The translations under genes and the position numbers were made by a program. A stretch of 64,000 nt of DNA. Source: Nemertoderma westbladi. Taxonomy: Eukaryota; Animalia; Xenacoelomorpha. Positions 1-64,000 of this stretch are shown one piece after another. The stretch is from NCBI GenBank assembly GCA_032718475.1, contig JAUCBJ010007231.1:36742-100741 (forward strand), in the 5' to 3' direction. Within the stretch, counting starts at the first letter, position 1, and every line of letters begins with the position of its first letter. The notes below the pieces were generated by a model that saw only the letters and a program-made list of their open reading frames with translations, did not search any database and was not told the DNA's origin.

Positions 1-132
1 ATACTACCAAGGTAGGGTGCTGTCATATTGACCCACGGTTCGATATTAATACTACCGGGGAGGGTGCAGTCATATTGACCCACGGTTCGATATTAATACT
101 ACCGAGGAGGGTGCTGTCAATGTTCGATATTA
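1..132. repeat. ~47-bp tandem repeat (about 3 copies, cut by the window start)
   Basis: Unit atactacc..agggtgc(t/a)gtcatattgacccacggttcgatatta repeats directly. Confidence 0.8.
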
Positions 133-518
133 AGCTGTTATTATATTAACTCTAATTATTATCCGCTTTTGTTGTATTTTGGCCTTCTGTATTAACTTGA
201 TTGATTGATTGATTGATTTATTACTTAGTTTATTTTCTAAGAATTACATCATCATTACTTACCACTGTTAGGTGATGTAACTTTGATGTAACTTTGATGT
301 AACTTTGACATATCCTTCTGTTACAATATAATTATGTGCATTTACCACATTACCACTCTATGACCCGGTTTAACTTATTTTCATATTTTACTAACTATCC
401 GCCCCATAATATATTTATCGTTGTCACCTTTCGTTGTATTAATATATTATATTACCTCATATATTAAATTTACGCCCGCGGCGACCTGCATTGCTATAAT
501 GTTATTTTCCGAGGTACA

Positions 519-992
519 GAGTTTGTACTAGACTAAGTTTCAACTGTTGTATACCAACCTAGAAGTAGTGTTGTACTGGACTAAGTTTCAACTGTTAGTT
601 GTATACCAACCTAGCAGTGTTGTACTGGACTAAGTTTCAACTGTTAGTTGTATACCAACCTAGCAGTGTTGTACTGGACTAAGTTTCAACTGTTAGTTGT
701 ATACCAACCAAGCAGTGTTGTACTGGACTAAGTTTCAACTGTTAGTTGTATACCAACCTAGCAGTGTTGTACTGGACTAAGTTTCAACTGTTAGTTGTAT
801 ACCAACCTAGCAGTGTTGTACTGGACTAAGTTTCAACTGTTAGTTGTATACCAACCAAGCAGTGTTGTACTGGACTAAGTTTCAACTGTTAGTTGTATAC
901 CAACCTAGCAGTGTTGTACTGGACTAACCTTCAACTGTTGTATACCAACCTAGCAGTGTTGTACTGGACTAACCTTCACCTGTTGTATACCA
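519..992. repeat. 49-bp minisatellite, about 10 copies
   Basis: Unit gtgttgtactggactaagtttcaactgttagttgtataccaacctagca; starts at 568 and 617 give period 49. Confidence 0.95.
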
Positions 993-2188
993 AAAAATAA
1001 ACTATTTTATTCTTAATTCGTTACTTTATGGTTTGAATATACCCCAAAATCGAGAAAAAAAGAAGCACTTTTTTCCCTCGGGAAAAACTATCCTATAGGA
1101 TTGCATTGATTTTACTTTGTTCCCGGCGAGAAAGCGAAATAAGAAAATGTGAAAATATTTTTTGTGGAATATCTTAAATTGTATTACAGGAAACAAAAGA
1201 GCATCGCCGTAGAAAAGATTTGGACCTAATTTGAATAAAAACCATCCACGCAATCAAAAGTTACTGTTGGTAGGTATAGTAGTGTCTGTGTGATGGGATC
1301 TGAGATGGCGCAGGTGTGTTTTGTGTCGTGTAATGTACGCGTCGCCGCGTTTCAGTGACTGCAAAAGGCTGAAAGGCCATAGGCCGATATAACAAAAGAG
1401 TTTATAGTTTATCATTGTTAATAATAGCTCATATATATATAGTACCGGTAGTTACAGCACAATCAGTATATAGCACTGGCGACGACGGTCAAAACCGTCT
1501 ATACTTCCACAGTAATTAATAGCCAACTGAACACAATTAATATTGGGTAACGGATTTATACTCACTACATAGAAAGCTTATTACATATTTCTACCTACAT
1601 GTCGACCTACCAATAGATACGCGTTTACTGGACATGTGCTGCCCTGCTATTGGTTGGTTTTCTCCCTTTGCCACTCCCTATTTCCTCTGGCCCTATGCTA
1701 GCTTCATCCTTTAGATGAGTTGGTAACTATCTGCAAGCTAGCATTATATTGTCCTACATTCTTTCTTGGTATGCAATATTATATTGGATATAGGATATTG
1801 CATACTTGGCTGTGATTCGTAAATCACTCTGTTCCATATTCTCTGGGAAACATTCTCTGGGTGGTGTGCAGCAGATGGATTCGCAACAATCTGTGCAGTC
1901 CGATCATAATTATCCAATATTGCTTATTAAAAGGTGGGCCCTTTTACTGACGTCATAAATATTCTAGAACATGTATTGGCATGAGCCATGAGTTGTATGT
2001 AAGCAAGCACTGAGTGTTGTGTACAGTAATTCGAATCCTTGTTCCTTAGCAACGACACAAACATTCAACTGTTCGTATACAGCATATTACCATATAGGGC
2101 TCAGTTTAGGTTATTATTGTCGTACCGGTACATAAGTTGTATTAAAACACCGCTTTAAAACACCATTTATTTAAGAATAAAATTACGT

Positions 2189-2320
2189 ATTACATGGGAT
2201 AAAAACGTAGAACATTTTTTTCACAATTATTCTCTCGGATCTTTATTAATCTCGCTTGCGCTCGGTAGACAAAATACCTCGAGAATAATGAAAAAAGTTC
2301 TACTTTTTTCCCATGCAATA
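2189..2320. mobile_element. Short foldback/MITE-like palindrome
   Basis: Left arm tattacatgggataaaaacgtagaacattttttcac..ttattctc is the imperfect reverse complement of right arm gagaataatgaaaaaagttctacttttttcccatgcaata. Confidence 0.55.
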
Positions 2321-2599
2321 AATAATTATATTCTGTCAGTCTGTATGATGAACGTTTATTTCCCTGTGTACAAAATATACAGTACTATTATTCTGCGGGC
2401 GTTTATTTCCCTGGGCTACTTTATTTCCTTTAAGTTTAACAACAAGCATTAATCATAATTATGAAAAGTCTGAAAGTAACTGAATGTAAGAAATTATTAA
2501 TTAGTTCAATAGGAATCACTATCATTATTAGTAAGGTCTTCAACTGTTATTGGCTGATTTTCCTGATCTCCTTGTTGATCTGGAAGGGGACGGGGGGGG

Positions 2600-3378
2600 G
2601 GGTAGATCCAACCATTGGGAATTGTTCATGGCTAAGGTACTGTACACAGAGGACGCCACTTGTTTTGCTGTGAGCTACTTTTAATTTTCCAATAAGGAAG
2701 TGGTGAAGCTTCTTAGTCCTTCAGTCTATCATCATATATATAATCTTGTACGAGCTGAGCTGCGGCAGCTTTATAGCTGTGATTTAGATTATCCGAAGTA
2801 TCTTCAGAATCGTCAGTGAGTTGGACGTGGACCTGTCGCTGCTGATTATTTCCATGCTCAGCATTATTAACAATATCCTTCTCTACAAGGTGTATTAAGT
2901 CCGATTTGATTGAGCTGATGAAAAAGCTTTCAGTTTAAAACGGTGATCGAGAAGTGTAGCTATGCTATATTCCTTTCCTGTTTCAATATGTATAAAGTGT
3001 CCCCTTGGATCAGTACCACCAAAATAACGATCTAGCTGTGTAAACAGTTCATTCATTATATAGTGGGATTGCCTCTGAAATGATATTTCCCATTCGCATC
3101 GCAGAGACCTCTGCGACAATAGACAATAGATCCTGCACTTTCTTGATAGTGGGCCAGTCGGTGTTTGTTAGACCACGAACCATCTTTTCAGGATTACTGT
3201 CATAATATTCAAGTAAGGCATGCTGGATATGAGTTTTCTCGTGGTTAAATCTACTAAGCATAACATTTATGGTACTACATCGGGTGTCTTCATCTAAATT
3301 GAGACATAGTTCTTCAGAACCCCTTTCCCTTTGGGCCTTGCACAATTCCTCTTTCGCTAAACAACTGCTACGAAACAA
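2600..3378 (-). pseudogene. Degenerate hAT (ZBED-like) transposase fragment
   Basis: Frameshifted ORFs with TRCSTINVMLSRF (cf. TRWNST), DWPTIKKVQDLL and ATLLDHRFK (cf. ATxLDPRFK), plus a PLPYWK dimerisation-domain remnant. Confidence 0.7.
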
Positions 3379-3579
3379 TTTTACTACATCTCAGATGATT
3401 TCGTTTGTGATGGAGAAATTTATATTGATAATTACGTAGCTTTACATAAGGATAGGGACAGATACGGTGGTGGTGTCTGTACTTACTTACATTCGATGTG
3501 ATTTAGCTTTTAATCGTAGGGAAGATTTAGAGACTTGTAACGAGGTTTTACTGGTGGAACTTTTACTTCCTAAAACTAA

Positions 3580-4400
3580 TTGACAGCTGACGAGCTTCAT
3601 AGCACCTTACTGGGTATTGAAGCTGCAGTAAATAGTAGACCTCTAACATGCGTCACTGATGACGCAAGTGATTTACATTCACCATTGACACCAAGTCACT
3701 TCCTAGTAGGTAAACGTCTTTGTACGCTGGTTGATGCGTCTGTACGTGTAACCATACCACTTACTTCTAAAACTAAATTAAGAAACCGAGCACGATATCA
3801 AGAGATAATTAAAAACGAGTGTCAATGGCGTTCAGAATACATCAAAGAATTAGGTTCTCAAAAAGTAGGTGTTTCAATGTTTTGTTTCAATGTTTCAATG
3901 TTTATTTTTACCCTTCAAATAATAATTCAAAATAACAATAACTCAGTATAAAATAGAAATTAACATGAATACATACTATATATGGTAAGGTGACATTTGC
4001 ATCCTACATTCTGAAAGTTTGCCACGCTGCATGTTGAAACTTTGCCAGATAGAAAAACTTATGGTATCACGGGATGGCCATATACGGTCTGCTCGTATCT
4101 GAGTCACCCCTAGAGGGAAAGGAGCTACATCTCTAAATCGATCATTGCGTCAACTCATTCCTCTAGAAATCCAAGAATAAAATGTGTATATTTATGTGTT
4201 TACTTACTTATTCAATTTTTTAGAAAATTTTAGGTTACGGACAGTACTTAATGACGTTTTAGATACTGTAGTTTCAATTTTGTTTATTAATGACACAACA
4301 TTGCTAAGATGGTTGATTTACAACAGTACTGCTTATACACACACCACTCACATCCACAAAAGGGGGACCGTTGGGTGTAGACTGTTGTCTACGGGGGGAG
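3580..4400 (+). mobile_element. BEL/Pao LTR retrotransposon 3' fragment (integrase C-terminus and PPT), interrupted at ~3871-4230
   Basis: ORF 3580-3951 has ELHSTLLGIEAAVNSRPLT..LTPSHFLVG, typical of BEL integrase; polypurine tract ggggggag at 4393-4400. Confidence 0.8.
3871..4230 (-). mobile_element. Short 5'-truncated LINE 3' end inside the BEL fragment
   Basis: On - strand aataaa followed by a (cattgaaa)n tail; taggt repeated at 3866-3870 and 4231-4235 as a possible TSD. Confidence 0.45.
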
Positions 4401-4823
4401 TGTTATAGAATAAGCTATATTTATAAATTAGCACCCTCGCAAATATTGTGTTACTGTATGTAGTGCGTACAGTACAAAAGGGGAATTTTGTGTTTTTAGT
4501 TTTATATATATACTGTATGTGTTGTGATTTACGCGTTTACTGGTACTACAATTAGTTGTCATGTTGCAATCTGTTGTCACGGTTTATGTTACAGTGTTAG
4601 TACTTGTCTGTCCGTTAACAATGTCTGCAACGCATACCGCAGTACAACAGTACAGTGCAGCTGTGATATTGCTACTGCATTTACTGTAACACGGTCTGAT
4701 TCACTAACTGTATTCGATTTAATTGTACGTTTAAACTGCAATTATTGTAACAAGTGACAGATTGAAGGAGAAACTTTCCTTTTTTGCACCCGAACCCAAT
4801 GGAATAGAACCAATTCCACAACA
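4401..4823 (+). mobile_element. 3' LTR of the BEL element
   Basis: Starts TGTT right after the PPT and ends AACA exactly where the interrupted LINE endonuclease frame resumes. Confidence 0.75.
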
Positions 4824-5198
4824 CCTATTTTAATCGGCACCTTATATCGGCCCCGATTTTGATATCTGTTACCATCACAAAGCATCCCCCATCTGTAAAC
4901 AGTACCAAAGTATTTTAAATTTGTTTGGTTTAAAACAAATTATTTGAGATTCTACCATAATTACCAGTAAAACTTCTACTTTACTAGATCACATCCTTTG
5001 TAATAATACCGATATTATTTCTCAATCTGGGGTTTTACCTATAGGTCTAAGCGATCACTTTATAGTTTTTTGCACAAGAAAGACACAAAAATCTTTTTTC
5101 GGCGATCATAAAACAGTAACAGTTAGGTCTATGAATAATTACAGCAAGGAACGCTTTTTAAGTTTGTTAGTTAATTCTGACTGGGAACCCTGTTTTAA

Positions 5199-6872
5199 GG
5201 GGGGAGGGGGGGGGGGGGGGGTACACCCCCCTATGGACCATTTTTGCAAATGGCTATAATTTCTGCTTGTGTGTAGTTTTGTATATTTTATACCTTTCGG
5301 GGGATTAACATATGGCCAAAGATTGGGTTCAAACAAAATTGTCAAATTTGCGTCGCCCTCTAGCGGCCACCAGCGAAATTGTTAATTTCACTAAAAACAC
5401 TACTACTCTCACAATTTTGGGTGAAAATTTTCGAAACTTGGATTTTCTGAATCAGCATCCTCGGCTCCACAAAACTTATCCTTTACATTTTTTATTTAGG
5501 TCTTAAATATTTTTAAATATTATTAACTAATATTAATTATTATTTAATAGATATTAACTAATTTCAAGAAATTAATATGGCACAATTCAAAATTCTAACC
5601 GATAACTTTTGATCAAAACCCGAAAAGAAATCAAACAAAAAAAAAATTTCGAAAATTGGTTAAGAAATGGCTGAGTAGTAGTATTTTGAATGTGAAAAAT
5701 ACAATTCCGAGATAAACGCATTTAAAGTTTAAGAACAATATATTTCAAATGTTCCCGCTATTTTCAGTACTGGTATCTCCTTTTCTTTTCCCATTGGTTA
5801 TCCCCTATCCATATTTTGTGATTTTTCAATGGATTTCATGAAATTTGGTTCAAAAAAACCCCTACCCACTTTTAACAACCTGTTTAAATAATTTTAGAGT
5901 GCTTGCCAAAAAACACTTCGCGCAGCACGTGAACAAATTTCATTTTGGCGTATTAATTTGATCGCATACTATTTCATCATTTAGTAATAAATAGTCATGG
6001 AATAATGAGACAACCTTAAGAAACATTCAAAATTATATAAAAAATTCCACATAATTTTATAATAAGCCTTTACACAGAACATTAAGGTTTGCTCAGCACG
6101 TGAAACCTTCGCGCAGCACGTGAGACATTTGCGCAGCAGGTGAAGGTTTCACGTAGCACTTAAATTCTTCACAATGCACGTTAATTAATCGAGCACCTCG
6201 GAAAGCTTTTTATTTTGATCAGAATGAGAAGCCTTCACGCGGCACATGAAAAGTTCATGCAGCACATGAAGACTTCGCGCAGCACGTGAATTATTCTCGC
6301 CTGCGGAATTAAAAAAAAATAAGTTTATGGTTGTTTCCCAGAATTATTATTACTAGCTATTGTTATATGATGGTTCACATTTGTTATTACTAGTAGACAA
6401 CAAGTCCATTAGACAACTGTTCAATATGTAATACAAAACTCACAAATATCTATTAAATATATATTAATAAAAATTTGACGGAGATGTTGACAGACTGACA
6501 GACATACAAACAGACAGACAGACAGACAGACAAACTGAGAGACAGACTGATATACAGACATACAGTAGTGATTAGATAATTCCAAATATGAAAACAGACA
6601 TCGACATTAAGAAAAATCCTAACAGCAAACATTTCAGATTGCTTATTTTATGCCCTTTTCAATATTTCGATGGACAGACAGACAGACATACAGACGGAAA
6701 ACCAGCCATTACTCGAGAAGTAAAAGAGATCTCGCTAAGCCGTTTCCAGATTTGAAATCCGCATTAAATTCTACTCTAGATGAAATAAAAAAACAAAAAA
6801 CCTGAACAAAAAACAGTTGACCTGAGGGGAGGGGGGGTGTACCACCCCCCCCCCCCCCCCCCCCCCCCTCCC
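5199..6872. mobile_element. Non-autonomous Kolobok-type DNA transposon with TTAA TSD
   Basis: TTAA at 5195-5198 and 6873-6876; poly-G/poly-C inverted termini; subterminal similarity to the transposase-bearing element at 46990; internal ttcgcgcagcacgtgaa and (gaca)n repeats. Confidence 0.85.
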
Positions 6873-6907
6873 TTAAGGCCGCTGACATTATTAACCTTGC
6901 GTACACT

Positions 6908-6908
<1 letters not shown>

Positions 6909-6942
<34 letters not shown>

Positions 6943-9219
6943 ATTCATATTCAAACTGCATTGTGTAATCATTATCAATAATTGCACAAAAACAGGCAGT
7001 TACACAAGGTAACTGGTAATAATGAATATACGTCAGACTGGCCCGCCCAGACATTTAATGTTGGGTTCTACAGTATGTATATAAACTTACTCTAATCCCT
7101 AATGAATTACTACACCCCTAGCTAGATATTGCACAAATTATATTATAATATATGAATCACTGAGTGTACACAATTTACGAGATGCTATGAAAAAAAGGTA
7201 ATTGTTTTTTGCGTTATGTTGTATCATCCCGGTGGTACTGAGTTAGGTAATGTTTTTTTAGGGTTGCATTAAATTCTTTCAAGTGTTGGTATTGGGAAGT
7301 TACTGCCTGTGGTAGTTCATTCCACATTTGTATTAATTTATATGTTAATGATGTATGACCGTAATAATTTTTAGTTTTTGGCATTTTGATTTTAAATGTT
7401 CGTGGGTTTATTTGTTTGTTTTCATTTTTTAAGAATGGTAGGTCGAGATGTTTGAATGGTTCTGCTATTCCTAGTAAATATTTGTGTAAAAAGGTGATGC
7501 CGTAGTATTCGCGAGATGCATAAAGAGTTGGAATTTTAGCTTTTGTGCGAAGTTCGGTAGCAGAACAATCTTTTGGTTTTTTGCTAAATATGCAACGTAG
7601 TGCTAAGTTCTGCATTTTTTCCAAACGGTACAGTATTTTTTTGTGTCCATATTCGTTGTGTAAAGATAACAGCAGCTGGCAACAATAATTATGGTATGGT
7701 AAAACCAATGCTTTATATAAAGTAATTTTCGTTTTTAGTGGTAATTGCCCTTTAATTTTTCTTAGACCCGAAATTGCCATACCCATTTTACTAATAACTG
7801 AATCAATCTGCTCTTTCCATTCTAGTTTATTGTCTATTTTTATACCTAAATATCGTACGCTAGTCGATTGTTCTATTATACATTCTTCGTTTAATTTAAT
7901 TTTTATTTGTGGAATATTATTGTCTATATTTTTATGTGGATGTAGAAGTAAAAGTTCTGTTTTATCTGGATTAACTTGAAGACTGTATGCCTGGAAAATG
8001 TTTGAAATATTATGTATGATGTTTTTTAATTCGCTTGCTAAGTAGACCGGATCTTTTCCTGATATATATATGGCTGTGTCGTCAGCGTATTGTACCATGG
8101 ACGTATTTTTAGTTACTAGAGATGGCATAGTGTTAGTATAGAGTGTGTACATTAAAGGCCCCATTAGGGTACCTTGAGGGACACCCCTTTTTTCGGTCAA
8201 ATATGTCGAAGAAATGTTTCCGATTTTAACTTTCTGTTTGCGGTCTGAGAGGTAATTTTTAATTAATTTTAAAGCCGTTGAATTAAATCCTAATGAATCG
8301 AGCTCTTTTAGTAAAGTATCGTGTCTGAGAGAGTTAAAGGCCTTGCTGAGGTCGAGGAACGCCACGGCAACATACTTACCTTGGTTGAGTTCAGCTCTCC
8401 ACTGCTCCGTAGCGTACGTAATGGCGTCTAATGTAGAATATTTCTTTCGAAAGCCGAACTGGTATGGATTTAGTAGGTTATTTTGATACAAATATGTATT
8501 AATTTGATTAACTAAATGACGTTCGAATATTTTTGCTATTGGTTGAGTAACTGCTATAGGTCTGTAGTTAGCTGGATCTAGATGGTTCTCCTTTTTATAT
8601 ATTGGTGTTATTTGTGATATTTTTAATGAGCTGGGAAATTTTGATTGTGTTATACAATTATTAAAGATAGCTGTGAGGGGTTCACATATGTGTGGTGACA
8701 TTAATTTGAATATTTTAATTGGAATATCAGAAGGTCCAGATGACTTTGAGACATTTAGCTTATTAATTATTTCATACATTTGTAGTGATGTAACAGTATT
8801 GAAACTAAAGGAGGGCCCATTGTTTGGCGATGATTGCATTGGTTTTTGATGGTTTTGGATTTCACTAAATATGTTGTTTACCTTTGTAAAATCCCCTATA
8901 TCTATGTAGACTTCATTAAATACCCGCGCAATTTCTGTTGGATCTGTATAAAATATTCCCTTGTATTTGATTTCTGATATATTATTTCTTTCAGTTGATT
9001 TATTTAGTATTTGATTTATTACTTTCCACCGCCCCTTACTTGTAGTGCATGTTGCATATGTGTTATTGACATATTGGTTTTTTAATTTTTTATTTAGATT
9101 GTTAAACTTGTTTCTGGCTTTTTTAAATAACTTGAAATCGTTTTCGAAGTTAGTTTCCCGCCATTTAGCAAATAAGATATATTTTTCTTTACGAAGAACT
9201 TCTAACAACTCGTTTGACC
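6909..9219 (-). mobile_element. Young 5'-truncated CR1/L2-group (Crack/Daphne-like) LINE with poly(A) tail
   Basis: 30-nt poly(T) at 6909-6938, ~275-bp 3' UTR, uninterrupted RT ORF 7214-9208. Confidence 0.9.
7214..9208 (-). CDS. Non-LTR reverse transcriptase (N-truncated ORF2, 664 aa, no stops)
   Basis: NYRPIAV, QFGFR, FLDLSKAF, GVPQGTLMGP, YADD, VRYLGI motifs. Confidence 0.9.
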   Translation of the reverse strand: MLEVLRKEKYILFAKWRETNFENDFKLFKKARNKFNNLNKKLKNQYVNNTYATCTTSKGRWKVINQILNKSTERNNISEIKYKGIFYTDPTEIARVFNEVYIDIGDFTKVNNIFSEIQNHQKPMQSSPNNGPSFSFNTVTSLQMYEIINKLNVSKSSGPSDIPIKIFKLMSPHICEPLTAIFNNCITQSKFPSSLKISQITPIYKKENHLDPANYRPIAVTQPIAKIFERHLVNQINTYLYQNNLLNPYQFGFRKKYSTLDAITYATEQWRAELNQGKYVAVAFLDLSKAFNSLRHDTLLKELDSLGFNSTALKLIKNYLSDRKQKVKIGNISSTYLTEKRGVPQGTLMGPLMYTLYTNTMPSLVTKNTSMVQYADDTAIYISGKDPVYLASELKNIIHNISNIFQAYSLQVNPDKTELLLLHPHKNIDNNIPQIKIKLNEECIIEQSTSVRYLGIKIDNKLEWKEQIDSVISKMGMAISGLRKIKGQLPLKTKITLYKALVLPYHNYCCQLLLSLHNEYGHKKILYRLEKMQNLALRCIFSKKPKDCSATELRTKAKIPTLYASREYYGITFLHKYLLGIAEPFKHLDLPFLKNENKQINPRTFKIKMPKTKNYYGHTSLTYKLIQMWNELPQAVTSQYQHLKEFNATLKKHYLTQYHRDDTT

Positions 9220-10717
9220 ATTCGTTTTAAAGATATATTTCTAAAGGCACTTAATACTGTAGCACCAATTATTAAAGAAATTAGTCTTAAACAACGCACT
9301 GAGCCCTGCATGTCCTCGGGTATTCTTAGTAATATCAGAGAAAGATATAACTATTTGTATAAATTTAGGAAATACCGTGTTTTAGCTGATTATAATAATT
9401 ACTGCAAATATAGAAACCTTGTCCAACGGGAAGTAAAAAAAGCGAAATCTGAATATTTGTACAACAAAATAAGTGAGAATAAAGATAATCCTAAAAGTCT
9501 ATGGTCTACCCTAAAATCTTTAGGTTATAAAAACCTTAAATCTTTATCGAATATTGTTCTGCAAGATAACGGTGAGCTGATTCATGATCATACTCTAGTT
9601 AATAATTTATTTCATAATTATTTTACTAATGTTGCCTCTAATTTAGTTAAGAAGTTACCGTTATCAAGTAATAAATATAGTATAGGGTCCGAAACTCTAA
9701 ATAATTTTTATTTAGAAAAGTTACAAAATTCAGAAAAGTTATTTTTAAAACCCGTTTCTGAGGATTTCGTTTTTCAAAATCTACTTAGCCTATCAGCCTC
9801 AAAAAGTACCGGTCTCGACCTAATACCTGCCCGTTTTCTTAAGGATGGTGCTGAAGTACTTAAAGTGCCTATTACTTTTATTATTAATTACTCTATCGTA
9901 GATATTGTAGTACCAGACGAACTGAAATTAGCTAAGGTTGTTCCTCTGTATAAAAAGAATAGTTAAGTATTGTTATCGTAGATAATGTAGTACCAGACGA
10001 ACTGAAATTAGCTAAGGTTGTTCCTCTGTATAAAAAGAATAGCCTTGATCTAACAGGTAGGACTTGAACCAGTCTATAGAACCTACGCTCATCAGGCCTA
10101 ACTTAAAATTACTAAAGTTACTAAAGTTAAAGTTACTAAAATTCTACAACGTTCTGTTTTTCTACAGCTGGAAGCACATCTTAGTAGGCTAAATCTGATC
10201 TATAAACTTCAGTCCGGTTTTCGTAAATCATATTCTACAGACACCTGCCTTATTAACTTAACTGATACAATTAGATGTAATAACGCAAAGGGTTTATATA
10301 CTGGTATGGTAATGTTGGACCTACAAAAGGCTTTCGATACTGTAGATCACGAAATTCTGCTTGGTAAGTTAGGCCTGATGGGTGTAGGTTCTATAGACTG
10401 GTTCAAGTCCTACCTGTCAGACAGAGGTCAAACTGTAGTCATTAGCAAATCGCAGTCTACTGTACAAGAGATTACCTGTGGTGTACCGCAAGGTAGTATA
10501 TTAGGTCCTCTGCTTTTTGTCTGCTATGTAAATGATACGATAAGTAGTATAGATCCCGATTTAAAACTCATTTTATATGCCGACGACAGTGCTCTTATTT
10601 TCTCTCATAAAGATCCTATCCATATTTCCCAAAAGTTAAGTGCAGTTCTAGAATCCTGTAATGAGTGGTTGGTTGATAATAAGCTATCCATTCACTACGG
10701 TAAGACTGAAAGTATTT

Positions 10718-11003
10718 AAAAAAGTAAAAGTAAAAAAGTAAATTTTCTTCGGCCGCTAGGCCAGGGATTACGCACAAAGTCTGACGACGTATTTCCAGTG
10801 CGGTCCCCCCAGAACTTTACTCCCCAGAGGAAACTCCAGTACTCATTTAGCTACCACTTAAGGATGTAAGGCAGAGATGTGCCCTGGCTGGTCCCTTTAA
10901 AGCATTCGTGCCGAAACGAAAACTGCCCTGGCCCATGTGAGGATCGAACCCACGACCTACAGGAGATGTGAATTCAATGCAACCACTACACCAAGGTGGA
11001 ACC
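10718..11003 (-). mobile_element. tRNA-derived SINE, copy 1
   Basis: Reverse complement of the element at 15006-15282; A box tggtgtagtgg, B box ggttcgatcc, (tactt)n-like tail. Confidence 0.9.
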
Positions 11004-11377
11004 TGTTTCGATTTCGTTTGGTTCCAAAAGAAAGTTAAAGAAGGTAACTAAGTTTGAAGTCACTAGTAATGGACATAAGATTGAAAATAAAAAGGAAGTT
11101 AAATATTTAGGCGCCACATTGGATAACTGCTTATCAGGAGAAAGCACAGCAAAAAATATTTTCTCGAAAGTTAACAGTAGGCTTAGGTTTCTATACAGAA
11201 ATAAAAATAGTTTAAACATCGACTCCCGCAAGTTACTTTGCTTTTCTTTGTATGAAGGCTTAACCAAACAGCTTAAATGTAAATTACAAGTAGCTCAGAA
11301 TAAAGTAGTACGATTTATTAAAGACTTCAAACCTAGGCACCGCCTAACTCCAGATGACTTTTCCGAATCTGGTCTAC

Positions 11378-12100
11378 TGAACAGGCAGTACTCTGTTAAT
11401 CTACAGGAGCTAATAAACCAACAGGTTGATGCCATCAATGATGCCGACAACAGCAGGCAATCATCCCAGGCATGGAAATCGATCAACTTGCTTACTGGGC
11501 GAAAAAGCCAACCAACCACCAAGGTTAAGGCTGAATCACCAGCCGATCGCCTCAATGGTTGGAAAGCCCACTTTGAAAAGCTCCTCAATAATGACAGGGT
11601 ATTGCCTGATAACTTTATAGAAGTAAAAGTGTCTGAGTCTGTTCTCCCAGATATTCCCATTGGCGATATCTCCTTTGCAGAAGTGAAGGCTGCTGCAAAG
11701 AGCATTAAGACGAATCGTGCAAGTGGAGTAGATGGTGTTCCCCCTGAGGTCTTTAAATTACCTGAGTGTTTAAAGCTCATCTATCCCATCATAGTAGACA
11801 TGTACCGAACAACAAGAGTCCCACAAGAAATGAAAACAAATAAGTTGGTGCCAGTTCCCAAGAAGGGCAACCTAACACTCTATGGTTCTTTTCGGGGAAT
11901 CTCATTGATCTCAATTGCTGCAAAGCTATACAATAGAATTATATTAAATCGCATCAGGGATCCCATTGAGAGACTGCTCTGTGGAAATCAGAATGGGTTC
12001 CGTAAAGGTCGTGGGACCATGGAGCCCATTTTGGCACTTAGAAGGATAATTGAAGAATTATCAAAAAAGAAAGACAGGCATCTGGCTGTTATTATATTCT
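11378..12100 (+). mobile_element. RTE-clade LINE fragment (family A, N-terminal RT region)
   Basis: VPVPKKGNL..FRGISLISIAAKLYN..QNGFRKGR; closely similar to 38219-38660. Confidence 0.85.
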
Positions 12101-13417
12101 GCTATATTGAATCGGTGGATTGGTCTTCATCCATTGACTGAAGTGTTTGAAAGCAGTTTTGAAATTCTACTGTATAAGCATCCTTTACAGCATTGTCAGT
12201 TCTGAGTTTCTCCCAGTCATAGTTGATTTGCTTGCTTGTCCTGGGTTTGCTGGCTCTCAAACTGAGTCTGATCTCTGCAGTCACAATTCTGTGGTCCGAA
12301 CCAATTAGGTTGAATGAGCTGTATGCCTCGCAGTTGATCATGCTGTTTCTCCACTTTTTGCTTATAAGGATAGGATGTAATACAGTTGTGCTTTGGTTCC
12401 ATTAGGATACTCTTTTCGAATGTGTTGTTTGTTGGTATCAATTCACATTCTTGCATTAGGTCTAAAAGTAAGTACCCATTTCTGTTAGAACTGGTGTTAT
12501 AGGTGTAACCCTTGATGTCTTCTGGGCCAATTTGCGCATTCAGGTCACCAGCAATGACTTTAACATTGTGTTTCGAATGTCCTCAATAAGTCCAGTCAGT
12601 TCTTCATAAAACTTGACTGCTTGTTCTGGCTCTGAGGCATTAGTTGGACTGGAGCAACATACAACTGTTGTCTTGGGATTCCCATCAAATGTTGCGATCA
12701 TAACCCTGGAATTTATCTATTCGATGTTGTTTAGGGTCTTAAGTGCAAATGGGCTTAGCAGAATTCCTACTCCACCAATTGATGCATTGGCCGAGTTTAT
12801 TACTGCTGAGCTTGTTACTAACGTCCATCCATTTCCAATGTCATTGTACTTCATGGCAGTGTCTTCATGACAAATCCGATGTTCTTGAATGCAGATGATG
12901 TCGATGTTATATTCCATTGCCAGAGCAACCATGTCACCCTGTTTGGTAAGTGCTTTCAGCGTGCGTGCATTCATTGTAGCTTTAGTGTCTTTTTACATTT
13001 CAACAGGTTGGTTCTTCTTTCTTCTCTGTCTTCTGTTCCAGTAGCCAATTTATCGACCCCAGCCTGGTGTACCACTGAGGGACGCGGTCCTTGTTGACCC
13101 GGGCGACGACCGAGCAGGTATTTCTCCTGGAGGGTTCTCATACTTATATCTTTCAGTTGCGGGAGTAAACCGCTTGTGGTCGCAACTCCTACAAGCGTCT
13201 TCGCAGTAGGTCGCCGTTGGTTGATTACCTTCCGCCGACCTTGTCAGCATGTCTAGCCGTTGGTTGATTACCTTCCGCCTATCCATGGCCTACAGCCCTG
13301 CTGCCGACTGTAGGGGTACTTTTGTTACACCCTGAGCCAAGTGTGCCTCCTGGGTTAGGTTACCTAACACTGGTAGAGGAGCATCCAGTATAGACAGGGC
13401 TGGGCTTGTATCATCTC
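12101..13417 (-). mobile_element. RTE-clade LINE 5' part (5' UTR and AP endonuclease), 3'-truncated
   Basis: NARTL, IDIICIQEHR, GGVGILLS, GSDHRIV endonuclease motifs in frameshifted ORFs; GC-rich structured UTR at 13050-13417. Confidence 0.85.
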
Positions 13418-14863
13418 TAAATAAAAGTAAAGTAAAAAACAGTATTAAAACAATTATAGTATATATATATATTACATAAAAAAATAGACTAGTCATGGAA
13501 AATTGTGTTTGTTAATGTTAGCTTTTGTGCTATGGTCCCATTCTGGAACCCATCTCCAATATTTTCCTTTCTGAAATTTTCAAAAGATTTTATAGCTCAC
13601 AAAATAAATTAATTTGCGGGAGAGTTTTTTTGGATGCTAGTCATCTTTACAGAACTATTATTAGAACTACTATTAGAAGAAGTATGGCATTTTGGTTATG
13701 TGGCCTGAAAAATACAAGTAGCACAAATTCGATTTTAATATTTTCAAAAATCAGCTTGAGTAAATTTCAAAGGTATGTCAGGTAATGGTTTAGGTAAGGG
13801 TGCACTAATTAATTATACAGTAAGCTACTATAGAACATACCAATTCCACCTTTGAGATTGAGTTTGGTAAAATGAAATTTATTCTAGAGTTAGCTATCAG
13901 TTTTACATCCATAACCAAGAGGTGTGTATCTAGTACATTTGCTCCTATGAATCAAAGTAAGAGCTATATGTTTTACAAATTCCCGTACTTCTGGTTTAGG
14001 ATTTAGGGTAAGGGTTTTTTCTGAATCCTGTCCACTGGAGATACATTAGTATGTGTTCCTCTTTCCAGTATCCCTAGACCAGACTGATATGGTAATTGTT
14101 GAATTGATGAATAAGGCGCTGATTGAGCCACAGTACCACTACAGGGTAGACGGAGGTGATAATTACGGCCACTTACTCCTATAATAAATCCAGTCCGGTC
14201 CCATAATTTAGTCTTTGTATCCAGTATGTATACAGGTGTACAAACTAATAAGGGTTTGAGAGGACGGTTTTAGACGTTCGGGGGTGTGGTCACCCTAGTA
14301 TCAAGAAAATCTAGGTTTGTAGTCCACTGATGTATGAAATTGTTGTGATGAGAAGGCACACATGTCCTGGTTTGATGTCCTAAAACAAGTTTGGCTGGTG
14401 AAAATCCATGTGTATGAGGGTTGCGTAGTAATTCTTTATGGAAAAGATCAGTTTGTATGTCCCCCATTGTTTGATGCTGTAGCTACCAGGTGTATGAGTG
14501 TTTTGACTGATGACTCCGCCAGACCATTCATTACTTTGGGGAAAATGTGTAGCAGAGAAACATTGAGTAACTCCCCAATCTCCCCAATGATTGGGTTTCT
14601 GCAGAGTCGAATAGTGGGCCTCCATCAGTATGTAATTTAAATGGGGATTCCGAGATTACTGAAAAAACGATGAAGTACTCTGCAACTTTCTCAGAATTTG
14701 GGTCATAACGACCAAAATCATGAATTCAGGCCATCCAGAAAATTGATCCACATATGCCAAGTAATGAAAGCCAGTGTATGAAAAAGATCTGCACCAACTT
14801 CCTCAAATGGGCGAGATTTTTGGGGGTCAGAAATGAGTGGTTCTGCTGGCAAGTAGGCAAATA

Positions 14864-16020
14864 GGGTGATGGTAACTCCACCTACTGGCTCCAGAAGTCG
14901 AGGAAATCCTGCCAAGTACCTAACTGATCTAGACTTTGCTGATGACTTAGGAGTACTCTCAGAATCACTAGAGGAAGCCAAACGGCTCCTCAGCTCATTA
15001 GAACAGGTTCCACCTTGGTGTAGTGGTTGCATTGAATTCCCATCTCCTGTAGGTCGTGGTTTCGATCCTCACATGGGCCAGGGCAGTTTTCGTTTCGGCA
15101 CGAATGCTTTAAAGGGACCAGCCAGGGCTCATCTCTGCCTTGCATCCTTAAGTGTTAGCTAAATGAGTAGTAGAGTTTCCTCTGGGGAGTAAAGTTCTGG
15201 GGGGATCGCACTGGAAATAAGTCGTCAGACTTTGTGCGTAATCCCTGGCCAAGCGGCCGAAGAAAATTTACTTTTTTACTTTAACAGGCTGCTTCTAGTG
15301 TTGGTCTTTTTATTAACTCCAAAAAGACCAAAATGTTGACAGTTAACTTTGAAAGTCCTCAGCAAGTCTCTGACCGGATGAGCATAGGCTCAAAGGATGG
15401 TATGCTTGAGCATGTGGACGACTTCTGTTACCTGGGATCATGGATCTGGAAGTCAGGTGAGGACCTTCGAATAAGTAAGGGAAATGCATGGGCAGCCTTG
15501 AATATGCTTTCCAGGATTTCCAGGAGGAAGTCACAGAGAATTAATCGGTAACTTAAGGTCCTATTATTTAGAGCAGCAGTAGTTCCAGTACTCCTGAGGA
15601 CACCAAATCTCTGAATGGCAGATTCACAAGAATGCTACATCGGGTTCATTGTGTCAAGTACAATGCACACATCTCCAACCAGACACTATATAACATTTGA
15701 GGTGTCTCATTGGTTCCCCCAAGCTTGATACTAAAACAAAGTCGCCTCCACTTTGCAGGACATTGCTTTTGCTGTGAGGACCAGCCAGTGCATAATCTTG
15801 TGCTTTGACAACCTCATAGACTGAATAAGCATGGTGGATAGCCCATGACTTTCTTCAGACGGATCTTAAAGGACACTGACCTTGAAGATGCGGATGATCT
15901 AGCAAATGTCATGGATGATAGGGAGTTGTGGCAGCACAATTTTTATCGACAAGCCAGCACAGCATTCTTAAAAATGCAGCTGGTAATGCAGCATGCCGAT
16001 CCTAGTAGTAGTAGTACTCT
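14864..16020 (+). mobile_element. 5'-truncated RTE family A copy with TSD
   Basis: DLDFADD, DFCYLGSW; (tag)n tail; ggcaaata at 14856-14863 and 16021-16028. Confidence 0.9.
15006..15282 (+). mobile_element. tRNA-derived SINE, copy 2, inserted in an RTE
   Basis: Pol III A and B boxes; TSD aacagg at 15002 and 15283; empty site ttagaacaggctgc visible in the paralogous RTE at ~42220. Confidence 0.92.
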
Positions 16021-16859
16021 GGCAAATAAGGTTTACGTTATTTGCATAACATCCCAATTGAGTTTATAATATCGGATGATAGGCCGGGCCAAAAAACAGT
16101 ATGTTGGGCCCATTTAGAGAGTTCAATCCCTTGATGGGATTGATGTAAGAGTCTAGAATGTGGTGACATTGTGACTGGTATGGCAATACGAGATAAATAC
16201 AAGACAAGTCATCATAAACTGACAATTAATCTTGCACTTTCCAATATGGTTGTAAATCGCAAACTAAATTAGTTAACTTTGTAGGGAATCCCTCTTGGAT
16301 TAGATCAATAAGCTGCTGGTACATTTTAGCAGCATCTTTTATGTGTGGGATGTTAGGGTCATTGAGTGAGGAATGAGGGCTATTATCTGTTATTGCATTG
16401 ACAGTTGAATTAATATGTTCAGAAATATTATTGTTGACCTGCTCAATATCAATATCCTCTGGTATGGGGTTCCTGACTGGAGCACAAGAAAGTGCATTAG
16501 GTATATAATGAACTTTACCTTTCTTCCACTTTCCATGGAATGCATATGGTATACGTTTTTCATTGAGATGCCTTAACCTTGGATTCTCAATGTTGTCTAA
16601 AGTTTTGTCATTAAGAATTTGTTATGGTCACCCACAATAGTGAAATAAGGAATGCCAAAGGTATATGTGGCATTTCTTTACAGCCCATGGGATGGTAAGA
16701 GTTTCAAGTTCAATAACTGTGTATCACGATTCCGTGTCTGTAGGGATCGATATCCATACTGGATAAGATTAAGATGACCTGAGCATGTTTGCTGTAATAA
16801 AGCAAAACCGAGTCCTTTTATATGAGAAGCATTAGTATGTAGTTCTACTGGAAGCAGTT

Positions 16860-17960
16860 CGTGTCAACGATAAACTTCAATCTCGGGAAGTTTGTCCATT
16901 GAAATGGTAGAGAACATTGGTCCATAAGGTATTCTGCTTCTATGCGACGTATTGCCTTGCCGGTCTGTTTCGGTTCCAGCATTTTTGCTGTTGGCATATG
17001 TTCATTTGAATCGTCTGACTGGAGATAATACTGTCGAATTGATTTCATTATCTTCTTGTTGGGCCCCGGCCTGAGTACCCGATGAACAGTCTTCAAAGCT
17101 TTCATATATATTTGAAGGTGATTCCATGATTAGGTACATGTGTAAAGCAATCATGCACAGCACTATTGAGACTGTATTATCTGGAGAATTCGGTATTGTT
17201 GTAAGTCAAAGGCACAATCGAGAGACCATACTGAATGTATTTTCTACTACCCTTTGTGCTCTACATAATCTGTAATTATATACACATTCTTGTTCGATAT
17301 CGGAAGTTCTCGCATAACATTTCATCATGCCCGAGTTTAATGCAAAAGCAACATCTCCAACAAAGTGGTATGGAGTGGCTGGCAATCCTTGAGTAATTAG
17401 AGCAGGTTCTGGAATAGATCCATCTCTGGCCTCTAAAAGACATTAGATCAACTTGAAAGGGATACTGAACTTGGGAGAAACGAAATTGCGACAACTATGG
17501 AGAATGGGGAAGCCTGGAAGGATCTCATTTCCACTGTCCGAGTTCGCTCGACCTAGTAGTAGTAGTAGTAGTAAAAGACATTTAATATGTGATTGATTGA
17601 AAATGGATGTGTCTCCCACTGACCATGCGTTACCTAACTTATAGGCAATATTCTTCCTTATGCATCTGCTGCGACAAGTAGTATGATTGAGAAATATTTT
17701 TTGAAATTAAAGTATTTGGCTTTATATTTCTAATGTGTTCTATGTCAACTGGATCTAAACAGTGAGGAAATTGTCACATGGAATTAAAATCAGATGCCAT
17801 CTGAAACCACTTTGATTTTGATCTCGGCGATAAAGTATATGACTTTAAAACTGTCGACATTGCCTCGCACATAACGTGTATGCACGTGCAAATAAATGGA
17901 ATGCTAACCCGATATTCGTGTGATAGCCCGATAGGAAGCACATCCACTTATGTACCACAA
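16860..17960 (-). pseudogene. PIF/Harbinger DDE transposase remnant
   Basis: FPHCLDPVDIEHI, PYHFVGDVAFAL, YNYRLCRAQRVVENTFS and C-terminal IRRIEAEYL..LPFQW match Harbinger motifs. Confidence 0.85.
17445..17571 (+). mobile_element. Very short RTE family B 3' end
   Basis: Almost identical to 44352-44472; (tag)n tail; 11-bp TSD taaaagacatt at 17434 and 17572. Confidence 0.92.
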
Positions 17961-18859
17961 CAAAATCTGAAGTCTGGTCTTCATTGGTATTCTTGGTAGA
18001 CCCAGTGGTGGCTTGTTTATTGTTTGGATTTGGAAAAAGCGTCTAGCATAATATATATCAGTGGTTAATTTGACTACTTTGAGTAGTCTGGTACATGAGA
18101 TAACGGTATGTGCACCGGGAATAAATACAATTTTAGTTAATGTATATATCTATCACCGGACGATTGATCGTTAAAAGTTTCAGATGAAACAGTAGCTCAC
18201 CCCATTCCATTATAGTTTTTAATTAGTTGATCTAAACGTAATCAACTTATTAAAATGCCCTGTCTCCAGCTATAGCTCCCTCCTTCGTTGGCATGCTTGC
18301 AATAGCAAGCATGCCTAGCATGTCTAGCCTAGCTCGGAAGGGGAACCAGTCCAACCACACCTCACCTCTAATCAAAGGCAGCATTGTAATGAGCCAGACT
18401 AATAAGCCAGCTCGGTTATTGTGTTTAGCTTACAAAATGATTGGCCTAGAACTTCATCATGATCCTTCAGAATAATTAGCTAAATAATTTCGTTGAGGTA
18501 TTGGTTGACATGAGAAATTAATATTTCAGTATCAATACTATCAGCATAAGGTAAATTTTAATATTTCTTACAAATTGGGTCGCCTCCACGCCTAAAATAT
18601 TTAATATATTACTTTATGAGTTTAACATGTTACCAATAACATGAGTTTATTGATTTCTTTGTTGGTTAAGTAAATTAAATAACATGCGATCTTTAATTAT
18701 TTTTGCTAGAAATTTTTGCTGTTTCTATATTTGTGAATCGCTTCCAGTAGTATTTTGTGTTATATTAAAAATAAATATAACATATTACTTTTAAAACACA
18801 AATTTGTTTATTATTATGATTATTATCATTATTTTATGTTAATACCTCTGGCTGTCATC

Positions 18860-19110
18860 AATCCTGTGTGCGCCTTTGGGTTGGGTTAGTGAAGTTTAAG
18901 AGGGAGGTTAAGAGGGGAGGGAGGCTTTTCCCTCTCTTTGATTTACTGGTGTTTGGTTAAATTTCTTAGATATCGAGTTTGTGATACAGTAGAATCGCTC
19001 ATTAATCTGTATCCCATACCTGAGCGTCGTGCTGCGCGAAGGCCCCACGAACGTGTTGCTCAGTTATTGTAGATTTATCTTTCTTTATAGAAACAGCCGC
19101 ATTGCGCCGG
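18860..19110 (-). repeat. Dispersed non-coding repeat, homologous to 53680-53850 (+)
   Basis: Shared blocks cacgttcgtgggg.cttcgcgcagcacga, actgtatcacaaa, agaaattta and aatcaaaga in the same order. Confidence 0.6.
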
Positions 19111-19935
19111 CAGGTGTGTTTTACTGCTCTGTAATAATTAATAATTAATAATTAATTTTTATTTAATCCTTCAGAACAATGGAAGCTACGATAACTAATC
19201 TGACCTACTTCGTTTATCTATTATTATCCTATCATAAGGTTTACCAATCCATCACAATTTCAAGTTCAATGCACTCATGTCCATACACTGTTCTCTGGAA
19301 GTACCATTAAATTATTAATTACGAATTATAATTTGTGTAAGAAATCAGCATCATGTGTAAGAAAAAACACCTGCATTGTTGCTATGGTGATTGTTGTTAC
19401 TATCAGAAATGAAACATATCATATTAATACAATTATCCAACTTACAATAAAGTTTATCACTAAATAACAGTGAATGTTTAACGAATGATGGTGTTTTATA
19501 TTATTATAATATACAGAGTTAAATAATAATAATAAAACAACATTATAATATTGTAAAACTTAACAATCTTATTATAAGTATTCTCTGATTTTTTGTTATT
19601 GTCGATTTGATATATGTGTCTAACAAAAACGATTTTTAGTTATTCTTTTTACTTTCACGAACTCAAAGTATTTTTATCGTCTCTTTATTTCATTTCACTT
19701 TATTTCATGGTGTCCGACCTTTTAAACGCTCTTTTATTACCTCACTCCCGGAATTTCCGTTTGTTTCTTATATATATATATATATGTTTATTGACTAATA
19801 TCCGACAAAAGACATTATTATCATTAAATATTTGACATATTATGAAATATAAACTTAGTGAAACTAAATAACTTTAGATCTAAAATTAGTCCCTTCAAAT
19901 TAGTAACTTGAAAATGTCCCAGTTATTGTCTCGAG

Positions 19936-21954
19936 TTAGTGTCTTTGCAGTTCTTTGAAAATTTCAGAAATTATTTTGACGATTCTTTCCCCGTTGTTTA
20001 TTAACATAAATTCTGCTACCGTGGAGTAGGATTTTCCCCCCAATATATCTTTCGTCAGTGAACAACCCGATAACACGTGTAATTCGTTCTGTACCGACGA
20101 TCCATCACATTTGCAGACTCGTTCTTCTCTAGGTACACGTGTCCACCTTCCTGTCTCTACCCTTAAGCGATGCGCGCTTAAACGAAATCTTGTAAAATCG
20201 ATCCTGTTCTGCTCGTGTATGTACGGTTTCTGCTGATTATATACCTTGTGGATAGTTAGATTAGGGTTTATTTCCAGGTAAGTTGCCAATTTAGTGTGGA
20301 TATGTGCAGTATCTTTAATTCTACTCTTCAAACCATTAATATTTCTAGCTATTATATTACCTTCCGTCAGTTCTAACTTATTTAGATATTTAAAAGCGCG
20401 GGTGTTCCCTGTTTTTGCCAGATGATACGCGATGTGTGCAGGATCTTCTCGGTGCCACGATTTCTTGAGTCTTCGGATAGAGTTTCTAATATTATTGTCG
20501 ATAACGGATCCTACCTCGGCCATACCAATCTCTGTATAGCACAGCACATTTGGTGTTGTTGTTTTAACGCCTAAAAGTATTTTTATCAGTTTACTATATA
20601 TCTTTTCAATTTCCTTTCTCCCCCGTATTGCTAACCAGGTATCGCTGGAATACAGTATCGCTGCCGTTACAGCACAGTCAAGCACCTTTTTCTTTAGACA
20701 GAAAGGCATATTTGGATTGCTGGCACAAAATGCTGCAAACTTGGCTACCTGTTTTTTACTTTCACCTGCGTGTAAATTTATCACTGATTCTATTCTACCA
20801 TCCTGTGTGAAGAAACCACCCAGGTAAACATATTTATCTGTATTAATTATTTGTACACTTCCGCATAACAACGGTTGTTTATCAGCTATAAATCCATTTA
20901 TGACCATGAACTTACTCTTCTTTTCATTGATTACCATATTATGTGACCTACAGAATTTATCTAAAATATTTAGCTTTTCTATACAACTCTCTCGGTTCTC
21001 AGCTAAAATAGCAGTATCGTCCATGAACAGGAGAAGATGCAAGGCTCCTAGGTATGTGTTAGTAGATGTTAGTGAATCAAACATGGCGACTAGGACATCA
21101 ATGTAAAGAGTGAATAGAAATAAACTTGATGGCGCTCCTTGACGCAAACCGCTGTCGACACGAATATCAATTGATCTAAGGTTTAAAAACGTTGTCCTAT
21201 ATATTGCTTTTATTGCGTTAATCATATTAAATCCACAACCGAGAAAAAGTAACTTGGATATAAGAGTAGACCTAGAGACTCTATCATAGGCTTTACTGAA
21301 GTCAATGAAGATGATGAATAGTTTCTTGTTCTTGGTGTAAGCATAATCGACAACCAAGCGTAGAGCAAGTATCTGTTCATAACATGATCTCCCTTTTTGA
21401 CCGCCCGCTTGAGCTCTTGACTGTTTGTACCATCTCACTAGTCTGTTCGCTAAAACGTAGTCATAAATCTTTGCTAGAGAGTCCATAATCGTGATTCCAC
21501 GGTAATTGTTACAGTTAAAACGATCACCTGTTTTATACAAAATACTTAATAAGCTATATGCCCAAACTGCCGGTAAGCATCCGAATATGAATATCGCATT
21601 CAATATAAATGTAATAAATACCACAATATTCACTGGTAGATCCTTCCAAAGAGGTGATGAAATTCCTAGCGCTGCCTTGTTCGCTTTTATTGAGTTTATC
21701 GCCTCGTCCACTTCCTGTGGTTGTATCGGGTCATCCAGGAGTGGTATAACTGGAGCCTGTGAGGTGTCAATATCGTCTACGGTATCCCCTTGATTATACA
21801 GAAGACTCTCAAAATGGTCTTTAAATTCATCGTCGGTGGGTTTGTCGATATCATCAGCTTTATCTCCAAGTTTGCCATTCCAATTTATGGCGCGCCAAAC
21901 AGATTTTGAATCCTTCGTTAGCAACAATACACCGATTACACCGAATACATCCAC
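19936..21954 (-). CDS. Non-LTR RT ORF (RTEX-like, 5'-truncated, 672 aa without stops)
   Basis: NYRGIT, FIDFSKAYD, GLRQGAPSS, FMDD, YVYLG; C-terminal RLSAHRLRVETGRW..C.C..H...C zinc knuckle. Confidence 0.88.
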   Translation of the reverse strand: MDVFGVIGVLLLTKDSKSVWRAINWNGKLGDKADDIDKPTDDEFKDHFESLLYNQGDTVDDIDTSQAPVIPLLDDPIQPQEVDEAINSIKANKAALGISSPLWKDLPVNIVVFITFILNAIFIFGCLPAVWAYSLLSILYKTGDRFNCNNYRGITIMDSLAKIYDYVLANRLVRWYKQSRAQAGGQKGRSCYEQILALRLVVDYAYTKNKKLFIIFIDFSKAYDRVSRSTLISKLLFLGCGFNMINAIKAIYRTTFLNLRSIDIRVDSGLRQGAPSSLFLFTLYIDVLVAMFDSLTSTNTYLGALHLLLFMDDTAILAENRESCIEKLNILDKFCRSHNMVINEKKSKFMVINGFIADKQPLLCGSVQIINTDKYVYLGGFFTQDGRIESVINLHAGESKKQVAKFAAFCASNPNMPFCLKKKVLDCAVTAAILYSSDTWLAIRGRKEIEKIYSKLIKILLGVKTTTPNVLCYTEIGMAEVGSVIDNNIRNSIRRLKKSWHREDPAHIAYHLAKTGNTRAFKYLNKLELTEGNIIARNINGLKSRIKDTAHIHTKLATYLEINPNLTIHKVYNQQKPYIHEQNRIDFTRFRLSAHRLRVETGRWTRVPREERVCKCDGSSVQNELHVLSGCSLTKDILGGKSYSTVAEFMLINNGERIVKIISEIFKELQRH

Positions 21955-22048
21955 CGATTCCCTTGTTCAAGTACAGTAGGTTAATAACCTCTCATACGTT
22001 TAATTAATGGTGCTAATAACTTCAAATACCAAATTAATCATCTATTAA

Positions 22049-23040
22049 CCCTAATTCGGCTGGCACTTCTTGGATGGTCGTCACGAGGCCGTATTTCGGG
22101 GAAAGATTTTTCAACTTCTAATAACTTTGTACTGGTTGCACAAAACTCAACAAAATTTGGTGTACGTGTAATTGTGCTATCTACAAACTGGTTTGAAAAA
22201 AATTGGAAATGAAAGTTTCAGTTTTGGGTGCAAAAACAGCGCACCAAAATGGCTAGTCATCAAAAATTTAGAGTTTCTTCAAATTCATTTCCCCAATGAA
22301 ATAGAAACACTAAACTACTCTTTTCAGGTTTTTAGCAATTGGTATGAACAAATTATTGATTTCAACAAAAAATATCGGTGTTTTTCGAAAGTGTTTGGGT
22401 GTGAAAAGTGCAAGTAAGTTCAAAATTTCGCAATTTGATAAGTTTATTATTTTAGGATAATTCGCAGCGCTGTGGGGTTATTGCTATGCTAATTTCATTC
22501 GAACAAAAATCCAGTTGTTCAGGATTCCAGAAAGCGCATTTTTCGGTGAAATTTTGAAATGAAAAATGCAAGTAAGTTCAAAAGTTTTTATTAGCTCAGA
22601 CACTGAGACTTTTCTTTAAAAACTAATATAAAATATGAAAAGTGCTGGCTATTTGTATTTTTCGTCCACTGACACCCATAAAAGTACCAATCACACTGTA
22701 GATTCGAAAACCCAAAAGTAAAGTGAAAGGTAAGAGTTTATACACTATTTCAAAATATGAAAGGTGCTGGCTACTTGTATTTTTCGTCCCCTGACACCCA
22801 ATTTAGAAAATGCTATCGTCTTTTGTATATAAGAAATGAAATCTCAGCGCATTCAAAAAATGAATAGGAATCAAGATAAAGGCAAAGTAATATTATATTT
22901 CAAAACTTGAAACTTCGAGCTACTTGCACATTTGGTGCACTTCTGGTAAACAGTAAAATTTTTAATTTTTAATCAAAAATTGTGATTAAATGCATTGCCG
23001 ATAGACGAGTAGATGCAGAACAAAAGGTAAGACTTTCGGC
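22049..23040. mobile_element. One-ended TTAA-type non-autonomous DNA transposon fragment
   Basis: TTAA+CCCT start at 22045-22052; internal ~120-bp duplication; no matching right end found. Confidence 0.35.
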
Positions 23041-23064
23041 ACTCGAGAGTATGATGGAGGGATT

Positions 23065-26000
23065 TCATAACGATCTTATAGATAGAATGAAGGTCTTGGA
23101 ACAGTCGATAACTAAGTTGTAGAGTCCACCACAACCGCCAATTCCGACCCGCCCATTTGGTGATGCCCTTTTAGGGGGTACCGGTAAAGTGGCTTCAGGG
23201 CACGCGCCTGAAGTTCGAATGTGTTCTCCGTCAGTTTCAATTGCTGCCGTGTGTAATGCGAGTGACACTACTGGTGGTGGTACCACTGGTAGAGGAAGAT
23301 CGCGATCGATCCTAACCGCTCAACGACGAGGTAGTTTATCAAATACTGTTTCTCCCCGAAGTTCCCCGGTGTCTTGCAGTGTGCCATCGGTTAATGGCAG
23401 CTTGAAACACCTGCGTATGTCTCCAATTGTTACTAACATAGGAAATGAGGGAGGCATGGAAGTAGGACATGGAGACATGGAAGCAGATGGCTTTAAAGTG
23501 GTATCGTATAAAAAGAATAAGAAGCAAAGTTTCATTGTTGGCTCGGGAGGACCTAGCTCACGTAAAACTCGTGCTGCTCCATTCGATTTATTCATATTCC
23601 GTGTAGATCGTTCAATCACTGAGAGTGACATTGTAGATGACCTCAACGCTGCTAACATAGATGCAAAGGCAACGGACGTGGTTCTTAAGTCGCACTCTGA
23701 CGCAAGGACTAGCAGTTTCAAAGTTTCAGTACATGCACATCTCCACCAAACTATAATGGATCCAGCTTCTGGTATGAGGGGGTTTGTATCAGACAGTGGC
23801 GCTACTACTCTAACAGGGACAGGCAATGGGGCTCGGGTAAACAATCTCATGAGTCTGGTCAGCCTTACAGTAGTGCCCCAGTTGGGCCATGATTATTCTG
23901 ATGTATACTGGTATTATATTAGACTTTTATTATTTCTAGGTGTATATATTTAATGTGATTATTTTTTCAATACTATTTTCTTTTTAATGGCTTCCTCTAA
24001 CTCAACAATAATTCAATCAGTACTGGTACTTTATGGTATGATATCATTTATTGGTATTGGTGGAGGGACATTATTTACATTACTAATAGTAGTCAATTAC
24101 ATATGCCGTACAGCTGATAGTGCTATTATATGTGTTCACTTGTGTATGTATATAGGACAGGGATGGAGAGATAATTATATAGTATCTTGAATATCAAATA
24201 CTTTGTAAACATAATACTTTATCTCTTTTTTTCTTATAATAGTACTGGTTTCGCTACAGATAAAATAGATATAATTAATACATTACTGGTTTCCTCAGAC
24301 ATAGTATGTGTTCAAGAACATTTTATTCTTAAAGATAATTCTTACAAAATTCGTAAAGAATTTATGTCCTAATTTTGAGTGCTTAATTCAACCAGCTGTG
24401 TATGCTAATGATGAAATTCGCGCAGGGAGACCTTCAGGTGGTTTGTGCTTTATCTATAAGCGTCGCCTTAATAGCCAAGTCACTATGATTAAAACAAACT
24501 CATCTCGTTTACAGGCTATTCAATTAATTATTGGTATGGATTCATATTTGATTGTTAACTCCTACTTTCCAGTAGACACCCGTTCTGTAGACACAGTATC
24601 TGATGAATTATTATCTGTATTATGTAAAGTGAATAATTTAATTTCTAACTCAGGGTGTAATAAATTTATTTTGGCTGGTGATCTCAATGCTGATTTTGAT
24701 AGGTTTACAATGCACGTCCACGTTATAATTAATTTTTTCGTTGAAAATAACTTAACACTTGTATGGGATATTAACGATTCAAATGTTTTACATACTTTCA
24801 GTTCCTTTAGAGAGATAACAATGTATATTTTTCGACCATTGATCAATTTATACTTAGTGAAGGTTTATGCAATTGTGTTATTGATGCAGGTGCATATTAT
24901 ACTGGTGCGAATCTTTCTGGGCATTGTCCTATATATGTATAAAAATTTATACGGGGTGTTCTGGAGTAAATTCTGATAATAATAATTGTTCGCACAATAC
25001 AGTTGGCACTGCTCGTAGTATTCATAGATATAAAAATTCCACGAATTGCCAGAAAGAACAGTGCCGAGAATCAGCGACCAGTTGCCGATCGTTTGAGTTG
25101 TTTTTCATTACATTGCGACACCTGTACAGACATTAATTGCACTGATCCGATTCATATTGTTTCAATTGAGCAGAACGCTTTCGACATATTAGATAGTATT
25201 GACGCCGCTGCGTCCTGTCTTGATAGTAATAACACTAGCAATCCAGCCAATGGCAAGTCTTCAAACTATTCTCCACCTCCTGTTCCAGGTTGGATGGAAC
25301 ACGTCAAACCATACAAAGACAATAGTGTATTCTGGCACAGTCTGTGGTGCTCAGCAGGTCGTCCTTCAGCAGCAGTTAATCCTCATTTATTTCATATGAG
25401 ACGAACAACCAGAGCTCAAAATCACTTTGCAATTCGTCGTCTTAGAAAATCGGTTGATACTGTACGACGTGAGAAACTTGTCGAAGCGTGTTTGTCCAAT
25501 AACGAGTCTATTTTTGATGAGATTAGAAAGTTACGTAAAGTTCCTCCATCATCGAGTTCCAATATCGATGGCCATACAGATACACAATCTGCCTCTGAGA
25601 GATTTGCTTCCATATATAATCGGCTTTATAATCAGACAGAAATGCCAGACACCTCTGGAATTACTTCAGATATTAAGGAACGTCTAGACAATTTCGTTTT
25701 GGATGATACCAACACCATTTCAGAAGAGTTGGTTGGTGAGGCGATCTGCTGATCTGCGATAAGCTGAAAAGTTCAAAGTCAGATGTACTTTACAACTTTG
25801 ATTCCGACTGCTTAATTAACGCAGGCCCATTACTACAGACTCATTTAGAGTGTCTATTTAACTCATTTCTTATTCTTGGATTCGTCCCGAGATTTATTCT
25901 CAAATGTACCTTAATTCCACTCGTGAAGGATAAGTTGGATGACGTCACCAGTTCTTCAAATTCTAGGGCTATCGCTCTATCTTCTCTACTCATTATTACG

Positions 26001-26950
26001 TTATTCGAATGGGTTATGATATTGTCCCAGTCAAGTTGTATCAACCTGGATGAGCTTCAGTGTTCAGGTTCAGGTGAATTGGACTAGTTTATTTTCCCAG
26101 TTAAGTAAGAGTGGTTTTTCAGTTTTATTTTTACCCTATTTTGGATTTATAGTCAGCAAACATGCTGTGTGGTCTGAAATAAATGTACTTTGAATTATTT
26201 CAGCATTACAAATGGAGTGAGGCAGGGCGGTGTAGCCTCTCCGATATTATTTTGCATTGTAATTAATTTGTTAATTATTAAACTTCGTAATTCTAAAGTT
26301 GGTTGTAAAATCGGTGAATTTTATTTTGGAGTACTTGTATATGCTGATGATTTATTATTACTGTGCTCGTCCCTTTCCGGTTTACAACACATGATTAATA
26401 TTTGGTGCAAATTTGCACAAGATAATCATCTTGCATTTAGTACGAGTACAAATCCGGATAAATCGAAATGCAAATGTATTCCGTTTGGTTTTTCCTGGTC
26501 TCGCCCAAGAATTACTATGCAACTCAATGGTACGAGTCTTCCTTGGGTGAAAGAGGCTAAACATTTAGGTCATTTTTTAGATTATAAATGCAGTTTTGAT
26601 ACCGATATTAATAAAAAACGTGGTGCTTTTATAGGGAAACTAAATAGTCTAAGACATGAATTCTATTTTGCATCTCGCAATACTTCATGCTTAATATTCA
26701 GCGTATATATGCGACATCTCTGGAATCTAATCTATGGAACCTATTTTCATTCAATTGTAATAGAGTCTATACCACTTGGAACACTAACGTTAGGTTAATA
26801 CTAGGGTTACCATTTAATTCCCACCGATATTTTGTTGAATATTTGGTGCCATTTATTCATCCTAAGTTAATGCTACTTAGTCGGTTTATATCTTTTGTTT
26901 CTTCAATTCGTAACTCACATAAACACTGCCTTCGTTTTCTCTACTACCAG
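23065..26950 (+). mobile_element. Near full-length degenerate LINE (Proto2-like, tentative): ORF1 and frameshifted EN-RT ORF2
   Basis: ORF1 DLFIFRVD..SFKVSV; EN SYNSTG, VCVQEH, GRPSGG, AGDLNAD; PGWMEHVKP..WHSLW; RT GVRQGGVASP, YADD, KHLG. Confidence 0.85.
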
Positions 26951-27125
26951 GATCGATATGCTGCATTGCAGCTGCATTTTTATAAATTCCTAGCCTATTC
27001 AAGGCTGCCCATGCCTTTCCCTTGCGTATTCGAAAGTCCTCACCTGACTTTCGGATCCATGATCCCAGGTAACAGAAGTCATCCACATGCTCAAGCATAC
27101 CATCTTTTGAGCTTATGCTCATCCG
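26950..27125 (-). mobile_element. RTE family A fragment
   Basis: EHVDDFCYLGSWIRKSGEDFRIRKGKAWAALN, matching 15380-15500 and 42320-42445. Confidence 0.85.
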
Positions 27126-27559
27126 ATTCGTTTTCTCAGTGTCCTCTGTCTTTCTGATTGTGCATCCGCCACTAGTGGACTTAATTACGTGATATCTAAT
27201 AGGGATGTTGCGAATGTCATATTTTTAACATCCGCGGATGCAGATGCGGATGCAGATATCTGAGGTGACATCCGCATGGAAGCGGATGCGGATGTCTATT
27301 AAAACATATATATTTTGCCTAGCCTCCCTTTTACATCAAGGTTATAGCAGCATTTTAATATTATATTCTAATCTTATATTAATAAACTAAAAGAGTCTAA
27401 GGTTATAGAACAGAATGGGACATAATATAACAAAATAATACAACATACACTTTTTATATTCTTCCCGTCGAGTGTTAGTGTATAGTGTACAACAATGTAC
27501 GTGTACACCCACTGGTACACACAAAATCGAACTTCTAAGGTTGCTCCTCTTACAGAAAC

Positions 27560-28215
27560 TGTCTAAATGTTTGCATCGTGTCTGTCTGTCTTTTTGTCTG
27601 TCTGTTTGTCGGTCAAAAAATAAACAACATCATTTAACCTTACTAAAATATGCCTATAGGGGATTTCCAGGTCGGCGAACTCATTTCCGATGTCAGTTTT
27701 TACTTTTGACAGCATCGTGACTGTCTGTTTCTTTGTATGTCTGTCAAGTCAGTCTGTGAATGTCTGTATGTATGTCGGTCAAACAATCAACAAAATCATA
27801 TAACCTCACCAAAATATGTCTGTGGGGGGCGAACTCATTTCCGATGTCAGTTTTTACTTTTGACAGCATCTTGATTGTCTGTTTCTATGTATGTCTTTGT
27901 GTCCGACAGACAGATAGATAGACAAACTTACAGACAAAGAATCTGTCAAACCTAATAATTGACGCAATACATTAATTAACTGATCATGGAAACTCTCATA
28001 GCTGTAATTATGTTGATGTTTTTGAATACACATTCAGAAATATCCAAACATCAGATGTTTGAAAAATCCCTCCCATTACTGAAATTGGCGGGAAGGTTTA
28101 AAAACTTTAAATCGAATTTTCTCTGAATTTTGCTATGAAATTATCTCCAACCTTGTCTTACGAAATCGATAATAACTCAAAAATGAAAAGAGATATTAAC
28201 AGATGGTTTTCAATC
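27560..28215 (-). mobile_element. Kolobok-family non-autonomous fragment nested in the hAT
   Basis: gaaattggcgggaaggtttaaa..ctttaaa is the reverse complement of 47532-47560; ccgatgtcagtttt and (tgtc)n repeats as in 47670-48200. Confidence 0.55.
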
Positions 28216-28379
28216 GGGTCACATATTATTCACAATTATACATAAATTATATTATGTTAACCTAGTGAGTGACAGTGTGTATCCACATCCAGCCTTAGAC
28301 GAGCAGCCCATCCATCTAACAAAGACAGTCTATACATGTTCTGTCGACCTACAAAAGTGTCTGTCTGTCTAATCACAGT

Positions 28380-30294
28380 CTAATATTGAAACTTTAGCAT
28401 GCAGCAGTTATATTTAAGCATCAGCAGCTTCTCTGCTTTCTCACCACTTAGACGATTGCGCAGTGGTGTATAGATTATTCCTGCAACACTAAATAACTGC
28501 TCTGATGGCACACTCGTTGGTGGTGGAGCCAAATATATCTTTGCAAGTCGAGTGAGATGCGGAAAACGGAACTTATTGGTATTCCACCACTGCAACGGAT
28601 TGCCATCAAGGCTCAGCCGCTTTTCTCAGCGATATGTCTCTACTTCCACCAGCGTTCTCCTTTCTCTGCCTTCTCCGAATCCCATGAATATCTCATCATC
28701 ATCCTCGTCATCATCATGACTCTCATTGAGCTGAGCGAGGCTTGTCATCAAGTCATTGCAATCATTCGAGATCCCACAACGCTTTGAAGGAGACCCACTC
28801 GAACTGGATGCCAATTCTTCCGCGGAATCTGACCTAGTGTTTACAACTATCAAATCTTTAACTATACTACGAACCTGTTGCTTCCTGAGATCAGTCGAGA
28901 TATACTTCTCCTTATAGCGTGGGTCATGAAATTAAGCGATGCAGATCTCGTCACTATCTTCTAATGAACCGAAATGACGATCAAAGTCAGTCTTCATCTT
29001 TTGTCTCATGGAGTTAATGCCATGATAGTCTTGTAGAACACCACGATCATCAAGCGTTCTTCTCAGTGACTTTGAGAGAGCAAGGACGTCACCATAGCAG
29101 TAGCATTCGAGCCACTCAGCTTAACAGTCATTTCCTTGAAGCCTTTGAGTGTTGCCAACAATCTAGGAATCAGTTTAAAATCAGCAGTTTGCAGGTTGAA
29201 CTTTGTTGTTTCATATCAACACAGAGCCTTCTCTAGCCGAAGCTGGCGCTCAAGCATATCATACGTAGTGTTCCAGCGGGTGGTCACATCTTGGATTGGC
29301 AGAACAATGTTATGTTCCTCCTCTCCTTCCTCGCCTCACGGATCAAATCCTCTTGGATGCATTTCAGCTCCTGCTGAGCAACATTGGAATGCTTGAAATG
29401 GCTGGCAATTGATCTTGCACGAGCAATGCAATCAATAACTGTCCGCTGTTCGCTATTGCCTCTGACACAATGAGATACAGCTGATGCGCACTACAGTATA
29501 GACTTTGAATTCACCCTTGAAAGCGCACTTCATATTTGCACCCGCATCACAAATTATGACATGAACGTTTTCCTTGGGGATGTGCCACTTTGCCAGCATT
29601 TCCTTGTATGTTGCATTGATGTAACTACCAGTATGGCGTTCTTCGAGCTCCTGTGCACACAAAACCAGTTTCTTGCATTCGAATTCATTGGTCAAGCAAT
29701 GACCAGTCAAGCTCATCAGAGAAACTGCCGCATTCTTGTTTGTCCAAATATCAGTGGTGAAAGATGTTTTTTCATAGTCTATCAGCATCGCACGAATTTT
29801 CGTTGAAATGTCATTGTACAAACCGTCAATTTTGTCCGAGTAGAAGCCACGTTTCTTTAGAGGATAATTAGGAAGTGCCTCAGTAAATAGCCGCATAAAA
29901 CCAATATCTTCAACATAGCTGAATGGTTGGTCATCAAGAAATATGTATTCGCTAATAAGGCAATCATACTTCATACCCAAAGAATTTTTTCTCTCTTCCT
30001 CAATGTCTGCTGAATTATCAGCTGTTGCTTACAATCTGCCTTTGCAGCGAGTACGTCAGAAGTCGGTTTAGCATCAGCCAGTCTCTTTTCCTTGTCAGCA
30101 GTTCGAACAGGTTGAATTTCCTGAAACTCCTTGAATTGGTTGGTATGCATAGATTGCAGATGATTTCGTAGGGTGGTTGTACAGCGACCTTTATTCGAAA
30201 TTGTCTTGGGACAAGTATTGCACTGCACACGGTCAGCAACACAGTTGATTTCCTTGAAGAACTCCCATAGTACGCTTTCCTTCTTCGATTTCAT
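28380..30294 (-). pseudogene. hAT transposase (BED finger, DDE core, dimerisation domain), disrupted
   Basis: VLWEFF..CNTC..LRNHLQSMH; FTTDIWT; CDAGANM; DVTTRWNTTY; PPTSVPSEQLFSVAG..RNRL. Confidence 0.93.
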
Positions 30295-31649
30295 TTTAAA
30301 TGAAATATTAATTTATAATAAGCAGCTAAGTAGTAAGTATAAGAAAATAAGAACAATCTGCAGACAGAAAGGCTATTTTCAATTTCGCGCAGGCAAACAG
30401 GAGTTGGCCAAACCCATAGGTCAACCACTAGCACTAACACTGCAGTTTTAGGACAAATCAATACCAGTACAGTTTTTTTTACTTTCACTTCGACTACTTT
30501 CAATATCAAAATAGGCCTAGCAATTTTTATAGCCGTAGGGTAGGCCTATACCCCTACCGATACCATAAATAAACACTGGCAGACTGGTAAAACTAAATGT
30601 ACAAATAAGGTGAGGGTAACAGTTGCCGCTGCAGGCAGCAAGGCTCGAGACAGGTAGCTGCAGACCCAGTCTGCCAGTAGGTAGCATAGCGCACACAGCA
30701 GCAGCAGCAGCAGCAGCAGCTGTGTACGTTATGTACCCTACATCAGTACAGTAGGCTACTGTCAGACTGTACTGGACCTACAGCTTACGCAGTACAGTAG
30801 TGCATTGCAACATTGTACCGATTCATGGGCATAGGCTGCCCAGCATTGCGTCGTAGGTCATGTGAGTGGTCAGTGGGTCCTGGCCTGCGTCATGAGGTCT
30901 TGGGACATTAGGTCCTGGCATATTACAATACAGTAGTTTATTTTGCATCTGGCCAATTTGATATAAGAAATAAGTAGTAAGAAATAATTTTGATATTTTA
31001 TACTTTGATAATTTCAAGATAAAATAAAAAAATTTCATAAGGGAAAAAGTAATTTTATTATTGAAAATTTAATTGAGTTGTTGCATGGCCTTCAGAGAGG
31101 ATGCTAGAATAGTGCATGTAACATCCGCATGTCACATCCGCATGCCATGGGTGTGGATGCGGATTCGAATGCGGATGCGAAAAATCATGCGGATATCTGC
31201 GGATGCGGATGCGAATGCGGACATTCGCCACATCCCTAATATCTAAGTCCTTGAAGCAAAGTATAGCTAATAATACCTGATTTTTTGAGTCTAACAGTGC
31301 TGCCCTGGGTTCCAAAAGGACCTTATAACTCGAAAACTACTAAACAATATGATAATGCTCTCCATCGTGAAAAATATCAACCGACCCTGTTGGGTGTCGA
31401 ATGTTCTATAACATAATATATAACGACTATTATAAATAATTTTAAATGAATGATATATCTATGTTATGTATTTTAATTTCATTTTTATTATTATTATTCA
31501 GATTAGCCTTTATCCCAATAAGGGTCATGGCAATACATACGTAGACCTACGTAATGAACAGTAATTATACCTACAGTATATATGTTTAAGAGTTTTACTT
31601 ATTTTTACTAATTAATTAATTAGTTATTTATACTTAATTTCTTTAAACT

Positions 31650-31660
31650 CTATAAATAAA
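31650..31660 (+). promoter_or_regulatory. Possible TATA box of the host gene
   Basis: ctataaataaa about 60 bp upstream of ATG 31711; the background is AT-rich, so support is weak. Confidence 0.3.
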
Positions 31661-31710
31661 AGATACACTGCCTCTTTAAATATAATAATAAACTGACAAT
31701 AACTAAATAT

Positions 31711-31996
31711 ATGAAAGCAATTATGGTTGGGATTACCATCTTGATTTTGTACAATGTGGTAAGTTTATCATATGGTGGGCACTACATGAATACTTTCTGC
31801 ACTAACCAGACCCCATCTGGAGTTTCTACCAAAGCCACATCTTCCATGGACTGCAGCATTGATTGCGAGCGGAATAGCCAATGCTGGTCTTTCATCTTCA
31901 CTGATAGATGCGAAATATATGAAGAGGATTGTCTGGCAGATATGGAGAACTGGGATGTTGAAACTCTGGGGAAACGATGGATAAGCAAGAAAAAAG
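31711..31996 (+). CDS. Host gene exon 1: signal peptide and PAN/apple-like module
   Basis: Hydrophobic N-terminus MKAIMVGITILILYNVVSLSYG; C..CSIDC.....CWSFIF...C spacing; GT donor at 31997, phase 1. Confidence 0.8.
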
Positions 31997-32498
31997 GTTA
32001 AATTATATATTTATTCTGTAATATAAAATATTAGGATATATTGGTATCGTAACTTTTATATTAGAATAATATAGTAAATAAATTAAATTTAAATTCTAAA
32101 ATAATTGAATATATAAAATAACTTGTTAACAATAAACCGGTCGCACGATTTATATCGAATGGAATACAGTTGGTAGAGTCTATACATTATTCAATTTTGG
32201 CCACTCTCAGCCCTGATTCGTCCCCAAAGCTAAGACCCCTCCATGAACTCCTTCCACTACACATGAGGATCAGCTGGGGGTGGTGTTCGGCCCCCAGCTG
32301 CTATGCCATGCCTGTGGCGAACCAATTTTTCAAACTTTAATGATTCCCATATGCCCATGGCAAACCACTTATACTTGTTTTTTCAAACTTTGCTTCTATG
32401 CACTATGCCCATGATTAAGATTTGTTATTTAACATAATTGTAGCATTTAAAGATATAGGGAAAGGCAGACTCCCGCAAACAAAAGGTAAAAAGAGCAG

Positions 32499-32539
32499 TT
32501 ACAAGCTTTCTGCCTCTAATAGAGACCTTCTTCATGTAA
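32499..32539 (-). ncRNA. Mutated minimal hammerhead (C3 to A)
   Basis: ttac-ATGAAGA-aggtctctattagaggca-GAAA-gctt-gtaa. Confidence 0.6.
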
Positions 32540-32759
32540 GTATATTACGATATTACAGCAGTAGCACGATGGCAGACTAATTAGAGCCAATTATTTTGAA
32601 TAAACCGCCAAAATGAGGTACTAAAGATTATACAAATTCAGCAACTAATAAAGAGCACAAAGTAAGGTGTAGGACAAAAAAATAACCATTAAATATAATT
32701 ACAGGCCTTCAAGCAGGTAAGATAGTAAACCCATCATGTTAGATGTAGCACCAAAAATT

Positions 32760-33060
32760 TTATATTGAATATAAATCTCAAATAATAGACATAGATTAAT
32801 TACAGACGTACAGTAGACAATTACATCCGACACACAGGCAAATGAACGGACAATTAAGTCGACACCGACTCACAAGCAAACATGTTAGTTAAACATTAAA
32901 TAAAATCTAGAATCTAATATTTAATATAAATCTCAAATATTAGACATAAGATTAATTACAGATGTACAGAAGACAATTACATCCGACACACAGACAAATA
33001 AACGGACAATTAAATCGACACAAACCCACAACAGAGCATGTTAGTAAAACATTGAATATG
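32760..33060. repeat. Two tandem ~155-bp copies between the PLE arms
   Basis: aatataaatctcaaata..ttaattacaga.gtacag.agacaattacatccgacacacag duplicated. Confidence 0.75.
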
Positions 33061-33137
33061 AATATGGAAATTGAAAAAAACCTGGAAATGAAAAATAATT
33101 TTTGTCCTACACCGTACTTTATGTTCTTTATTAATTA

Positions 33138-34075
33138 TAATAATAATAATATATTTCTATCACGCCTATACGCATTGTTCTAGGCCCACACCACTCAATA
33201 AATAAAAGGCCTGACAATAAAACGTACATATAAAACGAAATATAGTTTATGATCTATATACACAATAAAAAGATCACCTTTTTATTGTCTGTATAAAAAT
33301 TTATAAAAACGTTAGAGTTCGTATTCATCTTTAAAATAGTGGGTCTTTAATTTGCTCTTAAACGATGCTAGAGACGGTGCTGATCGAACTTCGTTTGGCA
33401 GTGCATTCCATACCAACGGGGCAGACACAGAAAAAGCCCACTTTCCTTAATTATCTAGTCCATATCGTTGGACATTCAAGTAACCGGCGGTGCATTGTAA
33501 AACGCCTGAGGGAGAATACATTGATACGAGTTTAGTAGGATACGCTGGGGCCATGTTGTGGAGACACTTGTACGTGTATACAGCAATCTTATAATCAATC
33601 CTGTGTTAAATTGGCAACCAATGCAGTTGTTTAAGGAATGGAGTAATATGTAGGCGGTCACTCTTCTTAACATTACACAATAATCGGGCAGCAGAATTCG
33701 GAACTTATTGCAATCGAGATAAAAGTTTCTTTGGTAAACCGTAATAGAGGGCGTTATTGTTATCAAGCTTATTGGTAATAAATGCGTGAATAATGGTATG
33801 TAGATCTGCAGTTGAGAAATATCGTTTGAATTTATCAATATTACGAAGATGATAAAAAGACTCAAGGACCAGGCTATTAATGTGCTTCTCAAGTGATAAA
33901 TGAGAGTCAAGAAGTACTCCAATGTCCCTGCCCGAAGTACTGCAACCAACTTTATCGCTACCAATACAAATAGTGGGGTTATGTACCTGGGTGCTGAAAC
34001 GCGATTGAAGCAACAGCATCTCGGTTTTATCGGAATTCATCATTAGGGAATGACGATTGGATCATGGGGACTGGT
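33138..34075 (-). mobile_element. L2-like LINE 3' fragment
   Basis: NSDKTEMLL, RDIGVLLDSHLS, HAFITNKLDNNNALYYGLP; (tat)n tail near 33138-33152. Confidence 0.85.
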
Positions 34076-34632
34076 GGAGGATAAGTGCTGACTGTATCCA
34101 AGAGTCAGCCTTCAATCGAACATAATGCTGACTGCATCCGGCAGTCAGCTAAAGCAAAGAAAAAAAACGGTCTGCTGTCAGACAATACTAAATATAATAA
34201 TAATCTGCATGTCTCAAATCATAAGTCATCAGCACTGTATAAACATTACATTCATTATGTATCATTCTCATTTCATTTATTCGGCGTAATTTATTCAATA
34301 CTAACGTTTGTGGTCTCTGCTGCTTTTCCATCACGGGTCAATTAATTAAAATTCTAGTGAGAGTTTGGCCTTATGGTGTGTTAGATTACGGTTAGTGGGT
34401 TCATTTTCATTTATTCTTTTTCACTTACTCCTTCTGTTTCTTTGTTGGTAGCCCATGATTTCATCTTCTGAGCCATCCAACGCTCCAGCCCACCCGGAAT
34501 GTGGAATTTGTTACGCGGCAGTGGGCCCCTCTGGGCCCGCATTTAAGTGTGAAATCTGTTTGAACCATTTTATGTGGAATGCGGTACTTTCTTACCTTAT
34601 AAGGAGTTTCTTGATTTAAAGAATAATTCACT

Positions 34633-35900
34633 TTATAAAAGTTTTTGATGTATTTGCTGTTCCTGAGTACTATTTCCATATAGTGATGTGCCTGACTCAT
34701 AAATAAAAGTATAATAATAAAGTAAAGTATAATAATATAAATCTACTGTAATAACTTTATTACAAACATTTCTGAGATTCTGAACATCAATATTATCATT
34801 ACTGAGTTCGTGAACATTAACATAAACATGAACATTAACATTACTGGGTACATGAACGTCAACCTTACCATTACTGAGTTCATGAACGTCACCATTACCA
34901 TTACTGAGTTCTTGACTGTCAACAATACTGTTGCTGAGTTTGTGAACGTCATTACCATTACTGAGTTTATGCGCATCAACATTACCATTACTGAGATCAG
35001 GAGGATTTACGAGGATTAGCAAGTAAATGTGACGCATTAAATATACCATATGCGATATTAACATGCTCAACCACAATGACAGACCTCGAATCTTTACGAT
35101 GTTGCTCCTCAACTCGTTTTGCCTGTAATTCCCGGCGCTTAACCCTCAGTTTGTACTCTTGCCCACGCTCATATTTCAACATATCTTTATCATAAGCATA
35201 CTTACAGCCATCAAACGTAAAGGACCGATGTTCTAGAACCGATACAGCCTGCTCCTTAGAGGAGAAAGTAAGTATGACTGGGCGCGCACATCCGTCAGTT
35301 CTAGGTTTACCAATTCGGTGGACTGACCTGTAAGGTGAGCCATCAAGAGCTTCCTCTAAGAATTTACCATCCTTTTGACATTGGTGTTCGTAATTACTAC
35401 CTGCCAGGTCACCAGGAATCTTATATATTATTACATTTGTCTTCCAAGATTCAGATTGTTTAATAAGAAATTTGACTCGCTCAGCATTAATCTCACCACC
35501 TTTGGTATGAATCTGTGATTTTGATTTGGCAACTTTTTCTTCAATAGGCTTCAGACCTTCGGCATTCTTAGCTCCCATTTGAGCCCAAGAAGTTTTTTCG
35601 ACTATTGTGAGGCCTTCAACAATCTCTGTTAGTGTATCTATTTTATTTAATGCCTCGACATTCAATGGTTCCGCGTTTTCCACTCACCCCATGATTTTAT
35701 CACTGGCCACATCAATTTCGAGTCAACGGATGCTGAAAATTTGTCGAGTTTCTCATTAAGTGTTTTCATCTGCGTTAGTTAGAGATGTTGTGATCTTGCC
35801 CTCTATTGCATGAAATTTATTAGTAACATCAGCTCTGAGTGAGGAAATCTCAGACAGTGATTTCTTCGATGCCAGAGCCAAGCACAAATAAAGTCAATCT
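34633..35900 (-). pseudogene. LINE ORF1-like protein (L1/CR1-type RRM) with frameshift
   Basis: NVIIYKIP, VHRIGKP....ARPVILTF, DMLKYER motifs in ORF 34997-35683. Confidence 0.7.
34780..35000. repeat. 30-bp minisatellite (HELSNGNGDV-like on -)
   Basis: Unit ccattactgagttcatgaacgtcaccatta, about 7 diverged copies. Confidence 0.8.
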
Positions 35901-36513
35901 GCCCAAAGTCAGTCCCTTCAGGGACTATACAGATCATATAACGATTACAGGAAGAGCTACTGCAACCAGCCTCAATTTCCATTAAACCATTGTCCCGCGT
36001 TTTGTCATAATAACTGTTCCTAGTACTGTTGGAAGATCCAATCGAACCGGCACCCCTTGTTGTTCTAGTGATACGTGATAGTTCCGGTGATAACCGACTC
36101 GAATGTCACTTAGAGTCCATCGTAGAGGTCCATCTTATTGCGGTCGTTATCAGTACGTTGCATTCCCAATAAGGATGTTCTTCCGGTACCAAAAAACATC
36201 AACCACTAGAAGTGTATAGTTATTGAATGATGTAATGTAAATGGCTTTGTTCAGTTGTTATTGTTATTGAACACAGTACACTTTAGTCGGTGAGTTAAGA
36301 TGTAGGTGTATACTAGAAATTGTGCGAATAATTTATAATCGAATATAGGGGCTCAGATATCAGGATATCTCAGTAAGTTACAGTACCAGTTACAGTTCAT
36401 GAATTTGTATAAATCTTTAGTACCTCATTTTGGTGCTTTATTCAAAATAAGTGGCTCTAATTAGTCTGCCCTGAATGTCCTGCTACTGCTGTAACATCGT
36501 AATTTTTTTTTTC

Positions 36514-36554
36514 TTACCTGAAGAAGGCCTCTATTAGAGGCAGAAAGCTTGTAA
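36514..36554 (+). ncRNA. Minimal type I hammerhead ribozyme (PLE type, palindromic stem III)
   Basis: ttac-CTGAAGA-ag-gcctct-att-agaggc-a-GAAA-gc-TT-gtaa: stem I ttac/gtaa, stem II gcctct/agaggc, AAGCTT palindrome. Confidence 0.75.
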
Positions 36555-39135
36555 CTGCTCCTTATACCTTTTGTTTGCGGGAGTCTGCCTTTCCCTATCA
36601 CTCTATACCCTACCTCCGCATTACCCACGATGTTCTTTCAATGTATAATTGTAGTAGTAATAACGATAGAAAAACAATACTAGATCATAGATGTGACCTG
36701 ATTCGCATACATAGCTGTATTGTATATATTTAATATTGCAGATATATATATATGTATCTAATATTGTATATAATTAGGGTCTTATATAATTCCAGTCAGG
36801 CCAGGTATTCTAGGTCATTGATCAAGAAAACTTGCCACCTCCATGGAGCATAAAGGAGGTGCCACCTGTTGCTGCATAGACACTCTTACTAGAGCAAATC
36901 TGGTCCTGTGACCCCCTTTGTTCTGGGATAAGGACGCCCTTATTCCTGGATTAAGGACCCATAGACTTGGCTGCAAGGGTATATGGCCTGGCTAGGCAGA
37001 TGGTGATCTACCAATGGCAGGTCAGGAGTGGAGAGTTCTCATGTCCACTCTGAGTGCACTTCACTGCGACCTGCACCTGGCAGCAGGAGTACAGAGAATG
37101 GCCCAGCAGATGAGCTGCACAGCCAATGGTGGGTCATGTACGTCATAGTAGGTATAGGTGATGGGCCTCATATCTGACTCCACACTTTCTGGCCCAAACC
37201 ATGGATAACCAGTGAGTCCAGATTGTGAGGGGGGGGGGGGATTCTTGAGTTGGAGGCTACTCTCATGTTCCATCCCAACCATTGGTGTATCTGAGGCAAG
37301 TCAGTAGACTAGCCTCAGTTAACACCCTAGTACTCGGGTCCCCAATGTGACAAGGTGAGCTGACTGCCTTAGCATATAAGCTTTCTCTTACCGCAGTGGG
37401 TATTCAAGAGCACCGAATGCAGACTGGACATACTGATGAGGTTCTGATTAAGGACATGGGGTGGTTGGCGACTCGCCCTTGCATCAGCAGATGATAGTGG
37501 CAATGGTGGAAATAGTCTATTGATGAATCCAAATGCACATGCAGCATTGGACAAAATAGACCAAATCTCTAACTGCATCATCCATTGCCACTTCTCATGT
37601 GCTCAATCACCTACATTGCCCTGGGTCTATATATACTGATAGTGTTAACTGAAATTTCCGTCCATCTTCAAGATTTCATCTCTGGAAATAGATTGTTTTT
37701 GGCTGGAACCCAGTTCAAGAAGCGAACTGGAAAGCTATAGACTCATAGTGGACCCAGTGGTCACAAGTCCCAGATAGACCATATTCTGTTTCGTAGGAAA
37801 TATAGGAGCTCTATCTATACAAGACTGTGTACAAGACTGCCTTTTTCTCCAGTGATCACCGCCTTATTGTGGCTAAGGTAGTCTGAATGCTAGCAGAACA
37901 ACGAAATCTGCCTTGCCGCGGCAAGACTGGTCCTCTCTGTTGCAACAGCCAAGTGTAAGAAACGGCTTCGCACTTCAGCTGAGCAACAGGTATGAGGTTC
38001 TTGCCTCTGAGGCAGCAGATCACTGCGACTTCACAGAACCAGTTAAGTTAGCAGCTGCAGAAACAGTTCCTGTATACCCTCAAAACAGGAAAAAGGCCCC
38101 CTGGTCTGACCACAAAAATCAGAAGTGCCGAAATGACCTCTATAAGGCGCAGAAAGAGTCATGACTCAAACAGACTACCTCGGCCAAGAATGCAGTTAAG
38201 GCTGCATCTAGGTCACTAAACAGGAAGTACTCTGATAATCTACAGGAGCTCATAAACCAACAGGTTGATACCATCAATGATAGATGGTGTTCCCCCTGAG
38301 ATCTTTAAAATACCCGAGTGTTTAAAGCTCATCTACCCCATCATAGTAGACATGTACGTACAGAACAACAAGAGTCCCACAAGAAATGAAAACAAATAAG
38401 TTGGTACCAGTTCCCAAGAAGGGCAACCTAACACTCTATGGTTCTTTTCAGAGAATCTCATTGATCTCAATTGCTGCAAAGCTATACAATATAAATATAT
38501 TAAATCGCATCAGGGATCCCATTGAGAGACTGCTCCGGGGAAATCAGAATGGGTTCCACATCGGTCATGGGACCATGGAGCCCATTTTGGCACTTAGAAG
38601 GATAAAAAAAGATTTAAAAAATATCAAAAAAGAAAGAAAGGCATCTGGCATTCTTCTTCAAGGCCTTTGATTCAGTTTCTTACTCACGTATGTTCAGCAT
38701 ACTTTCATTATATGGGATTCCTGAGGAAATTATTGCAGCAATCAATGCGATGGTTCGACAACATTTGTGTCTACTTTTGATGGTGACACAGAATTATTTG
38801 AAGTGTTATGGGGATTCCTCCAGGGAGACAGACACACTTGCATGATTCTTGTTCATAATTGTGGTTGACTATGTTCTACACATGTCCTTAGATCATCATA
38901 ATGATGATGGGGTGATATATAAAATCTAATTGTAAGAGCCTAGAGTCTTATACCCCCCAAACTAACAAAAAATATAGAATCAGGACATTACACCCAAAGT
39001 AGTACTCCGCCCTAAGGCCATACAACACAAAACAATACAAACAAAAATGACATAAAACAAATATATTAAAACATGCTCAACATACAGGTATGTATCACAC
39101 CTTAACCCTAACCTAACCACCATACACTAAATGAT

Positions 39136-39591
39136 CAGCTCTGCTCTCGGGGCAAATACCACACCCTGGTTTGCCATTCCACAGGGTGGGTGTCGCAATG
39201 GAGTCAGATATGAGGCCCATCACCCATATCTACTCTGGCGCACATGACCCACCATTGGCTGTTGCAGCTCATCTGCTGGGTCATGCCCTGTACCCTTGCT
39301 GCCAGGTGCAGGTCGCAGTGAAGTGCTCTCAGAGTGGACATGAGAACACTCTACTCCTGACCAGCCATTGGTAGATCACCATCTGCCTGGTCAGGCCATA
39401 TACCCCTGCAGCCAAGTATATGGGTCCTTAATCCAGGACCAATGGCGTCCTTATCCCAGAACGAAGGGGGTCCTAATTACAGGACCAGATTTGCCCTAGT
39501 AAGAGGGTCTATGCAGCTACAGGTGGCACCTCCTTTATGCTGCATGGAGGTGGCAAGTTTTCTTGATCAATGACCTAGAATACCTGACCTG
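39136..39591 (-). mobile_element. RTE family A 5'-UTR-only insertion with 10-bp TSD
   Basis: Reverse complement of 36795-37183; actaaatgat at 39126-39135 and 39592-39601; empty site seen in the other array units. Confidence 0.85.
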
Positions 39592-41775
39592 ACTAAATGA
39601 TACTAGTAGTAAACTGCACTAAATATAAGCCTATATTCTATGGAAAAATATATGACATTTTGTCGCTGTAAAGGGGTAGGACTAGGGCAAAAATAATTAA
39701 TTTTATCAAAAATATGGTTGCGTTTCGGTGTCTGAGACCCAGTATGCGGTAATCTCGACACCTATCAGCTTGACAAAGGATTACCCAAGGCCTATCTATA
39801 TTGCACCAATGACCTAAAGAAATCGCACCATGAACTCTGTTACCACCTATCCCAAACAGACATCAGACCAACAGAACATTGGAACCCTATACAGTAAATA
39901 AATCAGTGATATCATGGGAAAATACTGATAGGTTGCTGGGGCGAACAACCACAGTATAAAAAAAAATATATTAGATTTTACAATTTGCAGTGAATGTCGG
40001 ATTTCTGCTCTACATTCCATAATATGATAATCTAATTTACTGACTAATGGGGGCTTGGTATATATATAAATTCTAATTGGAAGAACCTAGAGTCTTATAC
40101 CCCCCAAACTAACAAAAAATATAGAATCAGGACATTACGCCCAAAGTAGTACTCAGCCCTAAGGCCATCAAAAATCAACACAAACCAATACAAACAAAAA
40201 TGACATAAACAAAAAACAAATATATTAAAACATGCTCAACATACAGGTATGTATTGCACCCTAACCCTAACCTAACCGCCATACACTAAATGATACCGGT
40301 AGGAAACTGCACAAAAGCTAAGCCTATATTCTATGGAAAAATATATGACATTTTGTCGCTGTAAAGGGGTAGGACTAGGGCAAAAATAATTAATTTTATC
40401 AAAAATATGGTTGCGTTTCGGTGTCTGAGACCCAGTATGCGGTAATCTCGACACCTATCAGCTTGACAAAGGATTACCCAAGGCCTATCTATATTGCACC
40501 AATGACCTAAAGAAATCGCACCATGAACTCTGTTACCACCTATCCCAAACAGACATCAGACCAACAGAACATTGGAACCCTATACAGTAAATAAATCAGT
40601 GATATCATGGGAAAATACTGGTAGGTTGCTGGGGCGAACAACCACAGTATAAAAAAAAATATATTAGATTTTACAATTTGCAGTGAATGTCGGATTTCTG
40701 CTCTACATTCCATAATATGATAATCTAATTTACTGACTAATGGGGGCTTGGTATATATATAAATTCTAATTGTAAGAACCTAGAGTCTTATACCCCCCAA
40801 ACTAACAAAAAATATAGAATCAGGACATTACGCCCAAAGTAGTACTCAGCCCTAAGGCCATCAAAAATCAACACAAATCAATACAAACAAAAATGACATA
40901 AACAAAAAACAAATATATTAAAACATGCTCAACATACAGGTATGTATTGCACCCTAACCCTAACCTAACCGCCATACACTAAATGATACCGGTAGGAAAC
41001 TGCACAAAAGCTAAGCCTATATTCTATGGAAAAATATATGACATTTTGTCGCCGTAAAGGGGTAGGACTAGGGCAAAAATAATTAATTTTATCAAAAATA
41101 TGGTTGCGTTTCGGTGTCTGAGACCCAGTATGCGGTAATCTCGACACCTATCAGCTTGACAAAGGATTACCCAAGGCCTATCTATATTGCACCAATGACC
41201 TAAAGAAATCGCACCATGAACTCTGTTACCACCTATCCCAAACAGACATCAGACCAACAGAACATTGGAACCCTATACAGTAAATGAATCAGTGATATCA
41301 TGGGAAAATACTGGTAGGTTGCTGGGGCGAACAACCACAGTATAAAAAAAATATATTAGATTTTACAATTTGCAGTGAATGTCGGATTTCTGCTCTACAT
41401 TCCATACTAATGGGGGCTTGGTATATATATAAATTCTAATTGTAAGAACCTAGAGTCTTATACCCCCCAAACTAACAAAAAATATAGAATCAGGACATTA
41501 CGCCCAAAGTAGTACTCAGCCCTAAGGCCATCAAAAATCAACACAAACCAATACAAACAAAAATGACATAAACAAAAAACAAATATATTAAAACATGCTC
41601 AACATACAGGTATGTATTGCACCCTAACCCTAACCTAACCGCCATACACTAAATGATACCGGTAGGAAACTGCACAAAAGCTAAGCCTATATTCTATGGA
41701 AAAATATATGACATTTTGTCGCCGTAAAGGGGTAGGACTAGGGCAAAAATAATTAATTTTATCAAAAATATGGTT

Positions 41776-41831
41776 GCGTTTCGGTGTCTGAGACCCAGTA
41801 CGCGGTAATCTCGACACCTCATCAGCTGGAC
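41776..41831 (-). ncRNA. Hammerhead ribozyme with substrate strand embedded in loop II (decayed copies at 39720-39774, 40413-40467, 41106-41160)
   Basis: GUCCAG-CUGAUGA-GGUGUC-GAGAUUACC-GCGU-A-CUGGGU-CUCA-GACACC-GAA-ACGC. Confidence 0.7.
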
Positions 41832-43281
41832 AAAGGATTACCCAAGGCCTATCAAATATTGCACCAATGACCTAAATAAATCGCACCATGAACTCTGTTA
41901 CCACCTATCCCAAACAGACATCAGACCAACAGAACATTAAATAAACGAACAGTAAATAAATCAGTGATACCAATGGGAAAATACTAGTAGGTTGCTGGGG
42001 CGAACAACCACAGTATAAAAATATATATACCAAGCCCCCATTAGTCAGTATGTTGGTAAATTAGATTATCATATGATGGGGTGATGGTAACTCCGCCTAC
42101 TGACTCCAGAAGTGGCGAGGAAATCCTGCCAAGTACCTAAAGGATCTAGACTTTCTGATGACTTATGAGTACTCTCAGTGATGATGATGTTATGAGTACT
42201 CTTATGGCTCCTCGGCTCATTAGAACAGGCTGCTTCTAGTGTTGGTCTTTTTATTAACTCCAAAAAGACCAAAATTTTGACAGTTAACTTTGAAAGTCCT
42301 CAGCAAGTCTCTGACCAGATGAGCCTAAGCTCAAAAGATGGTATTCTTGAGCATGTGGACGACTTCTGTTACCTGGGATCATGGATCCGGAAATCAGGTG
42401 AGGACCTTCGAATACGTAAGGGAAAGGCATGGGCAGCCTTGAATAGAAGACTAGAAACTTAAGGTCCGATTATTTAGAGCAGCAGTAGTTCCAGTACTCC
42501 TCTACGGGAGTCCATGCTGGGCTCTAACTGCTGAGGACATCAAATCTCTGGATGGCACATTCGCAAGAATGCTACGCTGGGTTAACTGTGACAAATACAA
42601 ATACAATGCACACATCCCCAACCAGACACTATATAACATTGGAGGTGTCTTCTCATTGGTTTCCCCAAGCTTGACACTAGAACAAAGCTGCCCCTGCTTT
42701 GCAGGACATTGCTTTCATCATGAGGACCAGCCAGTGCATATTCTTGTGCTTTGACAGCCTCATGGAGTGAATAAGCATGGTGGACAGCCCATAACTTTCT
42801 TGAGACGCATCTTAATTAAAGGACACAGGCCTTGAAGATGCGGATGATCTAACAAATGTCATGGGTGATAGGGAGTTGTGGTGGTGTAATTTTGTCGATA
42901 AGCCAGCACAGCATTCTTAAAAATGCAGCATGCCGATCCTAGTAGTATATAATTAGGTATATAATTCTACCTAATTAACTAAAACTGCTAATTAACTATT
43001 AAGAAATGCCAAAAAATGTAAATTGATTAATTATTGAAGTATTTAAAATACATGTATAGAAAAATATTAATGAGCACAAATTGCCACAATTCCTAATTAT
43101 TATACACTGTATAATAATTGCTTAATAATAATTTGCATAATTGACTTATAAAACGTATTAAAAATGATCGATTCATTAAATATTACTTAGGCCTATAATC
43201 ATAAATTACATAATTAACTGAAAAAACTATTATTAAAAATTGATTAATTATTGATTAATACTTAGTGCTTCGTATAAAATG

Positions 43282-44472
43282 GATTTCGACGGATTTCGAC
43301 CAAGTAGATCAACAATAGCTCAGATATACTTGCACTACGGAGACTGATTGAAGGAATTAAGTCAAAGAATCTCCCCGCAGTCATGACTTTTGTGGACTTC
43401 AAGAAGGCATTCGACTCCATCCATAGAGGTAAAATGCTTGAAATCCTAAGATCTTATGGAATACCAGAAGTAATTGTTGCAGGCATTGGATTGTTATATT
43501 GTGATACAGAAGCGCAGGTACTCTCACCAGATGGTGAAACTGAGTTTTTCTCAATCCTGGCTGGCGTACTGCAAGGTGACACATTAGCACCATTACTATT
43601 TGTAATTGTGCTGGAATACGCAATGAGGACGGCCACAAAGGGTGAAGATCTGGGATTCACACTTCAAGAACGCAGAAGTAGTAGATATCCGGCAACTACA
43701 GTCACAGACACCGACTTTGCGGATGACATCGCCCTGCTCTCTAATACGCTAGCAGATGCACAGCTTCTACTAAATAAAGTGGAGAGGGCTGCTAAAGAGG
43801 TTGGATTGCATATAAATGCTACCAAGACCGAATTCATGACCTTTATTTAATGTTGATGGAAACTTGACAACCATTGATAATAATCAACTAAGGAAGGTCG
43901 ATGACTTCCAGTACCTTGGATCATGGATAGAGAGTAGCAAAAAGGACATAGAAGTTAGGAAAGCAAAGGCTTGGGTAGCTCTATCAAAAATGGATACCAT
44001 CTGGAAATCAGATCTCTCCAGGCACCTGAAGACTAAGTTCTTTCGAGCCACAGTGGAAAGACAATTTTTATACGGCGGTGAGACCTGGACACTGACTAAA
44101 TCACTTGAACAACGAATTGATGGTTGCTACACAAGACTACTAAGGGCAGCCCTAAACATCAGCTGGAGACAACACATGACAAACGCCGAGCTTTATGGTA
44201 CAATACCACCTGTATCAACCACCCTCCGTGAACGCAGATTAAGATTCAGTGGGCACTGCTGGCGAAGTAAAGACGAGGTCATACCAGATCTACTTCTCTG
44301 GCAACCAACTCATGGAAAGCGTAGTCGTGGACGACCTGCCATAACATATATAGATCAACTTGAAAGGGATACTGAACTTGGGAGAAACGAAATTGCGACA
44401 ACTATGGAGAATCGGGAAGCCTGGAAGGATCTCATTTCCACTGTCCGAGTTCGCTCGACCTAGTAGTAGTAG
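43282..44472 (+). mobile_element. 5'-truncated RTE family B copy, one frameshift
   Basis: FVDFKKAFDS, GVLQGDTLAP, DFADD, FQYLGS, GKRSRGRP; (tag)n tail; 12-bp TSD tcgtataaaatg at 43270 and 44473. Confidence 0.95.
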
Positions 44473-44849
44473 TCGTATAAAATGCCCCAATTCCACGTGA
44501 GTTGTTGGGCTTCAGGTCGACGTATAGAACTGGACTTCCTCGTGGATAATTTCATTCCCATCGAGCAGGACCGAGACCGTGTTTTATCCACCACTGAAGT
44601 ACTGGTGTTTACTGAGTCTCAAATGTGATAGTACCATTATGGGGAGCACCACTGACTTGGGTACTTTTGGAAAGTACAGGCAGTGAATGCTGGTGGTACA
44701 TCCATTGGTACTGTTTGTTGGGGTTTGCTGTGGTATGGGTGTTGGGTTCGGTTTGCATGATGATGTTTAAACTGGATGTTCCAAGATACCAGAATCTTTT
44801 GCATGATGATGTTTAAACTAGATGTTCCAAGATACCAGAATCAGAGGAA

Positions 44850-45100
44850 GTCCTCCACAATCCATATCGGTGCAACTCAGCCACCCATGGTTTACCGGAT
44901 CATCTATACTTGGATCATACAGTACTTGAAGGAGGGCGGGTAGCATTCACAAGGACAGGACTAAACTTACTCCAATGGAGATGGGTCACTGGTCTCTAAT
45001 TCCGAGAGAAAACAGACTTTGTTCATGCCGCAGTCCACCACAGACAGACAATCATATCTTCTATACATGCCTGCTGACCATTGAAGAACATTCGACAATG
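44850..45100 (+). mobile_element. Degenerate RTEX-like 3' fragment
   Basis: RVAFTR..RENRLCSC..QTDNHI..C resembles the C-terminus of ORF 19936-21954. Confidence 0.45.
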
Positions 45101-45299
45101 ACTTGTTTTACATAAATGTAGGTTTGGCCGTTACAGGTGGGATAATGTAGTGAGGTTCTGGTTAATTCTATATCCTATTGGTTTAGTGGTTGTCAGAATC
45201 ATGTTTAGTTGGAATTCCCAGTTTGATAAAGAATTTCCAACTAGGATGATGCATCGTGTTACCACTGTGCAACTAATGGATACACTGTAAGATCAATGT

Positions 45300-45930
45300 A
45301 AACCATCATGTAATGTTTCCCAGCTAGTGTGAACAGTCAGATGAAACCTGTTTGAATCGATGTGTTTGTAAATGTTCAGTTTTATAGTTGCTTTGGGTGA
45401 GCTCTCTTGCTAACTATTCAACAAATACTATGCCAACTATTTTCGCTTGGATTGTAGTGAAAGTAACTGCGTTCAATGTCATTATCGCTCACTGAAGTCT
45501 ATAATCTGGTTAGCCTACCAGCGACAAGGGTGAGGCAATCTGCTATAAGATATTTTTACCCGGTGCCATTTAACAGTAAATAGTAGCTTTGAAAAATTGC
45601 AGTTCAATGATGTCTACTTGGTTTAATGTATAGCTGTCAAATATAAGTAGATGTGGTCTTTATTCTGTTACAACTTCGAATGGGGGTAACCCGGCAAAGT
45701 AGATGATGACATTTTGAGATTGCATATTTAATTAATTGCCAATGCCTCTATTCCCGCCCATAGTGACACCATCAGTAAGGTACTGACTACCACATAATTA
45801 ATTGCCATTGGTTGTTGTTGTTTTGTAACAGACTGTATCCAATTTTCGCAGGAGGAGGGATCAAATACTGCTAATATCGGAGGTTTACTTAATTTGGACT
45901 TTGTATTATTTAACAATTTGGAATGGGTTG
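45300..45930 (-). mobile_element. Degenerate Gypsy RNase H/integrase fragment
   Basis: KSKLSKPPILAVFDP, PFEVVTE, Y...KWHRVKNI..DCL and H.G remnants. Confidence 0.55.
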
Positions 45931-46265
45931 CATATGAATAAGTTATTTGTTTTTTTTAGTAATGTTACATTGTTTATAGTAAGTTTGTTGTTATGTTTAT
46001 TTATACCCTTGCATGGATTTGTATTTACTATCTTTTAAATTTATTAGTTGGTTAATTTTTCATGGCATTATATGTATTATGTAATGATATTTTAGATTGA
46101 TTTTGTTCAGAAATTGACAAAATTATGTCTTCATGTTTGGTGGCTGATTCAGCTATCCCAAGAACAAAAAAAATTTTAATAATATTTCATGTAATTTTGT
46201 TATTGAATCTTTACTACCCAAAGTAAAGTGACATTAAAATTTAATTATTTTTAATTTCTTTCTAG

Positions 46266-46550
46266 TACCGTGGGCTGGCTCGTTTACCTCACCATGTCAC
46301 ACCAACTTCCTCGGATATGTTTCGCTAATGAGACAGAACGGCATTGACAATTATAGACAATGCATGGCAGGATGTGGTACTGATACACAATGTTCAGCTG
46401 CTGTATGGGCCTGGGACGATGAAGATTTAACTGACAAATTATGTTTGTTCGAAAATCCAAACCATTCTGACACAACGCTCAGTAGTATCATTAACATATA
46501 TGGAGATAATGTGGCATTCATGGACAAAAAGGACAATGTCGAATTTATAT
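46266..46550 (+). CDS. Host gene exon 2: second PAN/apple-like module
   Basis: Polypyrimidine + AG at 46264-46265; C..QCMAGC.....CSAAVW....C; GTAAGT donor; phase 1-1. Confidence 0.85.
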
Positions 46551-46640
46551 GTAAGTTGGTTTTACTAATTATTCATTTTATATCAAATATTTTCTCATAA
46601 TTAGATTCAATAATTGATAATTGTATGTTTTAATACTCAG

Positions 46641-46772
46641 GCCCAGTAGAGGATCCCTGCAATTCCTGTAACCAAACCGGTATAGAATACGACTGTAAGA
46701 TAACAAGAGGATTAGTTACCGACTGCTGTGCTAATAGGTACATTCTTGATGAAAGCGATGGTTCTTGTAAAG
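46641..46772 (+). CDS. Host gene exon 3: EGF-like module
   Basis: cag acceptor, GTTAGT donor; CPVEDPCNSC..C..DCCANRYILDESDGSCK; phase 1-1; absent from the ORF track. Confidence 0.82.
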
Positions 46773-47669
46773 GTTAGTTTTCTTGAATGTAGTTTTGTGA
46801 AGAAAGTTTATGAGTTGAATCTTACCTTACATACAATTTTTATACTTGGTATGAAACCCAAAGACAAGTGTATCAGGGCCTCCAAAACCACAGAACATAA
46901 AGTTATGGTTATTGAACTGGTTTCTGGTTATGGTTGGCTGAATGCAAGATTTCAACAAGTTATAACAGAAACTAAATATACCAGTTTAAAGGGGGGGGGG
47001 GGGGGGGTAACCCCCACCCCCCCTGGTGTTTTTTTTATTTGTTTATATCTCCAATATGATTGAAGAATGCGCAGAAAACTATATACCATCGAAAAGAGAA
47101 TGAACTAAAGTAAATACAAATGTGAAGAAAAAAATTTTTTAGCGCCCCCTAGCGGCTGGCGTGAGATTTAAAAATATTCGCCAAAAAGACTACTCCGTTA
47201 TTTTCCATTTTCATTTTTCGATACCACATTTTTTGGAACCAGCATGTTAAATTTCATCATATTCTTCGGCCACTATTTTTTTTTTCATTTTTTATTTCTA
47301 ATAATTGGCAATTTTGTAAAAAAAAATTCAACATTTTTTAAAAATTAAAAAAATCCACATTTTTTTATGTTTTTTCTTTAAAAAAATGTGGAAATATTCT
47401 GAAATCAAAAAAAGTGGCCCAAGAATATTAAAGTTTATTCAATTTCCTTTCATAAAAATCAAAAATCCCAAAAAAAATGGCGGAGGAGTAGTGTTTATTG
47501 TGTGAAAAAATGTAATTCCGAGATAATTGCCTTTAAAGTTTAAACCTTCCCGCCAATTATTTTATGTGAAAATGAAAGAATATTTGATAAAGTAAGTCTG
47601 CCTATGCGGAAGGATACCACACCAAAATACTACAATAAGAAAACGAGAATTCGATACGGAGAATTCATT

Positions 47670-48200
47670 TCTGATGTCAGTTTTCAATTTTTTGGAAAAT
47701 TTAGTCTTCTATCTGATGTCTGTCTGTGAGTCAGTTTGTCTGTTGGTCGGTCTGTCCGTCAAAATATATTAATTCGCACAAAAATAGCTACAAATTTCTC
47801 TATGGGGTTTTCGTGGTCGGTAATTTTATTGCCGATGTCAGTTTTCCATTATTTGCAAAATCTAGTCTTCTAACTGACTATTTAATGTCTGTCTATGAGT
47901 CAGTTTGTCTGTCGGTCTGTCCGTCAAAATATAATAATTCGCAGAAAATAGCTAACAATTTCTCTATGGGGGTTTTCGTGGTAGGAAATTTCAATGCTGA
48001 TGTCAGTTTTCCATTTTTTCCAATATCTAGTCTTCTAAATGACTATCTGTCTGTCTATTAGTCAATTTGTCTGTCGGTCTGTCCGTCAAAATATAATAAT
48101 TCGGAGAAAATAGCTAAATATTTCTCTATGGGGGTTTTCGTGGTCGATAATTTCATTTCCGATGTCAGTTTTCGTAATTAGCTGAATCTTGTCTGTCTAT
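47670..48200. repeat. ~163-bp subterminal tandem repeat in the Kolobok
   Basis: gatgtcagttttc at 47673, 47834, 47999, 48161. Confidence 0.85.
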
Positions 48201-48449
48201 CTAGGGTCTGTATGACTGCAAAAATATTTGACGGACAGTCCGACAGACAGACAGTCGAGATTCCACAAAATATTCAAGCTACCTACATAAATTATGATTT
48301 GAACAATAATATTAATTAATATAACATCAATTTATTAGTGCAAATATAAGTGCTGTTCTCTTTTGAATTAGAATCCACCTGTACAATATGACGTGCTATC
48401 TTGTAGCTCTATTAGTTTAGTTTTCGTGGCGTAGTGATCAGCTCTCCGT

Positions 48450-50690
48450 TTATCTTTATTTTTCTCCTTTTGTCGTCCTCCGGAGATTCCTTTCAAATCT
48501 CTCCGCTTGTGGGCAATGTCTGCCTGAACTTCCACTATATAAGATTATTTTTGCATCTCATTTATTATTATCCGGTGGTATGACGAACCAACATTGAAGG
48601 ATAAAAAGGCACCAATAGCTGAGATATGTATTCGTTCCTCGCAAAAGAATTTGTGCTCGGGTGCCCTCAACAAAACAAGAAAATTGAGCGATTCTGATTG
48701 ATTCTGTGTAAATACAGGAAGACACAGACTATGCAGTTTTGTCGATGTGAGACGCCGATATAATGGTAAAAGATGGCCATGAAAAACGGCATCGAGAAGA
48801 TGATTTTCTCTTTTGGTATCTCACCCGAGTGTTTGAATGAACAAAACAATTGGACACCTTCAGGACAGTAAAAGTGCCGTTGCTCATTAGTTCCTGACAT
48901 CACCCCATGCCGTAATGGTGCCAAGATACTTCGTTTTAGGTCGTGTATTCGTTTGCTCTACTCTTGATCTACAGTTGAAGCAATTGATGAACGAATTGCA
49001 TATCCCATATATAGTGATAGCTTTTCAATCGCAGTCAAAGTTAACCTATGTTTTTTATTTCCTACAGGTTTTTTATCATCCAGAACAGTTCCTTTTATAG
49101 TTAGGGATTTTCTAAGATCACGGAGAGCCTTTCCAAGACGCTTCTGGTAGTGGTTAATACAGTCGATTTTATCAACACGATTACATAATGCCACGGGAGT
49201 GGGAGTTGGTGATGGAGTAGTCCCTGGAGCAGATGTTGGTGATGGAGTAGTCCCTGGAGCAGTTGTTGGCAATGGAGTAGTCCCTGCAGAAGTTGTTGGC
49301 GATAGTGTAGTCCCTTGAGCAGATGTTGGTGATGGAGTAGTCCCTGGAGCAGATGTTGGCGATGGAGTAGTCTCTGGAGCAGTTGTTGGCGTTGGAGTAG
49401 TCCCTTGAGCAGATATTGGAGATGGAGTAGTCCCTGGAGCAGATGTTGGCGATGGAGTAGTCCCTGGAGCAGTTGTTGGTGATGGATTAGTCCCTGGAGT
49501 AGTTGGCGATGGAGTAGACCCTTGAGCAGATGTTGGTGATGGAGTAGTCCCTGGAGCAGTTGTTGGCGATGGTGTAGTCTCTGGAGCAGCTGTTGGTGAT
49601 GGATTAGACCCTGGAGCAGTTGGCGATGGAGTAGACCCTTGAGCAGATGTTGTTGATGGAGTAGTCCCTGTAGCAGATGTTGGCGATGGAGTCGTCCCTG
49701 GAGTTCCTGAAGTGTGGATATCCCAATGTTTCCGGCCTATTTTGCTATTATTGAATGCCTCCTTATCTGTCCCATCCATATTATTGTATTCTCTACACAT
49801 TTCATATGTCCCAGACTGCAGAATATGCACTAGAATCTCCATCACATATGACCGAGTTGAATCTAAGGCCATGGTCAGGACTTACAGACATCTCCCTAGA
49901 CTGTTCAAATATCTCCAATGCAATATCCGTTTCCATTGCCCCACTGGATTTATTATAGGAACCTGGACATTCATCAATGTGTTTGAGCTTCCATTTGATA
50001 TATTCTTTAGATTCCTTTTTGAAAGGTGCAAACTCGCACTGTCTGCAGATCTTGGACCGCACACCATAATCTAACACCTTTCCGGTTTCCATGGATATAG
50101 CAAATCCACAACCGAAATTCGAAGTAAAGCCGCGTTTGGATTGCTTCCAACCCAAGCCCAAGCTCCATCATTGCAAAAATAACACGTGCAGTTAGGGCAG
50201 TAGAGTCCTGAGAGTAAGGACCTCTGTAGACTGCTGTTGGATCTAAACTGTTTCCAAGATATAACTCAAGAGGACACATAGAACATGTTGTTTTTATTGG
50301 AGTTTGAAGTCCTACAGTAGTATGTAGTTCATAATTCAGTTCTCCCATACATCCTCCCAATGTGTGCACTGCATGTGTATACGTTTGTAAATTACAATAA
50401 TCTAGCACCAAAAAACCAATTTCCTTTCTCACCTCAATACAACTTGAATCAGAAGGTTCGCTTACATCAGAGTCAATGTCGCTGTCTCCACTATCGGAGG
50501 AACTATCACTGAGATAATCTCCCAGTCTATGGAGGGATGAGATGATCTTTCTCTCTGCAGTGCACACAGTTGCTTTTTTCCATCCTGGACCTTTGAATTG
50601 TGAACGTCTGGGCGGATGAACAACCTTTCTCCTCTCGGTGCGTTTGATAGCAGTAGATGAAAATTTAGATTGACGTGGCATCTCAAAATC
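48450..50690 (-). pseudogene. Kolobok (Mutator-like DDE) transposase, frameshifted and internally deleted
   Basis: KRGFTSNFG, TGKVLDY.V.SK.C..C, SSGAME, ICDGDSSAY, KIDCINHYQKR, HFYCP, TQNQSESLN; the DGxW motif before KRG is deleted. Confidence 0.88.
49197..49706 (-). repeat. 30/27-bp minisatellite encoding ~17 APGTTPSPTS repeats
   Basis: Open in ORF 48958-49872, in frame with transposase sequence on both sides. Confidence 0.92.
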
Positions 50691-51664
50691 AAATGAATTA
50701 TTTATTGTACAGACCGTCACAACAGTACTGCCTAGTAATACTGAAATAATATAGCAGAATACTGAAATAATGAAGACCTAGGCCTAAAACCTGCAGTGTA
50801 AAAATAGCAGAATACAGGTACTGGAATAATGAAGACATATAAATTAGTTAATTAAGTTTAAATTTCCCGCTTCCTTTTTATCTGCAGATATACTTCTCAA
50901 ATACCAAATTACATATGGCCTACTTCTTACATAGTAGACGGACATGTTGATAGATTAGATTCTAGCAAACATGACTTCGGAAATAAATTCAGCGAAAATT
51001 ATTAGCCAATAACAAAAATTAAAGAATCTTTCATTCAATATAATAAAGGACAGACAGCAGACATACAGACAGACAGACAGATAGATAGATAGACACACAG
51101 AAAGACAGACAGACCGAAATGCAGGCAGGCAGACATAACTCGAAAAGTAAGGGAGATCTCGCTAAAAGGTTTCACCCCCCCCCCCCCCCCCCCCCCCAGG
51201 TACTATGACCAGATGGTGAAACTTGTAAGCGGATTCAATTCCGATGCACTATCCACCCGAGAATGGGACCAGTGGCACTTTATCAATATAGTTGAGGATA
51301 CGAGATTACCAATAATAATCTCGCCTCATAACCAACTTTGGGGGGGCGACACAAGCCCTAAAGCCATAGAGAGAGGTGGGAGGTCAAACCACCTCGGAGG
51401 AAGAAACAAGCTAGTGAGGCTAGCGGCGGGGGGGGGGGGGGGAACACTCACAGGGAGTGCCAAAGTGACAATTAGTATATTAGCCAATAGCAGGGAGGGA
51501 AGCACGTAAACAGAGATAGGAAAGCATCCACTGGGTACAGAAGGCCAAGTAGAGTAAGAGGTGAAACCAATATCTGTGTGTATAAATCATATATTATTCT
51601 GTATTACTGATTTACCGGTCAGTTCATTAATCACAGAGTTGCAGACCGGTCATAGTTTATGACT

Positions 51665-51946
51665 AAAGTAAATAAGTAAAGTAAATTTTCTTCGGCCACT
51701 AGGCCAGGGATTACGCACAAAGTCTGACGACTTATTTCCAGTGCGGTCCCCCCAGAACTTTACTCCCCAGAGGAAGCTCCAGTACTCATTTAGCTACCAC
51801 TTAAGGATACAAAGCAGAGATGCGCCCTGGCTGGTCCCTTTAAAGCATTCATGCCGAAAAGAAAACTGCCCTGGCCCATGTGAGGATCGAACCCACGACC
51901 TACGGGAGATGTGAATTCAATGCAACCACTACACCAAGGTGGAACC
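51665..51946 (-). mobile_element. tRNA-derived SINE, copy 3
   Basis: Near identical to 10718-11003; TSD tt(a/g)tgact at 51657 and 51947. Confidence 0.92.
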
Positions 51947-52419
51947 TTGTGACTGTCGCCAACCAATATCTATTACTGATTTACTGCTGTCATTCTGTAT
52001 CGTGATATTCATTACATACTGATTCTGTGCTATTATCATCCGGAACATTAATATTGAGAAACACAAACTCTATTATTTTCCCCGACGGCCTTTGGCCAAA
52101 TAACGATTAGCTCAGCAGCCCAGCAGGACGGTGTTGCGTACAAATCTAACCCGGTCGGGATCTACGATCCCATCACAAAACTGGGTTCTTCTCAATCCTA
52201 AATACAAATAAATTGGTTTAGAACTGGTTTTCTTGCCCTGATACTATTATAAAAACTGAGATTATTTTCAATATATTTCTGCCGCTAGGGCCATCATCAC
52301 AAACGAAACACATTCTGTGGTACCGGTACCCTCTATACTAGTTTAGCAAATACTACCTTATACCAACTGCTATAGAACTTAAACATTATTTCTTAATTAT
52401 TTTTCTTCTCAATCCTGGC

Positions 52420-53030
52420 CGACTGCAAGGTTGCAAGGTACATTTGCCCCATTAATATTAGTAATTTTACTTGATTATATAATGAGGATCCACAACAAAA
52501 ATGCAGAAGTAGCAGATATCCGGCAACTACGGTCACAGACACCGACATGCCACATGTTGGTGGCATGTCGTTGGGCGATGTATGTGGTTGGCACCACATC
52601 GCCCTGTTCTCTAATAATCTAACAGATGCCCATCTTCTACAGAATAAAGTGGAGGGTTGAAAATGAGATTGGATGATATTAATGCTGCCAAGACCGAATT
52701 CGTGACGTTTAATGTTGATGGCAACTAGACAACAATTGATAATAGTCAACTAACGAAGGTTAATTACTTCTAGTACCTTGGGTCATGGATAGAGAGTAGC
52801 AAAAAAATACATTGAAGTTAGGAAATCAAAGGCATGTTGGGTAACTCTAAAATAATGAATACCATCTGAGGATCTGAAAACCAGATCTCTCCAGGCAACT
52901 GAAGACTAAGTTCCATCGAGCCACAGTGGATAGTGTATTTTTATACAGGGGTGAGACCTGGACACTGACTAAATCACTTGAACAAGGAATTTATGCTAAA
53001 CATCCTAAGCATCAGCTGGAGTTAACACAC
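52420..53030 (+). mobile_element. Old degenerate RTE family B fragment
   Basis: Collinear with 43565-44180, with many indels. Confidence 0.8.
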
Positions 53031-53197
53031 AATTATTTGAATTGGGGAATTTTCATTGAATAAGAATTCATTTGTATCACAGATTTCTTCAGAAGATGTG
53101 ATGTGTTCACAAATCCGATTACTCTTAACCGATATGAGGAAATACTGATCAGTAATAACATTTTAAAATAACATTAATATCATTTTCGCATTTATAG

Positions 53198-53361
53198 AAT
53201 TTTATGAATTGGCCCTAAAAGTTTGGGCTCGATCTGGTGAAGATGTGTACGATCTTTGGACGAGTTCTCGTATTGTTGGTTGTACCGGTGCCGGTTCCAT
53301 GGTGCTTTCTTCCGAGAATTGTAAATCGGAGCGGGTCAACACTTGGAATAATGTTCATAAA
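53198..53361 (+). CDS. Host gene exon 4: start of an unnamed C-terminal domain
   Basis: tttatag acceptor, GTAAGC donor; EFYELALKVWARSGEDVYDLW..CKSERVNTWNNVHK; phase 1-0. Confidence 0.8.
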
Positions 53362-55869
53362 GTAAGCCATACAAATATATTGAAAAAAGTTATGTTTCAT
53401 ATCAGATTAATTACAGTATAAATATATACGGTATTAGATATACCATGTAGGAATGTATTTTTACAAAAAAAAAATCCGAATTATTTAGTTATTAGAGATT
53501 AATTGCAGAATATAATATTATTTGAAAAATCACCGTTTTTAACTAATTTTCCAGAAAATTAGTTAAGAAAAATAAAATTATAGATGTATATGTATATTGT
53601 GTATAGATCTCACACATTAAGGAGTTATCCGTACTTAGATGGTATCAATAAACCTTGTATAGTGTTTGTAAACAGGAAGACAAGTAATACACGTTCGTGG
53701 GGACTTCGCGCAGCACGAGGCCTAGTTATTATATACAAATTAAAATGCAGCGACTGTATCACAAAATCAGGTTTTGAGAAATTTACCCACACCACCAATC
53801 AATCAAAGAAAGGTGGACAGTACGTGTTCACCCCTTTTAATCTCCCCCCCCCCCCCCCCCCCCCCCACCCTTCCCAACCACCAATACATAACCGCGACAT
53901 CTACCACCCACGGAGGGGTAGCACGAACTTATTTCCAATCGCACGTTAAATATGCAAAGCCAGGTGGTTTATAGGAATATAATAAACGCAGTACTCGTTT
54001 TCATTATAAGCCTCTTTGCGTTCGTCCTGTTTTGTATTTAAATATATTTCTTAAACGCAGGCTAGGACGATCTTTATAATAATAATAACTAGGGATGCGA
54101 TCAATATGTGAAGCCAGGTGGTTTATATAATAATTTAGTCAACGCAGTACTCGTCTTCATTATATGCATCGTTGCGCTCGTCGCTTGTCCTGTTTTGTCA
54201 TAAAATATTTTTCCTAAACGCAGACTGACGATCTTTATACAGTTATAACTATGCGAAGTTTCGAAACTGTGCGAGTAACTGTTGATACATCTATGTGGAG
54301 ATGTGTGATACAACGCCAACGCATCTTATGCCGATGTAGTAATATTATTAAATCAATGTACACTCTTAAAGCTGCAGCGAAAAAATGTAGCTAATTTCCT
54401 AGGTTACATATAAAATAATAATATTATTTTTAAGAACATTAATTTTACTACTTTGCAAAAATTCAATTAAAAAATAACCAGACATATACATTGTGGAATA
54501 AACTATTTCAGAAGCCTACAACAGCCATGCCATGGATTGTATTTATGTTATTATATCTGTCATTTAACTGAGATAGCAATAGTAGTAATAGTCGAACGGT
54601 TATGCGGCCCGTCCAGCCTATAATAAACACAATTCAGTGATTGGGCTGGAATAGCAATACTGGTTGCCTCTATTACAATTCCTCTCAGGTTAGTCTACAG
54701 CCACAACTCCCAGCAGCTAGCTCCACACCAGCAGAGACTTGACCAATAATGGGAAGGATTAAATTTGTACTCAATAATTGTGCGGTTTAATTACGTTTAG
54801 ATCAATTAAAGACACATTTATTAAAGCAAATCACTTAAAACTAATTAAAAACTATAATAGAATGGCGTATGGGGATTATATCTGTATAATTTTTAAGTAT
54901 AATTATTTAAATCTTATACTGTAAAACAATTAATTTCCTTTAAAAGGCAGGTTGAAAATGGCGTTTTCACCGCAATCAACTTAATTAACTAATTAACTGC
55001 TATTATCTTAGCTTCTCGAAGGCCACACGGAAATTCTACTTGGAAAATTTCTAAACTTTTGCCAAACAACATGTGTACCAAGTTTGGATAGATTTCATCA
55101 AAGATTGGCCGAGTTATTAACGTTTAAAATTGAACACGACAGAACGACAGAACGACAGAACGACAGGTTGATTAATGGTACCACTACGCTAAGGCTCACT
55201 CACTTCGTCTAAGGCTCACTCACTTCGTGGCTCGCCCCACATGGTACTGTACAATCATAATGCCGGTTTCTCGAATAGGCCCGGCCCATCAAGCAGAATG
55301 ACAGCGAGAAGTACTGAACCTGGTGGGCCATAACAAGCCTAATACAGTAATAGTAACATCCTTCTTGACGATCTGGACTTGGGCTACAATTTTAATGAGG
55401 ACGATGACTCAGTTATTTTTAGAAGCTTCTGGTTGTACTAATCTCCCAAAACGGGTTAAAATACCTTATTAACTGTAAGCTGGTATGGGAACAACCTAAC
55501 AGGTTACAGTTTTTTGGTGTATTTTTGAAATATTTTGGGGTGTTTTGTAGGCATTCCTCGGGCTGCGAGCTTCTGCCTAAGAAATCTAAACATACATTGA
55601 TAACGCTGGTGATACGTTTTTTTCAAATGAAACAGTATATTCAATATAAAGACGTAACTCTTCCACTCATTATCTTTAGCGAAATTCAGGTATTCCTCCC
55701 TTATGTGCTGAGTTTTCCACCATTTTTAGTAGACCTTTTGTGTTACATACAGTATCTCTACAAATAATCACTTCGGTTCAATTGGAGTATAAGAAGTTGT
55801 TATCACCAAAATTCAGGATATGTTAATATATCATTACCCACTAAATTAGTAATCTTTGCTGATGACAAA

Positions 55870-56275
55870 CTTTCCCATCACTGCCACACCATAATTCCGA
55901 GCTTTAAATGGGGAGACCCACTGGACCCCGGCAACTACCGGCCAATTTCACTATTACCAATTCTCACAAAAATACTTGAACAAATTATTTATTGCCAAAT
56001 GGAATCCTATCTCGATCGTTAATCATTTCTAACAAAGTCACAATTCGGATTTAGGAAAAATCATTCCCAAATCATCTTAATTTTTATTTGTAACAGAAAA
56101 AATTAGAACTATACTTGACTTTAAGCAGTCCGGATTTGCAATTTATATTGACTTAAAAAAAGCCTTCGATACCCTGAATTACTCCATCCTTGTCAAAAAA
56201 ATTAGACTCCTACGGAATCCACGGTGCTCCGCATAAATTTACAACGGACACAAAAATTTTCACTTTGCAATGGTA
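55870..56275 (+). mobile_element. Degenerate CR1/L2-type RT fragment
   Basis: NYRPISLLPILTKILE, QFGFRK, IDLKKAFDT. Confidence 0.75.
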
Positions 56276-56419
56276 TAAAATCCCCATCCTTACCTGTATC
56301 CAGTGGTACTTCTGTCTAAAATCCCCCCATCCTTACCTGTATCCTGTGGTACTTCTGTCTAAAATCCCCCCATCCTTACCTGTATCCAGTGGTACTTCTG
56401 TCTAAAATCCCCCCATCCT
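56276..56419. repeat. 43-bp minisatellite, about 3.4 copies
   Basis: Unit taaaatccccccatccttacctgtatccagtggtacttctgtc. Confidence 0.9.
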
Positions 56420-57029
56420 GCAGCTATTTATTATTTTGTGGCTGGCTGACTGGCTGGGTTTGTGGTTCGATTGTTTGAACGCTAATAAGTCGGTCAATCA
56501 TGGATGAATTAGAACCAAACTTGGTACACATGTAGTCTATCAAAAGTTTAGTAATTCTAACACAGACAGACTTATACAGTTCCTCTGTCTGGCGCTAGGC
56601 AGTCAGAGGCTAATTAAGCCGTGCTAAGAGCGCTTATAACGGCTTTATTATTATCATTATCTCCTCCTGGTGTGTTAGCTGCCTCAACTGGCATCAGGTT
56701 ATTCTGGCTAACCATAAAGTCCTCCACCCACACACTACTGCATAGCCTAATTTTTTATATATTGTATCTTAATAAAAAAAAGTTCCGGTTTAAGAATATA
56801 TGTTATATATCAGACTAAGCAACACAATAATTCAGATTTTTACATTATTTGGAATCCCTGCAACGTTATATTTTCCATCGATACAAACAAACTAGGGGGT
56901 GGTATCTCTAAATTAACACTCAATACACCAGACAACTGCCAAAAAGTTGATAAAAAGTCAATGCATTAAATATAATAACAAACAATAAATAATAAATAAT
57001 AAACAATAAATATAATAAACAATAAATAT

Positions 57030-58765
57030 AATAACTCGGACAGTGACCTCGCAGACGATGCTGAACCACACGGCCTCGAATATATCACAACAGAATCCGA
57101 ACCCCCATTCACTCCAGACGAGGTTGAATCCGCCATACGTGGAAAGAAATCTGGAAAATCCGGAGGTCCAGACAAGGTACCCTATGAACTTTTCCAAGCT
57201 GCAGTCCAGTTGTTCTACTTCTCTGGACCACACTACTAAACATCTGTCTCGCTTCTGGCAATTTAGTTACTTGCTGGAAGAACAGCATCATGATGGTCCT
57301 CTACAAGGGCAATGGGTCCCGGTCAAATCCAGATTCCTATAGAGGAATCGCACTGCTCTGCAACGCCTTCAAAATCCTAATGAGTCTGGTAGAGAAACGC
57401 GTCCGCAGTCGTGTTTCCCATCGTATCCCACCTGAACAGTTCGGATTTATGCCGGGAAAGTCCACAACAATGCCATTATCACAATTAATAAAACAAATTC
57501 ATGAGAATCTATCCTCTCCTAAGAAGCCATTATACGCTGTTTATATTGACTTCCGCAAAGCATTCGATTCAGTACCCAGGTCCAAGTTTCTATTTAAACT
57601 CAGGTTTCATTTCAACATTAGGGGCAACCTTTATACGTTAATAAAATGCATCTTAAAGATCAACTACATACAAATCTTCGACGGCCTCAGAAAGTCGAAA
57701 ATAGTTGAGCAAACACGACGATCTCTTGTTTTACGGAGACTCCCGGAAGGCAGCGCAGGCCGGGCTCGACGCGGTCGCAGTTTGGTCGGCAAAATACGGT
57801 CTCGACGTGAACCTAACGAAAACCAAAATCATGAAGTTCCGTCGTGGCGGTCGCCTCGCCAATGCTGACAAGTTCACGTACAACGGAAACCCGGTCGAGA
57901 TTGTCAACTCTTACAAATATCTCGGCATCACCCTGCAGACGACTCTAAGTTTCTCGAAGCATGTAGCGGCAACTATGTGCAAAGCAGTCATGGCCATCCA
58001 CTCAATTAACAAACCCGAACTGCTATCACTTACTACACCTATCAAATTGTTCCAGATAAAGATTTTACCAATCGTCCTCTATGGTTGCAGGGAAATCTGG
58101 CCGTTCCTTACTGTAGCCAATATGATCGCAATCAACAAGATTAAATCTACTTACTTAAAGAAAGCGCTTTGCCTACACAAGTCAACCCACAACCGGCTAG
58201 TCATTGCACTCTGTAATGAACGGACTCTCGTCGCAGACATCGTCTCCAAACTCCATCTTCCACTATCTGCAAACTATAATAGCTACAGGGACATCGTAGC
58301 TCTCAAAACCCACCGGTTTCTGGCAGTTGCTCGGGTTCACTGACCGCAGTTGGTGTGGGCCAAACCGTAGACAGCGGCATGTGACCACGCGCTTCAGCGT
58401 GCACGGTTTTCACCACTGTATCTGCACGAACCGCTCCTTCCACGTCCCCATAGACTCCTGCACCTGTAGACTATGAGGACTCACGGCTACAACGTACCAT
58501 CTGCTAGACTGCCCACAGAATACCGCCTCCCTCTCCAAATGGGCGAACTCTGCCGAATAGCCCCCCCCCCCCCCCCCCCCCCGACCAGTTTTTACAATGA
58601 ATTAATAATCCAATTTTAAAATTCTACATTTTTCTTAAATATATGAACCATACATTATACTACTATTTATTTATTTTATTTTACTTGGAATTTTGTACTG
58701 TACATTGTGCCTCACCAGGCGTTATTAATAAATATATATATTAAATATAATAATAATAATAAATA
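57030..58765 (+). mobile_element. 5'-truncated non-LTR retrotransposon with internal deletion
   Basis: YRGIALL, QFGF, IDFRKAFDSV, YKYLG; C-terminal Cys/His knuckle; aataaa and (taa)n tail. Confidence 0.85.
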
Positions 58766-58905
58766 CGAATGTGTATATGCAGTAAAATTATTTACATTTC
58801 TCAACTTTCAACAGAAAAAAGTTCTACAAAATACTACCGGGGTGATACAATCTAAGGATATCAAAGTTTTAATTATAATAAACATCGACAACTTTTACTG
58901 TTTAG

Positions 58906-59093
58906 GTCAAGATTGTATTCTATGATGCGCAAGGGGTAGAAATCTCGAGCGCCACATTCAATGGACTGGGACAAGATAAGCTCAACTTCATGTCCCAAGC
59001 AAACCTCATAGAGAGTTCATTTGCGGACCTGGATGCCAATTCCCCCTCCAATTACTTTTCTGTTCAAGGACACGATGTAGTAGGACACGTCAA
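58906..59093 (+). CDS. Host gene exon 5: continuation of the C-terminal domain
   Basis: tttag acceptor in phase 0; VKIVFYDAQG..FNGLG..SSFADL..NYFSVQG; probable GTTAGT donor at 59094; absent from the ORF track. Confidence 0.75.
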
Positions 59094-59779
59094 GTTAGTG
59101 ACTTAAGTAATCGGATGAACTTCTATAGTTACAAATAGATACAAAGATTAAAATACCCAAACCTGTAAGAATCGGTTATGAATTAATACGGAATGTTGCA
59201 CAGTGCACTCTCACCGGCTGGAACCTACTCACTGTTCTTTCCTAACAGCGGTGAAAACAATTGCAACAGAACAAAACGTAAACCTGAAACACCAGTAGCA
59301 TTCTTTCTTGGCTATTAGCTGTGAGGCAGGGAGAGCGCATCACTAATGTTACTATCCGTGGGTAAAGGCATTGGCCCTGTTACTGTGACCATTAAGTAAT
59401 TCATCGCACTTGCCAAGACTTTGCTAAACTAACATTTAGTTTTTTAGTGAAATATCAAATTAATAATTTTATATATTTTTATGTTTCCTTTTCTCGCATA
59501 AATTTAATCACGAATTGTATTTATTTATTTATCAAGCACGTTAAGTAAAAAACCTCACCGGTAGGTGTGTTAGTACCAAAGTATGTAAAAAACTAAAAAG
59601 CAAAAAGACCTAGACGTTGCATGCAATCAGTGATCAGCTGACCTGACAACTGAAGGCATTCTCAGGAAGCCAAGTCAAGAAATGTAGAGAGAAATTCACA
59701 AAGGGAAACAGAACGAGTATTGAAATGAATAGAGAGGTATGTAGGTAACTAACCACTGGGAAGCAGCACCACAAACTTA

Positions 59780-61295
59780 CGCCAATCATGTTTCTGCGTG
59801 TTGATAGCGGGCTTGCGTGTTTGAATGTAATACATTTCAAGCTACTGGAATACTATGGGGGAGACCCCATGGAAGTTTAGCTATTATGTGTAACAGAACA
59901 ATAGCGTCCCAAGGTGAAACGGTTACATTTAATGATAATCAATCGTATGGGTATTTGAAATCAAATGGCAGCCGTTACTATTTAATTTTAAATGTTTATA
60001 TGCCATATCAATCAGCAGAAAATGATGATTTATTTGACGACTACTTAGGTAGATTTATTTGACGACTACTTAGGTAGACTTAAAAGTATTGTTGAATCTT
60101 TTGAAGTGCCGTGCTGTATCGCAGGTGACTTTAACGCTGGCATTGATACTGATTTCTATGTTAAACTTAGAAATTGGGTTGATGATCATAATTTTTATCT
60201 GGCAGATGTGAGCTGCCTACCATCCGATAGATATACATATGTTTGTGCAGCACATGGTTCCACATTGTGGTTAGACCATGTGGTGTGTACCAATGGCATA
60301 GCTACTGAAACCCATTGGTTTTCATATTGATATGGATTTATTTCATAATAATGGAGCTTCATGTGATAATGTTCGCAGTGACTCTACCAAAATGAGACGC
60401 AATTGGAATAATTTATCTGCACAATGTGTAAATAATTATCATATTAGTATTGATGGATTTTTATTAAATAGCAATGTGATTGGTCTCGTAGATGACTTAT
60501 TGCGCTGTAGTGATACTAAATGTTATGATTAACATCTCGTGACTTATTGTGCTGTAGTGATACTGTTATGCTTAACAACATCTCGTGAGTTATTGTGCTG
60601 TAGTAATGACACTAACTGTTGTGATTATCATCATACCGGTGTAATTGATGATTTATATAAAATTGTTCGTGATTCTCTACAGATGTGGCTGCAGAAAATG
60701 TACCTACAGTAAAAATAAATAATAGCCCTATGGTTGACAAAAATACCTGGCTGGAATGACCTCATAAAATCAATCCATGATGAAGCGCACCTCGCGTTTC
60801 ATCTTTGGAGATCGCTTGGGTCACCATGACGGACCCAGCATCAGCAATACATCGCATCCAAAGCTTGGTTCAAACGAATTTTACGCCAGGTTAAAAGGAA
60901 CGAACAGGCAATAAGGGACAGCAATTAGCCGATGCAATGTTAGACTTTGTGCCCCCCTGACGGATTTTTGGTCTCAAGTGCATAAACAGTCCTCCAATAG
61001 GAGCCACTTCCCTAATAAGGTTGGGGATGCTATTGGGGAGGAAAATATTAGAATAAAGGAAAATATAGGAAAGCAATGGAAAGAACACTTTTCTACTCCT
61101 TATAATTGTGATCTTCCCGATACCAGCCGTGAGTTTGTGGATAATCAATTTAAATCGATTCGTTCAGTAAATCGATTCCTTCAGTAAATTCTCACGAATT
61201 TTCAAAGATTGATATTTTTAACACTATTAATTTACTTTCTAGTGGTAAGATATTGGTGCAGACAATATTTCATCCGAACATCTGAAATACGGACG
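59780..61295 (+). mobile_element. Degenerate Proto2-like LINE ORF2 fragment
   Basis: GRPHGSLA, NVYMPY, AGDFNA, WLDH, PGWND motifs. Confidence 0.7.
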
Positions 61296-61801
61296 TACAG
61301 AATAATTGTGCAATGGCAAACGTGGCTGGACACCCGGTGATGGCAGTGAGTTACTTTAAAAAAAGCGTTCACATTGGCAGCTTCGCATCGATGTCATAGA
61401 AGTCCACATTCAAACTACTCAAAAAGTTTCATGCATGCATTCTCCAGTCCTAGCTCCTTGGTTAGTCCAGTTTACCTGTAGCGCTAGCATAGTAGCGATA
61501 CACATCCAATGACACTGTCCAAGCAAGGGTCAAAACTGTGCAAAGTCGCCAATGACACTGTGACAGACCTTGATTGCGATTTGTTTGAGTACAATTCCAA
61601 CACGTTGCTGTGTATTGGGGTAGTGCATAAAGGTCAGCTGGTACAACCTGACAATCTGTCAGTCCGTTCCACTTCCACCAGTCATTAAGCTGTTAAGTTG
61701 TAAGTCCGCGAAGACCCCATGCAAATTCATCTTGGAAAATTTCTAAATTTTAGCCAGACTACATGTGTACCAAGTTTGGATAGTTTCCATCGAGATTTGG
61801 C

Positions 61802-62587
61802 TAAGGTGACCACCAGACGTCGCGCTTTTGGCGTGACAGTCCCGCTTTGGAGTCCCTGTCCCACTGTCCCCCGAGATGCCTGGTGGGACACCCGATTGTC
61901 CCGCTTTGGCTGAAACGATCCTGCTTTTCTAGTGAAATGTTGAATATTTTTATTTTAACTCTAACCTAAACTAAACCTTATGGTATGGAAATTTGAAATG
62001 ACTGATCTGACGCACTGCACTGCAGCTGTTAAGTTCACCCACAACTACCTGTACGGGCTGACTGAAATCGAAACTAAAACCATTTATTCAACAAAAACTA
62101 ACTGCCTTCATATTACCGTTTACTGATGAACTTATGTTTAAAGATATCGAACAAGCTTCGTTTGTTTCATTTTCCTTTGACAGTTCAAACCGAATGGTGC
62201 GGTGGCTGATTGCGGCCTATTATTTCCATTTTTTAATGTTTTTCACCTTGGTGAAAAATATTTAAATGTTTAACTATTGACTTTCGGTGATTGTTTTGAT
62301 TAGAATAACATGCCACTGTAACCTGATACTTTCACTTAATTGATTATTAAGATTGGTCGAGATATTATTCGCCAGGAGTGAATCTGGATCAAAAATGATA
62401 GCTTTCGATATTATTTATAAGGAATCTAACTACTGTACATGTGTTCAGAGTTCTGACACATTCCTGGCGCGTTTTTTACCCGAGTCATAAATGTTTTTCA
62501 CCTGGGTGATAAACTGACTTTTCTTCAGACCAAACTGGGCTCAGTTTAGGTGTCCCACTTTGGCACTCTGTGAATCTGGTCACCTTA
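61802..62587. mobile_element. Non-autonomous hAT element
   Basis: TIR taaggtgacca / tggtcacctta; perfect 8-bp TSD gatttggc at 61794 and 62588; inserted in a small repeat whose uninterrupted copy is at ~55040-55220. Confidence 0.92.
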
Positions 62588-63482
62588 GATTTGGCTGAGT
62601 TATTAATGATTAAAATTGAACACAACAGAACGACCGGCACCCTGATTGAGTTAGTGGGACCTGTATGCTAAGCAAGCTTACTTTCGTGGCTCGCCTACAA
62701 AAATGATTTAACCAAAGCCCTAAATGTTGTGCAAAGTCTCATTTTGGTAGTATACGGTATATTTAGATGCTACAGTAACGTGTAGATAAAGTTATATATT
62801 TAGGCCACGAGATACATTCTTCCACAGATGATGACTACGATATAAATCGGCAATCTTGTAGTCTTTATGCTAATTTACTTATTAGTAAATTCCATTCTTG
62901 TAATAATTTTGTTTAGGCACGTCTGTTCCGTGCATATTGTACAAATATATATGGCAACGCACTATGACCAAGGACCAATTACTCTGGCAATGCCCATGCC
63001 AAATTACATCCATATGTTTAATGTTGCGGATTGGTGTTGAGCATGGCATAAGCATATTACTACTATTGCCACTATTGTTTGTTAAACAGATATAGCTATT
63101 CTGTTTGCTACAGCCGTCAAACTTTGCCATCGTTTTATTTCTAAATTTACTTTGAATTTTATTTAATTTGTCTATTTTAATGTTTAATACAATCCACTGA
63201 AAACACTCGAAACGGGCGAAATGCGCATACAGGGTGTAGGGACATAAACTCTTTTTAATATACGTCGCAAGACCCTCATCTCAGTTCGACCTTCCCTCCA
63301 GCAGCCCCCTGGAGCGCTGGAGGCTCATCATATAATGTGCCAAATTACTTACAGCTTATAATACAGCTAATCGACTGTTTTTCACCATCCCTAGGATAGG
63401 ATGGTTGATAAGGATACTCTCCCCTCCCACGAGTATGTCACTAACTTGTAACCAACTTAGCTTACCAACGTTTGTGCATGCC

Positions 63483-64000
63483 AGAGTCAGGGCGATTGAA
63501 AGCCTTGCTAAGCGCATAGACCTGTCAGAGCCAGGGCAATTTAAAGCCTTGCTAAGCGTGTAGACCTGTCAGAGACGGGAGATTGAAAGCCTTGCTAAGC
63601 GCGTAGACCTGTCAGAGCCGTGCGATTGAGAGCCTTGCTAAGCGCATAGACCTGTCAGAGCCAGGGTGATTGAAAGCCTTGCTAAGCGTGTAGACCTGTC
63701 AGAGCCGGGCGATTGAGAGCCTTGCTAAGCGCGTAGACCTGTCAGAGCTGGGCGATTGAAAGCCTTGCTAAGCGTGTAGACCTGTCAGAGACGGGAGATT
63801 GAAAGCCTTGCTAAGCGCGTAGACCTGTCAGAGCCGTGCGATTGAGAGCCTTGCTAAGCGCATAGACCTGTCAGAGCCAGGGTGATTGAAAGCCTTGCTA
63901 AGCGTGTAGACCTGTCAGAGCCGGGCGATTGAGAGCCTTGCTAAGCGCGTAGACCTGTCAGAGCTGGGCGATTGAAAGCCTTGCTAAGCGTGTAGACCTC
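63483..64000. repeat. 43/44-bp minisatellite with a 216-bp higher-order unit
   Basis: Unit gattgaaagccttgctaagcgcgtagacctgtcagagccgggc; runs off the window end. Confidence 0.95.

Follow-up and report, generated by a model that had tools for sequence, protein, structure and literature searches.

The minus strand of the window (the whole 64,000-nt stretch of DNA analyzed) carries an intact hammerhead motif of type CSG, which probably folds in cis into a four-helix double pseudoknot and is predicted to cut after the GUA triplet at 41799. The same overall reading, which we consider likely, places the motif in a non-coding, multi-copy repeat that would have been moved by a Penelope-like retrotransposon (PLE), possibly of the Naiad clade. 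The topology is already published, and the ribozyme, judged by its sequence, is a further member of a rare known class. The host context, likely an animal, and the mobile-element home of CSG are new. Equally new, as far as can be read from the DNA, is an ORF-less PLE-type or retrozyme-like repeat with CSG, where animal retrozymes have been described with type I hammerheads.

Architecture of the hammerhead motif

Eckert et al. (2023; PMC10085705) define three hammerhead blocks, C, S, and G, and give a name to each of the six orders in which these can occur. The motif contains the blocks in the order C, S, G with crossing stems I–III (Table 1), and combines the CUGANGA and GAAA core elements with the NUH triplet GUA, predicting a cut between 41799 and 41798. 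Stem I (GUCCAG/CUGGGU) has 6 bp, consisting of four Watson–Crick and two GU pairs; stem II (GGUGUC/GACACC) has 6 bp, and stem III (GCGU/ACGC) has 4 bp. Types I, II, and III keep the substrate strand outside the closed stem II, an arrangement that this motif does not have. A preliminary description of the window had given the letters of the minus strand from 41831 to 41776, the core, the three stems, and the GUA site, and all are present as it stated, the cut being a prediction; the observation itself is confirmed. It had also presented the arrangement as unrecognized, which does not hold, the C-S-G order being the type CSG of Eckert et al. The fourth helix, as well as the loss of G8 and the stem I and III mismatches in three other tandem copies, had escaped it, and its interpretation is partly supported.

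A loose CSG descriptor applied to both strands of the 64-kb window matches this site alone, and none of 300 dinucleotide shuffles gave any match. The earlier claim that no substrate strand lies nearby is borne out: no other full one is present in 38900–42100, where four further loose GUH-YURG words have no stem III match. Rfam searches gave no hit at the gathering threshold, and a hammerhead was not found at E ≤ 5 either; two weak SNORD21 matches, scoring 24 and 21.6 bits where 63 are required, were dismissed as chance hits. The shortness of stem III (4 bp only), the four Watson–Crick pairs of stem I, and the ordinary fold z-scores of the motif (−0.33 and −0.83) weigh against our reading. An exact 22-mer scan of metagenomes gave no matches. 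Degenerate CSG-spacing scans, each giving at least 120 loci, covered 38 of 64 parts of a metagenome collection, 10 of 64 of a viral one, and 52 of 64 of a prokaryote one; none of the 360 listed loci passed a CSG helix filter that recovers the window motif. With the spacing used, forms with long linkers, such as those from nematodes described below, would escape detection.

Table 1. Features of the ribozyme motif and of the insertion that carries it, in window coordinates
Feature	Position	Strand	Basis or remark
Intact type CSG hammerhead, four helices, 67 nt	41776–41842	−	Sequence, descriptor, and layout compared with Eckert Suppl. Fig. 10
Joining helix (stem I–II), 5′ strand GGUAAUC	41836–41842	−	7 Watson–Crick bp with 41810–41804; GCUAAUU in relatives
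Block C: stem I 5′ strand	41826–41831	−	Sequence and helix check
Block C: core CUGAUGA	41819–41825	−	Sequence
Block C: stem II 5′ strand	41813–41818	−	Sequence and helix check
Joining helix, 3′ strand GAUUACC	41804–41810	−	Overlaps competing GAGAU extension (41812–41808)
Block S: 5′ strand of stem III, GUA triplet (predicted cut follows 41799), 3′ strand of stem I	41793–41803	−	
Block G: stem II 3′ strand, GAAA, stem III 3′ strand	41776–41788	−	Sequence and helix check
Whole insertion, four units of 670–693 nt	38917–42072	−	No ORF >79 codons
Unit 2, decayed copy	41106–41171	−	G8 lost; stem I and III mismatches
Unit 3, decayed copy	40413–40478	−	G8 lost; stem I and III mismatches
Unit 4, decayed copy	39720–39785	−	Probable source of unit 2 and 3 lesions
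5′ target-site duplication, 13 bp	42073–42085	−	
3′ target-site duplication, 13 bp	38904–38916	−	
Inverted copy: TA run and 36-nt tail	42021–42072	+	8-nt insertion; 5′ end of insertion
36-nt tail after internal unit end	40717–40752	−	
36-nt tail, further copies	40024–40059; shortened at 41406–41422		
Unrelated 456-bp repeat	39136–39591	.	Later insertion into unit 4
10-bp duplication of 456-bp repeat	39592–39601 and 39126–39135		

A fourth helix and a competing hairpin

The strand GGUAAUC (41842–41836) pairs with GAUUACC (41810–41804) through seven Watson–Crick base pairs, and the motif therefore starts at 41842. This helix agrees with the published structure line of type CSG. Of the two linkers that the preliminary description had placed in loop II, the 4-nt one stands; the 9-nt one is mostly a strand of the fourth helix. 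At least seven Watson–Crick pairs with the linker were obtained in 50 of 20,000 random 18-mers of the window, and in 628 of 20,000 when GU pairs were allowed. An extension of stem II by GAGAU/GUCUC, also part of the earlier account, is real and dominates nested folding predictions: pseudoknot-free folding assigns 0.57–0.90 to the hairpin of stem II with this extension and 0.01–0.37 to the fourth helix, which counts against the cis fold, although nested folding and cofolding are methods unable to represent a pseudoknot. The energies of the two nested folds are near-equal (−22.0 and −22.2). Helix stacking summed without loop terms amounts to −38.1 kcal/mol for the cis fold and −35.0 kcal/mol per monomer for a fold acting in trans, and this estimate would slightly favor the former. 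Given the dominance of the extension in nested folding, the motif may fold slowly, be held in an OFF state, or cleave as a dimer.

Part of the unit is present in five sequencing runs of one organism. Four of these, representing at most three samples and at most three studies and including one that is possibly the source of the window, were mapped onto the unit. The contigs lying on it number 350, 588, 391, and 39 in the four runs, a depth that is not a copy number; most are <99% alike, indicating a diverged multi-copy family. Variants were read from separate, unphased consensus strings, the rows listed being 40 of the 83 with variants and 24 of the 395 at loose ends. Among the matches listed, the 9-mer GCGUACUGG of block S, whose conservation the preliminary description had set as a check on its reading, is unchanged in all seven loose-end rows crossing it, and the flanks vary. 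Both rows showing a variant of the upstream strand, among the matches listed, carry GCUAAUU(C), and four of the seven loose-end rows carry GAUUAGC or GAUUAGU, corresponding to a swap from G-C to C-G at 41841/41805; the change at 41841 occurs in three of the four runs. The 3′ strand of the joining helix is replaced by a different sequence in the other three of the seven rows. In the dominant X5 contig, 41806 is changed and no partner change is listed at 41840, an observation that argues against the cis fold. For the fourth helix, the family thus provides one compensatory pair, read unphased, and one change that seems to be uncompensated. The helix and its unphased compensatory change in relatives favor folding in cis, despite the competing hairpin. 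Inspection by eye indicates that the relatives can also form a stem II extension, as GGAU/GUCC or AGGAU/GUCCU.

In run X2, a loose end behind 41789 marks relatives in which the sequence upstream of block S is replaced. The replacement could pair back with CUGGU, enclosing the predicted cut site in a small hairpin, and may derive from a truncated copy that ends in a fold-back.

The repeat unit and its insertion

The insertion bears the PLE signature of a partial tandem, an inverted 5′ copy, and a tail within 30–40 bp, observed here in one insertion. Its 13-bp duplication occurs at just the two flanking sites in the window, and a common 13-mer appeared in one of 5,000 random draws. The 36-nt tail is missing from the 3′ terminus of the insertion. 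Units 2 and 3 follow unit 4 to alignment column ~305–383 and unit 1 from column 425, and are thus chimeras with 5′ parts from unit 4 and 3′ parts from unit 1. The insertion therefore likely had two units originally, and the three dead ribozymes, which have lost G8 (in hammerhead position numbering), amount to one decayed copy; they were rejected as independent evidence on this ground. An insertion of two units would have been expanded by unequal exchange, and unit 1 is the only one here that might have kept the ability to cut.

Neither the unit nor the 10 window ORFs scanned yielded a PLE protein. The features that define the Naiad clade (N-terminal GIY-YIG, CxC, and RT) are missing from the unit, which has no ORF >79 codons; it could at most be a non-autonomous Naiad passenger, linked to these elements by the common ribozyme type. 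Four short unit motifs compared with the Naiads retrieved no related Naiad stretch, and as this comparison gave no sequence similarity linking the unit to a Naiad, we only infer its Naiad parentage.

The end of the 5′ duplication (42073–42080) resembles the reverse complement of the bases following the tail (40709–40716) at six of eight positions, a possible microhomology setting the inversion junction. Each unit contains a telomere-like GGTTAG/GGGTTAG run (41616–41637). The inverted repeat at 36794–37182 and 39199–39594 was considered as a pair of transposon ends and rejected, as it consists of two copies of a dispersed repeat. This non-coding repeat of ~400–450 bp has opposite copies at 39136–39591 and 36794–37182 (91%), one nested in unit 4. 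Elsewhere in the window, a 43-nt tandem repeat of 12 copies with higher-order periods of 130 and 216 nt runs to the window end (63482–63999), and a Mutator-like transposase fragment (PF20700) lies beside a frame in which a 30-nt repeat encodes Thr/Pro/Ser-rich units (48958–50777 for the two together). Two long open non-LTR RT frames of ~670 aa matching RVT_1 (7214–9226 and 19936–21966) are possibly recent insertions. It is this transposon content, with its many non-LTR RTs and the Mutator-like fragment, that makes an animal host likely.

Proposed mechanism and alternatives

In the proposed mechanism, the minus strand would be transcribed and the 5′ strand of the fourth helix would capture GAUUACC, holding stems I and II together. 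This helix would replace the loop I–loop II contact of ordinary hammerheads and leave block S free to pair with blocks C and G, so that the RNA would be cut after A41799. Hammerhead cleavage leaves a 2′,3′-cyclic phosphate and a 5′-OH. From an intact tandem, ~690-nt monomers would be released, possibly as circles, and a Penelope-type RT-endonuclease acting in trans could copy this RNA into new sites. Two internal start points would give rise to the 36-nt tail; in PLEs, the tail is attributed to RT starting at either of two internal sites. What benefit cutting would bring to the element is uncertain. In an Anolis PLE, hammerhead cleavage is described as protein-assisted and as dispensable for insertion in vitro.

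The extended hairpin can be accommodated in two other ways. The preliminary description had proposed, besides the cis fold, that stem II extends via GAGAU/GUCUC and shows block S in the loop to the core of another unit. The dominance of the extended hairpin in nested folding, the similar extension that relatives can form as judged by eye, and the tandem arrangement of the units fit such cleavage in trans or in dimers, and small PLE hammerheads are known to cleave as dimers. This model, however, offers no explanation for the fourth helix of 7 bp or for the compensatory change in it, and forming 8–10 bp across a 13-nt loop would probably be sterically hard. By eye, no equivalent of the extension is visible in the nematode CSG examples, and the published CSG ribozymes cut in single-motif constructs (PMC10085705). 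Thus, the extension is real, but its display to a neighbor is less likely, the neighboring cores at this locus being dead; we regard cleavage in trans as quite unlikely. The hairpin might instead be a selected OFF state that protects the full-length RNA, with the CSG fold adopted only when the retrotransposon protein is present or later in the process. The near-equal nested folds, the persistence of the hairpin in relatives, and the protein-assisted Anolis hammerhead agree with such a switch; the missing extension in nematode CSG and the frequency of chance helices of 4–5 bp do not, and the idea is unlikely. It is compatible with the cis fold, to which it adds regulation only. The cis double pseudoknot, the other model of the preliminary description, matches a published and experimentally cleaving class.

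A separate question is which element moved the repeat. A genuine CSG motif could reside in a satellite or in a repeat mobilized by an RTE, L2, or CR1 LINE or by a rolling-circle DNA element. LINEs also generate 13-bp duplications and 5′ inversions, and GGTTAG-type runs such as that of the unit are found in some DNA-element repeats. Fragments of non-LTR RTs are abundant in the window, where 4 of the 10 ORFs scanned match RVT_1. Against this origin, an extension like the 36-nt one, occurring at internal junctions and in the inverted copy and missing from the 3′ terminus, has been described as a peculiarity of PLEs, and hammerheads, CSG in particular, are found in PLE 3′ ends. Mobilization by something other than a PLE is accordingly very unlikely.

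Type CSG and its permutation in Naiad elements

Craig et al. (2021; PMC8557442) describe Naiads as lacking a canonical hammerhead and attach to some of them the flags 'HHR_core' and 'HHR_half_core', with a second half 35–50 nt away. For 47 of the 54 consensi in File S5 of that paper, the terminal ~300 nt were parsed by eye for Naiad folds. A complete CSG with the fourth helix was recognized by eye in six of the eight nematode records (Naiad-1, -2, -3_Nbra, Hcon, Hpol, and Asuum), and none was seen in the 3′ stretch viewed of the two Pristionchus records. The fourth helix of these six folds spans 9–16 bp, stem I 5–6, stem II 4–5, and stem III 6–11, and the stem sequences differ among them. The triplet is GUC in five and GUU in one, Asuum has an extra U after the core, and stem III of Hcon and Hpol, like that of the window motif, is preceded by a zero-nt linker. 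The paper flags three of the six as core or half-core and does not recognize CSG in them.

A core-split order was identified by eye in the Bfor, Amil, Aacu, Anas, Plae, EuTe, Obim, and Ovul Naiads. Its four helices are those of CSG, and the opening of the chain falls between CUGAUGA and stem II, which makes it a circular permutation of CSG. Neither order was seen in the stretch viewed of the other 33 consensi. The Acropora records contain an extra 8-bp helix and a hairpin that close the core-split opening.

Non-circularly permuted hammerheads may be the ribozyme native to Naiad-type Penelope elements and to the non-coding passengers of such elements, a proposal to which we give slightly less than an even chance. 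On this view, a single fold with four helices would occur in two circular permutations, CSG in the window family and in six nematode Naiads, and the core-split order in Naiads from ctenophore, coral, acanthocephalan, clam-shrimp, and octopus. The unit would be a Naiad-mobilized retrozyme releasing ~690-nt monomers, and the soil CSG pair may derive from elements of soil animals. If this is true, CSG is a common animal ribozyme missed by type I–III descriptors.

The multi-copy family and the six divergent nematode examples point to a likely host class for CSG and show that its stems vary extensively. They bear on why Naiads seem to be without the hammerhead of other Penelope-like elements, a matter that can be tested with RNAs of 70–90 nt. 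Genome surveys of retrozymes based on type I descriptors would miss the whole class. For structural work on the double pseudoknot, the examples form a natural series with stem III of 4–11 bp, a fourth helix of 7–16 bp, and linkers of 0–16 nt.

Comparison with known systems

In the openly accessible literature searched, CSG was found only in PMC10085705, which a 2026 paper cites in passing. There it comprises two similar soil-metagenome DNA sequences, designated CSG-1 and CSG-2, which cut at the predicted site during transcription at 0.004 and 0.026 per min in single-motif constructs. In the alignment of that study, a fourth helix is made up of two strands, one upstream of stem I and the other following stem II. 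The authors graded the evidence that CSG is biologically relevant as weaker because of the two similar sequences with no known host. The window motif shares with them the C-S-G order, the intact core, the joining helix, the G10.1–C11.1 and G16.2–C15.2 pairs, and near-identical spacing: the distance from CUGAUGAG to CGAAAC is 34 nt here and 35 nt there, and the stem I-to-II linker is 4 nt compared with 4–5 nt. In contrast, the stem sequences are unrelated, the triplet is GUA rather than GUC, and the window motif has a zero-nt linker before stem III and a competing hairpin. Its 4-bp stem III also falls outside the one published descriptor seen in full, which demands 4 bp besides U-A. CSG-1 and CSG-2 are two unique soil sequences with no known host, whereas the window motif likely belongs to an animal repeat family.

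With the Naiads described in PMC8557442, where a partial tandem, an inverted 5′ copy, a 30–40-bp tail, and (TA)n ends are given as PLE/Naiad marks, the insertion has in common the first three of these, a TA-rich end, and a T-rich 3′ region. It differs in having no ORF, and those non-nematode Naiads for which a fold was recognized by eye use the core-split order rather than CSG. Animal non-LTR retrozymes (Cervera and de la Pena 2020, PMC7229834; bioRxiv 10.64898/2026.07.22.740005) are defined by type I hammerheads in tandem units, whereas the window unit has CSG, with one of four local units intact; the type I descriptors of the bioRxiv study would miss it. Both are non-coding tandem units with one hammerhead per unit, and both have a GC content <50%, duplications >4 bp, and a proposed mobilization by PLEs. 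The ~690-nt unit falls within the 51–972 bp retrozyme range of bioRxiv 10.64898/2026.07.22.740005.
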